DNA of 64,000 nt from Schizochytrium sp. TIO01. Lineage: Eukaryota; Protista; Bigyra: Labyrinthulomycetes. The notes beneath the pieces were generated by a model that saw nothing but the letters and a program-made list of their open reading frames with translations, had not been told where the DNA came from and made no database searches. How positions within the stretch are numbered: the first letter of the stretch is position 1; the number at the start of each line of letters is the position of its first letter. Made by a program: the position numbers and the translations under genes. This document shows, piece after piece, positions 1-64,000 of this stretch. Location of the stretch: assembly GCA_004764695.1 (NCBI GenBank), contig SMSO01000031.1, forward strand, positions 8,786,761-8,850,760, read 5' to 3'.

Positions 1-1
1 A

Positions 2-589
2 CGCCAAGCACAGCTTGAGAAAGAACGTACAACTCGTGGACGAAGGTTGCAAGAAAAAGAAACCCCGCCTACTTGCTATGATGGCAAAGCGTCTGATGGT
101 TTTGATACCGATGTTGACTGTGGTGGTGAGTGTCGCGATATTGAAGCTCTTGATCACGGGCTTCCATTTCTCTTAAGGTGCACCTTTGCGCAAAAGTGTA
201 ATGTGAACAGTGATTGCATTAGCGGGTCATGCGAAAGCAATCACTGTGCAGCTCAAACTCCTCTACAGTTTTCTAGCTCGGAGCAGCTCATGCGTTACAT
301 GCACAAGGCTTTTTTCCAGATCAGCGCTGATAAAAATTCGACAATGCTTTCTCCAAGCGATGTGAGTCGCTTTTTCAGTCTTGCGTTGAATCCTGACCAG
401 GTTTCGTTAACTACCGCTCAATCAGAAATTGTAGAAACCGCTCTTGCGGATTACCAGCTTAAGCAAGGCTTAGTTAATTCCACCATGCCACTTGCATATG
501 GTTTTCTCACGCGGGGTGCAAGTGTGGAGGTTGCAGAAACAATCATTGCTGCCAATAAGGCTCTTTCGCAGACTCGCCGCGAGCTGTGA
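2..589 (+). CDS. 3' part of a cysteine-rich repeat protein (5' end lies outside the window)
   Basis: Frame is open from position 2. Contains TCYDG..DTDVDCGGEC followed by C-x5-C-x5-C-x4-C-x4-C, a Cys-rich extracellular repeat known from myxobacteria and protists, preceded by RRLQ. Confidence 0.7.
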   Translation, partial: RQAQLEKERTTRGRRLQEKETPPTCYDGKASDGFDTDVDCGGECRDIEALDHGLPFLLRCTFAQKCNVNSDCISGSCESNHCAAQTPLQFSSSEQLMRYMHKAFFQISADKNSTMLSPSDVSRFFSLALNPDQVSLTTAQSEIVETALADYQLKQGLVNSTMPLAYGFLTRGASVEVAETIIAANKALSQTRREL

Positions 590-1119
590 TCCTTTACTGT
601 ACTTGCGGTCGTGTTCTTGATGCCCAGTTTTGAATTCTAGCCAAACGTGTTCACACAACTCCTAGATATGCGCGATGCCCTTGTCAGTCTTGCCGTCTCT
701 TCATCTCCTTTGCTTTGTTTTTGCTTTCGTTGTCATAAATTACTTTCTTAGAAGGAGTCAAAGCAACGAAAATTTTTCACATTTTATGTCTACACTTTTA
801 CAACACAATGCAAAACACATGCGTGGTGAGACATTTACCTCTATATAAATTTGAATAATTAGGTTATGGCTCAAAGTTAAGACCGAAAACGACACATATT
901 GTAAATTTGCTCAAAGGGATTATGATTATCCTTTCTTGTAAAGAAGTGAATTACAAAGACGACAAATATATGTTTTTTAGATAAACGACGCTTTTTATTT
1001 TTGTACTAGGTGAGTGGACAGCAAGTTAATTAACCTACTGCCAGCTGTCGGCTATCATATTCACGCAAATACCCGCCGGGGTTTTTTGAGATATCACGAT
1101 GTTCGCTGACGTGGTTTAC

Positions 1120-1971
1120 CTATGGCAAAATGCTTTCCACAATCTTTACAACGACATCTATGGGAGCGTTGGTAAACATGGTCGCAGGGTACATACACTC
1201 ACCCCAGCTTGGGTGGAGGGCAACGTGGCATCCGCCGGCCGCAAAGGTAGGGAAATTGCGTAAACGAACAAGTCCATTAATATCCGGGTACACGGTGTTG
1301 CCATTTGACAGCATGGGAAGACCACAACACGGATCGGTGAAGTCAGCCCAGTAACCTTTAGCCTTGGTCGCTTCCGCAAATCGCTCAGCGAGGCGCACAA
1401 ATCGCTCCAAGCAGTCATCTTTAATCTTGGCAGTTTCCTCATTCACTGCAAGAGTGCTCAGAAGTGTTTTTTGCACAGTAGGCACAACCTTAAAGTCAGC
1501 AGGGTTAAACTTGTGCTGCTTCAATGCGTCGCGAAAGACGACTTTCAGGTCCCGGATCAGTGATCGTGGGGCCTCGTGAATGGAGAGGTCCCAGGTGGTG
1601 TCTTCAAGAACGAACGAGAACAACTGTTCCTGCAACGATGGAGATTTCGTTTCGTCGCTCGAGCTATTAATCGAGGTAGAACTCGTGCTTGATGCGTGAG
1701 CTGTCGGGGAGGCAGGTAGACCAGCAACGATGCGCATGTCTTCCACACCTTCGACCACAAGGTCGAATTCGTCCTGGACATCTTCTGCACCATCACTGAT
1801 GACATCTTCATCTTGGGGGGCAAGCATCGCCTTGAAGACCTCCTCTTTCATGGACTCAGAAAGAACAGAGCTGCTGAAGAGGAGATCGTCTTCGCTGTTT
1901 TCCACATGGTCCACAGTGTTGTTCTCCTTGTTGTTGACACTAACCACGTCAAGGCGGTTATTGGAGGCCAT
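1120..1971 (-). CDS. MMADHC: Cobalamin trafficking protein CblD/MMADHC homolog
   Basis: C-terminal motifs LERF, GYWADFTDPCCGLP, GGCHVALHPSWG and YPATMFTNAP match the MMADHC family. First ATG is at 1971, followed by an acidic low-complexity N-terminus. Confidence 0.9.
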   Translation of the reverse strand: MASNNRLDVVSVNNKENNTVDHVENSEDDLLFSSSVLSESMKEEVFKAMLAPQDEDVISDGAEDVQDEFDLVVEGVEDMRIVAGLPASPTAHASSTSSTSINSSSDETKSPSLQEQLFSFVLEDTTWDLSIHEAPRSLIRDLKVVFRDALKQHKFNPADFKVVPTVQKTLLSTLAVNEETAKIKDDCLERFVRLAERFAEATKAKGYWADFTDPCCGLPMLSNGNTVYPDINGLVRLRNFPTFAAGGCHVALHPSWGECMYPATMFTNAPIDVVVKIVESILP

Positions 1972-3475
1972 CTTCAATAGTATATGTTCTACAAAGATGC
2001 GTTTGGCTCTTCCTGTGGCCTCTCCTAAGTCCTCCCAGACTTCCACAGCTCAAGACCTCTCAAGCGTCGCTTGCCACGCACTTGAAGTCGTTAAGGTTTT
2101 GGCAGGTTATATATGAGCAACTAGTGCTGATGACGTGATTTGAGACGCCTGCCGGTGTGATTTCCCCGAGGTCGTGCTTCGTCTCTGCAAAATCAAGTTT
2201 CCTCTCGAAAAGGTTTTACACAGTCTCCCCGGTGTTTTCCGTGTCTCCACGAGTCTCTTTGGCGTCCAGACCGCGCTTCAAGGGGCCCGGAACTGGTGTT
2301 GAAGTTCTGCGCTGGAGGCGTCTCGAGCGCGAGCGGTGCATAGGACTCCCCTACCTTTCCATAGGACTTCTGGTTCACTCATTCATTTCTTTTTCTTTCT
2401 TTCCCTGCTTTACCCAAAAACAGCAACAAACAAACAAAGAAAAATACTTAAATAAATTATTATTAGAAGAAAAAAAAACACTCACCACCAGAGAGACTTT
2501 TTTTCTTTTTCTTTTCTTTCCTTCCTTCCTAATATCCCTATAGTTTAGCCTATGAGGCGCCTGAAGTTCTTCTTCTAGGGGTCCTAGGGCTTCGCTAGCC
2601 AGAATTGGCGCCTCGTGTCTCCAGCGGCCGTCCTTTCCTTCTTAGAAGTAGCGGCGCAGGGCCGCTTTTCGATGGAATGCTCGCTCATTCCACGTGCCTT
2701 CGAGCGCTGCAGAGGCTCTGGGCACCTCGTTTGGGTCGGCGGCACCGTCTCCGCCATTGATTGTGCAGGCCCCGAGAGGTGCTGCACATAGGTGACGTAC
2801 CAACAGCAGCAACACACCAACCAAATAAACAAACAAAACAGCATCAATCATATGATTGATTGATAAAGTAAGTAAATAAATAAATAAATAAATAAATAAA
2901 AGCAGAGACTACGTTGTTTATTTACATACATCATCGAAGAGTCAACACTAAGTAATAATAGACTAATGAACTACCAATGAAAAGCAATCAATCACCATCA
3001 CAGTTCCCTTTTTTTTTTTTCTTTTTTTCTTTTTTTCTTTTTTCTTGTTCTGTGAGTTCTCTGCGTCTCATATGTATACAGAATTGCACTCAAATACTCC
3101 GAAACGCGATGCTCTATAAGCACTCGGAACTCATGGGCTGTTGTCCACGTATGTATTTGTGTATGTGTGTATGTATGTATCCTTATCGAGCTAGCCAGCT
3201 ACTACACAGGGCGATTGATATACAGACAGACTCGCAGCATAGCATAGCAATCAATCCCAGTTGCCGCGATGGGCTTCAGGCGCCGTGGTGCGTCAGCAGC
3301 TGTGCCGCCACCGGAGAGGTGGATGCAGGTAGCTAGCTAGCTACCACTACCAGGCAGCGCCTGTTACTTCTGCTTCTACCACCACCACCAGCTTCAGCGT
3401 CGGCTTAGCTTCTTCCTCGTGGCCCGTTGGCTTCCGCAATGGCGTCAACGATCTCCAAGAACTTGGAGCTAGCTA

Positions 3476-3497
3476 GCTTGCTTGCTTGTTTGCTTGT

Positions 3498-3557
<60 letters not shown>
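3476..3557. repeat. (GCTT)n tetranucleotide microsatellite
   Basis: About 20 near-perfect tandem copies are visible. Confidence 0.95.
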
Positions 3558-3558
<1 letters not shown>

Positions 3559-3670
3559 AAGCTAGGTAGCCAGCTTTCGCGAGGTCCCTACTGATCAGAA
3601 CTATCACATGCATCTCCATTCGCTGACAGAATGTGAATGTGATGAGTTGTCGCTCGCCCAGCTGGATGAA

Positions 3671-3704
3671 CTCGACTCGACTCGACTCGACTCGACTCGA
3701 CTCG
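3671..3704. repeat. (CTCGA)n pentanucleotide microsatellite
   Basis: Six to seven tandem copies are visible. Confidence 0.9.
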
Positions 3705-6700
3705 CATCCATCGAACGGGTCGTTCACCCAATCAGCCAATCGCTCGAGCCCGCATTTGTCAGGGCCCGTCCATGAAGACGGATGGGAAGTCTTGTCCTGA
3801 GAGACCTTGGCGAGGCTGGATTCCGAGCGAGGAAGTCGCTGCTGCCGAACCCTGAGGAAGAACCTGTTGGTTGCATAAAACTCGATGACGACGCAGACGC
3901 CACGAGTGGTGGCGCCAGTGTGCGCCAGCTACGCCGTGCTTAGTCTGTGCTGCTACGAGTTTGCTCGAGGCAAGCAAACTACCAAGTGCTTTACATTAAT
4001 TATCAAACGGAGACACCACCGCCGCCGCCGCCGCAAGTTGAGCAGGGCCTCGAACTTGAAGCACGCGCTCAACCTGACGAAGAGTAAGGCATGCGCAACA
4101 GAAGCAGACCAATGAGACAAACAATCCCAACTTCACCCATTCAAGCGGTTTGATTCGATCTCGAGCTCTCCACCCACCGACTTACCATCGATTCCCATAA
4201 TTTCTTGGCTCATCGTACGTAGAAAGTCTCTAGTGCACAAGTGCACAAGCAGCTAGTCCGCTGTGCTCTCTGCGACCTCAGCCGATTACCGACTGCAACA
4301 GCTCATCACCTGTTACGAGTTCTCGCAGAATCTGCGTGCCAGCCACAAGATTCACAGTTGAAGATCAGATCTCGTCGCAGACTGGATAGATGGGCGGTGC
4401 CACTGGTGGACTTTGCCGAGCGCTAAGCTCTCGCTCGTTACCGTTGGCAGCCTCGTAGCACTTGAACAGACTTCGAGACAGCCGGCGCTCCACTTTGCAT
4501 CTCGTAGCCTTCTCGCACCACAAGCAAGCACATCGAGCTTGATCGTCCTCGAGGTGCCCGAAGGAGGCAAGTGGGCTGGCTGGGTCGGCGGTGTTTTCCT
4601 TGCAGAACCAATGCATTGCTCGCATCGCAGTCTCGTTATTCTTTCCTTCACTTTTGAGAGCGTCCATGGAGGGCGGGCTTGACAAAGCCGACGCTAGAAC
4701 GTCTCACAGGCGCTACTGAGGTTGCTTATGGTCCTGGCCACCCATGCGGTCCGTTCCCATGCTTGCTTGTTGTTTCCTCACAGCGCCTGTGAACCCACCA
4801 CCCGGTCACCCGGCACTTTGGGACGCTACGACTGGTCGTCGTCGCGTGCAAAACGAAGGGAGGGCCGGAATCCGCAGGCGGTCATCGCCACGCTTTCCGA
4901 GACGTCTCCGCGGAGCTCCTTCGCCGCATCCATCCCTCAATCGCCTGCTCCCAGGCTTTCTTTCTCACAGCTTGACTTGCTGCACATAAACCACTCACTC
5001 AAGCTGCGTCTGGCTGGGTCTTCAAGGCACGACGAGAGGCGCGCTCTCTCTGCCACTCATTCACGTCGCCGACGAATTGCTCTTCAGGCTCTTCGACGTG
5101 TGCTCGGAACTGCCTCGGCGACTGTGCCGGAACGGTGCAGGGACGCTTGTTTGCATTCTCAAGCCCGGCTTTCACCGGCCTTCGTTTCGGAAACCTTGCT
5201 GTTGCTCGCTGTAGCCTCGCTCAGGAGCTGCAACTTGAGATTGACTTGTCCTTGTCTCCGTCCTTGAGCTTAAACTTGGTCTTCGTTTTACTAATCGTTG
5301 CTGGCCTTTTGGTCCTTGTTTTGCGAGCCAGCCAAGCTGGCCAATCGCCACAAAGCTGATCTGCGCCAGCCAGTTCATCGCAAGCAGAAAGGCCGCGGTC
5401 GGCATAGTGCTGAAGACTCATGATGGCTTCGAGTTCGTTCTTCGTTTCAGCAGAGCAAGAACTCACAGCGGCCGAGGACGGCGATGTTTTAGGGGCTTCT
5501 GGTGATTCGCGATGCGCGCTCGCACTCGCACTCTTGCCGTGAATGAAGGAGATCGAGATCGGAATCGAGATTGATGGAGTTGGACACCATCCATAAAACG
5601 GCAGCGACGCCTCGATGTGAGATACTAGGGCACCTTGGCGTCTTCGAGGTGTTTCCTGAGCTGTTCTTGGGGTGGTGGTCAATCCTTGGGTTCTTTAGTG
5701 CGTGGGCCATTGGCAAGGACGAGTGCTTGCTTTGTCTCCTTGGAATTAGGTTTCATTGATTGAACGTTACGGTTGTCGGAACTTGAAGATATAATTTTCT
5801 GAGGGACTTCTGGGAATGGAACAACCCGCGCCGCCGCGGATAACAGTTAGGCACTACTTCTTCTAGGTAGAAGGATACTACGACTATGACATCGTAGTGG
5901 AGGCGTCCCTGATCGCTGACTAGGTTGGATTCGACTGCCTGCCTTTGTATTCTGAGGGCTCGTTTAAGTAAGAGCCGGGTGCCCCAGAGGAGTGGTATCT
6001 TGTGATAAAAGGAGTACTTTTGTGCTTTCTTTCCGAGAAATTGTGTGTGTTCTTCTTGTCGAGCATGCAGGCTACGAGGCCAAGGGCGTTCATAGTAACT
6101 TGACTTTTAGCAATGTCAGATTGGTGAGGTGGGAGGGTGTGTGGGAGGGTGTGCGAAATTGAGAAAGAAGCGGGGGGAGATCCTCGTTGATAGCTAGCTC
6201 TACAGCATGCATGTAGAAACAGAGATGAGCTATGGTCTAACCTTACAACAATTGGGACTGGTTATGTTCTGCAAAACGTCGCTGACCCAGGAAGTAACTC
6301 GATCAAGAAAAGCATTGGCATTGATGAGCCCTGCATGCTTTTGATGGTTGCACAAGTCGCTCGCTCCCATCTGAAGCACCCCGTGATTCAACAGGTGATT
6401 CACTAAGACTCTAAGGTGCAAACTCATAGAAGCTGCATAAGCCATCTCCCTCTGTTACCATTCTTCTGTACTAGTATGTACATCACAGTAACAGCAGAGA
6501 TTGCTGAGTGTGCAACACTTCAGCGATAAAAGCTTCTATTCAAGCTGCTATAAATGAATTATCTGTCAATTTTTATTTATGCGTCATGTAACGAAATGCT
6601 CTAACTTTATCTGGACGAGTCACAAATTTAGGAATCAAGCATAAATTGCAATAATCTTGCACAGCGAAAATAAACTCCCATGATTAAATACAGTTACCGT

Positions 6701-8173
6701 ACAGCTCTGTGTACGTCCTCACTTCATCTTCAAGATGTCATAAATATACGTGACCTTGATAAAGCGCACCAACAGATTTCTTGTAGAGGCTTTGGAAATC
6801 AACATGAGCCTTCAGAGCATGACGAATCTCCTATTTCTGAAGTGAACAAATGATTACTACATAAGGTGCAAAGGTTACTATTTATGACATGTTTATCAAC
6901 AGATGCTCCTCCAAGTTTGCTAAAATCCTGTCTTCAATAGCGATATCCAGGACCTTATTCCCTGTACAGACCTACAACTGACAACAACAACAAAAAAGCG
7001 ACGACTACTATAACAAAAATAAGCAAGAATATTGTGGCGGCTATAGTAATTTGTTACGATAGTTCGTTCTGTAAATTTGCAATTGCCTGTAAGCATAGTA
7101 AGCATAGTAACAATACGAAAAGGTCAACATCAAATCTCAAGAACCACGTATGTCCATATCCTCCTTTCTGTTTAAAACCAAATAATTTAATTAATTAGGA
7201 GAAAAATATTGATCAAATAATCAGTCAAATTCAAAATCGGCAGCTCGACTCCCTTCAAATTACACCTTAATTCATGATTTATTGGAATCGTAATCTCGTA
7301 TGCGTACTCTGGTAGTTCAAAATGGCCCAAGTCTTCTTTCATTCTGCCACTACTACTCAGAGGCAGCCCCTTTAACTCCTTACACTTACGCCAGTTTTTA
7401 ATCACTCACGATGCTCCGTGACTTAATGACTGCAGCCCAAAAGTCGCGGTGTTTTCAGAACTATGAGCTACCCTTTTATGTAACAGAGGTACGTTTTCAA
7501 TTCGAGCGGGGGTATAATACACTCATATCTTCTTTGTACCTCAAATATTCGTTTTTGTTTACTACTTTCCCTTTCAAGTTCTTTTTAATTAAAATTTTAA
7601 TATATATTAAAAAAGTGATTTATTTAACAATTCAGTATTTACTTCGTGGAAATTAGAGAAGAAAGAAAAGTTATTATTTTAATTAAAAAAAATTAAAAAT
7701 AAAAGCCTCTCATATTATTTTCCCAAAAGCCCAACTCTGCATCATCATGCAAGCTAAGTATCCTGAACAGCATGTGGTCTCGACGGTCGCGTTGATGAGC
7801 TACTTGCTCAGCCAATACCCGGACAACACCTTCAATTTCAAATTAGGCGAGTCATCTTTCATTTTGTGTTTATAATTTTTAGCACTGGAAACAAAAGAGG
7901 AGTAAATTTAGTGGAGTCTAGTAGATGATTGGAAGGTGCTACCAGAGGACTTTGAGTATTCAGCAGAGCGAATGTAATACTATTGACAGAGAAAGACGAA
8001 AGTAGATTTTTCTTTCTTCCACTGGCACGTGCCTTGTTTTAGTTCTTCTCTCCAAGAAAAGAGAAAGCAATAGCCCTGCAAAACGCTGACGGTGATGATC
8101 AAACACGCGGCGGTAGGGCAAGCGACCAAAACTTAAACGCGGTTTCTCTGCTGTCGCATCAGTAGGGAGAACC

Positions 8174-9733
8174 ATGCTACCCTCTTCTTCGTCCAGCCGT
8201 CCTCCTCCACTGACTCAGGAAGATATCAGTCAAATGTCTGTGGAGGAGCTCATCGTTCTTGTTGAGGACGACAAACGTATGCTAGAGCTTATTCAACATA
8301 AAGGCTTGATTCGAAAGTTAACCCTTCAAATTTTCGCTTTTACCAACGAACGAAGCCTCCTCCCAAATAAGGATCAAGCTGCAAACGACGACTTTTCAGA
8401 AGAGTTAACCCAGAGAATCACGGATTTGCAAAGGTCTACAACCAATTGGGGTCACTTCGCTCAAGATCCAGCAAGGATCGAAGCCAAGCGAATCTATTCA
8501 ACAACGACGAAAAGGAACCGTGAAGACGTAGAGAATGAAGACGATCCGGACCGCGAAGACTCATACGATGGTGGAGCAAAGCGAGCCGCCATGAGCCAAT
8601 CCGCTGCCGAGGAAGATCAAGCTGCAAACGACGCATTTTCCGATGAATCAATCCAGAAAAGTTCAAATTCCAAAGACACTACAACCATCTGGAAACCCTC
8701 TTCTTCGTCCAGCCGTCCTACTTCACTGACTCCGGAAGTTATCAGCCAAATGTCTGCGGAGGAGCTCATCGCTCTCGTTGATGACGACGAGCGGATGACA
8801 GAGGCTATTCAAGATAGACATTTGAAGAGAAAGCTGCGTTTTCACATTGAACAGCTTGGTGATGAAGGAAGCCTTCTTCCAGATGAAGATCAAGATGCAA
8901 ACGACGCCTGCAGCGACAAGTTACTTCAGAGAATTTTGGATTTGCAAAGGTCTACAACCATCTGGGATCACTTCGCTCAAGATCCAGCAAGGATCGAAAC
9001 CAAGCGAATCTATTCAACAACGACGAAAAGGAACCGTGAAGACGTAGAGAATGAAGACGATCTGGACCGCGAAGACTCATACAATGGTGGAACAAAGCGA
9101 GCCGCCAAGAGCCAGTCCCCTGCCGAAAGTTCTACACAAAGCGAGACGCCGAGGAGCCAAGAAATCCCGTCATCCCAAAGGACGCAAGCAACGACAATGG
9201 TCCCTGAATACTTCATGCCACTCTATGCCAGAACTTGGAAAATCGAGGAGGAAAAGGGGTCTGCTGCTGCAATTAAACTGTTCTCCAGAAAACGAGCAAT
9301 GTTCATCGATAAATGTTATGCTCTGAACAGCCGTGCGTATGATTCTTTCGAAGAATCTCAAGTTCGTGAATACATGCTGAAGATATTGTGGTATGTTTTA
9401 CAGGCTGGAATGAAGAAGATTCTACCCGATGTGATAACAGACGCAAACGCAGAAAACATGGTGATCGGCGTGGACATGAAAGCTAATATCCAAGTTGCAG
9501 CGTCTTTTTTCCATCAACGGGTCGTTTTGGGAATATCTGTCAGGGATCGCGTTAAGGAGGAAAAGATTCGTATCAGATTAAGAAAGATAGGAGAAAATGA
9601 GACTGGGGCCAAAGCGGACAGGCGTGATTCTCTAAGTGATGCTCTAAGCAATCTGTTAACTAATGCATTAATGACGATGCTCGAGTGCAGTACACCTGAA
9701 ACCTTTAAAGCAACATCCTATCCAGCTGATTAA
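8174..9733 (+). CDS. Crinkler-like effector, N-terminal part: two tandem SAM-like header repeats plus the start of a restriction-endonuclease-fold domain
   Basis: 519-aa ORF with an internal duplication (offset 516 nt). The repeat pattern ISQMSxEELIxLV...EGSLL resembles a SAM fold. The C-terminal KAD...LECSTP resembles the PD-(D/E)xK core. Confidence 0.6.
   Translation: MLPSSSSSRPPPLTQEDISQMSVEELIVLVEDDKRMLELIQHKGLIRKLTLQIFAFTNERSLLPNKDQAANDDFSEELTQRITDLQRSTTNWGHFAQDPARIEAKRIYSTTTKRNREDVENEDDPDREDSYDGGAKRAAMSQSAAEEDQAANDAFSDESIQKSSNSKDTTTIWKPSSSSSRPTSLTPEVISQMSAEELIALVDDDERMTEAIQDRHLKRKLRFHIEQLGDEGSLLPDEDQDANDACSDKLLQRILDLQRSTTIWDHFAQDPARIETKRIYSTTTKRNREDVENEDDLDREDSYNGGTKRAAKSQSPAESSTQSETPRSQEIPSSQRTQATTMVPEYFMPLYARTWKIEEEKGSAAAIKLFSRKRAMFIDKCYALNSRAYDSFEESQVREYMLKILWYVLQAGMKKILPDVITDANAENMVIGVDMKANIQVAASFFHQRVVLGISVRDRVKEEKIRIRLRKIGENETGAKADRRDSLSDALSNLLTNALMTMLECSTPETFKATSYPAD
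8180..9126 (+). repeat. Intragenic tandem duplication (about 8180-8610 and 8696-9126) with a partial third copy at about 8612-8692
   Basis: Long identical stretches shared by both copies, e.g. CACTTCGCTCAAGATCCAGCAAGGATCGAA and AAGCGAATCTATTCAACAACGACGAAAAGGAACCGTGAAGACGTAGAGAATGAAGACGA. Confidence 0.95.
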
Positions 9734-10961
9734 TGACTATTACGCCCAGGTCTGGGCACCTAGAAACAAGGAGGCTGCACAAGAGGCAAATCCTGAAAAA
9801 TACGAGGATTTTAGAAAGGTGATTGAAGATAATATACCGAAACGTAATCCTCCTCTCAACGCGAGTTGTTCCCAAACACAGAATAACCTTTCTATAGGGA
9901 GTCCCGTTGCCCAACTATGTCTTTACATGGTGTCTACAGGCATGAATTTTGGTGCACTGACGAATGGCCCGAAGACATACTTTTTCCGTCGCCATGCCAA
10001 CGCACGGACTGTTGAGGTGAGCGAAGCTTTTTACTCAAATAGAAACGATGCCGAAGGTCATAAGAATCCAGGGGACTGGTCACTTGGTCAAGCGTGGCTC
10101 GTTTTCCTCTATCATGCACTCAAAGATCACAACCCCGCCCGTGACGCAGACTTGAATTGGCTAAGGGATACGAGTGTAGTCACAGGTGAAACCATCGACC
10201 AGATTCAAAGTGGCAAAGTCAATGTTTCAGCAAGTGTTACAGAATATCCTTATGAAGGTAGTGCTAGTGCCGGTGCTAACAGTACAAGGGGAAATAGCAC
10301 TTCTAGAAGGGCAAGCAGATTTAGAAGTTATGGAACACAGAGAGATCCAACCGTTTTGACTGCGTTTCAACTGGGCCCTTACTTGGAGACCCCCAATATG
10401 CGAGCTGTTTTGGGGGATAAAGCTATCGGATATCCGGACATCATGATCAACGGCGTCTCTAGTTTCGTCAAGACGACTTACGCTCTGCATGATTCTGCAT
10501 ATGCACTTGAGCATGAGGGCAAAGTATACGCAGCTCTGCACACGCTACAGGGTGACGTAGTACCGCGGGTGACAGCTTGCGGTCTCGATGAGAAACTAAA
10601 CCTGGTAGTTTTTGCGACAGAACAGTGTGGTACATCACTGTGCGATCTACAGACGCGAGAATTAGAAGAGTACGGTGGACTTGATAAACTGTACTGGAAG
10701 GCTGCTTTGGCTCTTGAAAAAATTCATAAGGCTGGCTTCATCCATGGAGATGTGGCATTGCGCAATATCGTTGTCGATGATGCTAGCAATGTGAGGTTTA
10801 TCGACCTGGAGCGCAGCAAGAAATCTCGCAGCGAAGCCCTCCGCGAAGAGGACTTTGACCTGCTTGCGGACGCATTTGACGTTGACTATACTAGGGACTT
10901 CCGGACTTTGTCAAGGACCAACAATATAGAGGCGCATGCAGAGAGCAACGAAATTGTCTAA
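9675..10961 (+). CDS. Crinkler-like effector, C-terminal part: rest of the REase-fold domain plus a kinase-like domain; overlaps the upstream ORF in the +1 frame
   Basis: AQLCLYM...FGALTNGPKTYFFRR is the QxxxYM/GxLT REase signature. Kinase motifs: VK, LEHEGKVY..L..LQG..VP, IHGDVALRNI, IDLERS. The frame is open from 9675 with no early ATG. Confidence 0.75.
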   Translation, partial: RCSSAVHLKPLKQHPIQLINDYYAQVWAPRNKEAAQEANPEKYEDFRKVIEDNIPKRNPPLNASCSQTQNNLSIGSPVAQLCLYMVSTGMNFGALTNGPKTYFFRRHANARTVEVSEAFYSNRNDAEGHKNPGDWSLGQAWLVFLYHALKDHNPARDADLNWLRDTSVVTGETIDQIQSGKVNVSASVTEYPYEGSASAGANSTRGNSTSRRASRFRSYGTQRDPTVLTAFQLGPYLETPNMRAVLGDKAIGYPDIMINGVSSFVKTTYALHDSAYALEHEGKVYAALHTLQGDVVPRVTACGLDEKLNLVVFATEQCGTSLCDLQTRELEEYGGLDKLYWKAALALEKIHKAGFIHGDVALRNIVVDDASNVRFIDLERSKKSRSEALREEDFDLLADAFDVDYTRDFRTLSRTNNIEAHAESNEIV

Positions 10962-11584
10962 GGGGTCGGTGAAGCATATAGATGACAAGACATTTCAAGG
11001 TAGTAGCTTATGGCTCCCTTACTTTTTAAAATGAAAAATAAAGCAGTTTTTTCTCATGTTTATAAAAAGAAGAAGAATATTGCTCTTGATTATACTTCAG
11101 ATTTGTTCATACAGAAAAGAAGAAGATATGTACTTCATTTATTTAAATTTGGACTGTAGTAGTATTTGAAAGTTCAGCTTGTACTCACTGTAAACTGTCT
11201 TTCTAAACTTTCAAGATGCGTTACTTATCAAAGTATCCCTAGAGGTAATGTTAGATAAGATTTTACAATTTTAAATAAAAGGAGTGCGAATCAACAAAAG
11301 GTAACACTATTCATTTTGAAAATCCCCAGGGAGGTAATTAAGTCTCCCTTAATAATCCTATCACTATAGATGAAACTTGTGCATCCTCGAAAAAAAAAAT
11401 TCCTGCAAACTGAAGCTCAGTTTGGAATTTATAGTTTAGAAATTAAACAAGTTTGTGTAAACAAACCTTTGATGAAATCATTCAGAAACACCGCCAGAAT
11501 ACAAGACTGCTGTGACGAAGTAAATTTGGACAAAATTCTAGTAGAAATATTTATTTCTAACTAATAAATTCTTAACAACATGAT

Positions 11585-13500
11585 TCAGAGAAAGCTTTTT
11601 CTCATTGCTTCCTGTGTAGTTTCTACTGACAAATTTCTTTGCTCAGCTTCCTCTTGGTTTATGTCAATCTCTTGGAGATAGTTAAATTTTGGAAGAATTA
11701 ATATTTGCGTTACCATTAGAGGTAGAATTTGAATTAAATCACGGAGTCTAAGTTGAATGAAGTGAAAGATCTTTAAAGACTTCATTCTCGAAACATAGGC
11801 ATCATTCACTGTCACCCTTGTATCACTCTTAGTTTTTGCCCAGGTTATTTTTAGAGTTGAATCAAAGGGCATGCTGTTTCGGCTGTCCTTATTAAAGAGT
11901 GTTGAGACTACTTCATGAGGTAACATGTGCCGTCTATTTCTCTTGCCTGAGACCATAGTACGGAAATTCTGAATTGACCCGCTAAAAAATTTTATACTTT
12001 ACCTTGTTTATTTCCATCAAAGTATCCTGTAAAGGAAGCCATCAGTATCAATACTTCTACTGCAATATATCGTTTCACTTCGTTATGAGTGAACTCTGTT
12101 TTCCCACCGAGTGTATGAATTGACCCAAAGACATTAATGGGTACCAAATGCAATGCGCCAATCATCGAAATCCATTTAGGATCATATCATGTTCTCTAAC
12201 CACAACTCCCGGCGGTGATTCTTTTCGGCGATCAGGCAGAGGCGACGATTCAGGGTATTTCGAAAGGTCACCTCAATTTCAATCACCCTGAAGAGAATAT
12301 GCAAATATGTTATTTCTTTCTTCTCTGCACCTTCAAAATTCGATTTTTCTTCAAAGTGTTCAGACTGAACAACAGAAATGACATCTCATCTACAAAGTCC
12401 TTGATACTATTATCATTGAGCTGTAATGAGTCAATATTCTTAATTTGCATCTTCTTCCTATGCATAATTTGCTCACTATGCTTTAAAAGAGTTAAGAAAT
12501 TTCGAAGTTGTTCCGTTACCATGAAGACCCAATCGCAATGTCTGTTTCCGTAGTAACTAAAGTTTTATATTGTGCAAAGGGCCTGATCATTACCTGATAA
12601 AAATAAGCAAAATTTGTCATCGTTATAATCTGCAATTCCAAGATCCTCTTATTTGAATTCCAAGTCCAAGATACGTCTACAGAGAATGGTGTTCTGAAGA
12701 GGTTCTCCCCAAGGTAGTTAATGTCGAATGGAATTTCAAATTTTGTCTTTCGAGAGTTGACAACATTCAACTGTTTAATCATTGACTCCAAGAATTCGTC
12801 ATTGATGTCTAACACATCAGGAGCCATAATTGCATTCTCATCGTCTGAATCAGTAAACATATGATAGAAGAGGAGTAGAAGTGCAGCAATAGAAGTCCTT
12901 CATCATGAAAGAGCTTTGTAATTGCCAGAGGACCCATTGCAGATGACGAAGACGTCTTGATGTTATTTGATCCTAATTCCTGAACCCTGGAGTCTTTGAC
13001 ATCCCCATCGCTCAATGAAGAAAGATCTACAATTCTTGTAGAAAAAGGATAATATTCTCCTCCTTCTGAAGCCTAGCCTGTTCTTGAGCACCCATAAGTA
13101 CTAATTCTCGCTGTTATGAAATAGTATGTGACTGAATAACTCTTAAAATATTGTTTACAGAGAGATGATCGATGCTTGCGTCTTTTGCTCTTATTCCTAA
13201 GCCAGTTGTCAACCTAGACAGTGTTTTATTCTGATCCAGGACCACATGATCAAAATATTGAAGCAGTGCCTACATGTTGCTTGTTTGTATAAATAAGTTT
13301 CGTAAGCCGCTTGCCTTGATACCGATTTCGGCGAAAACTATAGTTTGGCTTGTAGAGAGGTTATTTGATATCATTGAAAGTTACAGAAAATAGCCGTATT
13401 CAAAGAAGAGCCTGACGAATTATCTTCCGTTAAATTCGTTGAACTACCTCTTATAAGAAAAACGTTGCGCACGCACATTTTGCACATACGTCTTATCCTG
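11585..13500 (-). pseudogene. Decayed large ORF of unknown function (AT-rich, mobile-element- or virus-like), copy A
   Basis: Chain of same-strand ORF fragments broken by stops and frameshifts. Part of it is homologous to 54285-54925. Boundaries are approximate. Confidence 0.6.
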
Positions 13501-16500
13501 GAAACCAGTTGTCTTTGAAAAAAAATAAAAATATCTACATTATCTCAAATTGAATTTCGAGCCTACCAGCGGCCAGACAAGCCAAGTAACTGCCACTGCG
13601 TAGAAATGGGAATTTTTGTAAGAACAGTCTATCTGTCAACTGAATTTGGCTGTGACAACCAAACAGATTGGCCCTATAAAGCCAAATTGGCTCATGTATA
13701 GGTAGGGTGCGTTGTTGTTGTTGGCAGATGTTATCGCTCCAAGCATTTCAGGCGCAACTTACATTGAAGTTAATCAAGTTGGTAGCTTTAGCTCGCGTTC
13801 AGAGCTTTAAAAATTTGCACAGTGACGAGCATGTTTCTATTAGATTATAGACTTTCGAGTACACTCACAGAAAGAGAAGCCAATAAGTAAATGAGAAAGG
13901 GAACGTATGGTAATCTTGAAAGCAAGCCCTCTTTTGCCAGTGGAGGTCTACCATTTTAACCAGTAATCCTTGCTAGTAGGTGGCTAGAGAGTTCCAACTT
14001 GAAGAACCGGCAAGACTCGATTTTCTAAGGGGAATGAAAACACACGGACCCATACCAAAAAAAACTTTTCACTCGCTCAACCTTTAAAAATAGGAAATGA
14101 AAGAAAAGAAAAATGAAAGTGTCTAAATTCATAGTCCACACTGGCTTGAGTTTTTGTACAAACTAACTTGCGAACTTCTGGCTGCTGCCATTGAAGCTCG
14201 AGTTTTGCTTTACTATTTTATCTGTGCTCTGTCTAATTCGTGGTTGATGTGAACACCTCAAAGATTTTAAAGATTAGAAAGTTACGAATTGTCGATGCAG
14301 TAATTATAGAGAACCAATCTTTTTACTTGCTTATGTGAAGTCCTGATTTGGACACGAAAAAGGGGGTGTTATGAAGCTGTTGATCCTGCTTCTTCAGAGT
14401 GTAGATACCATCCGAATTTAGAAGATAAGCCAGCCGTGGCGTATGGATGCAGCAAGTGGTGCTTGCTTCGAAAAGGCCTATTGCTTATTCTCATTAACCC
14501 TCCTCCAGCTGTTAGTCTCAAAGGAAGGCGAGCAAGTTTTTGAACCGAATAAAAGAAATGCCGCTTCCTGGAGGCGGAAGAAAGATATAGAGCATTTCCA
14601 AGGTCGGTTTGGTTGCAAGGTTTCATTTTTCGCCATGGAAGCTCGCCGAGGACATCAACTATCACGAGCACGCCATGCTTGTCGAGCTTTTGTCCCGAAG
14701 GGATGCCGAGATTTGAAGCCTAAACTGGCAGGTTTTAAAGCCTCGAAATGAACGCATATTCTCGGCTGTAGCCCCAAAAGCTCAAGGTTCAAGAGCACCT
14801 TGGCGCATTTACTTTGATTATACAGTTTGCGTATGCTTTGATCAAACGGTAAATGCTCCGGACGATGTGCATCGCAAGACCGTTGCTTAGGAACCGAGCA
14901 AAATTCACGTTGTTGCTTCCAGTTAGTCTTTCAAGCTTCTACCTTCCACCATCAAACTTGTTGACTGAAACTCGTGATGAGAACAACCGCTCGAGTTCAA
15001 TTCCTCGGTCTCCATACACATCCAGCAAGCGCCTACGTCTGTACTAATACTTGCTCCAGAACGGTCGTGCGCCACCTCCATCAAGACGGCACTTGAGACA
15101 ACCAACAAGCTGGCATGCACTCGCTAGATCACCGCAGCCTGAGCCGACATGGCGCAGGTATACCTATCTACTCGAAAGCGAACAAGAAATGCACATCGCC
15201 GGCAGACTGATTGGGCAATTGATTGGTGCCGGAACTAGGCGTGTGCCGCTTTCTTCATCAACCGCTAGTTCGATTAAAAGTCACCTTGCAGCAGTGTAAG
15301 ACCAACCATCTCAGTTCTAAGCCCATCGATTCCACCTCGACGTCCATTACCTAATACTTCCCAACTGCATTGCAAACCAGGTAGGTATGCATGCACCAGG
15401 CTCGGGGGGTGGCGCGATGGCGTCGAGGTCGAGGGGAGGTGCTCCCTTCGACGCTTGGGAACTGACTGACTGATTTCATCGTGGTCCGGGGAGCCACATT
15501 GTTTCGTCTTCTCCTTGACTACTAACACCAGAGAGTAAAAGAAAAGGAAAAGGGAACAACTAAAGTGCTCTACTCTAACTAGCCCAGTCTAGAACTGAGC
15601 AAGCACATCTGTGGTAACAAATAGGTGGTACCTAAAGCGAAAGACTTTCAAGTTCTCAGAATGGGCGTGCGTCCATCTCTGCAGACCCATTCACAGAACA
15701 CATACCAACTTGCACGAAGCGATTGCAGGTTGTAGAGCAGCTAGAAAGAAACCTACCTACCTTCTCAGGAAAGAAGGAAACGGCGACTTGCATGCCTTTG
15801 ACCTGGGCTTGAACCTGCCTGCATTGGCGAATTCAAGCTCTTGACACAGCCACCATCGCTCGCTCGTGCAAGTGAAAACCATTATCGTCGTCATCGAATC
15901 GAATCACACATCATCATCCGTAAAATAAATAAACAGGCCTAAATAAACAGGCCTAACCAGATGAATTAATAATGGCATAAAAACAAGAACACGAGCGATT
16001 GTTAGAACTTCATTTTGTGCAAATGCAGTGCGTCGGGTCGAGCGAGCCCCGCCAAGACGACCGCGTGGCATGCTTGAGCTCAGGATATCCTCGCGTGGTA
16101 GCAGCGCCGGGCTCTCAGCAAGGCAGCCAGTCAATCTATCAAGCATCACTACATTAGTTCTAGCTAGTCTCAAGTCAGCGCGTGCACAACTTCGTGATGA
16201 AAGGCAGGCCAACTTGAAATTACTTACTTACTACAGACGTTCAGATTCTCCCGACTCTCGCGAGTTCCCGCTTGCAATCAGCTCATCAGTCTCTGCTGCA
16301 CCCCGTCCTCTGATCATGTCAGCGCCTTCGAATACGTGCGGCGGTGGTGGGAAAGGTTGAGCAATTTTGGGCTCGTGCACATCTTTGAGACCGCCACGAA
16401 GTTTTCAGGACCTCGCCCATTCATTGTGCATAACAGAGGTCTTCAAGGGTTCCAATCGATGGCCATGGCGATGAGGAGTGCTTGTCGAAGAACCTCTGCA

Positions 16501-19500
16501 CTCTTGGAAACAAGTGCATTCTTCTCGCAGGCAACCAATCCAATCCACGTGCTCCAAGGCAGAGCAGAGTCAAGTCAAGTAAGTGGTCGTCGCCTTGCTT
16601 ACCGTCTGTCACCTCTCCGCCATGATGGCCCACGCCCCTTTCCGACGACCACGCCACGAGGCGCTGAGACTGTTACTAGCCAAGCCAAGCCAAGTCAAGT
16701 CAAGTCAAGTCAAGTCATTGTCGAACGCGATCGCAGCAAAGCCATCCTCCAACCTTGACATCTTCTACGTTTTCTTCAAGTCTGCTCACCTCTAATTCGT
16801 CTTGAACCGTTTCCTTGTCTTGGACCTCGAGTTTTCTATCCCAGTCCCTCGAACAAAGTACGCTCTCGCGCTCATAAAGAGGCTTCTGATACCTACAGAA
16901 CAATCGAAGAGTATCTCGCTTTGATATCGATTGACCCGTCTGAAGCAGCGAGCGACTTGAAGAACCCGCTCACGTCTCTCGTTTTGCTCACTTGGTTGAC
17001 TAAGTTCCTTTATGTATTTATGTATTTATGCATTGATGCATTGATGTGTTTATTTATTCATGCATTTATTTATTTCTGTGGACCAAAGTCGGCGCGCGCC
17101 TTCTTTGACAGTATATACTTACTCCTAAAAATTAATTCAGGAATAATCCACTTATATGTCATTTTTTTTAATTTTTTTAATTTTTACAATTTTATCATGA
17201 TAACTTTTTTTGAATTACTGTATAAAGAAGCAAGATTTTCAATAGTAAATAGAGGGTAAAACAGGGTAGCAATAGCTAAGAACTTAGCTTCTTTCTAAGG
17301 CGCATTGCAAAGAGTCATTATATAAATTAAATAAACACCAGATAATTGGCAAGTGCTTACCCACAGCACCCACTTCTTCTAAACGTTCCCCGCACTGCAG
17401 GGCTTGCGGGTTCCCTCGTTGTGCAAAGGACAGCTTATTCATTCAACTCTTGATTGATATAAATTCTTGCATTCGTTCATTTCATTTACTTCATTTAACT
17501 TAGGCTCTTCGTCTTTCGGATGGAGCATTAGCACAGACTTGGGAATCGACTTGAGGAATGGCGCACGCAAGACTTTGGAAACTTAGCTGCAAGGGACATG
17601 AAGACTCCCCGAGATGGCAGTAAAATTATACAGTCAAGATGGCGGTCCAATCAGCATTATATGGGTATGTGGCTGAGGTTCGTACGCTCCTATTTTCCCA
17701 GTTCCTAGCTCTGCTACAGTAACCTCAAGTAGTTTCAACTTCGCAATTGAACCAACTCAAGGAAGGCAAGCACTTCTCAATCAAGGAGCATCTTAAGAGT
17801 TGGCCCTGTTTCGCATTCGTATTCTGCGAAGTCCAAAACAAAACAACAAAGCAACAACAAAAAACAGCGAGAACCCACGTAAACAGCCTTTTATTGGCTC
17901 CCATTGACGACGAGTTCCCGAGAACAAATGTGGGGAACGCGGGGAGCGGCGCGTGCCGCGCATGATAATGTCAATAGAAGACATAAAGTGGCGATCATCG
18001 AAGATAATTGCTCGTCATGACTCAAGAATCTGATGAAGAGTACATTCATACCTAGTCGCTGGTGGCGGGCTGCAATTGAAGGTGGGCTGGCCATTTCTAT
18101 TGACTTTCTCTCGAGTATGAGGTGGAGGAGCAGTAGTAGGTAGATCATCAATTCTTAAGTGCAAAGGGCAAAGTGAGCAGGTGGAAGGGGCAGCGTAGGT
18201 GCTAGAGTAAGATATAGAAGGGTGCTATGCAGTGAATGAGTAAATCAAATAGTTCGTTCTGTTCTTCAGAAGAACATGCACATACCTACATACCCATGGG
18301 ATGCAATCAATGTCATATCAACATACATAGATACATAGATACATACATTGCTGTTACTCTTATTATCGTTGGGCTAAGTGAAAAGAAGGGAAAGGAACTC
18401 AACTCCAGGAGGAAGAGCTTTAAAGTTTGTTGATGGTCGCAGTAATTCGAATATGAAGAGCGTGGACCGCGTTAAGGCTGAAGGTTGGATTAAATTCGCT
18501 CTTCAAGACCTCCATACAGCTGCACAGAAATCATAGAACCTCGCAAGTTCAAACGTTCAACTCAACGTAGGCAAGCCTTCATTATTTTGTTTTTCTAGCT
18601 AGACAGTGCGGAGAGAACAATTCCATTATGCATGTATTTATTTATTTATTCATTCTCATCGATCAAAATGTATTGCATGCAATTTTAGCAGAAGCAGCAA
18701 ACTCTGCGAAACCCTTACAAGAGACAGGGTGATGTACTGCCTCCTAATTACCACTCTGTACGTCAGTGAACGAAGAAGACCTCGAGAAAGTCCTCGAACA
18801 AGAAAGTGCACGGACTCCAAAAGCTTAAACTTCGAGTCGAGATCACCCACCGCACAGCACGTAGTACTAGGCAAACTTTCTTGTTCTTCACTCTTTTCTC
18901 TTGGAAATATTGCTGGAGCTTCTTCCTACCATCGAGGTGGTTCTTCTTTCTGTTTTCCTACTCCAACCCTGACCCGTGCGTGCGTATCTACTTGCTTTCT
19001 TCACTCGCTAACGTCGGAGAGACCTTGTCTCACGACCAAGAATGAATGAAGCGTATTCGAGACATTGAATGACACTTAGAGTTCTCCTCGCACGTATTCT
19101 CATGCTCATGCAAACCTGATGAAGGAAGGCCTAATTCTTGAAGAAGAATGAAAAGCTGCTGATTTGTCAAGCACTGCCGAGTCGTTGATTATGGGCAGCA
19201 GAGCTGTATTTCTGCAGGCCCAGCGAGCTCGTTGTAAACAAGGCCTCAAGTCAAACGGCACCAGCCTTCAACGAAAGCCGAAGCCTTGAGATGAAGCGGC
19301 GAAGCCTTATTCGCTCACCATTTAGATTGGTTTCGTAAAAATACTTTTATTGTTAGTTTTTAATTAATAATTGATGATAGATGGTTCTAGCAGAGAGGAA
19401 GTAAGAGATGTTTATCTGTGTTTGTAAATAAACTTGCATGTGATGAAAATTTAGAAATTTAGAATATAAAGTAGAAAAAAAGTGGCGCTGAGTTCTGAAG

Positions 19501-21597
19501 TTCTAGCTCAACACCCACACGAACTTTGCAAGCACCTCCAACACCATCCCAAAGTGGCCACGGTCCTGAGCAGTTTGCGCCAATTGCTGTCATCTTCATC
19601 AGTGTGATTGGAGGTCACCTAGTTAGTGTTCCCGCACCAAGATTAGATTAGAACTCAAGCTCTAAAGAACCAAGAAATAAAGCGGTCCCAACCCAGGTCC
19701 GCTCGCTGTCGTCTTGCAAACAAGGCCACCATAGCACAGTAATTGTCAGTTATAGCACATTCGTTGTACGCTCTTGCGCACGCTCATCTGCGGTCGTTCC
19801 CGTTCCAACATCGACAGCTTTCTACCCAAGCTCAACCCGCTTCTGAGTTTGGTTTAATGTACTTTGCTTTGCTTTGCTTTGCTTTACTTACTTTGCTTTA
19901 CTTTGTTTGCACTTTGTTGATCAATCGAATTGGCAATTCGTCGATCGACTCATCGACTGATCAGCTTAGCTAGCTGTCCACCGACAGGGCCTGATCAAGG
20001 GCAGCCTTGGGAGGCACGGGTAACTTTCCATCAAGGCGGTCGAAGACTCGCAGGTAGGCACGCAGGTCCAACTCGAGAGTCTGGAGGTGGCAGAGGCGGG
20101 AGGGGATTCGAGCGTGGACCTCAAGGTGCGCAAAACTAGCGTGCGCTCGAAAAGCGTGTGAACAGAAAAAACAAAGGAAAAAAAAGAAAAAAAGAATTAA
20201 AAAAAGGAAAGAATTCGGAAGAAAGGGAAATCGAAGAGACAACTTGAAAAGAAAAGACAGACAGACATAGTACAAAAGGCAAAAGAAGACAGACAAACAT
20301 GTATTGATTCATTCATTCCTTCATTCTTCGTGCATGCATCGCAGCGAACGAGCGACCAGGCAAGCAAGCAGACAAACAAAAGACCAGGCAGACTCGAGTC
20401 AGCCGCCCGCTCTCCAGACTCGAAGCTGCTCGAAGTGGCCTGCGGAGCAAACTTTCAACCATCCTTCTACAAGCGGCATCGGCATCTCCACCTCTGGCGG
20501 TGACGACTCCTGTAGCAACAACAACTGCAACAGCGGTGGCGGCAGTCTTAGACTACAATACCAAATCCACCAACAACCTCAACAGCCTCAGGTATACTCC
20601 ACGACCTCGGAGAACCTCAGGGGCAAAATCTGCAAAAGTCCAACGAACCTGGGCTACAAACAGCGGAACTGAAAGGTTACCTAAGTGCGGGAGCCCATCC
20701 AGAGCAACAAGTGCTCATAAGAAGGCTGTTGGTCTACGGAGAAGCGATTAAGCTTTAAAACCCAAGCTCCAAATCAGATTCGCCACGGGAGGCGCTGGTA
20801 CTGGCAGGTCACGAGGGACAGGAGTAGACGGTGGTTGTGGGAACGACGTGCTCGATTGGCTGCTCCAAGATTGGCGAGATTAGGCGTGCGCCGCTTTCTG
20901 AGAGCGTCCCCTTAATCTTTTAAAGACCCCAATACCTCTTCGTTGGCTGGTGCTGTGAAGCCCGAGCCCTGGCGACGCAAAGCCAAAGCAACACAACGAG
21001 TAAATAACCAGGCAACCACTGGCGAGTCGTACGCTTACGACTCAAGCGTGCGCTTTGCCTGAGTTTGACTGCGTGACTCAACATCGGTGCCGTTATTGTG
21101 TAGGTTATATAAGCGCGCGTAAGTTCCTTAAACCAACCTTGGTGGTCCAAATTAATTATTTGCCGCTTAAAATCGGGCAGCAGCCTATGCACGGGAGGGG
21201 AGGGAACTAAACACGTCTGAACAGAGGAAGCGAAAGGAAAAGAAAGAGAATCACGACTCATCAGGAAGCGCAGCCAACCGAAAGCAACAACATATAGTAT
21301 CAATACATTAATTATCTCGTGAAAGCGCTTGTTAGATATAAGCGAAGGGAGCAGATCGTGTTTTAGCAGATCCAAACACGATTACATTGAATAATAATTG
21401 TATCCTGTGGTACACCGTTCATCCGTCCTCAACAGAGGTGGAAGCCTGTAGCAAAGTTAGACTGGCTGCAATCGAATTGGTGGCACATAAAGGGACAACA
21501 GCAACACCACATCGCACTCAAGTACAGTAGGCAGACCTAAAAAAGCAAATATCAACATCAGAAACAGGTGCAACAGTGGCTGTGAGCTCTGCATAGG

Positions 21598-23184
21598 ATG
21601 GGCGGATACCTGGACAAACCCAACACAAAAACGGCGCAACACAGTGGCAATGCAAAACAATCTGGTCTGCACTATGGCAGTGCTTGCATGCAAGGATGGA
21701 GGCCCAAAATGGAGGACGCTCATTTGACAGAGGTTGACTTGTCGGATAGTCATCGTCTTGTGGACGGAGTCTTTGCAGTTTTTGATGGGCATGGTGGCAA
21801 AGAGGTCTCGCAGTTTTGTGCAAAGTATCTCATGAAGTCATTACGCGCAGCACCACATTGGAAAACACAATCAGTAGGCATTGGAGAATGCTTCCGCGAA
21901 GCGCTTTTGCGACTGGACACAAGCTTGGTTACACCTAAAGGCCAAGCCTCACTTTACAAACTACAAAACGAAAAGGACACTGTTGTCTGCATCCATCGCG
22001 ACGTCTTTGCCTTTCTTGGCAGTCCTGAATCCCCGGTGCCTATGATCGATCCCTTGCCTTACTCCCGGTCGATGGGATCAACGGTGGAAAAACTCATTGA
22101 ACTTACATCAGAGCAGGCGAGCCTCGATGGGGCATCGAGTGCTTACGAACTTTGTCCTTCTCTCATCACTGGCGGTTTGCGTGCTCCTTCGCCGCTTGAT
22201 AGTCAGGCCACAGACCTGTTGACATGCTTTAGCTCCTCGCCATCTCCGATGCCACCCCCGCCACCAGGTTATGAAACTCATCCCAGTCTCCTTCAGAGTA
22301 TCCCTAGCGAACCTTCCCTGTACAACGATCTCAGCACCTTTGAATCCTGCAAGCGCAAGCGCAGCATTGACCAACCATCGCTGCTGGTAAAGCGTAAACG
22401 TACGCGCAAGGTCATGAAGCGGGTCAACCCTGTTTGGGAACGTATTCGTCAAATAGGTACTCAACGTGGACTTTTAGCAACGCCAGACGCTTTGCCACCT
22501 AGGCGCCCGGCAAACCGTGACCCATCTGTCTCCAGCGGACCAGGCATTGAAATTTTGCCTAGGGAAAAACTTATTACTCGCGATACCTCTGATATGGTGG
22601 TAATTGATAAGGATGAGCTTTCTAGCAAAGTCCCGGGCTATGACAGTGGAACTACAGCACTTATTGCTGTGGTGGAACCAACCACCGACCAGCGTGTAAA
22701 GCGTCTCACCGTTGTTAATGCTGGTGACTCGCGATGCGTTCTATGTCGCAATGGGACTGCTTTAGAAATGTCAAAGGACCATGCCCCTCACCTGGAAACT
22801 GAGCGTAAGCGCATCGAACGTGCTGGGGGTATTATTACTGAAGACGGACGGATCAATGGAAAACTAAACTTGTCTCGTGCTATCGGTGATCACCGGTTCA
22901 AGTCACGCAAGTTTCCCCTCAAGGACCAAATTGTTACTTCATGGTCTGACATTCGCGAGACATTTGTTTACGAAGGAATCGATAATTTCCTCGTACTTGC
23001 ATGCGATGGGATATGGGATGCGATGACATCTCAAGAAGTTGTAGACTTCATCCGCCCATTGCTTGCACAGGGTCTACCTTTGGCAGAAATTTGTTCTCGT
23101 CTTTGCAAGACCTGCCTCGCTAAGGATCCAGAGGTTGATCCAGGGACGGACAACATGAGTGTGATTATTGTAAATTTCTTTTAA
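21598..23184 (+). CDS. Protein phosphatase 2C (PPM1G-like) with a large low-complexity insertion
   Basis: MGGYLDKP start, MQGWRPKMEDAH, VFDGHGGKEV, SGTTA, NAGDSRCVL, DHAP, LNLSRAIGD, LACDGIWD, DNMSVI. Confidence 0.95.
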   Translation: MGGYLDKPNTKTAQHSGNAKQSGLHYGSACMQGWRPKMEDAHLTEVDLSDSHRLVDGVFAVFDGHGGKEVSQFCAKYLMKSLRAAPHWKTQSVGIGECFREALLRLDTSLVTPKGQASLYKLQNEKDTVVCIHRDVFAFLGSPESPVPMIDPLPYSRSMGSTVEKLIELTSEQASLDGASSAYELCPSLITGGLRAPSPLDSQATDLLTCFSSSPSPMPPPPPGYETHPSLLQSIPSEPSLYNDLSTFESCKRKRSIDQPSLLVKRKRTRKVMKRVNPVWERIRQIGTQRGLLATPDALPPRRPANRDPSVSSGPGIEILPREKLITRDTSDMVVIDKDELSSKVPGYDSGTTALIAVVEPTTDQRVKRLTVVNAGDSRCVLCRNGTALEMSKDHAPHLETERKRIERAGGIITEDGRINGKLNLSRAIGDHRFKSRKFPLKDQIVTSWSDIRETFVYEGIDNFLVLACDGIWDAMTSQEVVDFIRPLLAQGLPLAEICSRLCKTCLAKDPEVDPGTDNMSVIIVNFF

Positions 23185-23610
23185 ACTTATCATGCCGTCT
23201 CTTATATGTGGTGGGGTGAGTAAGTTATTTGTGCTGTAGCGCGCTTCATTCAAACCGATTCCTTATTCCTGTGATTCTACTTATCTGATAGCAATTACAA
23301 CTGCTTTTACGAACATACTATACTCTCTTTCTCACGAACAAAATAATAATGTAATCTTTTTCACCAATTTTGACTTCAAATTGTTACATTACCTATATTT
23401 AGATTTAGTCTTACGTGTTTACCTGATCTAGAGCTTTGAAAATAAGGAGCTACCTTTAAAATAAAAAAGGATCGTCTGCAATACAACATATTTTGCTATG
23501 CTGTTTTCGAATAAGAAAAGTAAATTATGTGAATCAGTGTCCGACTCCCCGTCTCTGTTTAAACATACTAATCTTCTTTCCGACTGCCTTTTATTCATAA
23601 CCACTCGGCT

Positions 23611-24909
23611 CTAGAGAATGTGAATGCTAACATTTCCATCTTCGCCGGCTGCGGCTAGAAGGCGGCCAGTTTTTGACATGCAAACGGAATGTACTGCGCC
23701 CTTGTGCTGGCGAAATACTCGATCTGGAGCTAGGGTGCTCCACTTAAAAACACGAATAGTCCCGTCCCAGCATGCCACCGCCACTAAATCTAGTTCCATA
23801 CTTGCCACCAAATCTGAAGCGCCGGCTCGAGAAGAAGCTAGCGACGTAGAAGGCCGCAGAGGAGCGGATACCTTCAACTTCTTTGACTTCCGCTTTTCCA
23901 TATCGATATAAAATGGTGTCAACTCTGGGTCCGCGCCTACTGCGGCCCCGAGAAATCGATGAGACTTTTGCTCACTCATAGGCACCATGGTCATAGCAAT
24001 AGGGACATTCTCCGTCAACCCATGTAAACTCACATCAATTGACCACATTCCTGCCCGCAGATCAAATACACCAAGCGACGCGCTCTCAAATAAAACAAAT
24101 AGCACATCATCTTTCAGCTCGATAGCCATGCAAATACCTAAACTAGCATCTCGCTGCGTAACATCTTTTGGTTGGGCTCCGTGGTCGAGGTAATGGTCTA
24201 AAAGATCGATCGTGACAATGGTTTGCACGGGACTTCCATCTTGAAGACTCCACAGCCCAAGCTCTCCGTCTTCGCCAAACGGACTCGCAAATAAAGTGAG
24301 ATTCAGACTAATTTTGCAAAACCCAAATGAATTCGTCTCTGTAGACCATGCCAACTCAAGCTCGGGTGCTAGCCAGCAGCGTACTGTGCCGTCTCGGCCC
24401 TGGCTGACCACAAAGTCCTTGCCATCTTGCTCAAACGATACCACATTGAGAATTCCAAATTCTCCAGTATGCGCACTTTCCCTGATCTTTTTCACCCGCC
24501 TTGTATGTAGATCCCACACGCGCAAGCAACCTTTTGCATCTCCTGTCACTACACTCCAGATCTCGTTCGACCCCAACATCTTTGCGCTGTTTTCTGCAAG
24601 CTCGACATTCTTTGTACCTCGCATACCTGAGCTTTGGTTCTCGTCCTTCGCAGTCTGCGAAAGCTCTTGCCCTAGACTTGCAGATTTTTCTCCATTATCA
24701 CATGCAACTTTGTTGGCTTCTTCTATCCTATTTCCGTCGTTAGCGAGGTCTTCATCGCTGCTCTTGAACTTGTCACTCTCGCAGCTGTTGTAATGGTCAG
24801 TCTTGTCTTCGCCAATACCGTGAGCAGCGGCAGAGGAGGTCTTCACTGTCTCTGGCAAGAAACAAACAGCCTGCACAGTGTTGGCATGTCGAAGCAGCCT
24901 CGACGCCAT
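23611..24909 (-). CDS. WD40-repeat protein, GNB1L/ASA1/DSE1-like
   Basis: LRHANTVQAVCF, TGDAKGCLRVWDLHTRR, SQGRDGTVRCW, FGFCK, ACWDGTIRVF, AAAGEDGNVSI. First ATG is at 24909. Confidence 0.85.
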   Translation of the reverse strand: MASRLLRHANTVQAVCFLPETVKTSSAAAHGIGEDKTDHYNSCESDKFKSSDEDLANDGNRIEEANKVACDNGEKSASLGQELSQTAKDENQSSGMRGTKNVELAENSAKMLGSNEIWSVVTGDAKGCLRVWDLHTRRVKKIRESAHTGEFGILNVVSFEQDGKDFVVSQGRDGTVRCWLAPELELAWSTETNSFGFCKISLNLTLFASPFGEDGELGLWSLQDGSPVQTIVTIDLLDHYLDHGAQPKDVTQRDASLGICMAIELKDDVLFVLFESASLGVFDLRAGMWSIDVSLHGLTENVPIAMTMVPMSEQKSHRFLGAAVGADPELTPFYIDMEKRKSKKLKVSAPLRPSTSLASSRAGASDLVASMELDLVAVACWDGTIRVFKWSTLAPDRVFRQHKGAVHSVCMSKTGRLLAAAGEDGNVSIHIL

Positions 24910-25273
24910 CTTTAATTCTGGCGATGGATACCGCCTCGGTTTCAGGCTTGAGTCTATTCTGCGATCTCTATGAACGTGCGAAAAAGGAAAAAGTGAAAAA
25001 GCGACAATAGTGATAGCACTACAACTAATAATACTACTACCTAGAACGCTATCTAGAAGCGAAGATTTGCAACTCACAGTTGACGATACCTAGATGCTTC
25101 TCATGGCATAGCCAAAACCAAAGTACTTGGCTAGGTGCTATCGGCAGTCTTCTGGCATCTTGAAGTCGAAGAGACTTTAAGTGACACATCTCGAAGCGGT
25201 TAGTGTTTCCTGTGCAACTCAGAAAAGTGGTTTGGCCTCTCTGACTTGAGGATTATTGCTGAGGCCAGGCAAT

Positions 25274-26623
25274 ATGGAGACGAAGCTGACCCCTTTGTGG
25301 GCTGTCCTGGGTGTTCTTAGCGTGCTTGCAACAAGTGTAGAAGCAGCTGGAAAGCAAGACCTTGGCTTGAGAATTAATTTTGGCAGCTGTAATAACGCCA
25401 ACCTTTCTCAGCCGCTGTGGCCTCAGATTATTGAACGCAAGCCTGATGCGTGGATCTGGGGCGGAGATAACATTTATGCAGATTGGCGTCCTCGCAAGCC
25501 TCAGGAGTGGTATCGTGTGTGGGAAGAGGATAGCAACCGAGTTCTTGAGGCACTCCCGTTACCACCATGGTACGGTGCATCGCCTGAAAAACTCAGGTTT
25601 CTGTACCAGAAACAGCTCAACATACCAAGTTACAAGCAATTTCTCGATGCGGTAGGTCGCGAAAACGTGTATGGCCTCTGGGATGATCACGATTTTGGGA
25701 TTAATGATGGTGGCAAAGAATATGAGTTTCGAAAGGAGTCCCAGGCTGAATTTCTCAAATTCATGGGTGTCCCGAAAGATGACCCTCGCTGGTCTCGAGA
25801 AGGCGTATACACAAGCACTCTTCTTGCCAATGGTCGTGTCAAGCTTTTCTTGCTAGATAACCGCTACCATCGCGACCCTTACTCAGATACTGGTGATATG
25901 CTTGGAGAGGAGCAGTGGAAGTGGCTAGAAAAGGAGCTTGCTGAGACAAATGCAGACTTCAACATTATTATGAACGGCATCCAAATCTTGCCCCGGATGT
26001 TCCTGCGAAGCTCGAGAGGCGAGAATTGGGAGCGGATGCCAAAGAGCCGTGCTCGTCTCATGAAAACCTTACAATCTTCCGAGGCGCGCGGGGTCTTCTT
26101 CTTAAGTGGCGACGTGCATATGGCTGAGTTGTTGAGTGCAAATTTTACTTGCGAGAATGGAAATAAGTTTGTTCTACCAGAGCTTACCAGCTCTGGGATG
26201 ACTCATTCCTGGAAGACATACCCCGCTCCGATGACATGGGCTATGAAATGTGCTCATCGCATATTGCCCTGGCAGGAAACTATGGAGTTTTACCTAGATC
26301 TCAACTTTGGTGAACTTGACTTTGATAAGGATTTCACAAAGGTAACCATGCGGATCTATAATGCTAACAGTTCAGTTCAGATCGAAAAGACATGGCACGT
26401 GGATCAGCTCAAGCCTCAAACGAGTTTTCAGTCATGTCAAGAAGTGGGGTTTAGAGGACCTGCTCCATCGCTCACTGTTCAATGGCTATATGTAGGATTG
26501 TGGTTCGTAACGACGCTTTTACCGTGGCTCTCCGCACTTTCGCTGGTTGGTTTGGCTTTATCAATGCTCTATCAAACCTTCACGAGATCATCTGCTCCTG
26601 TTGCCAAGGAGAAGGAGAACTAA
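25274..26623 (+). CDS. PhoD-like alkaline phosphatase/phosphodiesterase with signal peptide and C-terminal membrane anchor
   Basis: FGSCN, WGGDNIYAD, WDDHDFGINDGG, LLDNRYHRD, LGEEQWKWLE, LSGDVH, ELTSSGMTHS, NFGELDFD; hydrophobic N- and C-termini. Confidence 0.93.
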   Translation: METKLTPLWAVLGVLSVLATSVEAAGKQDLGLRINFGSCNNANLSQPLWPQIIERKPDAWIWGGDNIYADWRPRKPQEWYRVWEEDSNRVLEALPLPPWYGASPEKLRFLYQKQLNIPSYKQFLDAVGRENVYGLWDDHDFGINDGGKEYEFRKESQAEFLKFMGVPKDDPRWSREGVYTSTLLANGRVKLFLLDNRYHRDPYSDTGDMLGEEQWKWLEKELAETNADFNIIMNGIQILPRMFLRSSRGENWERMPKSRARLMKTLQSSEARGVFFLSGDVHMAELLSANFTCENGNKFVLPELTSSGMTHSWKTYPAPMTWAMKCAHRILPWQETMEFYLDLNFGELDFDKDFTKVTMRIYNANSSVQIEKTWHVDQLKPQTSFQSCQEVGFRGPAPSLTVQWLYVGLWFVTTLLPWLSALSLVGLALSMLYQTFTRSSAPVAKEKEN

Positions 26624-27049
26624 AGCCAAAAGAGGGATGACATCAACGACGCGATGCGTGGCGTTGCCTTTTCCAATTCTGCTGTCTCTCTTCAAAATCC
26701 TTTTATGTCTGTTTTAAAAATATATAATAACCAGCCGCTGATTCCTTATTGAATCCTATCTTTGAGAGCTCTATAGTATTGTTGTTTGAGCGACGCTACG
26801 TTCTTCACCAGTCCAAATAGTTTTATATATAAATACATGAAAAGTGTTGTTTACCAAAAGCAATATGCATAATATATATGTTTTTATTATCTAATTAGTT
26901 TTGCAGCTTCCTTAAAACAGCTCGCTGCTAAAATTTTCTTGTGTTTTGTTCACGGATCCGACTTGAGTTGGGATTACAGACCTCCTCTAAGATGTAAAGC
27001 AAATGAATCTCAGCTTATACTGAACATGTTTAAACAAGATACAAAAGTT

Positions 27050-28495
27050 TCATAACTTGGCAATATGATCAATTCGGATGTCAGCAAGAGTTGCACACCC
27101 GGTCAACTTCATGACTGTCACAAGCTCTTGATTCAGGACATCCAAAACCTTGTCTACACCCTTGGACCCATTGTAGGCAAGCCCCCACAGGGCAGGGCGT
27201 CCAACAAAGACGCCCGAACAGCCCATAGCGAGGGCTCGAAACACGTCTTTCCCACGGCGAATCCCACCATCTACCCAGACAGGCAAGCTTGGATATTGAG
27301 CTCGCAGTGTTGGAAGGATTTCATAAGCAGCTGTTGCAGTAGCAAGTGCGGCATCGAGCTGTCGACCACCATGATTACTTAGCACCAAGCCATCGATGCC
27401 AAGTTTTGCTGCGTGCATAGCATCTCCCAGCGCGAGAATGCCCTTGAGCACAAGTCCAAGTTTGTGCGCGTGGCAAGTTTTGATAAGTTGGGCCACATCA
27501 TCCCAATCGAGCGCAGCAGAATGTCCAGGGTGGGGGCCTAAGCCGGTGATAGCTTCCAGGGCACGAAGTTTGGGCATCCCACCCCGCTCGGCATGTAACT
27601 GTGCGACCCATTGCGGGTTTCGGTAGGTTTTCTCACGGTTTCCATACGTTGCAGAGTCCACTGTCAAAACTATCGCTTGGATTGCCTTAACATTTTCTGC
27701 AATATGCGAAATTATCTGGTTAAGGTACCCGTGATTGACACTTGGGTCTTCTGAACTGTGGACAGGAGCATAAAGTTGAAGAAACCGCGGTGAATTTCTC
27801 GCTAGTTGCTCAACGGGTATTGAGGCATAATGTGGAATAACGTATAAAGCATTGTGCATTGTGGCTCCTTCTGATACAGCACGTTCGGCATGTTCTGGGT
27901 TTACAATAGCAGCCCCTGCAAATGGTGCAATCGCAATCGGGGTTGAGGCGTTCACATGTATATATCTTTCATTGATTGACATGGCGATTGAGCATTGACT
28001 AACATTTCGAAGGACGCGAGGTCTCAACGCAAAACTCGACCACGCCGCACGATTATTGCGCAAACTTTCCTCATCTTCTGCGCCAAGGTCTACATAGTCC
28101 TGAACTGCTGAGGGCATGTTCTTTATTGCTTGTTCGTGTACATTTTCCACAGAGAGTATGAGCTCTTGGAAGGAACTTTGACCAGACTGGGCTGCTGCAG
28201 CGAGGTGTTCTTGCATGCTAGCTCCAGGTTTCGAGTCTTGTACATTTGACGAGGCCGATGGTTTCTTCACCTGCCCTACAATCAGATGCTGATAATCTTG
28301 GAGGACCTTGGCGTTGTGCACTGAAGAGAACGCTTCTGAGGCATCACGCCCTGCCCAGTCTAGAAGCAGATTGGCTCCTCCGGGATGGACATCAAGGAAT
28401 CTGCTCACGTCGTAGACTTTGTTGTCAATCACTACCACTACACCTGCACTGCGACGGTCTTTGCTTGAGACCTCGTCCCATGCCCACTCACGCAT
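27050..28495 (-). CDS. Cytochrome b5-domain FMN-dependent alpha-hydroxy acid dehydrogenase (flavocytochrome b2-like)
   Basis: VYDVSRFLDVHPGG...AGRDAS heme domain; LRPRVLRNVS, LTVD, VLKGI, LSNHGGRQLD, DGGIRRGKDVFRALAMG, GRPALWGLA. Ends in AKL. Confidence 0.93.
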   Translation of the reverse strand: MREWAWDEVSSKDRRSAGVVVVIDNKVYDVSRFLDVHPGGANLLLDWAGRDASEAFSSVHNAKVLQDYQHLIVGQVKKPSASSNVQDSKPGASMQEHLAAAAQSGQSSFQELILSVENVHEQAIKNMPSAVQDYVDLGAEDEESLRNNRAAWSSFALRPRVLRNVSQCSIAMSINERYIHVNASTPIAIAPFAGAAIVNPEHAERAVSEGATMHNALYVIPHYASIPVEQLARNSPRFLQLYAPVHSSEDPSVNHGYLNQIISHIAENVKAIQAIVLTVDSATYGNREKTYRNPQWVAQLHAERGGMPKLRALEAITGLGPHPGHSAALDWDDVAQLIKTCHAHKLGLVLKGILALGDAMHAAKLGIDGLVLSNHGGRQLDAALATATAAYEILPTLRAQYPSLPVWVDGGIRRGKDVFRALAMGCSGVFVGRPALWGLAYNGSKGVDKVLDVLNQELVTVMKLTGCATLADIRIDHIAKL

Positions 28496-31119
28496 TGCAG
28501 CAGAGCCTCGGCACGTCAGTACCTCCGGTAAAAGGAATCGTTAAATACTTTATAGCAGCAGAGTTTGCAAGAGCTAAGTGATTGATTGTTGTGTGTTTTA
28601 TTGCACTTTATCAATCTAGGACCAAGAACACTTAGAAAGAAATTCGATAAGAAAGGTTTCTTTGGAAAGGTCGCACTCGTGAAAGTTTCCCTTCAAGGGT
28701 CTTTTGACCGTGATGCGGTGGCAAGTGCCACAACGGTGCCATGTGTGAGGAGTGCGTGCGAACGAAAGTTATGATCGCTTGCATTCTTTTCAGTGGCGAG
28801 GTCAAAACAGCACTTTCGACAATCGTGTGTGTACAATGTTGGTACCTGGCGCGTATATGATGACTCACTCTTAAACTAGGAGTAAGATCAAACGACAAAT
28901 TCAAGATGCAAACTCGGCATGCTTTACTAAAGCAAAGCGGGGAGTTATCCAAGTGCGTGCATCCAGGCTAAATCAGGGTCGCTTTGGCGTACAATCGCAC
29001 CATGCTTCTGCAGCACTTCTTTGGGATCACCTTTGACGGGTGCGTACGCTCGTGCACCCCAGCAATGGTTTTGCTCAGTTCATGCCAGATCAACTCAGCC
29101 TTGAGCTCTGGTCTGGGTTTGCTTCGCTTCGCATGTATCTATGTCTAAAACCTCATAACTCATTCGTACAGACAGACCTCGCTCGACCCATGCCATTCTC
29201 AATCAAGAACTCCTCGAATCTCCAGCTGCTGTCGTCTCCTCCATCCGCCTCGATTCACATCTGCCGCCATTCACCGCATCCGCATCAAAGGAGTATGTTT
29301 ACAAATGTAATGCCCTCCTGAACAACCCAAATCGATGCCGCCAGAATCTAAAGCCATCGCTGCATTTCTCAACGACAAACCTGAAGAAAGCTCAGTCCCA
29401 CCCACGTCGTCTCAAGTCCTATCCTTCGACGCCTTTTGTATCTTCGCGCCATCGACAGAACAGATATTCTTTTGTATTCCATGGCATGAGACAGCAAAGC
29501 CGTTCAACACAACGGTGGTGGAGTCTCTGGCCATGCCGACCATCGCCAATGATAGCCTCGAATACCCAGAGGAAATGCATTCGATTTAACGCCAATGCCA
29601 TCGTCATCGCACACGAAGACGTCTTCAGTTCGCCGAGCTGGTGCTCGTGATCGTCGTTCATCATGATCATGATCAGCGCCATCAGAGTGATTCATCTTCA
29701 CTCGAAGATGTGATATCATATGATATGATATGTATGACATCACATCACATCATATGATATCAAATGATATTCTCGCAAGGTACCTAGATCTGCGGCTTTC
29801 TCAGACCCTCCCCCCGCAGTTAGCGTTTCCCCCTCTGGCGCCACTCCCTCCCAGACACCTCGCAGTGAAGCCACGTCAGCACGTAGCGACGAATTTGCAA
29901 CACCCCACCACACAGCTGCCTCAAACCCCCCACAGCGGTCAACCGAATGTAAGCGTGGTTTATCGATCATCGCTCAGGATCGGAAGTACGCGGTCCCAAA
30001 GTCCGATGGCAATGCCACTTCAAAGCTCATTCATTGCAAAGCCGAAGGAAGTAATGAGTTTTGGAGGAACTTGAGCTTATTTGGGCGAAGATTGAAGCAT
30101 CAATCATCGTCGTCACTGTTTTCTCCTCGTTTTCCAAACTTTTCTTGAAAGTTTCCACTTTCCCTGTCAATTGGTCCAGTCCTAACACCCGTCTAGGGGA
30201 TACAATAGGAGCCGAGTGCATGGGTCGCAACAGAAAAGCGAAAGGAAGAGATGAAAGAAATGAAAGAAAAGGTGAAATGAAGGCAGAAATACTTTACTTC
30301 CGCCATGTAGAAAACGCGGATAAGCGCACTCGAGGCCAAAGCACTTCTCAGGACATGAAAGATAATGCACGTCTGAATAGAATCCACTCCTCCGCTGCAG
30401 CAGAAAGGCCCTGAGGCGAATAAGGCACAGCTTTCCCTAAGTTCGTGGCCAGAAAGGGTAAAAACGAGAAAGTCCTTTTCTTTTGCCTTTTCTTTATTAG
30501 AGTATATGAGTGAGAGGTGGTTTTTTATTATTATAGTCATACTGAGTACTTAGGTGTTATGTAATGTGGAAAGAATTTACTTCAACGTGAGCAGGCTCTG
30601 ACTTGAGCAGACCACCTTCGACCTCACGACGCAAACCGGATTAGAGCTCGCCAACGCTGAGAGCCTTTGTCGCGGTTCGTGCTGTTGCTGCTAGAGACGA
30701 CAGGGCTGTTCTAAATACACGGTACGTTTCTTTGCTGGGCTCTTGAGCTTCTACAGGCAGTCCCAAGACCTCGTCGAGCTGAATGAAGCCTTGAGCCTGC
30801 GTCCTAGACAAGACGAACGACGAGGAATCTGAGGGTGACAACCTCGAGGGTTGACGACAATGCTGCTGTTACTACTTGATAGACTTGTATGCGCGAGTAT
30901 GGACTGCTAAGATACGAGAAAGCAAACTGTAAAGATATTCGTGGACCCCAGGAAGATCGAGTTGATCATGTGAGGAGATGAGACTGACTTTAGGATTGAA
31001 AATGGCACATGCGGTCTTTGGAATGGATATCTGGTGACCTTGGCGATGACTGATACTCACCACGCTTCTAGAGTACTGTGATCTTGAATTTTTGGTTGAT
31101 TTTTTTTCCCTTAATAAAG

Positions 31120-31974
31120 ATGGAGCGTCAACAGCCGGATTTTGTTGCTCGCGTCATTGGCGCAGCAACCCAGGGCGCCGCCGGTGCCGTCGTGGGTGCA
31201 GTGCTCTCTGCCACCACTGAGCCTGTAGTAAACCGTGTGTTGGTCAAGCGCCAGACCCTGAAGGAAGCGCTTGCCGAGGTGGATCTTGAGACCGTGCAAA
31301 AGTTCTTCTCCACGGTTGTGGCTGCCAACTTTATTAAGTTCCCCTTCTTTGAGGTCGTCAACATCCTTGTTGGCGATCTCGACCTACCAGACACCGCCAA
31401 GGGTGCGGTCCTTGGTGCCGTTTTCACTACCGCCACGCTGCCTATTGGTAACTACCGGTTCTGTAAGTCTATGGGCATGCCTGTGGACGTGAGTTCGCTC
31501 TACAAGGCATACTTGCCTACCGTGGCTCGCGACGTTGTCTATGGTGTTGTTCGCCAGACTGTTGGCACATTCTTGGCCCAGAACTACCCGGGTCTCTTCA
31601 AGTCCGTTGGTGGACGTTTCATTGCCACCTTCATTACCGTTCTTGCAGCATGTGTCATTTCTGCTCCGGGCAATGAGGTCCGTGGCTACTACCTCCAGCC
31701 GGAGGACCGTCGTCTCCCTGTAAAGGAGTTCTTCAAGCCGGATCGCTTTATTCGCAGCACCACCATCGGTGGCCTTATCATGTCATCTGCCCTTGGCGTA
31801 GGCTCATTGGTTGTTGGCCCTGCCACCGTGCAGTTCAACGCCTTCAAGGCTCTTCTTGACGCCAATCCGGTTGCCAAAGTTATGGTTGGCATCTTCGTTG
31901 CACAGCAGTACCTCGCTGCCAAGCGCCACGCTGATCTTCTCGACAAGCTCGACAACACCAAGAAGTCGGCTTAA
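31120..31974 (+). CDS. Divergent mitochondrial carrier family (SLC25-fold) membrane protein
   Basis: About 284 aa with three Pro-kinked hydrophobic repeats (EPVVNRVLVKR, LPIGNYRFCK, APGNEVRGYY) and LYKAYLPTVARDVVYG resembling carrier helix 4. Strong C/T-ending codon bias. Confidence 0.65.
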   Translation: MERQQPDFVARVIGAATQGAAGAVVGAVLSATTEPVVNRVLVKRQTLKEALAEVDLETVQKFFSTVVAANFIKFPFFEVVNILVGDLDLPDTAKGAVLGAVFTTATLPIGNYRFCKSMGMPVDVSSLYKAYLPTVARDVVYGVVRQTVGTFLAQNYPGLFKSVGGRFIATFITVLAACVISAPGNEVRGYYLQPEDRRLPVKEFFKPDRFIRSTTIGGLIMSSALGVGSLVVGPATVQFNAFKALLDANPVAKVMVGIFVAQQYLAAKRHADLLDKLDNTKKSA

Positions 31975-32343
31975 GATTTCCACTTCTGTACCGGCATTGC
32001 ACTCGTCAGCTACTCTCGTCCAAGTGTTTTCATCCATTCCATCGTCATTTCGTGGCGCTCGAGCGTGGCATATGTCTCATCTCAATTTAGTATTTTTCTT
32101 TTTTTTTTTCTTCTATTCTTGCAGCACGTTGCTCCAAGACTATTATGTAAAAGCTTCAGCGCGTATCTTGTTGATCTGGGAAATGGGACTTAAATAAAGG
32201 TCTTTCTATGAGAGAAAGTGGCCTTATGAGATTGCTTTGTTATCTACATATTATATATATCGGTACAATATATCATAATAGCCCTCTGAAAAGCCACACG
32301 ACATCAAAAAAGTATATAGCTTTTCTTCCATTCATCTGTCATC

Positions 32344-32642
32344 CACTGAGAGCAGTCCCATTCTGACCATTTCGCTAAGAGCAGTCTCATTCTGACTATT
32401 TAATTCACCACTTGTTTGCTTGTGCTCCATGTCCATTCCCCCCTCGTCCGCAGTCAGTAATAACATGTAGGAGTGTGTACTTTCTAATCAGTTCTCCCAT
32501 TTCTGACAATTTTCACTAAGAGCAGTCCATTCTGACCATTTTACGAAGAGCACTCCAATTCTGACCATTTGATTCGCAACTTGTATGCTTGTGCTCCATT
32601 TCCACCCTCCCCCTGGTCCACAGTCAGTAATAACATGTAGGG
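32344..32642. repeat. Higher-order minisatellite: about 29-nt unit (CACTAAGAGCAGTCCCATTCTGACCATTT-like) x5 inside an approximately 170-nt duplication
   Basis: Units start at about 32344, 32373, 32489 (partial), 32514 and 32543. A duplicated 70-nt block ending CAGTCAGTAATAACATGTAGG lies at about 32402 and 32571. Confidence 0.9.
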
Positions 32643-32940
32643 GCTAATCGGTACTTAAAGAGTTCATGGCGAATCCATCATCCACTTACTGAGTCCCATT
32701 TTCGTGAAGCAAACATAAGAGATATCGATCGACCCAGGGGGTACACGTATGAAGTTGAAGGTTTAGCAAACGCGAAACCTTGTAGCGATTGCAACCATAC
32801 AGTCTGCCTTGCGCAAGGTATAATCGAATTGTTCCTTCGAGAGTGTTTTCAAAACTTCAAAGTTCAATATCTACGCAACTTGCCAGTTTAGCAAGGAGTA
32901 AAGAAGCAAGGGAGCTCTAGCTTTGTGCCAAACAGAAAGA

Positions 32941-34185
32941 ATGAGTCGGCATTCTACCTGCCAGAAGAGTCACGTGTCTTGTATGTCTTATCCTCATACA
33001 CAACGGCGTGAGTCGCAAGTATTCAGAGATGTTGGAGTTGCTTGCGAACTGCGGCTCATTAGTATAGATGATGTAAAGGAGTTGTTCAAAATCGCAGTGC
33101 TTGTGCATTGCCATTTCGAAAACTCAAGCTATTGCCAACCAGACCACCTGGCTGAAGATGAATTCGTACGGGACCACAAGTATGACACAGGCTCAAACTA
33201 TGTGCCAGAGATTGTCTTTGTCAATGTTGTGGACTCGCGCTGGGAACGGGACGAGCTTACTGTCCGGGTGAATCGCCACACAGGTGTAATTTGGGCTACC
33301 TTGAAGAACATTCACGATATCAACGAAAGCTTGGAGCTTTTTTCATTTCCGTTCGACCGTCAGCTTTTTCGTGTAGCATTCAAGTCGCCAAATGCATCAT
33401 TGCATGCCTGGGATCAACCAGTAGATGTGCTAGACTTGCCACCAATTATGAAGGATGGCCAAGTTGTCATGGAGAATGACTCACGGTTTTTCGTGAGTTG
33501 CGAGCTAAATGCATGGCACATGGTTGACTTGCGTGTTGTTCTGGACCAGAGTGATCCAGACGCGGTTTCACTTACCGCATCGGAGTTCGAGCTCACCATT
33601 ATGGCTGAGCGAAACCCCCTATATTATCTCAACAATTATGTTTTAGTCCTGTTTGTCATTGTCATGCTCAATGTATGCAATATGGCTTTGAGCATTGTAG
33701 ACTCAGTAGGGGAACGTCTCGCAGCTTCTCTTACATTGCTCTTGGCAGGTGTAGCCTTTAAGTCTGTCCTTAGCGAAATGCTACCGCGAGTAGCATATAG
33801 TACTTGGGCTGACGCCTATGTGCGAGTCGCTTTTCTTACACTCTTTTTTGGCTCTATTGAGAGTTTTGTTGCCTCTCCACGTATCTGGTGTTTGTCTGAA
33901 TACTTTAGTGCTGGCGATCCCACGGCAGTTCTTTTGCGTGTTGACATCTGCATCGAAAAGAAGCAACTCGCTGCAACTCAATTTGATTTGATCTTCCAGC
34001 TTGTGTACGGTGTGTGGTGGATTCTTTGCAATTTGATAGCTGCAATAATTTGCCTTCATCCTACGTTAGTGCAGCAGACCTGGGACACTGTCCTTGAGAA
34101 CCAGATTGGTGACACTGAAGCTACGACGCGACGCGCGAATGAAGTAAAACTTATCATCGACCGGGATGACGTAATTAGTACATAA
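32941..34185 (+). CDS. Pentameric ligand-gated ion channel (Cys-less Pro-loop type)
   Basis: YVPEIVFVN, LFSFPFDRQ loop, ERNPLYY pre-M1, GERLAASLTLLLA M2, LPRVAYSTWADAY M2-M3 linker and four hydrophobic segments. Confidence 0.88.
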   Translation: MSRHSTCQKSHVSCMSYPHTQRRESQVFRDVGVACELRLISIDDVKELFKIAVLVHCHFENSSYCQPDHLAEDEFVRDHKYDTGSNYVPEIVFVNVVDSRWERDELTVRVNRHTGVIWATLKNIHDINESLELFSFPFDRQLFRVAFKSPNASLHAWDQPVDVLDLPPIMKDGQVVMENDSRFFVSCELNAWHMVDLRVVLDQSDPDAVSLTASEFELTIMAERNPLYYLNNYVLVLFVIVMLNVCNMALSIVDSVGERLAASLTLLLAGVAFKSVLSEMLPRVAYSTWADAYVRVAFLTLFFGSIESFVASPRIWCLSEYFSAGDPTAVLLRVDICIEKKQLAATQFDLIFQLVYGVWWILCNLIAAIICLHPTLVQQTWDTVLENQIGDTEATTRRANEVKLIIDRDDVIST

Positions 34186-34709
34186 CATTGGCAAGAAGAA
34201 ACATAATTATTTGGTCAACTTTTTCATTTGATTGTTTTTTGTTTTCGTTTGGCTGAGAGAGCGTGAAAGATTTATTTTTGCAATGAATGAATATTCAAAG
34301 AATGAAGAAGAAAAATTAATTTTCTTTGATAAGTAAGCAGAAATATTCAGTACAGACGTCGCTTTTGAGATGCAATTTGAAGAAGGTTTCAAAGTCACAA
34401 GTAATTTATGGCGAGTGAGCTGGAGAGGATACCTCTCGCGTAGTGTGGGACGCACGCTTTCCGCATTTGTGCTACATACAGGGGAAATAGAATGGGAAAG
34501 GGTCTACATCCGTGCAAATGAAGGTATCAGGAGATAGTTTGCTTACGCCACAACCAAAAGGTATTTCTAAAAAAGGGAGATTAAAAAAAGGGAGATATAC
34601 AAGCACTCACTCGATATTGCAATGGCTGGGCATACCATAGAACGTATGGAAAGGAAGCTAGCCATTGTCAATGCTTGATACAAAAGCAGCATCCTCGCCG
34701 TCAAATGCG

Positions 34710-35771
34710 TCATCGGAATGTAGGCGATGATACACGGCTAGAATCCTCAGAGGGGCTCTGGGAGTTAGCAGGTTCAAAGCTTTCTCGAACGATTATAGAG
34801 ACAAGAATGCGCAGGTCATCGATATCATCGAACTCGTCGTGCTCCACACCAAGCTCATCAAGAATGTTGCGTAAGGTCGCCTCGTCGACAGAGTCAAGAG
34901 GTTGACCATTAGGAAGAATCATGATTGGTGCTTCCCGCTGCATAATCTGACGTTGGCGAACCTCACGGTTCACTCGAGCCTCAGTTGCTGCAAGCTGGTG
35001 CAAGAGCTGCTCTAGAAGCTCGTCATCATCAATCGGAGGATACAGGGTATCCGAATCGTCGTCCTCGTAATTATGATATCCAAAGGCTGCCATACGGCGG
35101 TTGGCACGTCGCAACCGCGCCTCCTCGGCTTCACGGGTAAGGCGATCGGAAGCAAGTGCGGCTTCTACCATACTGAACACAGCGCATGGGTCGCCTGGGC
35201 AGCAGGCAGCAAGAGCAGCGCCACCTTCGTGAATGGCTGAACGTACAACCTCTTCGCTTCTTTCGCGAGCAAGCTCTAATTCTTCCTGAGGAGTTTGTTC
35301 GGGAAGCTTATGGCGGCAACTCGGGCAAGTATGGTGCGCTTGGAACCAGCGTTCTACACAAGTAGCATGGAAGGTATGTTCACACGGCAACCTAATACAG
35401 CTATCGCGCTTTTCGTATGCATCGAGGCAGATGGAACAAGACTCCTCGCCACAGCGAGACTCTGAGCCCCGGATGCGCTGCAAGGACCTCAAAGTTCGTG
35501 TTGAGATCGGGTGTGGTTGAGCTTCCTCTTCCATGTAGGTATCGTGCAGTTGGTTAACAATGAGGTCTGACATGTCATCGACGTCGTAGTCGGCAGCGAG
35601 TAATAGTCTTAAGGCATCTGGTCCTAGGCCTCCACGTCGAGACCGTCTTGGCGGTGGCGGTGTCGAACCCCGGAAGGGTGTTCCCATCGAGAAGATACTT
35701 GGCGACCTTCCACTATACCCTCCGCCATGGCCATGAAGACCTGGCACTCGGCCGCTCGCAAAGAAAAACAT
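34710..35771 (-). CDS. RING-H2 finger protein (putative E3 ubiquitin ligase)
   Basis: CSICLDAY...LPCEHTFHATCVERWFQAHHTCPSCR. First ATG is at 35771. Confidence 0.9.
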   Translation of the reverse strand: MFFFASGRVPGLHGHGGGYSGRSPSIFSMGTPFRGSTPPPPRRSRRGGLGPDALRLLLAADYDVDDMSDLIVNQLHDTYMEEEAQPHPISTRTLRSLQRIRGSESRCGEESCSICLDAYEKRDSCIRLPCEHTFHATCVERWFQAHHTCPSCRHKLPEQTPQEELELARERSEEVVRSAIHEGGAALAACCPGDPCAVFSMVEAALASDRLTREAEEARLRRANRRMAAFGYHNYEDDDSDTLYPPIDDDELLEQLLHQLAATEARVNREVRQRQIMQREAPIMILPNGQPLDSVDEATLRNILDELGVEHDEFDDIDDLRILVSIIVRESFEPANSQSPSEDSSRVSSPTFR

Positions 35772-37298
35772 ATGTTTGGTAACCAATACTTTTCACGCAC
35801 GAACGTGGTAGCTTTGCCTGTCAAATTTCTTCAGAACGGCCTTCAAGGAGTTATTCTAAAAAGTCTGCAAGAAGTAAGCAACGCCTTTTTATACGTTTCC
35901 TTCGGCCCGCCCAAGTTGATGTGACCAAAAAAATAGATCACGATTGATAGAAGCCTGGTATTGGTGCACTTCTCAACGTGTTGCAACTAAATCAGTAGTC
36001 AAATACGAGGAGTTTCACTCCGAATCAGCTTGAAAAGTTCAATGGACCTCAATGCAATATGCAAAGATGCAATATGATGCAATGAAACGCGATGCGATCG
36101 ATACAGTGTAATAGATAAGAGATGCCACACCTCCTGGGCGGTCTCAAGAGACAGAGAAACAAGAAGCCAAAACTTAACCCACGCACGCGACGTTCGCGGA
36201 CCAGCGCCCGTTTAGAAGTTGTTATCGCCGTCAACAGCCCTGGTGGCTGTCTGGGGCTTCGCAGTTCCAGCGCCACGACAGTGGCAGCAAGGGCGACGGC
36301 GAGGCCAGCAAAGGAGACGCGGACGATTGCTGATCTGCTTTGTTTCTTTATTTCTATTTCTATTTCTTATGACTTCTTTCATTCTTCTTTCTTTCTTAGG
36401 CATCATCGTAACTACTTTGATTATAATGAAAAGTATTTTCTGCATTTTTATTAGTTTCTCTTCATTTTTAGCGAGTTCTATTCTGCTCGTCCGACTCCTG
36501 ACTAGAAAAAGAAATAGGCAAGGAAAGTAGTTGCTAGTTCATGACACTTATTCCTTGGTGGTGTTTCTGATCCTCCGGCATTCCTTACGGGCCTTGTTCT
36601 GGGTCCTGCTACGATGCAGTCCACTCTCAGAATACTTCGTTTGCTCGGAGAGGAGGATGTCTTCTTCTTCTTTCGATCTTCATTCTTTTCCATAATTCTG
36701 TTTCTCTTCTTTACGCCTCTCTTTTCGTCTCCTTTTTTCCGGTCCTACCAATATTGCTATATAGAACTGTACCATGGTATCATAATAATAACTCTGATAT
36801 TTGTTAGTTAGTTAGCAAATCATAATTCGTCGTCATCTTTAACAATCTTTGTCAGAATCTGTTGTAATCGTCACTATCGCCAACAAGACGGCCAATGTTC
36901 ATTCGATTCGCCGCGGCCTCTCGCAAGGTGCCAGCATCGGGGGTGCAGTCTGCGCCGTCTCCAGACCTGGCTGGCGCGTGAAACTCGTGCTGGCGTGGCT
37001 GCTCGACTAGATGTTCCTTCACCCGATGACTTGCTTGGCCGTCTTGCGGTTCTTGCTGTCGGCAGCTGGTTCTTCGCCGAGCCACCCTTGAAGTCCGTTT
37101 CTACCTCAAATTCTTCCTCCAGCCGCTCCTCCCAGGGTTTTGCTGGTCTCTTCAGCACCAACTTCGCCAGCCTTCACCATTGACTGCAGTCGCAGCCTTT
37201 GCACGATCGATGTTCACATCAAAAGCCGCCTTCACGCTCCTTCAGCTATACGTCAGCATCACCAGATTTATCATCGCAGAAACCATCACCACTATCTT

Positions 37299-37304
37299 CA
37301 TCAT

Positions 37305-37367
<63 letters not shown>
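37299..37367. repeat. (CAT)5(CAG)18 compound trinucleotide microsatellite
   Basis: Directly visible. Confidence 0.95.
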
Positions 37368-37369
<2 letters not shown>

Positions 37370-39274
37370 TCTCTGTTCACCGCTGAGCTGTCGTCGAACA
37401 TCGTCGATTGCGCTGAAGACGCGCAGCAGAGCTTACAGAAGGCAGACCTTGCCGGACACCACTTTTTGCATGCACGACTCGGAGCCAATGCACCAGATCT
37501 TCGATCAAATCGTCAATCCACCGGGACAAACGTCAACCCGCTCGCCACTCGCTACACTCGCGAGCGACGAGGCCACGCCACGGCGACTGCACCTCGAGGT
37601 AGGCGGTGAGCGAGTCCAGGAGTGGCGGAAGCGGAGGACATCAAGCGGCTCAATAGGATCTCTCGCTGAGCCCGTGCATCAGCAGCATCTCGCTGAGCGC
37701 GCCGGAGTCGCGCATGCACGAAAAGATTGCGTTGATTAGCGTTTGCCAACCTCTTTCGCAACAAAAGCCACGTTGCTATGGACGCCTGTGCTTCCTGAGG
37801 GCAAGTTTCTCGTTTCGTACTCTGAGATTCTCTAGAGCGTTCTATATATATTGCTGCTCGCCAGGTGAGTGAATAGCGTGTCTTCAAGCAGGCAAGTCGA
37901 TGGCCTCGGAAGACGACGCTTGAAGCGAGACAGATTTGGGTGTCAATGGAATGAATGGATTGCGAAATGGACGGCCACTAGGTAGCTAGCGAGCTAACTA
38001 TTTTAGCAACAACCAATGGGGGCATTTGGACGTTTGTGTCAATGCGCCAGTCGCGGGGATTTGGGCGAAGGTGATGGCGGCGATGGCGATGGCCAACTGC
38101 ATCGTTTGGCTCTGTATATCTTGTGTCTTGATAGCCTGAGCCTCGAACCGCCCAGGGGCGTGATGGATCTCGCTAAACCATCGCGCCGGCTACCCTGATA
38201 ACGACCTGGGTCTACATCTGAACGAGCATTTGGGGAATCATGAATAGCTGGCAAGCTAACAAGTTTATACGTAGCTGCGTGGCTTTCGAGATCTCCTTTG
38301 GCAGGAGCTCGCAAGCGGCTAATAGATGGGGAGTGTCAACCTGTGACGGTCCCAGCGATGGTACCTAGCTGCCACAAAGAGAGTCATCCTACTAGCCTTT
38401 TTGTCTATGGCCTCTTCTTACGTGATCGGGTGCTCTGGGATTAATGTTCGGAAATCTAAGCAACAGTGAGCCTGCGCGAAAGTTAATTGTGTTTTTGCAG
38501 CACCACGGAGAGTCTTTGCAGAAGTGCGCTCCTTCCTCTCTTGTTTGTTTGCTGCGTGCTTGCTTGCTTGCTCAAACGACGATGGTCGGAGTCGACGGAG
38601 ACTGGGACCGCCTGTCTCTGGTAGAGATCAATCGACCAACCAACCAAACAACCAACCAACCAACCAACCAACCAAGCAATACATCAATACAGGAAGACAT
38701 CAGGACATCACATCAGTTCAAGCGATAGATGGGGCAAATCATAAGATACAACATCTTGTCCTTTGAAGCTGTCAACCTCTCATGAACATCCTCAATATCA
38801 CCACATAGGAGCACCTTGATTACAGTAGGCATACTTTGTGTGACAACCAACAAAGAAGGTGTGCCCAAGAAGCAATCACTTTTATAAGCCTTGACAAACC
38901 TGGATTTTGTGAGTTCATACAGCGCCCTCAGATTCTGCTAAAGCAGCCGAAATAGAAAATCACTGGAAAAGGAAAGAAAATAGAATAGATCACGTGAAAT
39001 GGAAGCAGAACTGGCAAATGGAAAATAGATAAATCAAGCGAATAAGTAAGAACATAGTACATGACGTCATGGATGAGCGCGAGATAGATGATATCAACAC
39101 GAGGGACGATGTTGTGAAGAAAAAAGAAAGAAAGTAATCAAAATGAATGATTAAATAAATTGATGTGACTGAGTGGTGGCGAGACGAAGGAGCAAAGCGA
39201 GGCAGGCATCAAAGTACTCTGCGTCTCGCGTGCTCCGTCTCTTGCGAACTGAGTGAAGAAAACGCCTATTCAGT

Positions 39275-40144
39275 ATGGGGGTTGCAGACATCGTGGATCT
39301 AGTAGCCAAGGGGGAGGGGTGGCCTGCAAATGAAGAGGCTGCAAGCACTGCCTCGAGATCTCGTGCGTTGAGCACAGCTCTGGCGTACGCGCGGCTCTTC
39401 GCAACAAGGGATTTTGAGGCCAACAGCGAGGGGCTCTCCGCATCTGTGACAGCAGACTCAGTACAAAAGAATGACCAAGTTAACTCCCAGAACAATATTG
39501 AAAAGGCACCGGAACCTGCACCGATGAGCAAAAATGATGCATGTGAAGACGCGGATGGAAAGGATGGCGATGCAAACAGTACCTGCGTGCACATTGTTGG
39601 TGCTGACTTCGTAGAAGCAAATGACCAGGCGACGCAGGTATTTGAGGAATTCTCACGATGGCTGAAGGCGACTCAGGGTATAGATAAACTTAACGTGGTG
39701 CTTGTAGGACCCAATGTCCCACTTGCACTGGACGGGAGCGAGATGATAGACAAAGAGCTCGGTATCTCCGTGTATATGCGATCTTGCACATATGAAGAGA
39801 TGCTAGAGGCAAAGGATAAGGATGTCCCAAAGGCTGTTCTTGCCATGCTTTTCAATGCTGGAATTTGGGGCTACGATTCCTGGGCTGCAACCTTGTGTAC
39901 ATTAATGGACCTTGCCGTACCAACAGTGGTGACTTCATACAATGGCTGGGAGGCCGAGGATGATCAAGACAGTATCGAAGAAGCTCTGGAGGGCAAAGCA
40001 GTTGAGTGGCTCTGGGAACCTGAACAGAATCCGTTTGGGTCCAACATTCACCGCCCGGCTGGTGTCGAGAACCGCACTTGCGCGGATAACGCTTTCTGGC
40101 AATGCTTTCGACCAAAACAATTACAAAAGGTGAACCTGAAGTAG
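39275..40144 (+). CDS. MSS51 C-terminal-like domain protein (no MYND finger seen)
   Basis: VHIVGA..E, VVLVGP, FNAGIWGYDSW..TL, PTVVTSYN..EAEDD, NPFGS, N.FW pattern typical of the MSS51-C domain. Confidence 0.7.
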   Translation: MGVADIVDLVAKGEGWPANEEAASTASRSRALSTALAYARLFATRDFEANSEGLSASVTADSVQKNDQVNSQNNIEKAPEPAPMSKNDACEDADGKDGDANSTCVHIVGADFVEANDQATQVFEEFSRWLKATQGIDKLNVVLVGPNVPLALDGSEMIDKELGISVYMRSCTYEEMLEAKDKDVPKAVLAMLFNAGIWGYDSWAATLCTLMDLAVPTVVTSYNGWEAEDDQDSIEEALEGKAVEWLWEPEQNPFGSNIHRPAGVENRTCADNAFWQCFRPKQLQKVNLK

Positions 40145-40588
40145 TCTATGGTTAGGGTTTCTTCTCGCTTTATTTGTTTTTTGCGTATACCCGCTGAGAA
40201 AGACGTTTCCAGCAGATGAAATGATTTTTTTTTTTTTCAGAGGTATCCGTAATGGCGCAACCCCTTATCTAATTATGTAAACTGAACAATGACTATATAA
40301 CACCAGAGCTTATCTAGGGGAGAATGAGCGGATACTGGATATGGGCTCAAGAATGCGGCAGATTTTTCTGCTTCCCAGGCTATGACTAGCTTTTTAGACG
40401 AGCTCAAAGCTCTTTCGCAACGTATTTTATGTAGACGATTCCTTCCTTTAAAAGATATTTAGAAAACTCTGTTGAACGGTTAGTAATTGGATTCTTTGAG
40501 GCTCTGATTTGTTTAGATTACGTCTCAGGTAATCAAGCTAGCAAAGAACAATGTGTAAAGAACAATGTCGGCATGCCCAACCGCGTGG

Positions 40589-40596
40589 TATAAATA
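40589..40596 (+). promoter_or_regulatory. TATA-like element upstream of the tRNA gene
   Basis: TATAAATA begins 40 nt before the mature tRNA 5' end. Confidence 0.45.
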
Positions 40597-40628
40597 CCTT
40601 GGTTCCGCTCTGCATTTCACGACGCAAT

Positions 40629-40722
40629 GCGCATGTCGTATATGGGTATTATCTTAGCCTTCCATCTACCAAATCGGTAGGCATGATAGCTGATGAAGGG
40701 GGTTCGAGTCCCTCCATGCGCT
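40629..40722 (+). tRNA. tRNA-Gly (anticodon TCC) with a 23-nt intron at 40665-40687
   Basis: Acceptor stem GCGCATG/CATGCGC; anticodon stem TTAGC/GCTGA with loop CT-TCC-A^A; T arm GGGGG-TTCGAGT-CCCTC; B-box GGTTCGAGTCC; discriminator T at 40722. Confidence 0.92.
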
Positions 40723-40727
40723 CATAA

Positions 40728-40733
40728 TTTTTT
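40728..40733 (+). terminator. RNA polymerase III oligo-dT terminator
   Basis: T6 run 5 nt downstream of the tRNA discriminator base. Confidence 0.7.
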
Positions 40734-41109
40734 CCTTTTGCAGTTAATATTTTTTTTTGGTTATTCTGTTCTCCATCATGTCTTTAGATACGTCCGTCTA
40801 TGTCTATATAAGGGTTGATAGGAGTAGTTTTCAAAACAGAAATACTTTTTTGGAAGAAAAAAATCCTGTCTAAATTCTAGTTCTAATTCTCTTTTCTTTC
40901 TTTTTTTAATAATTTTTAATTTTAATTAAAAATATATATATATAATTTTAATTTAAAAAAACTTAAAAAATAATAATTTTAAAATAGAAAATAATATAAA
41001 GGTATTCGTTTTTAAAATTTTGCTTCCAAGGCGAACCTCCGTTGAGTTGCATTGTGAGCGAAATGACCTCTATTTCGACGCTCCTTTCTAAATTGCAGTG
41101 AAGTCTGCA

Positions 41110-41130
41110 AACACACACACACACACACAC
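41110..41130. repeat. (AC)n microsatellite
   Basis: About 10 copies are visible. Confidence 0.9.
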
Positions 41131-44100
41131 GAAGCTTTCTCATGATTATCTGGAGCTCTTCTTGTTGCGCAATGGCCGACCCAGATCTGCGTCGACTTTT
41201 TGCTGTCTCATATCACAGGTACGCTAGTTAGAGAGTAACAAACACCCTGCTCCTTCGACTATTGCAGCCAGTTTGTTTGTTGTGGTATCAGAAGCCATGT
41301 ATCTTGTCAGCAGTGCTTGATTTAATTACGCTCAAGGTATTTATTTATTGCTTTGTGAGAGCGCGAAGGTTTGCCTGCACCTCGCAACTTGACCCCAAAT
41401 GACTCTTGAAGTGCTAGTATGATATCAACTCTTTCCAAACTGTGTAAGAACCTTCGAACAGAAAACAGGCGATAAATCAACTGACCGAATTTCCCCTTCA
41501 GAAGTTAAGAGTTCTTCCAAACTGGTTCTCCCAGGTGTCTGTTTATCAAGGGCCTGGTGTCGTACCCAAATTCGAAGGAAGACGATAAGAATGCCATCTT
41601 TGCCGACTGGAAGCCTTTGCAAGAGTCCGTCCAGCTTGTGAGTTTCATGCTATCCAGAAACAGTAGCTTTTGCTGTTTTTTAATTAAAGTTTGTCCGCCT
41701 AAGTGTATGTTTGAACCGGTCATTTCATCAAGATATGTTTTTAGCTCTGTATAATAATGACACTTCGTGTTCGAAAGTGCTTGCAGAATTTCTCGCGACG
41801 TATGGGTTGACCTGATAGGCTGGCACAGGCAGGGCATCGCGCTAGTCGCAGAATGCTTGTCATTTGTAGATATGGCGCATAACTGAACGAAACGCCTGCT
41901 CGAGCTGGTCACATGCATCCCTGTCAATCCTTCTGCTTGAGTGAAATTTGATGTAGATAGATACCGTGCCACGCCAACTACCCCGATTGCAATCATAATC
42001 TTTGCGCAGAAGCTCTAAAATCCTACAGCCCCGGCAATAGCCATCATCACAGAAGGAATAACATCTGTATTTTTCTTTGCGATTACAGTAGTACACACCC
42101 CAAGAGTTCTTCTCAGGCTCTCAACCGCAAAGTGGGCGCTTCCTTTTCATATGAAGGCGTGCTTGTTGCTTTTAAAGACACAAGGTGCTTTCCCTTCCTG
42201 TGAACAAGACCTTCTGATCTCCCCGGTCGCTAGCTAGCTACCTGAGGTCTCTCTCTCGAGCCAGGCGCCGCGAGTGAGTGTGTCTCAGACCAGTCTAAGT
42301 GCTTATTGGCTCAAGTTCAACCATCTCGTCGAACCCCTCCCACTGTAGCAAGCACTCGTTGTAGCACTCACTCGTTGTAGCACTCACTCGTTGTCGCACT
42401 CACTCACTCACTCACTTACTGTCTGGTCCCACCCTCCCTCACGCTCGTTTCTCGTGCAATGAAAACACAAGCGGTGGATGCCAGACTTTTATTCTCGCGA
42501 CTTGAGCCGCGATGGTTCTGCCATTCGCCAACCCCATTCGTGTCCTCGATGTCCTCCTCGATGTCCTCCTCGATGTCCTCGATGTCCTCATCCATCAAAA
42601 ATTCATTCTTGTTACTCCATAATGCACGTTTCGTACTACAGCAGAAGTCTTCTGCTAATTGGCAGTTAGCCAGCACAACTTTTGGAAGCACTTTGCGAAC
42701 CTGGCGATCGATCTGCGACAATCAATCACTCTGTCTCACTGGCATCTCGAAGTTGACATCTCGAAGTTGGCCTCATCCATCCCTTGCACCCGCGGCCTCC
42801 AAGCTGCTGGTCGATGCCTGGGCGTGTGCCTGCCTGCCTGCCTGCCTGCCTGCCTCTGGACGCCAGCCAGTTCTTGTCGTGGGCCTCAGCGAGTGAGCTC
42901 ATCTTGATGAGCTCTTGCAGTGCTTCGCCGGGCTCGAAGCAGAAGTTTGTGCTTCTGCGATCAGCATCGTCTTTCTCGATATATACTTGCTTGTGCGTGT
43001 ACGTTTGTTCGTGTGTGTATGTGTGTCAACCTTCTGGTGGGGTGAACGGAAAACGTTTCGAGAGGGTTTTATTCATGCTCAACTCGAGGAGTTCTGGAGG
43101 ATTTGAGATCACCTCGGCGGGCTAGGAAACGGCCAGCCGGTCGCTTATGATGGAGGAGACCGACTCACTCGTTTGGCGATGGCTTCCTGGTTGCACGCGA
43201 GGGCCGGGTCTATCGTGATGGTTGTTTGTTTGTCTGTTTCGTTGGTTGTTGGGTTGGTTGGTTGGTTGGTTGGTTAGTTGTTCGTTTGGTGCTTGCATCA
43301 GCTCGACTTGTGCTCATGGTAGACTCGCAGGCAGCGAAGCAGGCAGCGAAGCAGAGAACGAGAGCAACAGTGAACGAGGAAATGGGCAGAAGTAGTGCAC
43401 GACCTCGAGCTGGCTGTCGGAGTGGCGGGAGTGCCTGAGCTGCAAAACATGGACACCAATGGTAGTTAGGTAGGTAGGTAGCTGAGCCGCAGAAATAACA
43501 AATGTAATTGTAATCCTGAAGAAGCCATGCGCTTACTTCACACCTTCGCTACGCTATGCTGTGATTGACTGCTCAACACATAGATTGTAAATCACGCTGG
43601 CTGACTGACTGAATGTCTTCTGCGACTGTCTCGCACACTATGGCAGCCACCACGAGCTGGTAGCGCTGCGGTTGGTTGGCAGGGCATCATCAATATTGTT
43701 CATGGTGACAAATCCTGATGATGGAACTCATCGTGCTCAAAAGAAAGCTGATCATGTGGGCAGCAGCGATGCTCTGTAACACTTTTCGCTTCGAAGCCAT
43801 TCCTCTGCCACGAACATAAATGGCTCGAGGTCGTCAAAATATCTTATTAATCTGTGCAAGTGGAGAAGCAGCTCGCCGTGGGCTGGCTAGTTGGCCGGCT
43901 TGGAAGACCCCCACTCACAGCGGTTTCACAGCCCACCACGCCCTACTTTTGCTCCTTCCGCAGAGATCTTCGAAATGGCACTTCACTTTGTTGAGGTCGC
44001 CAAGGTTCTTATCCATTCTAGTCCCGCCGCCGTGGCATATTTCCCAACACAGGTTTTGTGATTCCCATCATTTCTCAGATGTACGGCACATTCATCTACA

Positions 44101-44791
44101 CCTTGGTTCATCGTGAAAATTGACAGTCTCAACCGCAAATCTTTCGCAGCCTCGCGAGCGTATTGTTTGGCCTTCGTAAACAAGACTCCCTAAGCTCGAA
44201 ACCTGAAGCGCTTGAAGCAGATGTGCAGGAATGCAATTCGAGTGACTTTTGCTGACGGATCGAGACATGAGCAGACAGCAACGAAGCACTCATTTCAGAA
44301 GTCGCAAATGTCAAAACCAACGCGTGTAGTGCACATCGCAAGCCGCGCGCATTCATTTTACCGCCAAAGACCAATTATCGCAGAGCATGGAGGGGCTTGA
44401 CTTGCGAATCATTGATTTGATTTCCTGCCCTGGCAGCAGGTACCCTCGTGCTTGCGTTCTTTCTTTCTTGCGATCTGTTCCACCCAAACCCAAAGGAACA
44501 CCTACAAAAGGAAAGCGCGAACGAACGAACGAATGAATATGCTTTGGGAGTAACCACTTTGAGACCGACTCCGTCGCTGGCCGGCCAGCCAACCAGCCAA
44601 CCAGCAGCGCCAGCGGAAGGGCTCTTGCGGAGAGAACGGTACTGCACGCAACGGTGCCAGCCGGCTCGTACGCTTGCCGGTTTGCTGCCTGCCTGCCTGG
44701 CTTGCTTGCTTGCTTGCTTGCTTTGGCTGCGAAGTCTCGAGGCGAAGTCTGTTTTTGATGCAATGAGAAACGACGATTCTTTGCAATCTTT

Positions 44792-44823
<32 letters not shown>

Positions 44824-46475
44824 TTCATCTCATTTCATTTCTTTTCATCTCATTTGGCTCTCCCAGCTCTATAAGAGTCCTATCATAACTGTCTAAGAGA
44901 TGGGTAAAACTTTCTTTTAATTGGATTGTTATTACTTTTTACTATTATTATTATTTTATTTTAAATGAATAGCGCTCAAAAGTGATAGGCGGTCTGTAAG
45001 GAAGCTGTTTCTTTCTTTTAAAAAGTAAAAGCTATCGTGATGGAAAGGAAAGGAAAGGAAAGGAAAGGAAGCTTTCAAGAGAACCTGAGATGCCATGAAA
45101 CTCCGGCAAATCTGCGGAGACCGTGTGGAGAGAAAGCTATGCAAACAGACGGTTTGAGGCTGGCTGTTGCCCTTGAAGGTCCTCTGGATGGTTCGATTGG
45201 GTGCGTGGCAGGTCTCCTGAATTTAGGCTGGCTGGATACACTGGTGTTGCTGAAGATATTCAGTGATTGAAACCATGGAGTAGGATTGACGGAATGCCTT
45301 TTTAATTCAAGTTATTAATTATTAATTATTAATTATTAATTATTTTTAATTGAATTAAAAGAACAGGATGAAACGAAGTGGAGAACCCAAGAACTCCAAG
45401 GCACAGCACGGAATCTGGTCACCGAAATTGACGCAAATGGAAACCCGATCGAGAGGCGTGTCTTTCAAGGTGGAGCTAGCGCTTGCGACGGGATCCTCGT
45501 GTGCATCTTGATCTCTCCATTCATGGCTTACTTACTGCACCGCACATCATTCTGTCGTCGATCTTGTGCAAAATTCGTGGAGTTAAGTATCTCAAGGACC
45601 GATGAAACCCCCAATCGTCTTTCACCTTTTTTCTTTTTTTCTTTTTTTCTTTTTTTTAAACGTTTCATAAAATTGTTTATATAGTAGTTATGTATAAAAA
45701 TCTATTTGCTTATTTCTATTTTCTTATTAAACAGTAAAAGTAAAATAACATCCGCTAGTCGTAAGGCATGCATAGCCACTACTACTACATCGACCTCTCT
45801 TTTCTATCTTGCAGTGAAACTATTTTTTATTTTATGTTATTTTATCTATAATAAGTGATAGTGTCTAACACCTCGATAGTAGTTGGAGTTCTTTATCTTC
45901 TTTATTGCAAATCTAAATCAAAGAAAGAACATAACATTTTCGACGTCCTGCCGTGGCAAAGGATAGTAGAGGCAAGAGGCACAAAGGAAAGTATCCAATT
46001 ACACCCCTGCGTTCTCATGGACGCTGTCCTATTCGCGAGGCCTGCCAGTGCTTCAGGCGCCCTCTGGGATGACCAAGCATTCTTAGAAAGCACTGAGCTA
46101 CATTCCCTTTTTCATAAAGTTAAAACCCAATATACCATCAAAACAAAAACTCCGCCTGTCGATAGTACTAAGGACCTGCTACCTAGTGCAGTATGTATGA
46201 GCATCGTGAAAACGTTTTAACTTTAATTTAGAAAAGGAAATAAAAACAAGTTTATGGGAAAAGAGTGGAAAGAAAGAGAGAACAAACAAATCAATTGAAT
46301 TGAGATTCCGATTGGCAGTCAAATCAATCCATTCCACAATCGACTTCGGAGACGACCAGCTTTGGCGCCTTCTTCGTCGTCGAGGCCAACTCCTGCTGCT
46401 CCCACTTCGTCCACACCAGGCTTGAGGCAGCCTTGGCTGCGCTCCGACCCGTTGTGACTCCCCTGCGCCCCTCGG

Positions 46476-48998
46476 ATGGGCAACTCCTCTTCTTCTGCTG
46501 CTTCTGCTCAGAAGCGAGGCAGCAGCGGCATGGCCGGCAGCAGGCGCAGCGTCGCGAGGTCGCGGCGCGGACTGCATCGCCGCAAGTCACCGGAGCTTAC
46601 CATTGATGACTTCTCCTGCGTAAAGGGCTTTCCGTCCAATATTGGAGAGGGAGGCTTCGGCCGCGTGCTCGCAATGGTGCGACGCGATGACCCAATGCGC
46701 CGCTTTGCGGTCAAGTGCATGAACAAGGCCAAAATTCTGCACAGGAAGCAGGTGGACAATGTGCTCAACGAGCTTGGAATCTTGCGTAGACTTGATCACT
46801 ACCCGTACCTTGTGAACCTCTTCTATGCCTTTCAAGATAGGAACAATGTCTATATGTGTACAGATCTCATGCTTGGAGGCACCCTGCAAAGAGCTCTGCG
46901 CAAATCTCCGAATGGCAACTTTAGCGATGAACCTGACCGCATCAGACTCTACGCAGCAGAACTGTCGCTCGCACTTCAATTCTTGCACGCCAATAACGTT
47001 GTGCACAGAGACATTAAGCCCGACAACGTCTTGCTCGACGCCAACGGCCACGTGCATATCACGGACTTCAATGTATCAATCTACGTGGAGCCAGGCCAAG
47101 AAGAATCTCAGAAACACAACGATGGGTGGGGAACAAGAGGGTACAGAGCACCTGAAGTATACCTTCGCACAGGAGCAGGGTTCATCTTTGCATGTGATTG
47201 GTGGAGCCTGGGATCCATGATCTATGAAATGTACACCGGACGCGTGCCATACACAAGGCAGCACAAAGATGAGCAGAGCTCAGATCTACTGCTAAGGATG
47301 AATGCCGAAAACGCGGATTTTTACCAAATCGAAAGCGAAATCACGCGTGACTTTTTGAGGAAAATGTTGAGATTTGACCCTGAATTGCGACTGGGATGCC
47401 AACATGGATCCAACAGCGAGGTCATGATTTTGGCACACCCGTTCTTTAATGGTACTGACTGGGACTCTCTTGAAAAGTATAGCAACCCCAATGATGTGGA
47501 AAGGGCTACGAGTGAAGGAAGTCGTACGACAGACAACTCTGACCATATCGAAGCACCTAACAGCGTTGCTGGAACGGAATCAATGTCCACCGTGCTTGGA
47601 GGACAAAATCTACCATCGCACGCAGGTACAGCAGCAATCATGGACGCACCTGCGTCGGGAAAACCGACCTTCACAGAGGGAAAGTCTGTAAGAGCCTCCG
47701 GACCACGCGATATTCGAGAGTACATGGATAACTTCGATCACTCTCTTGACCAGAAAGAGAAACTTCGTATTTTGCAGCGGAATATGGGCATCTTGGGACT
47801 TAACGGTTTTGAGAATATTGAAGATGACGAGAACCAATTCCCGGCGCTCACACCCGAGCAACAGCAACTCTTCAAAGATTGGCAGTTCAATGTGGACTTT
47901 AAACTCGAGCAGCTGCAGATGCCGCAATTTACCCTGCTGCAGACGGTCTCGTCTATGAGTCCGCTCGAGATCAAATCGTGGGTCGGCACGAGCAAACCTG
48001 AATCGATTCGTGCGCTGTGCTCAGAAATGAAATCTTACAGAGAACAGGCAATGAAAGAAAACTTTGATCACGTCATGGCAGAAATGAGAATAGATCGTCT
48101 GATTGAAGAGAATCTTCGACTCACACGTCGCATCGCACAACTAGAGCAACGGGCCGGCATCCGCCAGACTCAGGATGACCCCCTGAATGACACAGAATTA
48201 GGATTTCAGCCTACATCGCTTACACGTAAGTCTTCACGCTCGTCACGGGCATCTATGGCTGCCGCAGAAATTGGAGTCAGTATCCCTGACTCTCATTACC
48301 CGCCTACTGAGCGTCAGAGGTCAATGGGCTCCACCGGTGCTGCATCCACGACTTCTGCAGTACCTGTTTCAGCAGTGCGCCCCGTGTCCAACGCCTACCC
48401 AGTGTCTCCGGTATCTGCATTTAACAACCAGCAACAACAAATGCAGCAGCAACAACAAGATGCCACACCCACTGCAGAGTCCTCTGTAGTTCTTTTTCAT
48501 GCGGGATCAGACGGTGATGCAAACTCGGATGATGACGACATTGACGACATTGACAAGAACGAAGCGATGCCCCCTATCCCACCAAAATCTGCTGCTGCTC
48601 TGCAACGCAGCCGGGAATCGCAAGGTCTGGAACCCGACGACGAGAAGGATTATGAAGGTAACGAAGATGCCGAGAACACATCACCGCAGCCTTTCCCCGT
48701 CTCGTCGACACCTGGCAGATCGCCTATGAAGCAGGCTGTTGCTGATGCGAAAGTATCTCTTCGTAGCAAGAATGGCGTTGGTGAAGATGATGATGATGCT
48801 ACATTTTTTGAGGACCCCAACCACTTTATTGATGTCTCGTCATCTGGAAACAAAAAGAATAATACCCTCAAGCAGCCTTTACCAACAGCCTTGAAAAAGA
48901 AGCCCGTGTCTGTGAACAGTAGTGATGAAGTTAATGAAGAATCACCTCCCTTGGACGAGCAAAATTCCGCAGCGGCCGCGCCAACGATGTCCTCATAG
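46476..48998 (+). CDS. AGC-group Ser/Thr kinase, YANK/STK32-like, with coiled coil and long low-complexity C-terminal tail
   Basis: MGNSSS myristoylation-type start, IGEGGFGRV, FAVKCMNK, LVNLFYAFQD, HRDIKPDNVLLD, ITDFNVS (DFN in place of DFG is a YANK hallmark), APE, DWWSLG. Confidence 0.92.
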   Translation: MGNSSSSAASAQKRGSSGMAGSRRSVARSRRGLHRRKSPELTIDDFSCVKGFPSNIGEGGFGRVLAMVRRDDPMRRFAVKCMNKAKILHRKQVDNVLNELGILRRLDHYPYLVNLFYAFQDRNNVYMCTDLMLGGTLQRALRKSPNGNFSDEPDRIRLYAAELSLALQFLHANNVVHRDIKPDNVLLDANGHVHITDFNVSIYVEPGQEESQKHNDGWGTRGYRAPEVYLRTGAGFIFACDWWSLGSMIYEMYTGRVPYTRQHKDEQSSDLLLRMNAENADFYQIESEITRDFLRKMLRFDPELRLGCQHGSNSEVMILAHPFFNGTDWDSLEKYSNPNDVERATSEGSRTTDNSDHIEAPNSVAGTESMSTVLGGQNLPSHAGTAAIMDAPASGKPTFTEGKSVRASGPRDIREYMDNFDHSLDQKEKLRILQRNMGILGLNGFENIEDDENQFPALTPEQQQLFKDWQFNVDFKLEQLQMPQFTLLQTVSSMSPLEIKSWVGTSKPESIRALCSEMKSYREQAMKENFDHVMAEMRIDRLIEENLRLTRRIAQLEQRAGIRQTQDDPLNDTELGFQPTSLTRKSSRSSRASMAAAEIGVSIPDSHYPPTERQRSMGSTGAASTTSAVPVSAVRPVSNAYPVSPVSAFNNQQQQMQQQQQDATPTAESSVVLFHAGSDGDANSDDDDIDDIDKNEAMPPIPPKSAAALQRSRESQGLEPDDEKDYEGNEDAENTSPQPFPVSSTPGRSPMKQAVADAKVSLRSKNGVGEDDDDATFFEDPNHFIDVSSSGNKKNNTLKQPLPTALKKKPVSVNSSDEVNEESPPLDEQNSAAAAPTMSS

Positions 48999-49584
48999 CC
49001 TCCTCCAAGGAGTATAGTATCTGACATAATGGGCTCTCGACTGTCGATTTACATGTTGAAGACAGTGTAAGCTCTTCTCATAGACGTTAGAAAAATTCAT
49101 GTGCCCGCATGAATTATTACGTGAGTTTCACGCTTCTTCTTCCTTCTTTTTTTGGTCTTATTCGTCATCTGTCTGGCATGATTTTTCATTTGCAAAGAGA
49201 CAGAATTCACTGCATCGAAGCAAAGTTGATCTGCTTCAAGTAAGTCGGCAACCACAAGTAGACAATATACACAAAATTCCTGCATTTTTCAACATTTTAG
49301 TATGTAGAGGTGCATATAGCTATATCCTAAACGATCACAACGACGAGCCCATTTACCAAACCATTTCGTTCATACATGCTAGTAAATAAATACTTTCGTC
49401 ACGCTGCGTCTTGTTTGCGATTCAATTTAATAAAAAAAATAAGATAAGAAGAAAGCCTGTGTAACTTGTAGGTCTGGAATCTACTTCCATGGCATCTGTG
49501 AAGTACTGACAACGCACTAGCAGCGGCAAACCGACTGAGTAAATAAATCAACGGCCTATTTTGAAATTCTTTTCTTAATTACAT

Positions 49585-51819
49585 TCATGGGGCTGCTAAG
49601 CTGAAAATTTGCAGTTTATCAAGCCCGCGCAGTGCAGTCTCTTCGAGGGCTTCCTCCATATCCTCGTCCGTGGATACGACGACGAGGTCTCCATCTGCAT
49701 TGTAGAATGCAAATGGTCCATCTCCTTGGGGAAGTTTTGCGCCCGCAAAAGGAGGCTCTGCCATAGCCATACGAAGATAAAGATTTTCATCGAACTGAAC
49801 ATGTTCTTTACGGGCTTTTGATGAGCCCTTCTTCTTACTCGCCTTCTTGTTACTATTTGCCTTGGACTTTAAACAAGTGGAAGAATTATTGCTCGTATGC
49901 GACTGGTTGGATGTCGCCACTATTTTATGTTCAGATATGCCCGGTTCGTCAGCCCCTTCGTCATCAGCATCCTCATCGTTCCCATTTTCATCACTTGATA
50001 CACCTTTGTTACACTGATTGTGAAGTTCGTCTTTCTTCCTTTTGACTGGGGCTGAAATCCCGTCCACAGAAATTTCAGGTAGTAAAAGTGCCATCTCTTG
50101 GCAAGCTGGCATTGGGCAGTAAAATACAAGGTGGTCGCCAACATGCTGCCGCAACTGCTTAAGTTCGCGTTCTTCTAAATCCTCACAATACAACGCACGT
50201 GCAAGGTCCCAGGAAGGAAATTGCCGTGCGGTACGACCTAGACAATCTAGATGCATTCGCATTCCACAACTTGGGTTCCCACATGTTACCCACTCTTTAT
50301 CATCGTCTTCTGATGACATGCATCCCCAGCATTCAGCACCGGTCCAGCGTCCATCAGGATGGTCTGAGAATTTTGCTCTGCGGCGAGCAGGAAAGTTGAA
50401 CAGGTTTTGCTCATGTGCAGCAATTGGCTTCCCGTCCGCACGATGGAAGTCAAACTCATCAAAAAATTGGCCATCTTTGAACTGCACAATACACCGAATC
50501 GCACCTAAGTGCGCCATAGCATCTAAAGTTACTGCAAAAGGCAGTAAAGGCGAGCCTGCAGGCCAAGTCCACCAACCAAGTCCATGTTGTTTGCCATCCC
50601 GAAAGAAGCCTACGTATCGAATACGATCTTTGGAATTGTTTTCGGAAGTTAGCCCTGAGGCTTGTTTAGAAAGATAGACGGAACCAAGTCCATGCCGTGC
50701 GCCATGCCGCCACCAGCCTTCATATATCTCCCCCGTGTCTGTGCTTCCAGTACGCAGTTCGAGACCAAACCCGTGCCGTTTGTCATGCCTCCATCCACCA
50801 ACATAAACAATTTTCTCCGTACGTTCGTCGACGACTTGGCCTACACCATGGCGCTCACCATTTTTCCATTCGCCTGTATATAGTTGAGAACTTGTCGCAT
50901 CCATCCGTTGTGTACCAATACCATGCGGTTGACCTTTCTCATTTGTATCGCCGTCGTACGCAGCAGGGTCGAGCAAGCGTGGTGGAAACAATCGAGTCCA
51001 TGGCGATCCCCGGCTCTGAAGAATGTCTTCAATATTTGGCTCATGAGAAAATTGTGCATGCTCATTCAAGAGCTTTTCGGCTGCCTCTCGATGACCTAGT
51101 AAAGCCTCACAAATAGCATCAACAGTCAGGTCAACACGTTTCGAATGTCCAGATCGAAGATCAAATGGTTCCTCGCCATCCGGCAGCTCCCAAAGTTGTG
51201 CAAATGATTCAGACAAGTTGGTCACTGCGACCCGCTTCCCGCACGCGGAGAATCCAATAGAAGTTATTGTATTTGTTCGGGCTGCCGCGCTTCCGATATA
51301 CTCGACTTCAACATCAAACTTCGAAGGGTGCAACCAAAATCGCCATAAGTGAGCCCTGCCGATGCCACGGCCAGAGCCGACAAGTACTGGTTGACCTCGA
51401 GGATCTTCAGGACCTGTTAATAGCACCTGTACACCAGTCAAGCCACGTTGTTTAGAATGCGACTCAAAATCCAGGGCTAGGTCATATGGTTGTGCTTTAC
51501 GCAGCCTAGCAGCATTCCCCACGACAGAATGCACGTCAAATGCTTGCAGAACATTACGAGATCCTCTTTTAGCTCCAACAAAGATGTACCGCCCCAAGCA
51601 TGTAACAACATTGACATGAGGATCTTGAAGATTGCCAGAGGTTACGACTTCACCCAGAAGGACTCTAATATTTGTTGTGAGATCGAGCATCCAGATCTCG
51701 CCATGAGCAACTCCAGCCAAGAACCCTTTTTCCTTACTCACATTACTGGCACCTGAGGTGCTTTGACTAGGACTACCCGCTGCATCTAAGGTGTCTGGCC
51801 AGCTAGCGAGAGCACTCAT
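49585..51819 (-). CDS. Multidomain protein: beta-propeller-like N-terminus, MORN repeats, PHD-like zinc finger, C-terminal PB1-like domain
   Basis: Five MORN units (e.g. YTGEWKNGERHGVG, YVGGWRHDKRHGFG, YEGWWRHGARHGLG); CWGC...WVTCGNPSC..RMHLDC...FYCPMPAC; FYNADGDLVVVSTDEDMEEALE is an OPCA-type motif. Confidence 0.8.
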   Translation of the reverse strand: MSALASWPDTLDAAGSPSQSTSGASNVSKEKGFLAGVAHGEIWMLDLTTNIRVLLGEVVTSGNLQDPHVNVVTCLGRYIFVGAKRGSRNVLQAFDVHSVVGNAARLRKAQPYDLALDFESHSKQRGLTGVQVLLTGPEDPRGQPVLVGSGRGIGRAHLWRFWLHPSKFDVEVEYIGSAAARTNTITSIGFSACGKRVAVTNLSESFAQLWELPDGEEPFDLRSGHSKRVDLTVDAICEALLGHREAAEKLLNEHAQFSHEPNIEDILQSRGSPWTRLFPPRLLDPAAYDGDTNEKGQPHGIGTQRMDATSSQLYTGEWKNGERHGVGQVVDERTEKIVYVGGWRHDKRHGFGLELRTGSTDTGEIYEGWWRHGARHGLGSVYLSKQASGLTSENNSKDRIRYVGFFRDGKQHGLGWWTWPAGSPLLPFAVTLDAMAHLGAIRCIVQFKDGQFFDEFDFHRADGKPIAAHEQNLFNFPARRRAKFSDHPDGRWTGAECWGCMSSEDDDKEWVTCGNPSCGMRMHLDCLGRTARQFPSWDLARALYCEDLEERELKQLRQHVGDHLVFYCPMPACQEMALLLPEISVDGISAPVKRKKDELHNQCNKGVSSDENGNDEDADDEGADEPGISEHKIVATSNQSHTSNNSSTCLKSKANSNKKASKKKGSSKARKEHVQFDENLYLRMAMAEPPFAGAKLPQGDGPFAFYNADGDLVVVSTDEDMEEALEETALRGLDKLQIFSLAAP

Positions 51820-52364
51820 TAGGTTCCTACGCAAAGAGGCCTTTCGTTGACAAACCTGTGCTGCGTTTTTATTTGCCTCTCGATGAAAGATGCGGTTCTT
51901 GCTCTTGTTCTTGTAGCGTTAACAAGTGGCTTCGAAAGTAACCAGACGGGGGGAAGCAAGGTCAAAGCTCACAGAAGCTACCCTCCCTCAACGGGAGTCC
52001 GCCTCAATGAGCTTTAAGGCTCCTTGCAAACCTCGGTGAGTCCCTGAGGAACGGGCTCTGCCGAAGTCTCAGTTTGGCGTCGTTGTAGTTGAGCGAGCGC
52101 TACTGGTTCGCTCGGGCGCGTCGCGCTACACCCACCTCGAGTAGACCACTAACGAGGCGACGAACTCTTGGCAAGAGCTCAAAAATTTCCTACCCCAGAC
52201 CCTCCTGCCCTGCGGTACATCCCACGGCTGCAAAATCTTGAAAGGATTCGTGTCAAGTCAGAGCACTTTATCTCGGGAGCGTCAATCGCTGAGGTCTACA
52301 AGCCAATCGCAACTTCTCACACTGAACAATAGAAGTACTCGTTAGAGTAACACGAAAGAGACCA

Positions 52365-52874
52365 ATGGAGATGCCGAACCAAGCCCAGAAGATTGAGGCA
52401 GATATTGCCCATGCAGAGGAGGTTTTTGAGCACGATGTCTTTCGGGATTCGCCTTTGAGGCTGGCAGGTTATGCCAACGAGGTTGGTGAGGCATTTCGTC
52501 CTCTGTTCCCGCGTTGGGTGCTTCCTTCATATTGTGCGGCGTTTGGTTATGTGTTTGCTGACACTGCTGACAAAGGTTACAAGCTTGGCCCTATCGGAGC
52601 GCTTGATACACTCGTGTGGCAAACATTTGCTAGTGTTCTGATTCCTGGGATGATCATCAACAGGGTGGTTTGGGGCTCCTCGCAGCTCTACAACACGCCG
52701 ATGATGGCCAAATGTTTCCCCTCTACGGTGCTTCGCTTTGCTCCAGTCATGACAGGTCTTGTAGCAATCCCCTTCATTGTGGAGCCTATTGACAAGTTTG
52801 TTCACTTTGCTATGGATAAAACTTACCGCATTGCGGTAGAATCGATCATGAAGGACAAGAAGGAGAACCAATGA
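52365..52874 (+). CDS. MTFP1: Mitochondrial fission process protein 1 (MTP18)
   Basis: DVFRDSPLRLAGYANEVGEAFRPL, YVFADTADKG, DTLVWQTFASVLIPG..INR, IPFIVEPID. Confidence 0.95.
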   Translation: MEMPNQAQKIEADIAHAEEVFEHDVFRDSPLRLAGYANEVGEAFRPLFPRWVLPSYCAAFGYVFADTADKGYKLGPIGALDTLVWQTFASVLIPGMIINRVVWGSSQLYNTPMMAKCFPSTVLRFAPVMTGLVAIPFIVEPIDKFVHFAMDKTYRIAVESIMKDKKENQ

Positions 52875-53489
52875 TACAATTTCACTGTCCTGCTTGCCTA
52901 TATTGCAGTACATTACCACAGCTTTCACACTCATTCCTTTTGCGAAAATTCCGCTGATCTGCTTTTCATTTCTATACACTGTACGGCTTTGCCACTAGGA
53001 TCAGGGATGTGATAGTTACATCCCTCGTCGTTGCGTATATCATGAGCCTCATAAATAGTAGAAGACTCATTCTATGCCACCATCCCATATTATGCTCGTA
53101 GAACGCTCTCACAGGTGCTTAGCCCATACCCTAGCTCCCTTCTCTGTATGTGTCAAATTGCGGCATTAAGTAAATACTAGTGCAGACCTTCTTCAGATTG
53201 AACTTTCTGCTAGGCTTGTAAAGTTGACGTATCCACAGAAACTCCAAAATAAATTCTTCAAAAATACCAATTTCTTCCCGATATAGGAATAAACGAGACG
53301 AGAACTTCAAGCCAGTTTATGCATATGTTGAAATGAACTTATTATTGTTAAGAGCTTCTGAACTGAAGTCACAAATCCTACAATTTTAGGGGTTGCTCAA
53401 TGGTGTCTAGTTTCTTTATTATGGTGGCGTTAATTGATACTACAATGTTCCGGCTATCTCACATAAACCTTTTTTTTTTTCTGTCAGTG

Positions 53490-54010
53490 TGTGTCCTTCA
53501 GTCTCACAAAGAATATTGTAAAGCTCTGCGTGATAAACAAATTAAGTTCGACTCTGAAAATAACAAACTTGTGTGGATACGACTTTGTAAGTCAGGGAAA
53601 ACATTGCGCACAGAGAAACTGACAGGCTACAACACTTCAGTGAAGGAGCTCATTTGTATTCTTGAATAACCGGTGAATATTGTGAATACTGAAAACTTCG
53701 GTCGGCTCAAAAGCAAACTTAACGCCCTAAACATAGACTCCATCAAGGAGATTGAAACGATTGCAGGTTACAAGGTTGAAGTTGCGGAGATTACGAGATA
53801 GTTTAACTCCATGAAAAGTATTGAATTGCTTGAACAGGTCAGAAGTATTGATACCAGAATGTATTAGTTTGAAGATAAGATTGAAAGTGTTCAGACTCCA
53901 GTTCAAGAATGACTTAAGAAAATAGCAACTAGCGAAAAAAAAAATCCTGAAAATTGACCTCCTCTACCACAAGCACTATTCCAACAGCCCCCGTCTTGCA
54001 GAGTAATCCG
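53490..54010 (+). pseudogene. Nonsense-disrupted coiled-coil-like ORF of unknown function
   Basis: One reading frame stays protein-like across five isolated stop codons without a frameshift. Confidence 0.5.
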
Positions 54011-54284
54011 CTCTCGCCACGAGAGTCTAGTTTGAGTCGCCAAATGGTGATATGAAAGTGATCGATTCAGATTTGCATGATTTCCTTCTGAAGATCGCGG
54101 GCTTGCCAAAGTAAGAAGGGAGCGAAGACCTTCCTCACATAAATAAGATTCTCAATGAGTCTTCTTTTGTGATGTGAAAAATTTCAAAGTTTGGGCTTTG
54201 GTCGAACTATACAGTCTACCCAAGATACATTGTCTATCAATGAATTCTTCTCTAAGATTTAAAAAAGAAAAGAAAAAAAACAAA

Positions 54285-54925
54285 TCGCTGTCTAGGTGAG
54301 CAACTGCCTTAGGAACAAGCGCAGAGAACGCAAGCCGATCATCTCACCGTTAACATTATTTTTAGAGTTATTCAGACACAAACTATTTCGATTCAGCATT
54401 GATACCTGACACGTCAGGAGCTATAATTACATTCCCATTGCCATACTCAGAAAATATCTCATAAAGAAGGAATTGAGGTGCACCAATAGAAGCCCCATTA
54501 TGATGAACAAGCTTTGTAATTGCCAGAAGACCCATTCCAGATGACGGAGACGTCTTGACGTTATTTGATACTAATTCATGAACCCTGGAATCTTTGACAT
54601 CCAAATCGCTCAATGAAGAAAGACCTACAATTCTTGTAGAAATAAGGATAATTTTCTCCTCTTTTCGAAGCTTATCTTGTTCTTGAGCACCCTCAAGTAC
54701 TAGTTCTTACTGTCATCTTGGAGTCAATGATGAAACAGATGAATGTTGTCAACTCTCAAAAGTCAAAATGTGAGATTCTATTCGACATCAACTACCTTGA
54801 GGAGAATCTCTTCAGAACACCATTCTCTGTTGACGTATCTTGGACTTGGTATTCAAATAAGAGAATGGCTCGAATCTTAGAATTGAAGATATTAACAATG
54901 CCACGTTTGCTTATTTTTTTATGAA
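54285..54925 (+). pseudogene. Copy B of the decayed element at about 12600-13225, in the opposite orientation, with an internal inversion at 54390-54717
   Basis: Shared peptides such as NLFRTPFSVDVSWTW and DVKDSRVxELxSNNxKTS, plus clear nucleotide similarity across three collinear segments. Confidence 0.85.
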
Positions 54926-56210
54926 AAAGAAGGAATCTAGTTGCCCGCTGTATCAATATTTGCTCGAGGAGCATCTGGTGACTGCTTTAGCTGCCATGTA
55001 GTGTAAGTCGTGACATCTTGTCGTATGTTGCAGAGCCCAGTAAACGAAAGTTCTGTAGCCCATTCGCCCGCGAAATCCTCAGAAATGAACAGCAAAAGCT
55101 TATTGGCAGGGTTTAAAGATTTACATTTCATTTCTGAGTAACAGTCTCAAGCTCTTGAACAACTGGTGTTGAGTCATTTATGTACAAGGTCGTACAAGAA
55201 CTGAAATAACTTTGACTTAAAGTTCTGGAAATCATGGGCACTGGCGGCACTGCTGCAAAACTTCGTAGTCAGCGGAAGGGTTTTCTTCTGTATCTTAAAT
55301 CAGCTCTCAGCTTACATCATAGGTACGGGATACCGTCACGACTTGAAAGTTTCCTACATTTGCTTCAACTTGAGACATCCTGTCTTTTGTTATGCAACCT
55401 TCTATATACCCACCGCCCACTTTGGAGCTTTCCTCTACTCGAATATGCCAAGCCATTGGCCTGCCTCATAATTTTCGATGCCAAGGCAAAAGCTCTTCAA
55501 CAAAGTTGCCTCAGACCAACCCTGTCAAGTTCCAACTCTTCTTTTCATATCTTTCCACAAATTTCATACCAAAGCTCTTCAAAATTTTGTCTAGCCGGTA
55601 GTTTGCTTCGCCACTAATCTTCGACCTCAATATCATCGTTTTCCAAAAGGCGGTGAACCTGCGAGAAGGCATCTATCATCGCTTCCATAATCCGATTTCT
55701 TAGTCCGCCATTCTTTGCAGTACTGTGGGCATCTTGATTTCTCATCGCAAAGTTGCCATCATCAGGGCAAGAAATCTTACGAACAAGGAGACTTAGGACC
55801 ATAGGCACCGATGCACTGAGAATGATCAACTCGAGCCGGTCCACCCCTCCAGAAGAATTGATCCAAGGAGAGAATAAACAATGCAACTCACAGAAGTCTG
55901 CAATTCGAAATTGGAATAGCTCCGAAACTCTGGCCATTTAATGCTAGCACACCTCTTGGTCTTGCTTTTATTGCTGTTTTTGTTGCAGATCGTTGCTGCA
56001 ACGAATTACCAAGTGAGGCAGAAAGTGCTTTGGCGATTGATGAAATTTGACTGTGCCTTTTTGAGATGTCGAAGTAAGGTTTAAAGTAGGAAGGCTTAAC
56101 AGACCTCTAATACATATGGCAGTTTGGGCTTTGGGATTTTCTGTTCTCATCAACAAACCAATTTGCAGGTTTGCCGACAAAAGCGCAGCGACGGGAGTTC
56201 AGGCAGAATC

Positions 56211-57398
56211 ATGCTTGTGCGAGAGCTTCAGGCAGCGCTGGGCAGCGCAACTGTTATGCCTGGACGCAAGAGGGCGTGTGTGGCACTTCTGCTACGTCTT
56301 TCGCCAGCTGCATTGCGCCAGAACCCAGAGGTCACTGCGCTCATGGAGGCCATTTCTAGCCCAGAGGTAACCCAGAGCCGCGCAAAACTCGTGGAAGCCA
56401 TCTTTAACAGCGTGAATGTTGAAGATCTTGAAGCGTTTTTCATTCTGAGGGCCAGCAACGAAAACGACCGCTGGGGAGGCCAGGTGGGACTCCCTGGAGG
56501 TCGCCAAGACGTTGGTGAAAGCGACCTCGAAACAGCTGCTCGAGAAGTCCTTGAGGAGGTCGGCCTTATATTACCAGGACTAGACCTTTCAGAAATTATG
56601 GAAAATCCAAGAATTGCACGTATTTGGAGCGATTTAGAGGATAAATGTGACTTTAAAAACAATAATGATAGACGTCTGGAGAGCAGATTTGAAGTCCTTG
56701 GGCGAGTGCATGACCGCAAGGTCCTCCAAGGTCCCGATGGCCTGGTAGTCAGTGGATTCGTCTTCATGCAGGTAGCAACAGAAACTCCACACATCAATCC
56801 TGAGCATAGCGAAGTGGCAGCGTGTGGATGGTGCCCACTAAACCATCTTTTGGGTGAGAATGTTGCAAGTCCAATGGCTTTTAGTATTGCCAAGATGACC
56901 TTTCCCCAAGAGCACCCTGGAGCCTTCAAAGTCATGGAAATGCTCGGCCTTGATGATCTCTACTTCACCAAAGTTTCCTTACCGATGAATCCTCTGTACA
57001 TATCTGCCCATGCCGACCCGAACTCGGGCAGGGCGCTGACTACCCTAGAGGTTGCTGCCAGCGATACTAACACAGAGGTTGCTGTACGTGAGGCCTTCTT
57101 TCTATGGGGTATGACTCTTGGCATTATCAATGATTTGCTGACTGACATGACAGGCTTACGAAAGGAGCGCATTGGTGTTTCAGACACTATTGTACCGGGT
57201 TGGGTCAAGGTTGAGAAAATATTCGCAAGCAAGATCCACAATCTTGGTCTCCATACACTTAGAAGGGGCTACCAGCTTACGTTTTCTGAACCTATGCCTT
57301 GGAGTCTGTACATGATGGTATATCCAATAATGGTTCTAGGTTGTGTCTCAGGCCCCCCTCTTGTAGCAGCCGCTAAGTTCTTTAGATCACGTATGTGA
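56211..57398 (+). CDS. Nudix hydrolase, CoA-diphosphatase-like (NUDT7/8/PCD1 clan)
   Basis: RRACVALLLR-type N-terminal strand, ILRA...DRWGGQVGLPGGRQDVGESDLETAAREVLEEVGL Nudix box, SEVAACGW.PL, LWGMTLGI. Hydrophobic C-terminus ending in SRM. Confidence 0.88.
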   Translation: MLVRELQAALGSATVMPGRKRACVALLLRLSPAALRQNPEVTALMEAISSPEVTQSRAKLVEAIFNSVNVEDLEAFFILRASNENDRWGGQVGLPGGRQDVGESDLETAAREVLEEVGLILPGLDLSEIMENPRIARIWSDLEDKCDFKNNNDRRLESRFEVLGRVHDRKVLQGPDGLVVSGFVFMQVATETPHINPEHSEVAACGWCPLNHLLGENVASPMAFSIAKMTFPQEHPGAFKVMEMLGLDDLYFTKVSLPMNPLYISAHADPNSGRALTTLEVAASDTNTEVAVREAFFLWGMTLGIINDLLTDMTGLRKERIGVSDTIVPGWVKVEKIFASKIHNLGLHTLRRGYQLTFSEPMPWSLYMMVYPIMVLGCVSGPPLVAAAKFFRSRM

Positions 57399-57886
57399 GT
57401 TCAAGGTTGTAAATGTAGCAAAAATTATTTTCACTATTTGTTTCTGTCTTTGTCTTCTGAGGAATATCTTCTTTCTATTTCCCCATGGCTCTTTGTATCC
57501 TGCATACTTGCCTTTTCAAGATTAAAAGGATATTTCACATATTATGCAGAGATGTAAAATAGTAGAGAGGTGGTGCTGCTGGCGTATTAGAAGGGGCATG
57601 AACATAGTTTTTTTGATCCATCAGCACATACAAGAAGGGTTGGCGACTTCCAGACCTTCGTTTCTACGCCCAAGGAACAGCTCTTAAAGGAAGCAAGCAG
57701 GGTGAAATATATGGAGGAAAAGAAAGCTTTTGTTTGGGTTATGGATTGTGTCTTATCCCAATATTTGCGATAATAAAGTTGCCCTAGGTACCTAACTTAA
57801 TTTGAGATACAAACCATCTGTCGCGGCTACGCAGAATCCACTTAGAGTCTTACACAACCACATATCTCGGTGCTAACATGCCCATT

Positions 57887-60016
57887 TTACGACCATTGAG
57901 TGTGATGAGGGGCTTGGCGTTGAGGAGGAGGAGGCGGAGGAGGAGGCGGTGCCTGCCCATACTGACCATATTGTTGTACCCCATTGTAAGTTGAGCTCTG
58001 AGGAGGTGGAGGCGGCGGAGGTGGTGGCGTTGACTGTCCATACTGAGGGGTTCCGTTGTACAAAGTCCGCGGAGGCGGAGGGGGTTGCTGTTGCTGTTGT
58101 TGATACGGATAATTTCCGTAGCCCTGAGCAGCTTGCGAATGCGGTGGAGGCGGTGGGGGAGGGGGCGTAGAATTCCTCGTCGGAGCAGACCTCATTGGTA
58201 TGCTGCGATTGGATGCACCCCTTGCAGGAGGCTGTCGACTGGGCGCCTGTCGGCCAGGTGGTTGTCGTGCAGGCGGGGGGGGTGCTCTAGAAGGAGGTCC
58301 AGAGTGATGCGAAGATACGGATGACTGATGCGAAAGCGGAGGAGGTGGCGTTGAAGACGTTGAGCTTGAGTTCGAAGGCCGAATCTCTGGTTCGCCTTGA
58401 GGAACGTACGGTGCTGGCATCGGAATATGTGGCGCTCCATAACGAGGGTCCTGACTCTGCATAGGAGGCTGCGAGTTGTGATTCTGCGCATACTGGGGAG
58501 ACGGTGTCGGAGCCATAATGTGCGACGGGGGCTGCTGCTGCTGCTGGTGTGGAGACGGCACTGGTGGTTTGTAGGTTGGGTTCTGTTGGGGAGGAACTAC
58601 ATGTTTATTTTGGGTATCATCGTCGCCATGGTGGCGGTGGAACATGCCGGAGAACTTATGACGATGTATACCACTCGGAGGAGGCGTTTGAGACCTCGAC
58701 GAAGACCTTGACGAGGATCTCGGTACGGGGTTGGAGCCATCGTCGTTCATCGTAGCGTTGTGGCCGTAGTGAGGGTTCGCCATAGATACGTGGCGCCCCT
58801 GCTGGCTGCCTGCAGGAGGATGGTATCCAGCCCCAGCCATGACGTTGTTAGAGTATCCTGAGTGCTGCGCAGGTTGCTTGGGCTCGCGGCGCGAGTGAGC
58901 AAATTGCGGAGCTGCCATAATATTGGAGTGGTTTGAGTGTTGTGCAGCCTGCTTCGGTTCGTGACGAGAGTGATTGAACTGTGGTCCTGCCATCGAAAAC
59001 TTGTGCGGCTTGGGCTGCGCCTTTGCGACTGTGGGATCTCCGTTCTGAGCTCTTTGCTTACGAGCCATAGCCTTGGCTTGGATCTGGGCCATCATATCGT
59101 TCGCTGGTGCTGCAGGCTTGGGAGCAGCAGCAGCTGCTGCTGCTGGGGCTGATGATGGGCCTGGGTTTTCAGGCAGGTCAGACTTCTTGAGTTTATTTTT
59201 GTTAAAACCTTGGATGCTTGCAAGAAGCGGGTTTCCGCCGGCTGCTGCTGTAGCTGGAGGCGCGGGAGCTGCTTGGGGCTGCTGCTGCTGAATATGTTGA
59301 GCAGGTTGTTGTTGATATTGCTGGGAGGGTGGAGGCTGGTAAGCGGGAGCAGGAGCAGCGGGTGCAGGAGCAGGGGCTGAGGCTGCACCACTACCAAAGA
59401 AGTCTTGGGGCAAGCTCACACCGTCTCTCTGAGCTGCTTGAGCAACAGCTCCTTCAGGTAGCCCTGCCTTAAGCATCTTAGCGTACTTGTCAAATTGAGG
59501 ATTGCTTTGAGCTGCGGCCTGAGCTTGAGCTACGACACCTGAGGATGCAGAAGGAGCAGCTGCAGAAGATCCCATACCTCCTGAAGAAAAGAAGTCTGCG
59601 GGCAAGCTCACACCATCACGTTGAGCAGCCTGTGCTACAGCACCTTCAGGGAGTCCCGCCTTGACCATTTTATGGTACTTGGCAAAAAGAGCATTGTCTG
59701 CTTCGCTCGGAGGAGGCGGCATCGGCTGTTGCTGTTGTTGCGGCTGTTGTTGATATTGATGTTGCTGTGGCATTTGCTGGCCTCCTGGAAATCCAGGATT
59801 CTGTGCAGCATTCCCGGGTCCAGAGTTCTGCTCTCGAGGAGCAGAGATGTATCCTGAGGGTACAGCACCTTGGCTTCCAGATCCGTCAAGAAGTCTTGTT
59901 TCGGTCCAGCCGTCACCGCAGTCCTCGAGGAACTCCAAAGTTTGACCTTGGCGCACTGTCAAAAGAGACTGCGCAGGGTCTCCCTGAAAATCATACAGCA
60001 CGTCAACAACGCGCAT
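57887..60016 (-). CDS. SH3 + two KYxKMxKxGLPxGAV motifs + WH2, proline-rich actin-regulatory protein
   Basis: N-terminal SH3 (VLYDFQG...DGW...GAVPSGYI), two FxKYxKMxKAGLPEGAVAQAAQRDGV repeats, WH2 LLASIQGFNKNKLKKS and polyproline tracts. Confidence 0.88.
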   Translation of the reverse strand: MRVVDVLYDFQGDPAQSLLTVRQGQTLEFLEDCGDGWTETRLLDGSGSQGAVPSGYISAPREQNSGPGNAAQNPGFPGGQQMPQQHQYQQQPQQQQQPMPPPPSEADNALFAKYHKMVKAGLPEGAVAQAAQRDGVSLPADFFSSGGMGSSAAAPSASSGVVAQAQAAAQSNPQFDKYAKMLKAGLPEGAVAQAAQRDGVSLPQDFFGSGAASAPAPAPAAPAPAYQPPPSQQYQQQPAQHIQQQQPQAAPAPPATAAAGGNPLLASIQGFNKNKLKKSDLPENPGPSSAPAAAAAAAPKPAAPANDMMAQIQAKAMARKQRAQNGDPTVAKAQPKPHKFSMAGPQFNHSRHEPKQAAQHSNHSNIMAAPQFAHSRREPKQPAQHSGYSNNVMAGAGYHPPAGSQQGRHVSMANPHYGHNATMNDDGSNPVPRSSSRSSSRSQTPPPSGIHRHKFSGMFHRHHGDDDTQNKHVVPPQQNPTYKPPVPSPHQQQQQPPSHIMAPTPSPQYAQNHNSQPPMQSQDPRYGAPHIPMPAPYVPQGEPEIRPSNSSSTSSTPPPPLSHQSSVSSHHSGPPSRAPPPPARQPPGRQAPSRQPPARGASNRSIPMRSAPTRNSTPPPPPPPPHSQAAQGYGNYPYQQQQQQPPPPPRTLYNGTPQYGQSTPPPPPPPPPQSSTYNGVQQYGQYGQAPPPPPPPPPQRQAPHHTQWS

Positions 60017-61282
60017 CTCGCAATTATTTATCTAGAGATACTGTGACCCTGAATTAAGCTCGAAAACCCTTACACGAAGCTGCAAGATATCGTCCGTAAA
60101 AGCTCGGCACTTTCCGACGCACGTCCAGAGGTTTCTGAGGATAAGCTGCCCACAAGTTAAGTTAATGAGGCGCTAGCTCGAGATTTTGCGTTCACTCGCT
60201 TGCTGCCTTGCTACTTTGCTCGATCAATCGGTATCCCAGCCAGTACAGGTACGGTGGAGCCTGTGGAGGGGGGTTGGTTCTTTCGGTGACCGCGCTCCGT
60301 TCCTGGGCGGACTCGCTCAAGAGATTGGGGAATTGCAATCTGACGCGGAGCGATCGAGATTAGCTTCGGCTCAAGATTTCTTTCTTTCCTGCTATCAATT
60401 GTCTATTGATCTATTTAATGTCTACTTTCTGATTCACCTATTTTCCACTTGCGCTTCTGCCCCAAAGTGAGTTATACTTGGATAGCCTATAGTGTCACAC
60501 TCTGTCAATACTCGAAGAGGACTGACTAGGACTCACATAAGTCGCTTTATGCCCTTCGATGAAGATCTTCTCATCGAGCAGCGTTATGAATTGGTAACGT
60601 TGTAGAACAAAAAGGTCAAAGGTCAAGGGAGCGCTTTGCGGGGTCCACTAGATGATTGATTGCCGTCACCGCGAAAGTCAGCATTGGAGAACAATCTGCC
60701 ACCACATGCACCGGGGATAGGTGAGCGCCACGTGGCGTTTTAAGGCGCCAACACAGCAATGTAGCGCATTTCCTCCACGAGAATCACTCACTGGCACTGC
60801 GAGAACTTTGCTGCCGGGAAAACCCTTGCACTTATGCACTAAATACTACGCCCATAGGGAGTGTGATCCCGTCGCAAGAATGCCCTCTGTGCAGTATGAA
60901 ACTATCCAAAGACCGGGTCACGAATTGGAGAACTTGTAGAGCCAGATGTACTTTTCACGCGCAGATTTTTTTTACGAGTGCATACATGTCTTTTAATTAA
61001 AAGTGAAAAGAACTCTTATTGGTAAGAAAAGTTTTGACATGAATGAATGAATATGAATGAATGATTAATTACTCTTTTGTTTTTAGAAGCTGTCTTGTTC
61101 CGGCCCACAAAGCTTCTCAGAAGTCGCGTGGACGACTTTGACCACTTGGAGGTCTTCACCGTGTTTGTGGCAGGCCACAAGCAATAGAGGCTAAGTATCA
61201 AGAAGACACCACCTCAAGTCGTTTGCCACGGAGTTGATGAACGCAAGGCCATCCTCAGGAGCGCCATGTTTGCCTCATTGCT

Positions 61283-61518
61283 ACCGTTCTTCTCAAAATT
61301 TATGCTTTACTTAAACACTGTTCTTCTTAAACTTTACATGCTTTACTTAATTGCTGTTCTTCTTAAACTTATGCTTTACAGCTCAATCTTTTTCCTTCAC
61401 TTAGCCTGACTGACTCCTACTGTTCTCCTCAAACTTTATGTTCTTCCTGAACTTTATGTCTTGCTCAATGTTATTCACACTGTTCTGCTCAAAGTTTATG
61501 TCTTCTCAAAGGTTATGT
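61283..61518. repeat. Degenerate T-rich minisatellite (core CTGTTCTTCTYAAACTTTATG)
   Basis: About seven imperfect copies with irregular spacing. Confidence 0.75.
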
Positions 61519-61897
61519 ATTCATTCTACTTACGAGTACGAGAGAAATCATGAATCCTCACATAGTTCTTCCACGGAATAGCTCTATTTAGGCGTTCTGT
61601 TCTCATTGCGCTCACAATTTGGCACTCACCTTTACAGTAAAATTTAGCATTCACATAAGCGAAGGCCATTCTCGTCCCAATGCGAAGCCACTGTACCTTG
61701 CAAGAGAATGATGGTTGACTTCTCGTTTTAATATTCAATTTCGTTCATTCCGTCAATGGAGTCTAACTCAACTATCCAACTGGTCGATACATTCACTTGT
61801 ATTTGAAACACCGCACTTCAGTGACTGAGCATATGTTGGTAGTAGTCTCATATCTTTGATTGGAATAACAAAAGACTCATTGAGCAAATCCTGAATC

Positions 61898-62635
61898 ATG
61901 GCTCTTCAAGCTTCTCGCGTGCACGATACCTTAACCCGCCTTGGCTTTGCTCCTGCAAAAGCACAAACAGCGCTTGGGGACTGCCATCAAAACTGTCTCA
62001 AAGGAGGAACAGGCAGTGAAAGCGGAGTCCCTCGCACTGAAGACTTGGACGATTTAAAAGGTAAGGCCGTGGCCCACAGAGGGTTCATGGGACCCTCTGT
62101 CTACAGTTTCGGCGGCTGGGAGCAAGATGAAAATGCAATACTAGCTCGAGTTATCGTCGTGAGGCCCTCCCCTCGTGCTGATCGATATATTGTGTACGCC
62201 CAGGCGGTGAGGAGGTCGAGCTTTTGCGATTTTTTGCAAGATCTTGAACTCGCTCTTGAAAGTCGTGCAAATTCTGCTAAACTAGTTGCTAAGACTGCCT
62301 CTGGAATCGATGATGATTGCGACTCTTCAGACCTACCAGATGTTGAAGATGTCATTGGGTCAGGGCCAGTTAACGCAGTCAAGTTCCATGGTGATATTAG
62401 TGAGGCAAGGCTTCAGGCGCTAGTGGCCTCTCATCTGCTCCGAGGCGAACTTTCTCAAGGAGGCCGAGCTCACCGTAGCCTGCCTACCATGCCGCGGGCG
62501 CTATGGTTGCTTGTGGCAGATATGCTGGAGCCCACAGCGATTCGCGCGGTTCTTGCAACATGCCGTATCTGTCGTACGTGGCGTCAAGACCGCGTTTTAC
62601 GCCAAGCTCTCGCTGCACGTGCAGCTTCGACATAA
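61898..62635 (+). CDS. Hypothetical protein with a C-terminal F-box-like motif
   Basis: 245-aa ATG-initiated ORF. LPTMPRALWLLVADMLEPTAIRAVLATCRICRTWR resembles the F-box consensus. Confidence 0.55.
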   Translation: MALQASRVHDTLTRLGFAPAKAQTALGDCHQNCLKGGTGSESGVPRTEDLDDLKGKAVAHRGFMGPSVYSFGGWEQDENAILARVIVVRPSPRADRYIVYAQAVRRSSFCDFLQDLELALESRANSAKLVAKTASGIDDDCDSSDLPDVEDVIGSGPVNAVKFHGDISEARLQALVASHLLRGELSQGGRAHRSLPTMPRALWLLVADMLEPTAIRAVLATCRICRTWRQDRVLRQALAARAAST

Positions 62636-64000
62636 TGCTCTGCTATACCAGTGCTAGCTTGATGCATGGAAGATTTCATCTCTTCGTGGTTTGCTCATGA
62701 TCCCCTTCCCCTTCGCTGTTGGCTTATTGAATATAGCTGAGCGCTGAGCTAGCCTTTGGGGGCAAAGGAAACGCACTTCTCGCTGACTGGTCTTCTTCAC
62801 TCACCAGCGTACTGGTGAAAACATTCAGAATTTTTCTTTCTGAGTACTATTCACATACTTGGTTTACATCACCCAGGTAGATGTGTTTAAGTGTAATCTA
62901 TGACGCGTAGCATATTAGAGGATTAACAATTAATCGAAGCGGTACTTGCGAAGCTTGATTGTGAATGTCTTGATAAATCAAGCATTTTGATCCACAATAG
63001 CTCTGCAGGAAACAAGCGCTATTTTTGTTACATGTTTAATTCCTATGACTATAACTAATGAATAAATCAAATTTGGACAAATGATGAACCCATTATTATC
63101 TTATCTCTTAATGTTTTTAGAAGCCGGACTCCTCGACTTCTGTTGAAAATGAATTGCACTCTCTTTTTAATTGGTGTGCGTACACAAACCGAAAGATACT
63201 GAATTTCTAGTTTATAGCTGTATCCGATTTACGTAGGCAATACATAAATCTTATGAGTTATATTCCTGTAACTTGATCTTGACATCTTTAAATCAAATAA
63301 TTCTTGAAAAACCGCAGGTTTTCCCGGTGGTAGTTTGGCTCTTTTCTTCTTCTTTAAAGTCACTCTAATCGTAGAGCCCTTAGCGTGATTTCGCACCTAT
63401 CATCGCGTAAATTCTGCTCCTTCAGCGTTTTTGCCAAATTAAACTTCCCTCCGCCGCCTCCGAATACACTATTTGAGCCGCACCTTGAGACTACTTCATT
63501 GTACTATATATTCCAGCCTGTTCCGTTCCCACTCAATTATATAAAATCAAAAGAACACGAAGGAAGGTGAAGAACTTGAACTTCTGAAAGATAGACAACG
63601 CATCCAAACCTCAAGTCGCAAACCTTAAACTACAAAGTCCGAATCCCCGATCTGCAGAGTAGCCGCCGCAATGCCATCTGCAGATTCCTCTACCTCCTCG
63701 GCGTCCTCAAACCCTAGCTCCTGGGCTCTCGTCGAGGCTTTGGGTGCCGAGTGTCGAGCTGTGGGCAGTCTTGGCTTTAGCCCTTCGGAATGGAATGCTC
63801 GCGCAACACAGTTTCTGCAGCACGTGCCACTTCATGAACTGCTTGGAATGCTAGAATCTTCGAGCAAGAGCGGCGACTGGTCCAGAGTAGACCTCGTTGC
63901 TGATGTCCTGAGGCACCTGCTGCGAGCGCCTGTTGCTCAGGCCCAGCTCTCTGACGCTGGTCTGGCGCCACGACTTGCTCAGGGCGTACGGCATCCACTC

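Follow-up and report, generated by a model that had tools for sequence, protein, structure and literature searches.

Every nuclear tRNA-Gly gene found in the genome of Schizochytrium sp. TIO01, a thraustochytrid-like labyrinthulomycete, specifies U at the discriminator position, N73. Both nuclear families share this residue: tRNA-Gly(GCC), whose body is standard eukaryotic; and tRNA-Gly(UCC), whose exons are of bacterial or organellar type and are separated by a short intron. The explanation that we favour, and judge probable from sequence, is that a captured bacterial-type trnG(ucc) has become a nuclear, spliced decoder of GGA and GGG codons in the cytosol, operating within a glycine system that uses U73.

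The discriminator of tRNA-Gly ordinarily separates two worlds: it is U in bacteria, and A in the eukaryotic cytoplasm (PMC3990555, PMC9908026, PMC8754408, PMC9976931). Cytoplasmic A73 has been described with the words "always" (PMC3990555) and "absolutely conserved" (PMC9908026). Among eukaryotes, U73 has been reported only in plant and jakobid mitochondria (PMC8754408, PMC10954443). A full-text literature search found no paper joining the discriminator or tRNAGly with thraustochytrids.

The window (the whole 64,000-nucleotide stretch of contig SMSO01000031.1 that was analysed) lies at 8.79 Mb on a large contig (>8.8 Mb) in an assembly of 64 Mb and 37 contigs. Its ORFs encode eukaryotic proteins, including a protein kinase, a PP2C, a WASH-complex subunit, and an MSS51-like protein. 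Direct sequence reading, intron-aware ARAGORN, and the Rfam model RF00005 all confirm a tRNA-Gly(UCC) gene at window positions 40629-40722 (Table 1). With introns allowed, ARAGORN reports a single tRNA-Gly(tcc), displayed as a cloverleaf and spanning 40629-40723, in which a 23-nt intron follows position 37. With permissive filters, RF00005 scores 39.4 bits (E 3.3e-7; gathering score 29) and aligns 40629-40722 with model positions 1-71, placing the insert in the anticodon loop. ARAGORN in default mode and the Rfam scan with default filters both came up empty across the window; we attribute these misses to the intron insert.

The two exons together encode a complete glycine tRNA. The 5' exon comprises the acceptor 5' strand, the D arm, the 5' strand of the anticodon stem, and residues C32, U33, U34, C35, C36, and A37. 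The 3' exon supplies the 3' strand of the anticodon stem, a four-nucleotide variable loop, the T arm, the acceptor 3' strand, and U73. The acceptor stem is GCGCATG/CATGCGC. Discriminator T40722 is followed by CAT, so CCA is not encoded. The anticodon UCC and the glycine identity elements C35, C36, G1-C72, C2-G71, and G3-C70 (as listed in PMC9976931) are all present. The preliminary description of this locus had claimed an insert exactly between positions 37 and 38, U73 on the tRNA, a perfect B box with a poor A box, an upstream TATA, a T6 terminator, and no encoded CCA; the sequence agrees on every one of these points, and intron-aware ARAGORN and RF00005 place the insert as stated. Promoter boxes were scored against the established eukaryotic A-box and B-box consensus sequences. 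The TATA-like string may serve as a promoter element of the nuclear UCC gene.

Table 1. Features of the tRNA-Gly(UCC) gene, in window coordinates.
Feature	Position	Strand	Basis or remark
TATA-like element TATAAATA	40590..40597	+	sequence reading; ~39 nt upstream of tRNA position 1
5' exon, tRNA positions 1-37	40629..40664	+	ARAGORN with introns; RF00005
A-box region TCGTATATGGG	40636..40646	+	weak match: 5/9 specified consensus positions
Intron, 23 nt, between positions 37 and 38	40665..40687	+	ARAGORN; RF00005; fold
3' exon, tRNA positions 38-73	40688..40722	+	ARAGORN; RF00005
B box GGTTCGAGTCC	40701..40711	+	full match to consensus GGTTCGANNCC
3' trailer, CATAA then T6	40723..40733	+	Pol III terminator; T6 at 40728-40733

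The window gene belongs to a family. Across the whole genome, the 145-nt stretch matches six further places: C33:3924668, and five in tandem on contig C34. Both exons are identical in all seven nuclear copies. The introns are 23-25 nt in length, and their differences are confined to the hairpin loop and a single additional base. Downstream, the trailer CATAnTTTTT is conserved in 7/7 copies; upstream, the flanks have diverged, and TATA-like strings occur at a similar distance in five of the six other copies. Invariant exons, a conserved trailer, and diverged flanks argue for a working gene family, not decaying inserts. In this respect the earlier view is upheld: the gene is real, nuclear, and conserved, its intron sits at the canonical 37/38 site, and it ends in a Pol III terminator. 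It is, in addition, present in several copies.

That this gene is instead a dead insert of mitochondrial or bacterial DNA, or contamination in the assembly, seems scarcely credible. A dead insert could well be missed by default tRNA finders and could have a weak A box, as seen here. It should not, however, exist in seven copies whose exons are identical while their introns and flanks differ, nor keep a conserved terminator and an intron at a canonical site that is absent from mitochondrial and bacterial genes. Nor are its flanks matched in the mitochondrial genome: comparison of the window-copy flanks, downstream as far as 40957, with that genome gave chance-level matches only. Contamination is opposed by the size of the contig (over 8.8 Mb) and by eukaryotic neighbours such as the kinase, the PP2C, and the WASH subunit. 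Whether by descent or by resemblance bacterial/organellar, the UCC tRNA is now specified by an intron-bearing gene on a nuclear contig, among eukaryotic genes.

A recent NUMT or organellar pseudogene was considered separately and rejected, on three grounds: 75% identity to mitochondrial trnG; unmatched flanks; and exons that are invariant in seven copies. A metagenome scan found no intron-bearing bacterial-type UCC gene.

In all seven nuclear UCC copies the intron lies between positions 37 and 38; in position it fits the eukaryotic intron rule, and its sequence is compatible with that rule. The CTACC/GGTAG hairpin noted previously (arms at 40666-40670 and 40676-40680) forms in the minimum-energy fold of the precursor. 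The acceptor, T, and anticodon stems persist in this fold, which leaves the 3' splice site in an internal loop. The third-from-last intron base, G40685, is indeed complementary to C32 (C40659), as had been pointed out, and G at −3 is invariant across copies; the minimum-energy fold nonetheless pairs G−3 with C35, not C32. The genome also encodes candidate processing machinery: the tRNA-splicing endonuclease domain PF01974 was found above cut-off at two loci, C31:8928944 and C33:3118655.

The 37/38 intron, and endonuclease domains encoded in the genome, liken the window gene to the nuclear pre-tRNAs on which the yeast-type Sen/TSEN endonuclease acts. Its sequence would also allow a pair between C32 and intron position −3, and the predicted fold leaves the 3' splice site looped out. 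It differs from the usual Sen/TSEN substrate families of model eukaryotes in that the intron-bearing isotype is tRNA-Gly, with splicing predicted from sequence. To our knowledge, tRNA-Gly is not among the usual intron-containing tRNA families of those organisms.

What kind of tRNA do the exons encode? Alignment, identity, and tree calculations used the spliced (joined) sequence. The nuclear UCC tRNA is 77.8% identical to E. coli glyT, 75% to the mitochondrial trnG of its own genome, and 63% to its own nuclear GCC tRNA. Its mean identity to 34 distinct bacterial UCC tRNAs is 79% (maximum 84.7%), against 62-64% to eukaryote-type UCC tRNAs, a reference set of only four distinct sequences, all A73, from eukaryotic metagenome contigs. 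The bacterial set takes one genome per prokaryotic species, was gathered with a pattern built from exon 1 and glyT, and covers >120 species, mostly Gammaproteobacteria; positions 8-37 of the nuclear UCC tRNA fit a pattern that fits these >120 bacterial species as well. Because a 5'-half pattern biased the bacterial selection, the 3' half was scored separately. Taken by itself, this half averages 77% identity with the bacteria (maximum 86%), as against 60-64% with the eukaryote-type UCC tRNAs.

A maximum-likelihood (ML) tree of tRNA-Gly, built on 72 columns, with a biased sample of bacteria and with the mitochondrial sequence on a long branch, separates eukaryote-type glycine tRNAs from a group of bacterial, nuclear, and mitochondrial UCC tRNAs (split support 98/91). 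The eukaryote-type side holds both GCC and UCC tRNAs, including the GCC tRNA of this genome. Identities and tree together bear out the preliminary assignment of the exons as bacterial or organellar rather than eukaryotic, and provide good evidence that the nuclear UCC tRNA is of this type.

Comparison with bacterial tRNA-Gly(UCC), as exemplified by E. coli glyT, makes the likeness concrete. The two share U73, the pairs G1-C72, C2-G71, and G3-C70, and a four-nucleotide variable loop, and their D and anticodon arms are nearly the same. (The preliminary description had proposed this arm similarity on the basis of a glyT string; the string has been checked and is correct.) The nuclear UCC gene differs in its 23-nt intron, its T-run terminator, its lack of encoded CCA, and a D loop shorter by one nucleotide.

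Could this simply be a vertically inherited eukaryotic tRNA-Gly(UCC), made to look bacterial by shared constraint or convergence? We consider this improbable. Constraint is certainly at work: it acts on tRNA-Gly(UCC) in all organisms, and the domains have the anticodon-loop motif CCTTCCAAGC in common. The smallness of the eukaryote-type reference set also leaves room for such a reading. Yet the contrast between 62-64% identity to eukaryote-type UCC tRNAs and a 79% mean to bacteria holds in the unselected 3' half. The 98/91 split likewise stands against vertical descent, as does the placement of the same genome's GCC tRNA squarely with eukaryotic sequences.

The tree further joins the nuclear and mitochondrial UCC tRNAs as sisters (90/79) inside the bacterial group, which is moderate evidence that the donor was the mitochondrion rather than another bacterium. 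The mitochondrial trnG(ucc) resembles the nuclear gene in its U73 and four-nucleotide variable loop, as well as in overall identity. It differs in having no intron, another D arm, and an AT-richer sequence, and the nuclear flanks are unrelated to the mitochondrial genome.

A direct horizontal transfer from a free-living or symbiotic bacterium, with everything else as in the favoured explanation, is a less likely origin, though it deserves more weight than vertical descent. Some bacterial genes exceed the organism's own mitochondrial gene in pairwise identity (85% against 75%), and the pattern of the D and anticodon arms is common to >120 mostly gammaproteobacterial species. An acquisition from bacteria also seems to lie behind GlyRS2, one of the glycyl-tRNA synthetases of this genome, whose best matches beyond its labyrinthulomycete orthologues are bacterial (47-50% identity). 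However, the pairing of the nuclear and mitochondrial tRNAs at 90/79 points the other way. Mitochondrial genes are fast-evolving and AT-biased, which lowers raw identity; and 71 nucleotides are too few to name a donor.

Capture of a mitochondrial or other bacterial-type gene leaves the destination of its product to be considered: cytosol or organelle. Contig C37 is the mitochondrial genome, with 41,662 bp, 37% G+C, and genes for cox1, cob, cox3, and nad subunits. It has 21 tRNA genes, and all of its genes lie on one strand. Among them is an intronless trnG(ucc) with U73, at C37 complement 19436-19507. The supposition that the mitochondrial genome lacks trnG(ucc) is thus incorrect, and the nuclear UCC gene does not fill a gap in the organelle tRNA set. 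With this, the main reason for the import option raised in the preliminary description is gone.

Other nuclear readers of GGA and GGG were sought by whole-genome pattern scans from anticodon loop to T loop, which assume a standard T loop, so that an unusual second UCC gene or CCC gene could escape them. Within that scope, the only intronless UCC genes were mitochondrial copies, and no intron-bearing UCC gene was found beyond the seven known copies. The scans detected no tRNA-Gly(CCC), matches being tRNA-Glu genes or chance. Later pattern matches were judged by coordinates and by reversed-pattern controls: the remaining UCC and CCC matches either were tRNA-Glu genes or occurred at the control level, and sampled matching loci were without tRNA. 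The eukaryote-type UCC tRNAs from metagenomes would match these patterns, so the scans are able to find a standard gene.

Codon usage adds to this picture. In seven window ORFs the glycine codons are GGA (79, the commonest), GGC (59), GGT (48), and GGG (37), so that GGA and GGG make up 52%. Given the mitochondrial trnG(ucc), the absence of any other nuclear UCC or CCC gene from the scans, and this codon usage, a cytosolic decoder is the simplest reading, and the nuclear UCC family most likely decodes GGA and GGG in the cytosol instead of substituting for an organellar tRNA by import. (The copy ratio, seven UCC genes to at least 30 GCC genes, is odd for a tRNA that reads about half of the glycine codons.)

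The opposing idea, that the nuclear UCC tRNA exists mainly for import into mitochondria, can draw on its resemblance to mitochondrial trnG (its sister in the tree, at 75% identity), on the U73 common to both, and on the existence of a bacterial alpha2-type GlyRS as a possible charging enzyme inside the organelle. We rate it as very improbable, lower even than vertical descent. The organelle encodes its own trnG(ucc), and import would deprive the cytosol of the only nuclear reader found for GGA and GGG, codons that account for half of glycine usage in the window ORFs. Moreover, the eukaryote-type GCC genes also have U73, which is therefore no mark of an organellar destination.

These GCC genes provide the broader context for the window locus. 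The genome contains 33 identical pattern matches for nuclear GCC; ARAGORN identified the sampled loci as GCC genes, in two sequence variants. T73 is present in 24/24 distinct flanking contexts, each time followed by a T run, and a TATA-like string lies between −55 and −25 in 13 of the 24. The body of the tRNA is ordinary eukaryotic, and groups with eukaryotic GCC tRNAs in the ML tree. As a control, metagenome GCC genes that share the body pattern have A73 in 129/129 cases (55 distinct sequences). Sampled valine and threonine tRNA genes of the same genome carry the usual A73. The UCC genes have T73 in 7/7.

Accordingly, all nuclear tRNA-Gly genes detected in this genome have U73, and its presence on the GCC genes means that, by itself, it is no mark of bacterial ancestry here. 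The notion that U73 is a relic peculiar to the bacterial-type gene must be given up, in view of a eukaryote-type GCC family with T73 in all 24 contexts. With U73 on both families, the cytosolic glycine system appears to run on a U73 discriminator. Standard eukaryotic cytosolic tRNA-Gly (the A73 class) shares with these genes a nuclear, multi-copy, Pol III-type organisation, and the GCC body is standard. The departures are the U73 of both families in place of A73, and a UCC body with only 62-64% identity. Of the proposal that a proteobacterial or mitochondrial gene turned into a spliced nuclear gene, capture survives as the best reading; U73 as its relic, and the reason for import, do not. The argument from U73 needs recasting as a genome-wide switch.

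The enzymes that act on glycine tRNA were also surveyed. An alpha2beta2 GlyRS was rejected as a partner: the genome has no PF02091 match. It does have two alpha2-type GlyRS genes. GlyRS1 (contig C32) is eukaryote-type, closest to human GARS (629 bits) and to stramenopile enzymes. Its orthologues begin with a WHEP-like helix, without an evident presequence; the ORF examined here does not include the first exon, which is located upstream of it. GlyRS2 (contig C31, 460 aa) has its nearest relatives among bacterial alpha2 enzymes. The MMETSP marine transcriptomes, which contain proteins that are identical to or cluster with those of this genome, include the exact 460-aa GlyRS2 as a complete transcript, and GlyRS2 orthologues are present in other labyrinthulomycetes. 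An in-frame stop immediately precedes the start of GlyRS2, which lies almost at the conserved core; on inspection neither GlyRS2 nor its orthologues show a clear presequence. The D-aminoacyl-tRNA deacylase DTD1 (contig C6) is eukaryote-type: its nearest match is human DTD1, and a C-terminal tail is present. A second gene of DTD fold (contig C34) is closest to mouse ATD.

The idea of a bacterial-type GlyRS/DTD code therefore stands in part: a nuclear bacterial-type alpha2 GlyRS exists, whereas an alpha2beta2 GlyRS was not found and DTD1 is eukaryote-type. Published work bears on this combination. Bacterial alpha2-type GlyRS is reported to charge both A73 and U73 tRNAs (PMC3990555, PMC8754408). 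For eukaryotic DTD1, an activity 10-100 times higher is reported when Gly-tRNAGly carries U73 (PMC8754408, PMC10954443); on this account a cytosolic U73 tRNA beside a eukaryote-type DTD1 should be costly, which weighs against the favoured explanation. Indeed, DTD1 editing of U73 has been modelled as the force behind a switch of mitochondrial tRNA-Gly to A73 in early eukaryote evolution (PMC8754408); the same paper gives no residue-level signature of a DTD code switch.

The closest known parallels are the plant and jakobid mitochondria (PMC8754408, PMC10268278). There, as here, U73 tRNA-Gly coexists with eukaryote-type DTD1; and the mitochondrial enzyme of the jakobid Andalucia godoyi is reported to be a bacterial alpha2-type GlyRS, the type also present in this genome (PMC8754408, PMC10268278). 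In plants and jakobids, however, U73 is confined to organelle-encoded tRNAs, whereas in the present genome it occurs in nuclear genes, whose products have to supply the cytosol.

These observations can be assembled into a working model. The exons would descend from a bacterial-type trnG(ucc), most likely mitochondrial, that replaced the ancestral eukaryote-type isoacceptor and later gained its intron. RNA polymerase III would transcribe the present gene by means of its perfect B box, weak A box, and possibly the TATA-like element, and would stop at the T run. Trimming of the ends would make U73 the discriminator, to which CCA is added. The eukaryotic tRNA splicing endonuclease, whose catalytic domains are encoded in the genome, would remove the 23-nt 37/38 intron. 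The mature tRNA, presumably charged by one or both of GlyRS1 (eukaryote-type) and GlyRS2 (bacterial alpha2-type), would then decode GGA and GGG in the cytosol.

A more sweeping reading, which we offer tentatively as possible but not probable, is that the whole cytosolic Gly-tRNA system was converted to U73: the GCC tRNA changed at N73 only, the UCC tRNA was replaced, and GlyRS and DTD1 adapted. Such a conversion would imply either a bacterial alpha2 GlyRS in the cytosol or a retuned eukaryotic GlyRS, along with a DTD1 whose preference has changed back. It would also constitute a natural exception to the published universality of the eukaryotic A73/DTD code.

Nuclear tRNA-Gly genes that all specify U73, next to a eukaryote-type DTD1, offer a natural test of the DTD/GlyRS discriminator model (PMC8754408), and of the weight that N73 has when alpha2-type GlyRS recognises its tRNA. 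A tRNA gene of organellar or bacterial origin that has taken over a role in cytosolic decoding and acquired a eukaryotic intron would represent functional gene transfer of a sort for which few cases are documented. Moreover, a captured, spliced tRNA would give a dated example of tRNA intron gain. Experiments are feasible, since thraustochytrid relatives (Aurantiochytrium strains) are grown in culture. Two aminoacyl-tRNA synthetase genes of this genome have their best named relatives in the thraustochytrid Hondaea fermentalgiana, at 89% and 71% identity.

Pattern searching of the whole genome returned 33 identical matches to nuclear tRNA-Gly(GCC), all with a eukaryote-type body. Position 73, the discriminator, is T in 24 of 24 distinct flanking contexts, and the trailer base that follows is T in every one of these contexts as well. 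In contrast, all 129 similar tRNA-Gly(GCC) genes from metagenomes have A73.

The key point for the U73 question is which discriminator the D-aminoacyl-tRNA deacylase DTD1 prefers. The published rule for eukaryotic cytosolic tRNA-Gly is A73, yet the nuclear genes here encode U73. The eukaryote-type enzyme, DTD1, carries a lysine-rich, coiled-coil-like carboxyl-terminal tail of about 90 aa. A second DTD-fold gene lies within a 359-aa ORF with a long amino-terminal extension; among solved structures, its best match is mouse ATD (5xaq), the DTD paralogue that has been described as animal-specific.

The bacterial-type glycyl-tRNA synthetase, GlyRS2, is identical in sequence to a complete MMETSP transcript. 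It shares 71% identity with a Hondaea protein, after which the next-best matches are bacterial (47-50%). The 460-aa sequence has no clear mitochondrial presequence.

Features examined (G000, genome of this organism; C, its contigs, with C37 the mitochondrial genome; L, stretches of DNA taken from genome or metagenome contigs)
Feature	Location	Strand	Remarks
tRNA-Gly(GCC) genes	G000 loci L043-L072, e.g. L043:1470-1540		nuclear; pattern matches
DTD1 gene, eukaryote-type	L081:1498-2220 = G000:C6:1816333-1816773	+	
Second DTD-fold gene	L082:1141-2220 = G000:C34:3820611-3820982	+	
GlyRS2 gene, bacterial alpha2-type	L078:829-2217 = G000:C31:5599919-5601229	-	nuclear; 460 aa
tRNA-Gly(UCC) genes, eukaryote-type	L262:2751-2918, L279:820-894, L311, L312, L325		metagenome contigs; A73 and encoded CCA
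tRNA-Val(GAC) genes	L011-L025, e.g. G000:C8:29573-29644 and C36:2879181-2879252		nuclear; many
ORF with MSS51 C-terminal domain	window 39275-40144	+	E 3.8e-26
tRNA-like element	G000:C37:25086-35222 (L040-L041)		repeat region; 8 near-identical copies

Certain eukaryote-type tRNA-Gly(UCC) genes in metagenomes encode CCA directly after A73, and eukaryote-type GCC genes occur on the same contigs. Encoded CCA is unusual in eukaryotic nuclear tRNA genes, so these contigs may come from a virus or from some unusual protist.

Eukaryotic tRNAs of the four-codon-box type, such as Val, are reported to use A34 and avoid G34 (PMC10954443). The nuclear tRNA-Val(GAC) genes have G34 in such a box; at the sampled loci (L011-L025) they adjoin tRNA-Val(CAC) genes, and no Val(AAC) gene was seen there.

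Within the window, the MSS51-domain ORF lies about 480 nt upstream of the tRNA-Gly(UCC) gene, with no apparent connection between the two.

In the mitochondrial genome, the tRNA-like copies are spaced roughly 0.7-1.1 kb apart, save for one gap of 4.5 kb. All eight have a T arm as well as an acceptor-like helix, GGGTAG/CTACCC, but none is called as a tRNA by ARAGORN. Contig C15 (about 71.7 kb) looks like a second, concatenated assembly of the mitochondrial genome: the mitochondrial tRNA set is present twice, about 41.1 kb apart, and the repeat count differs from that in C37.
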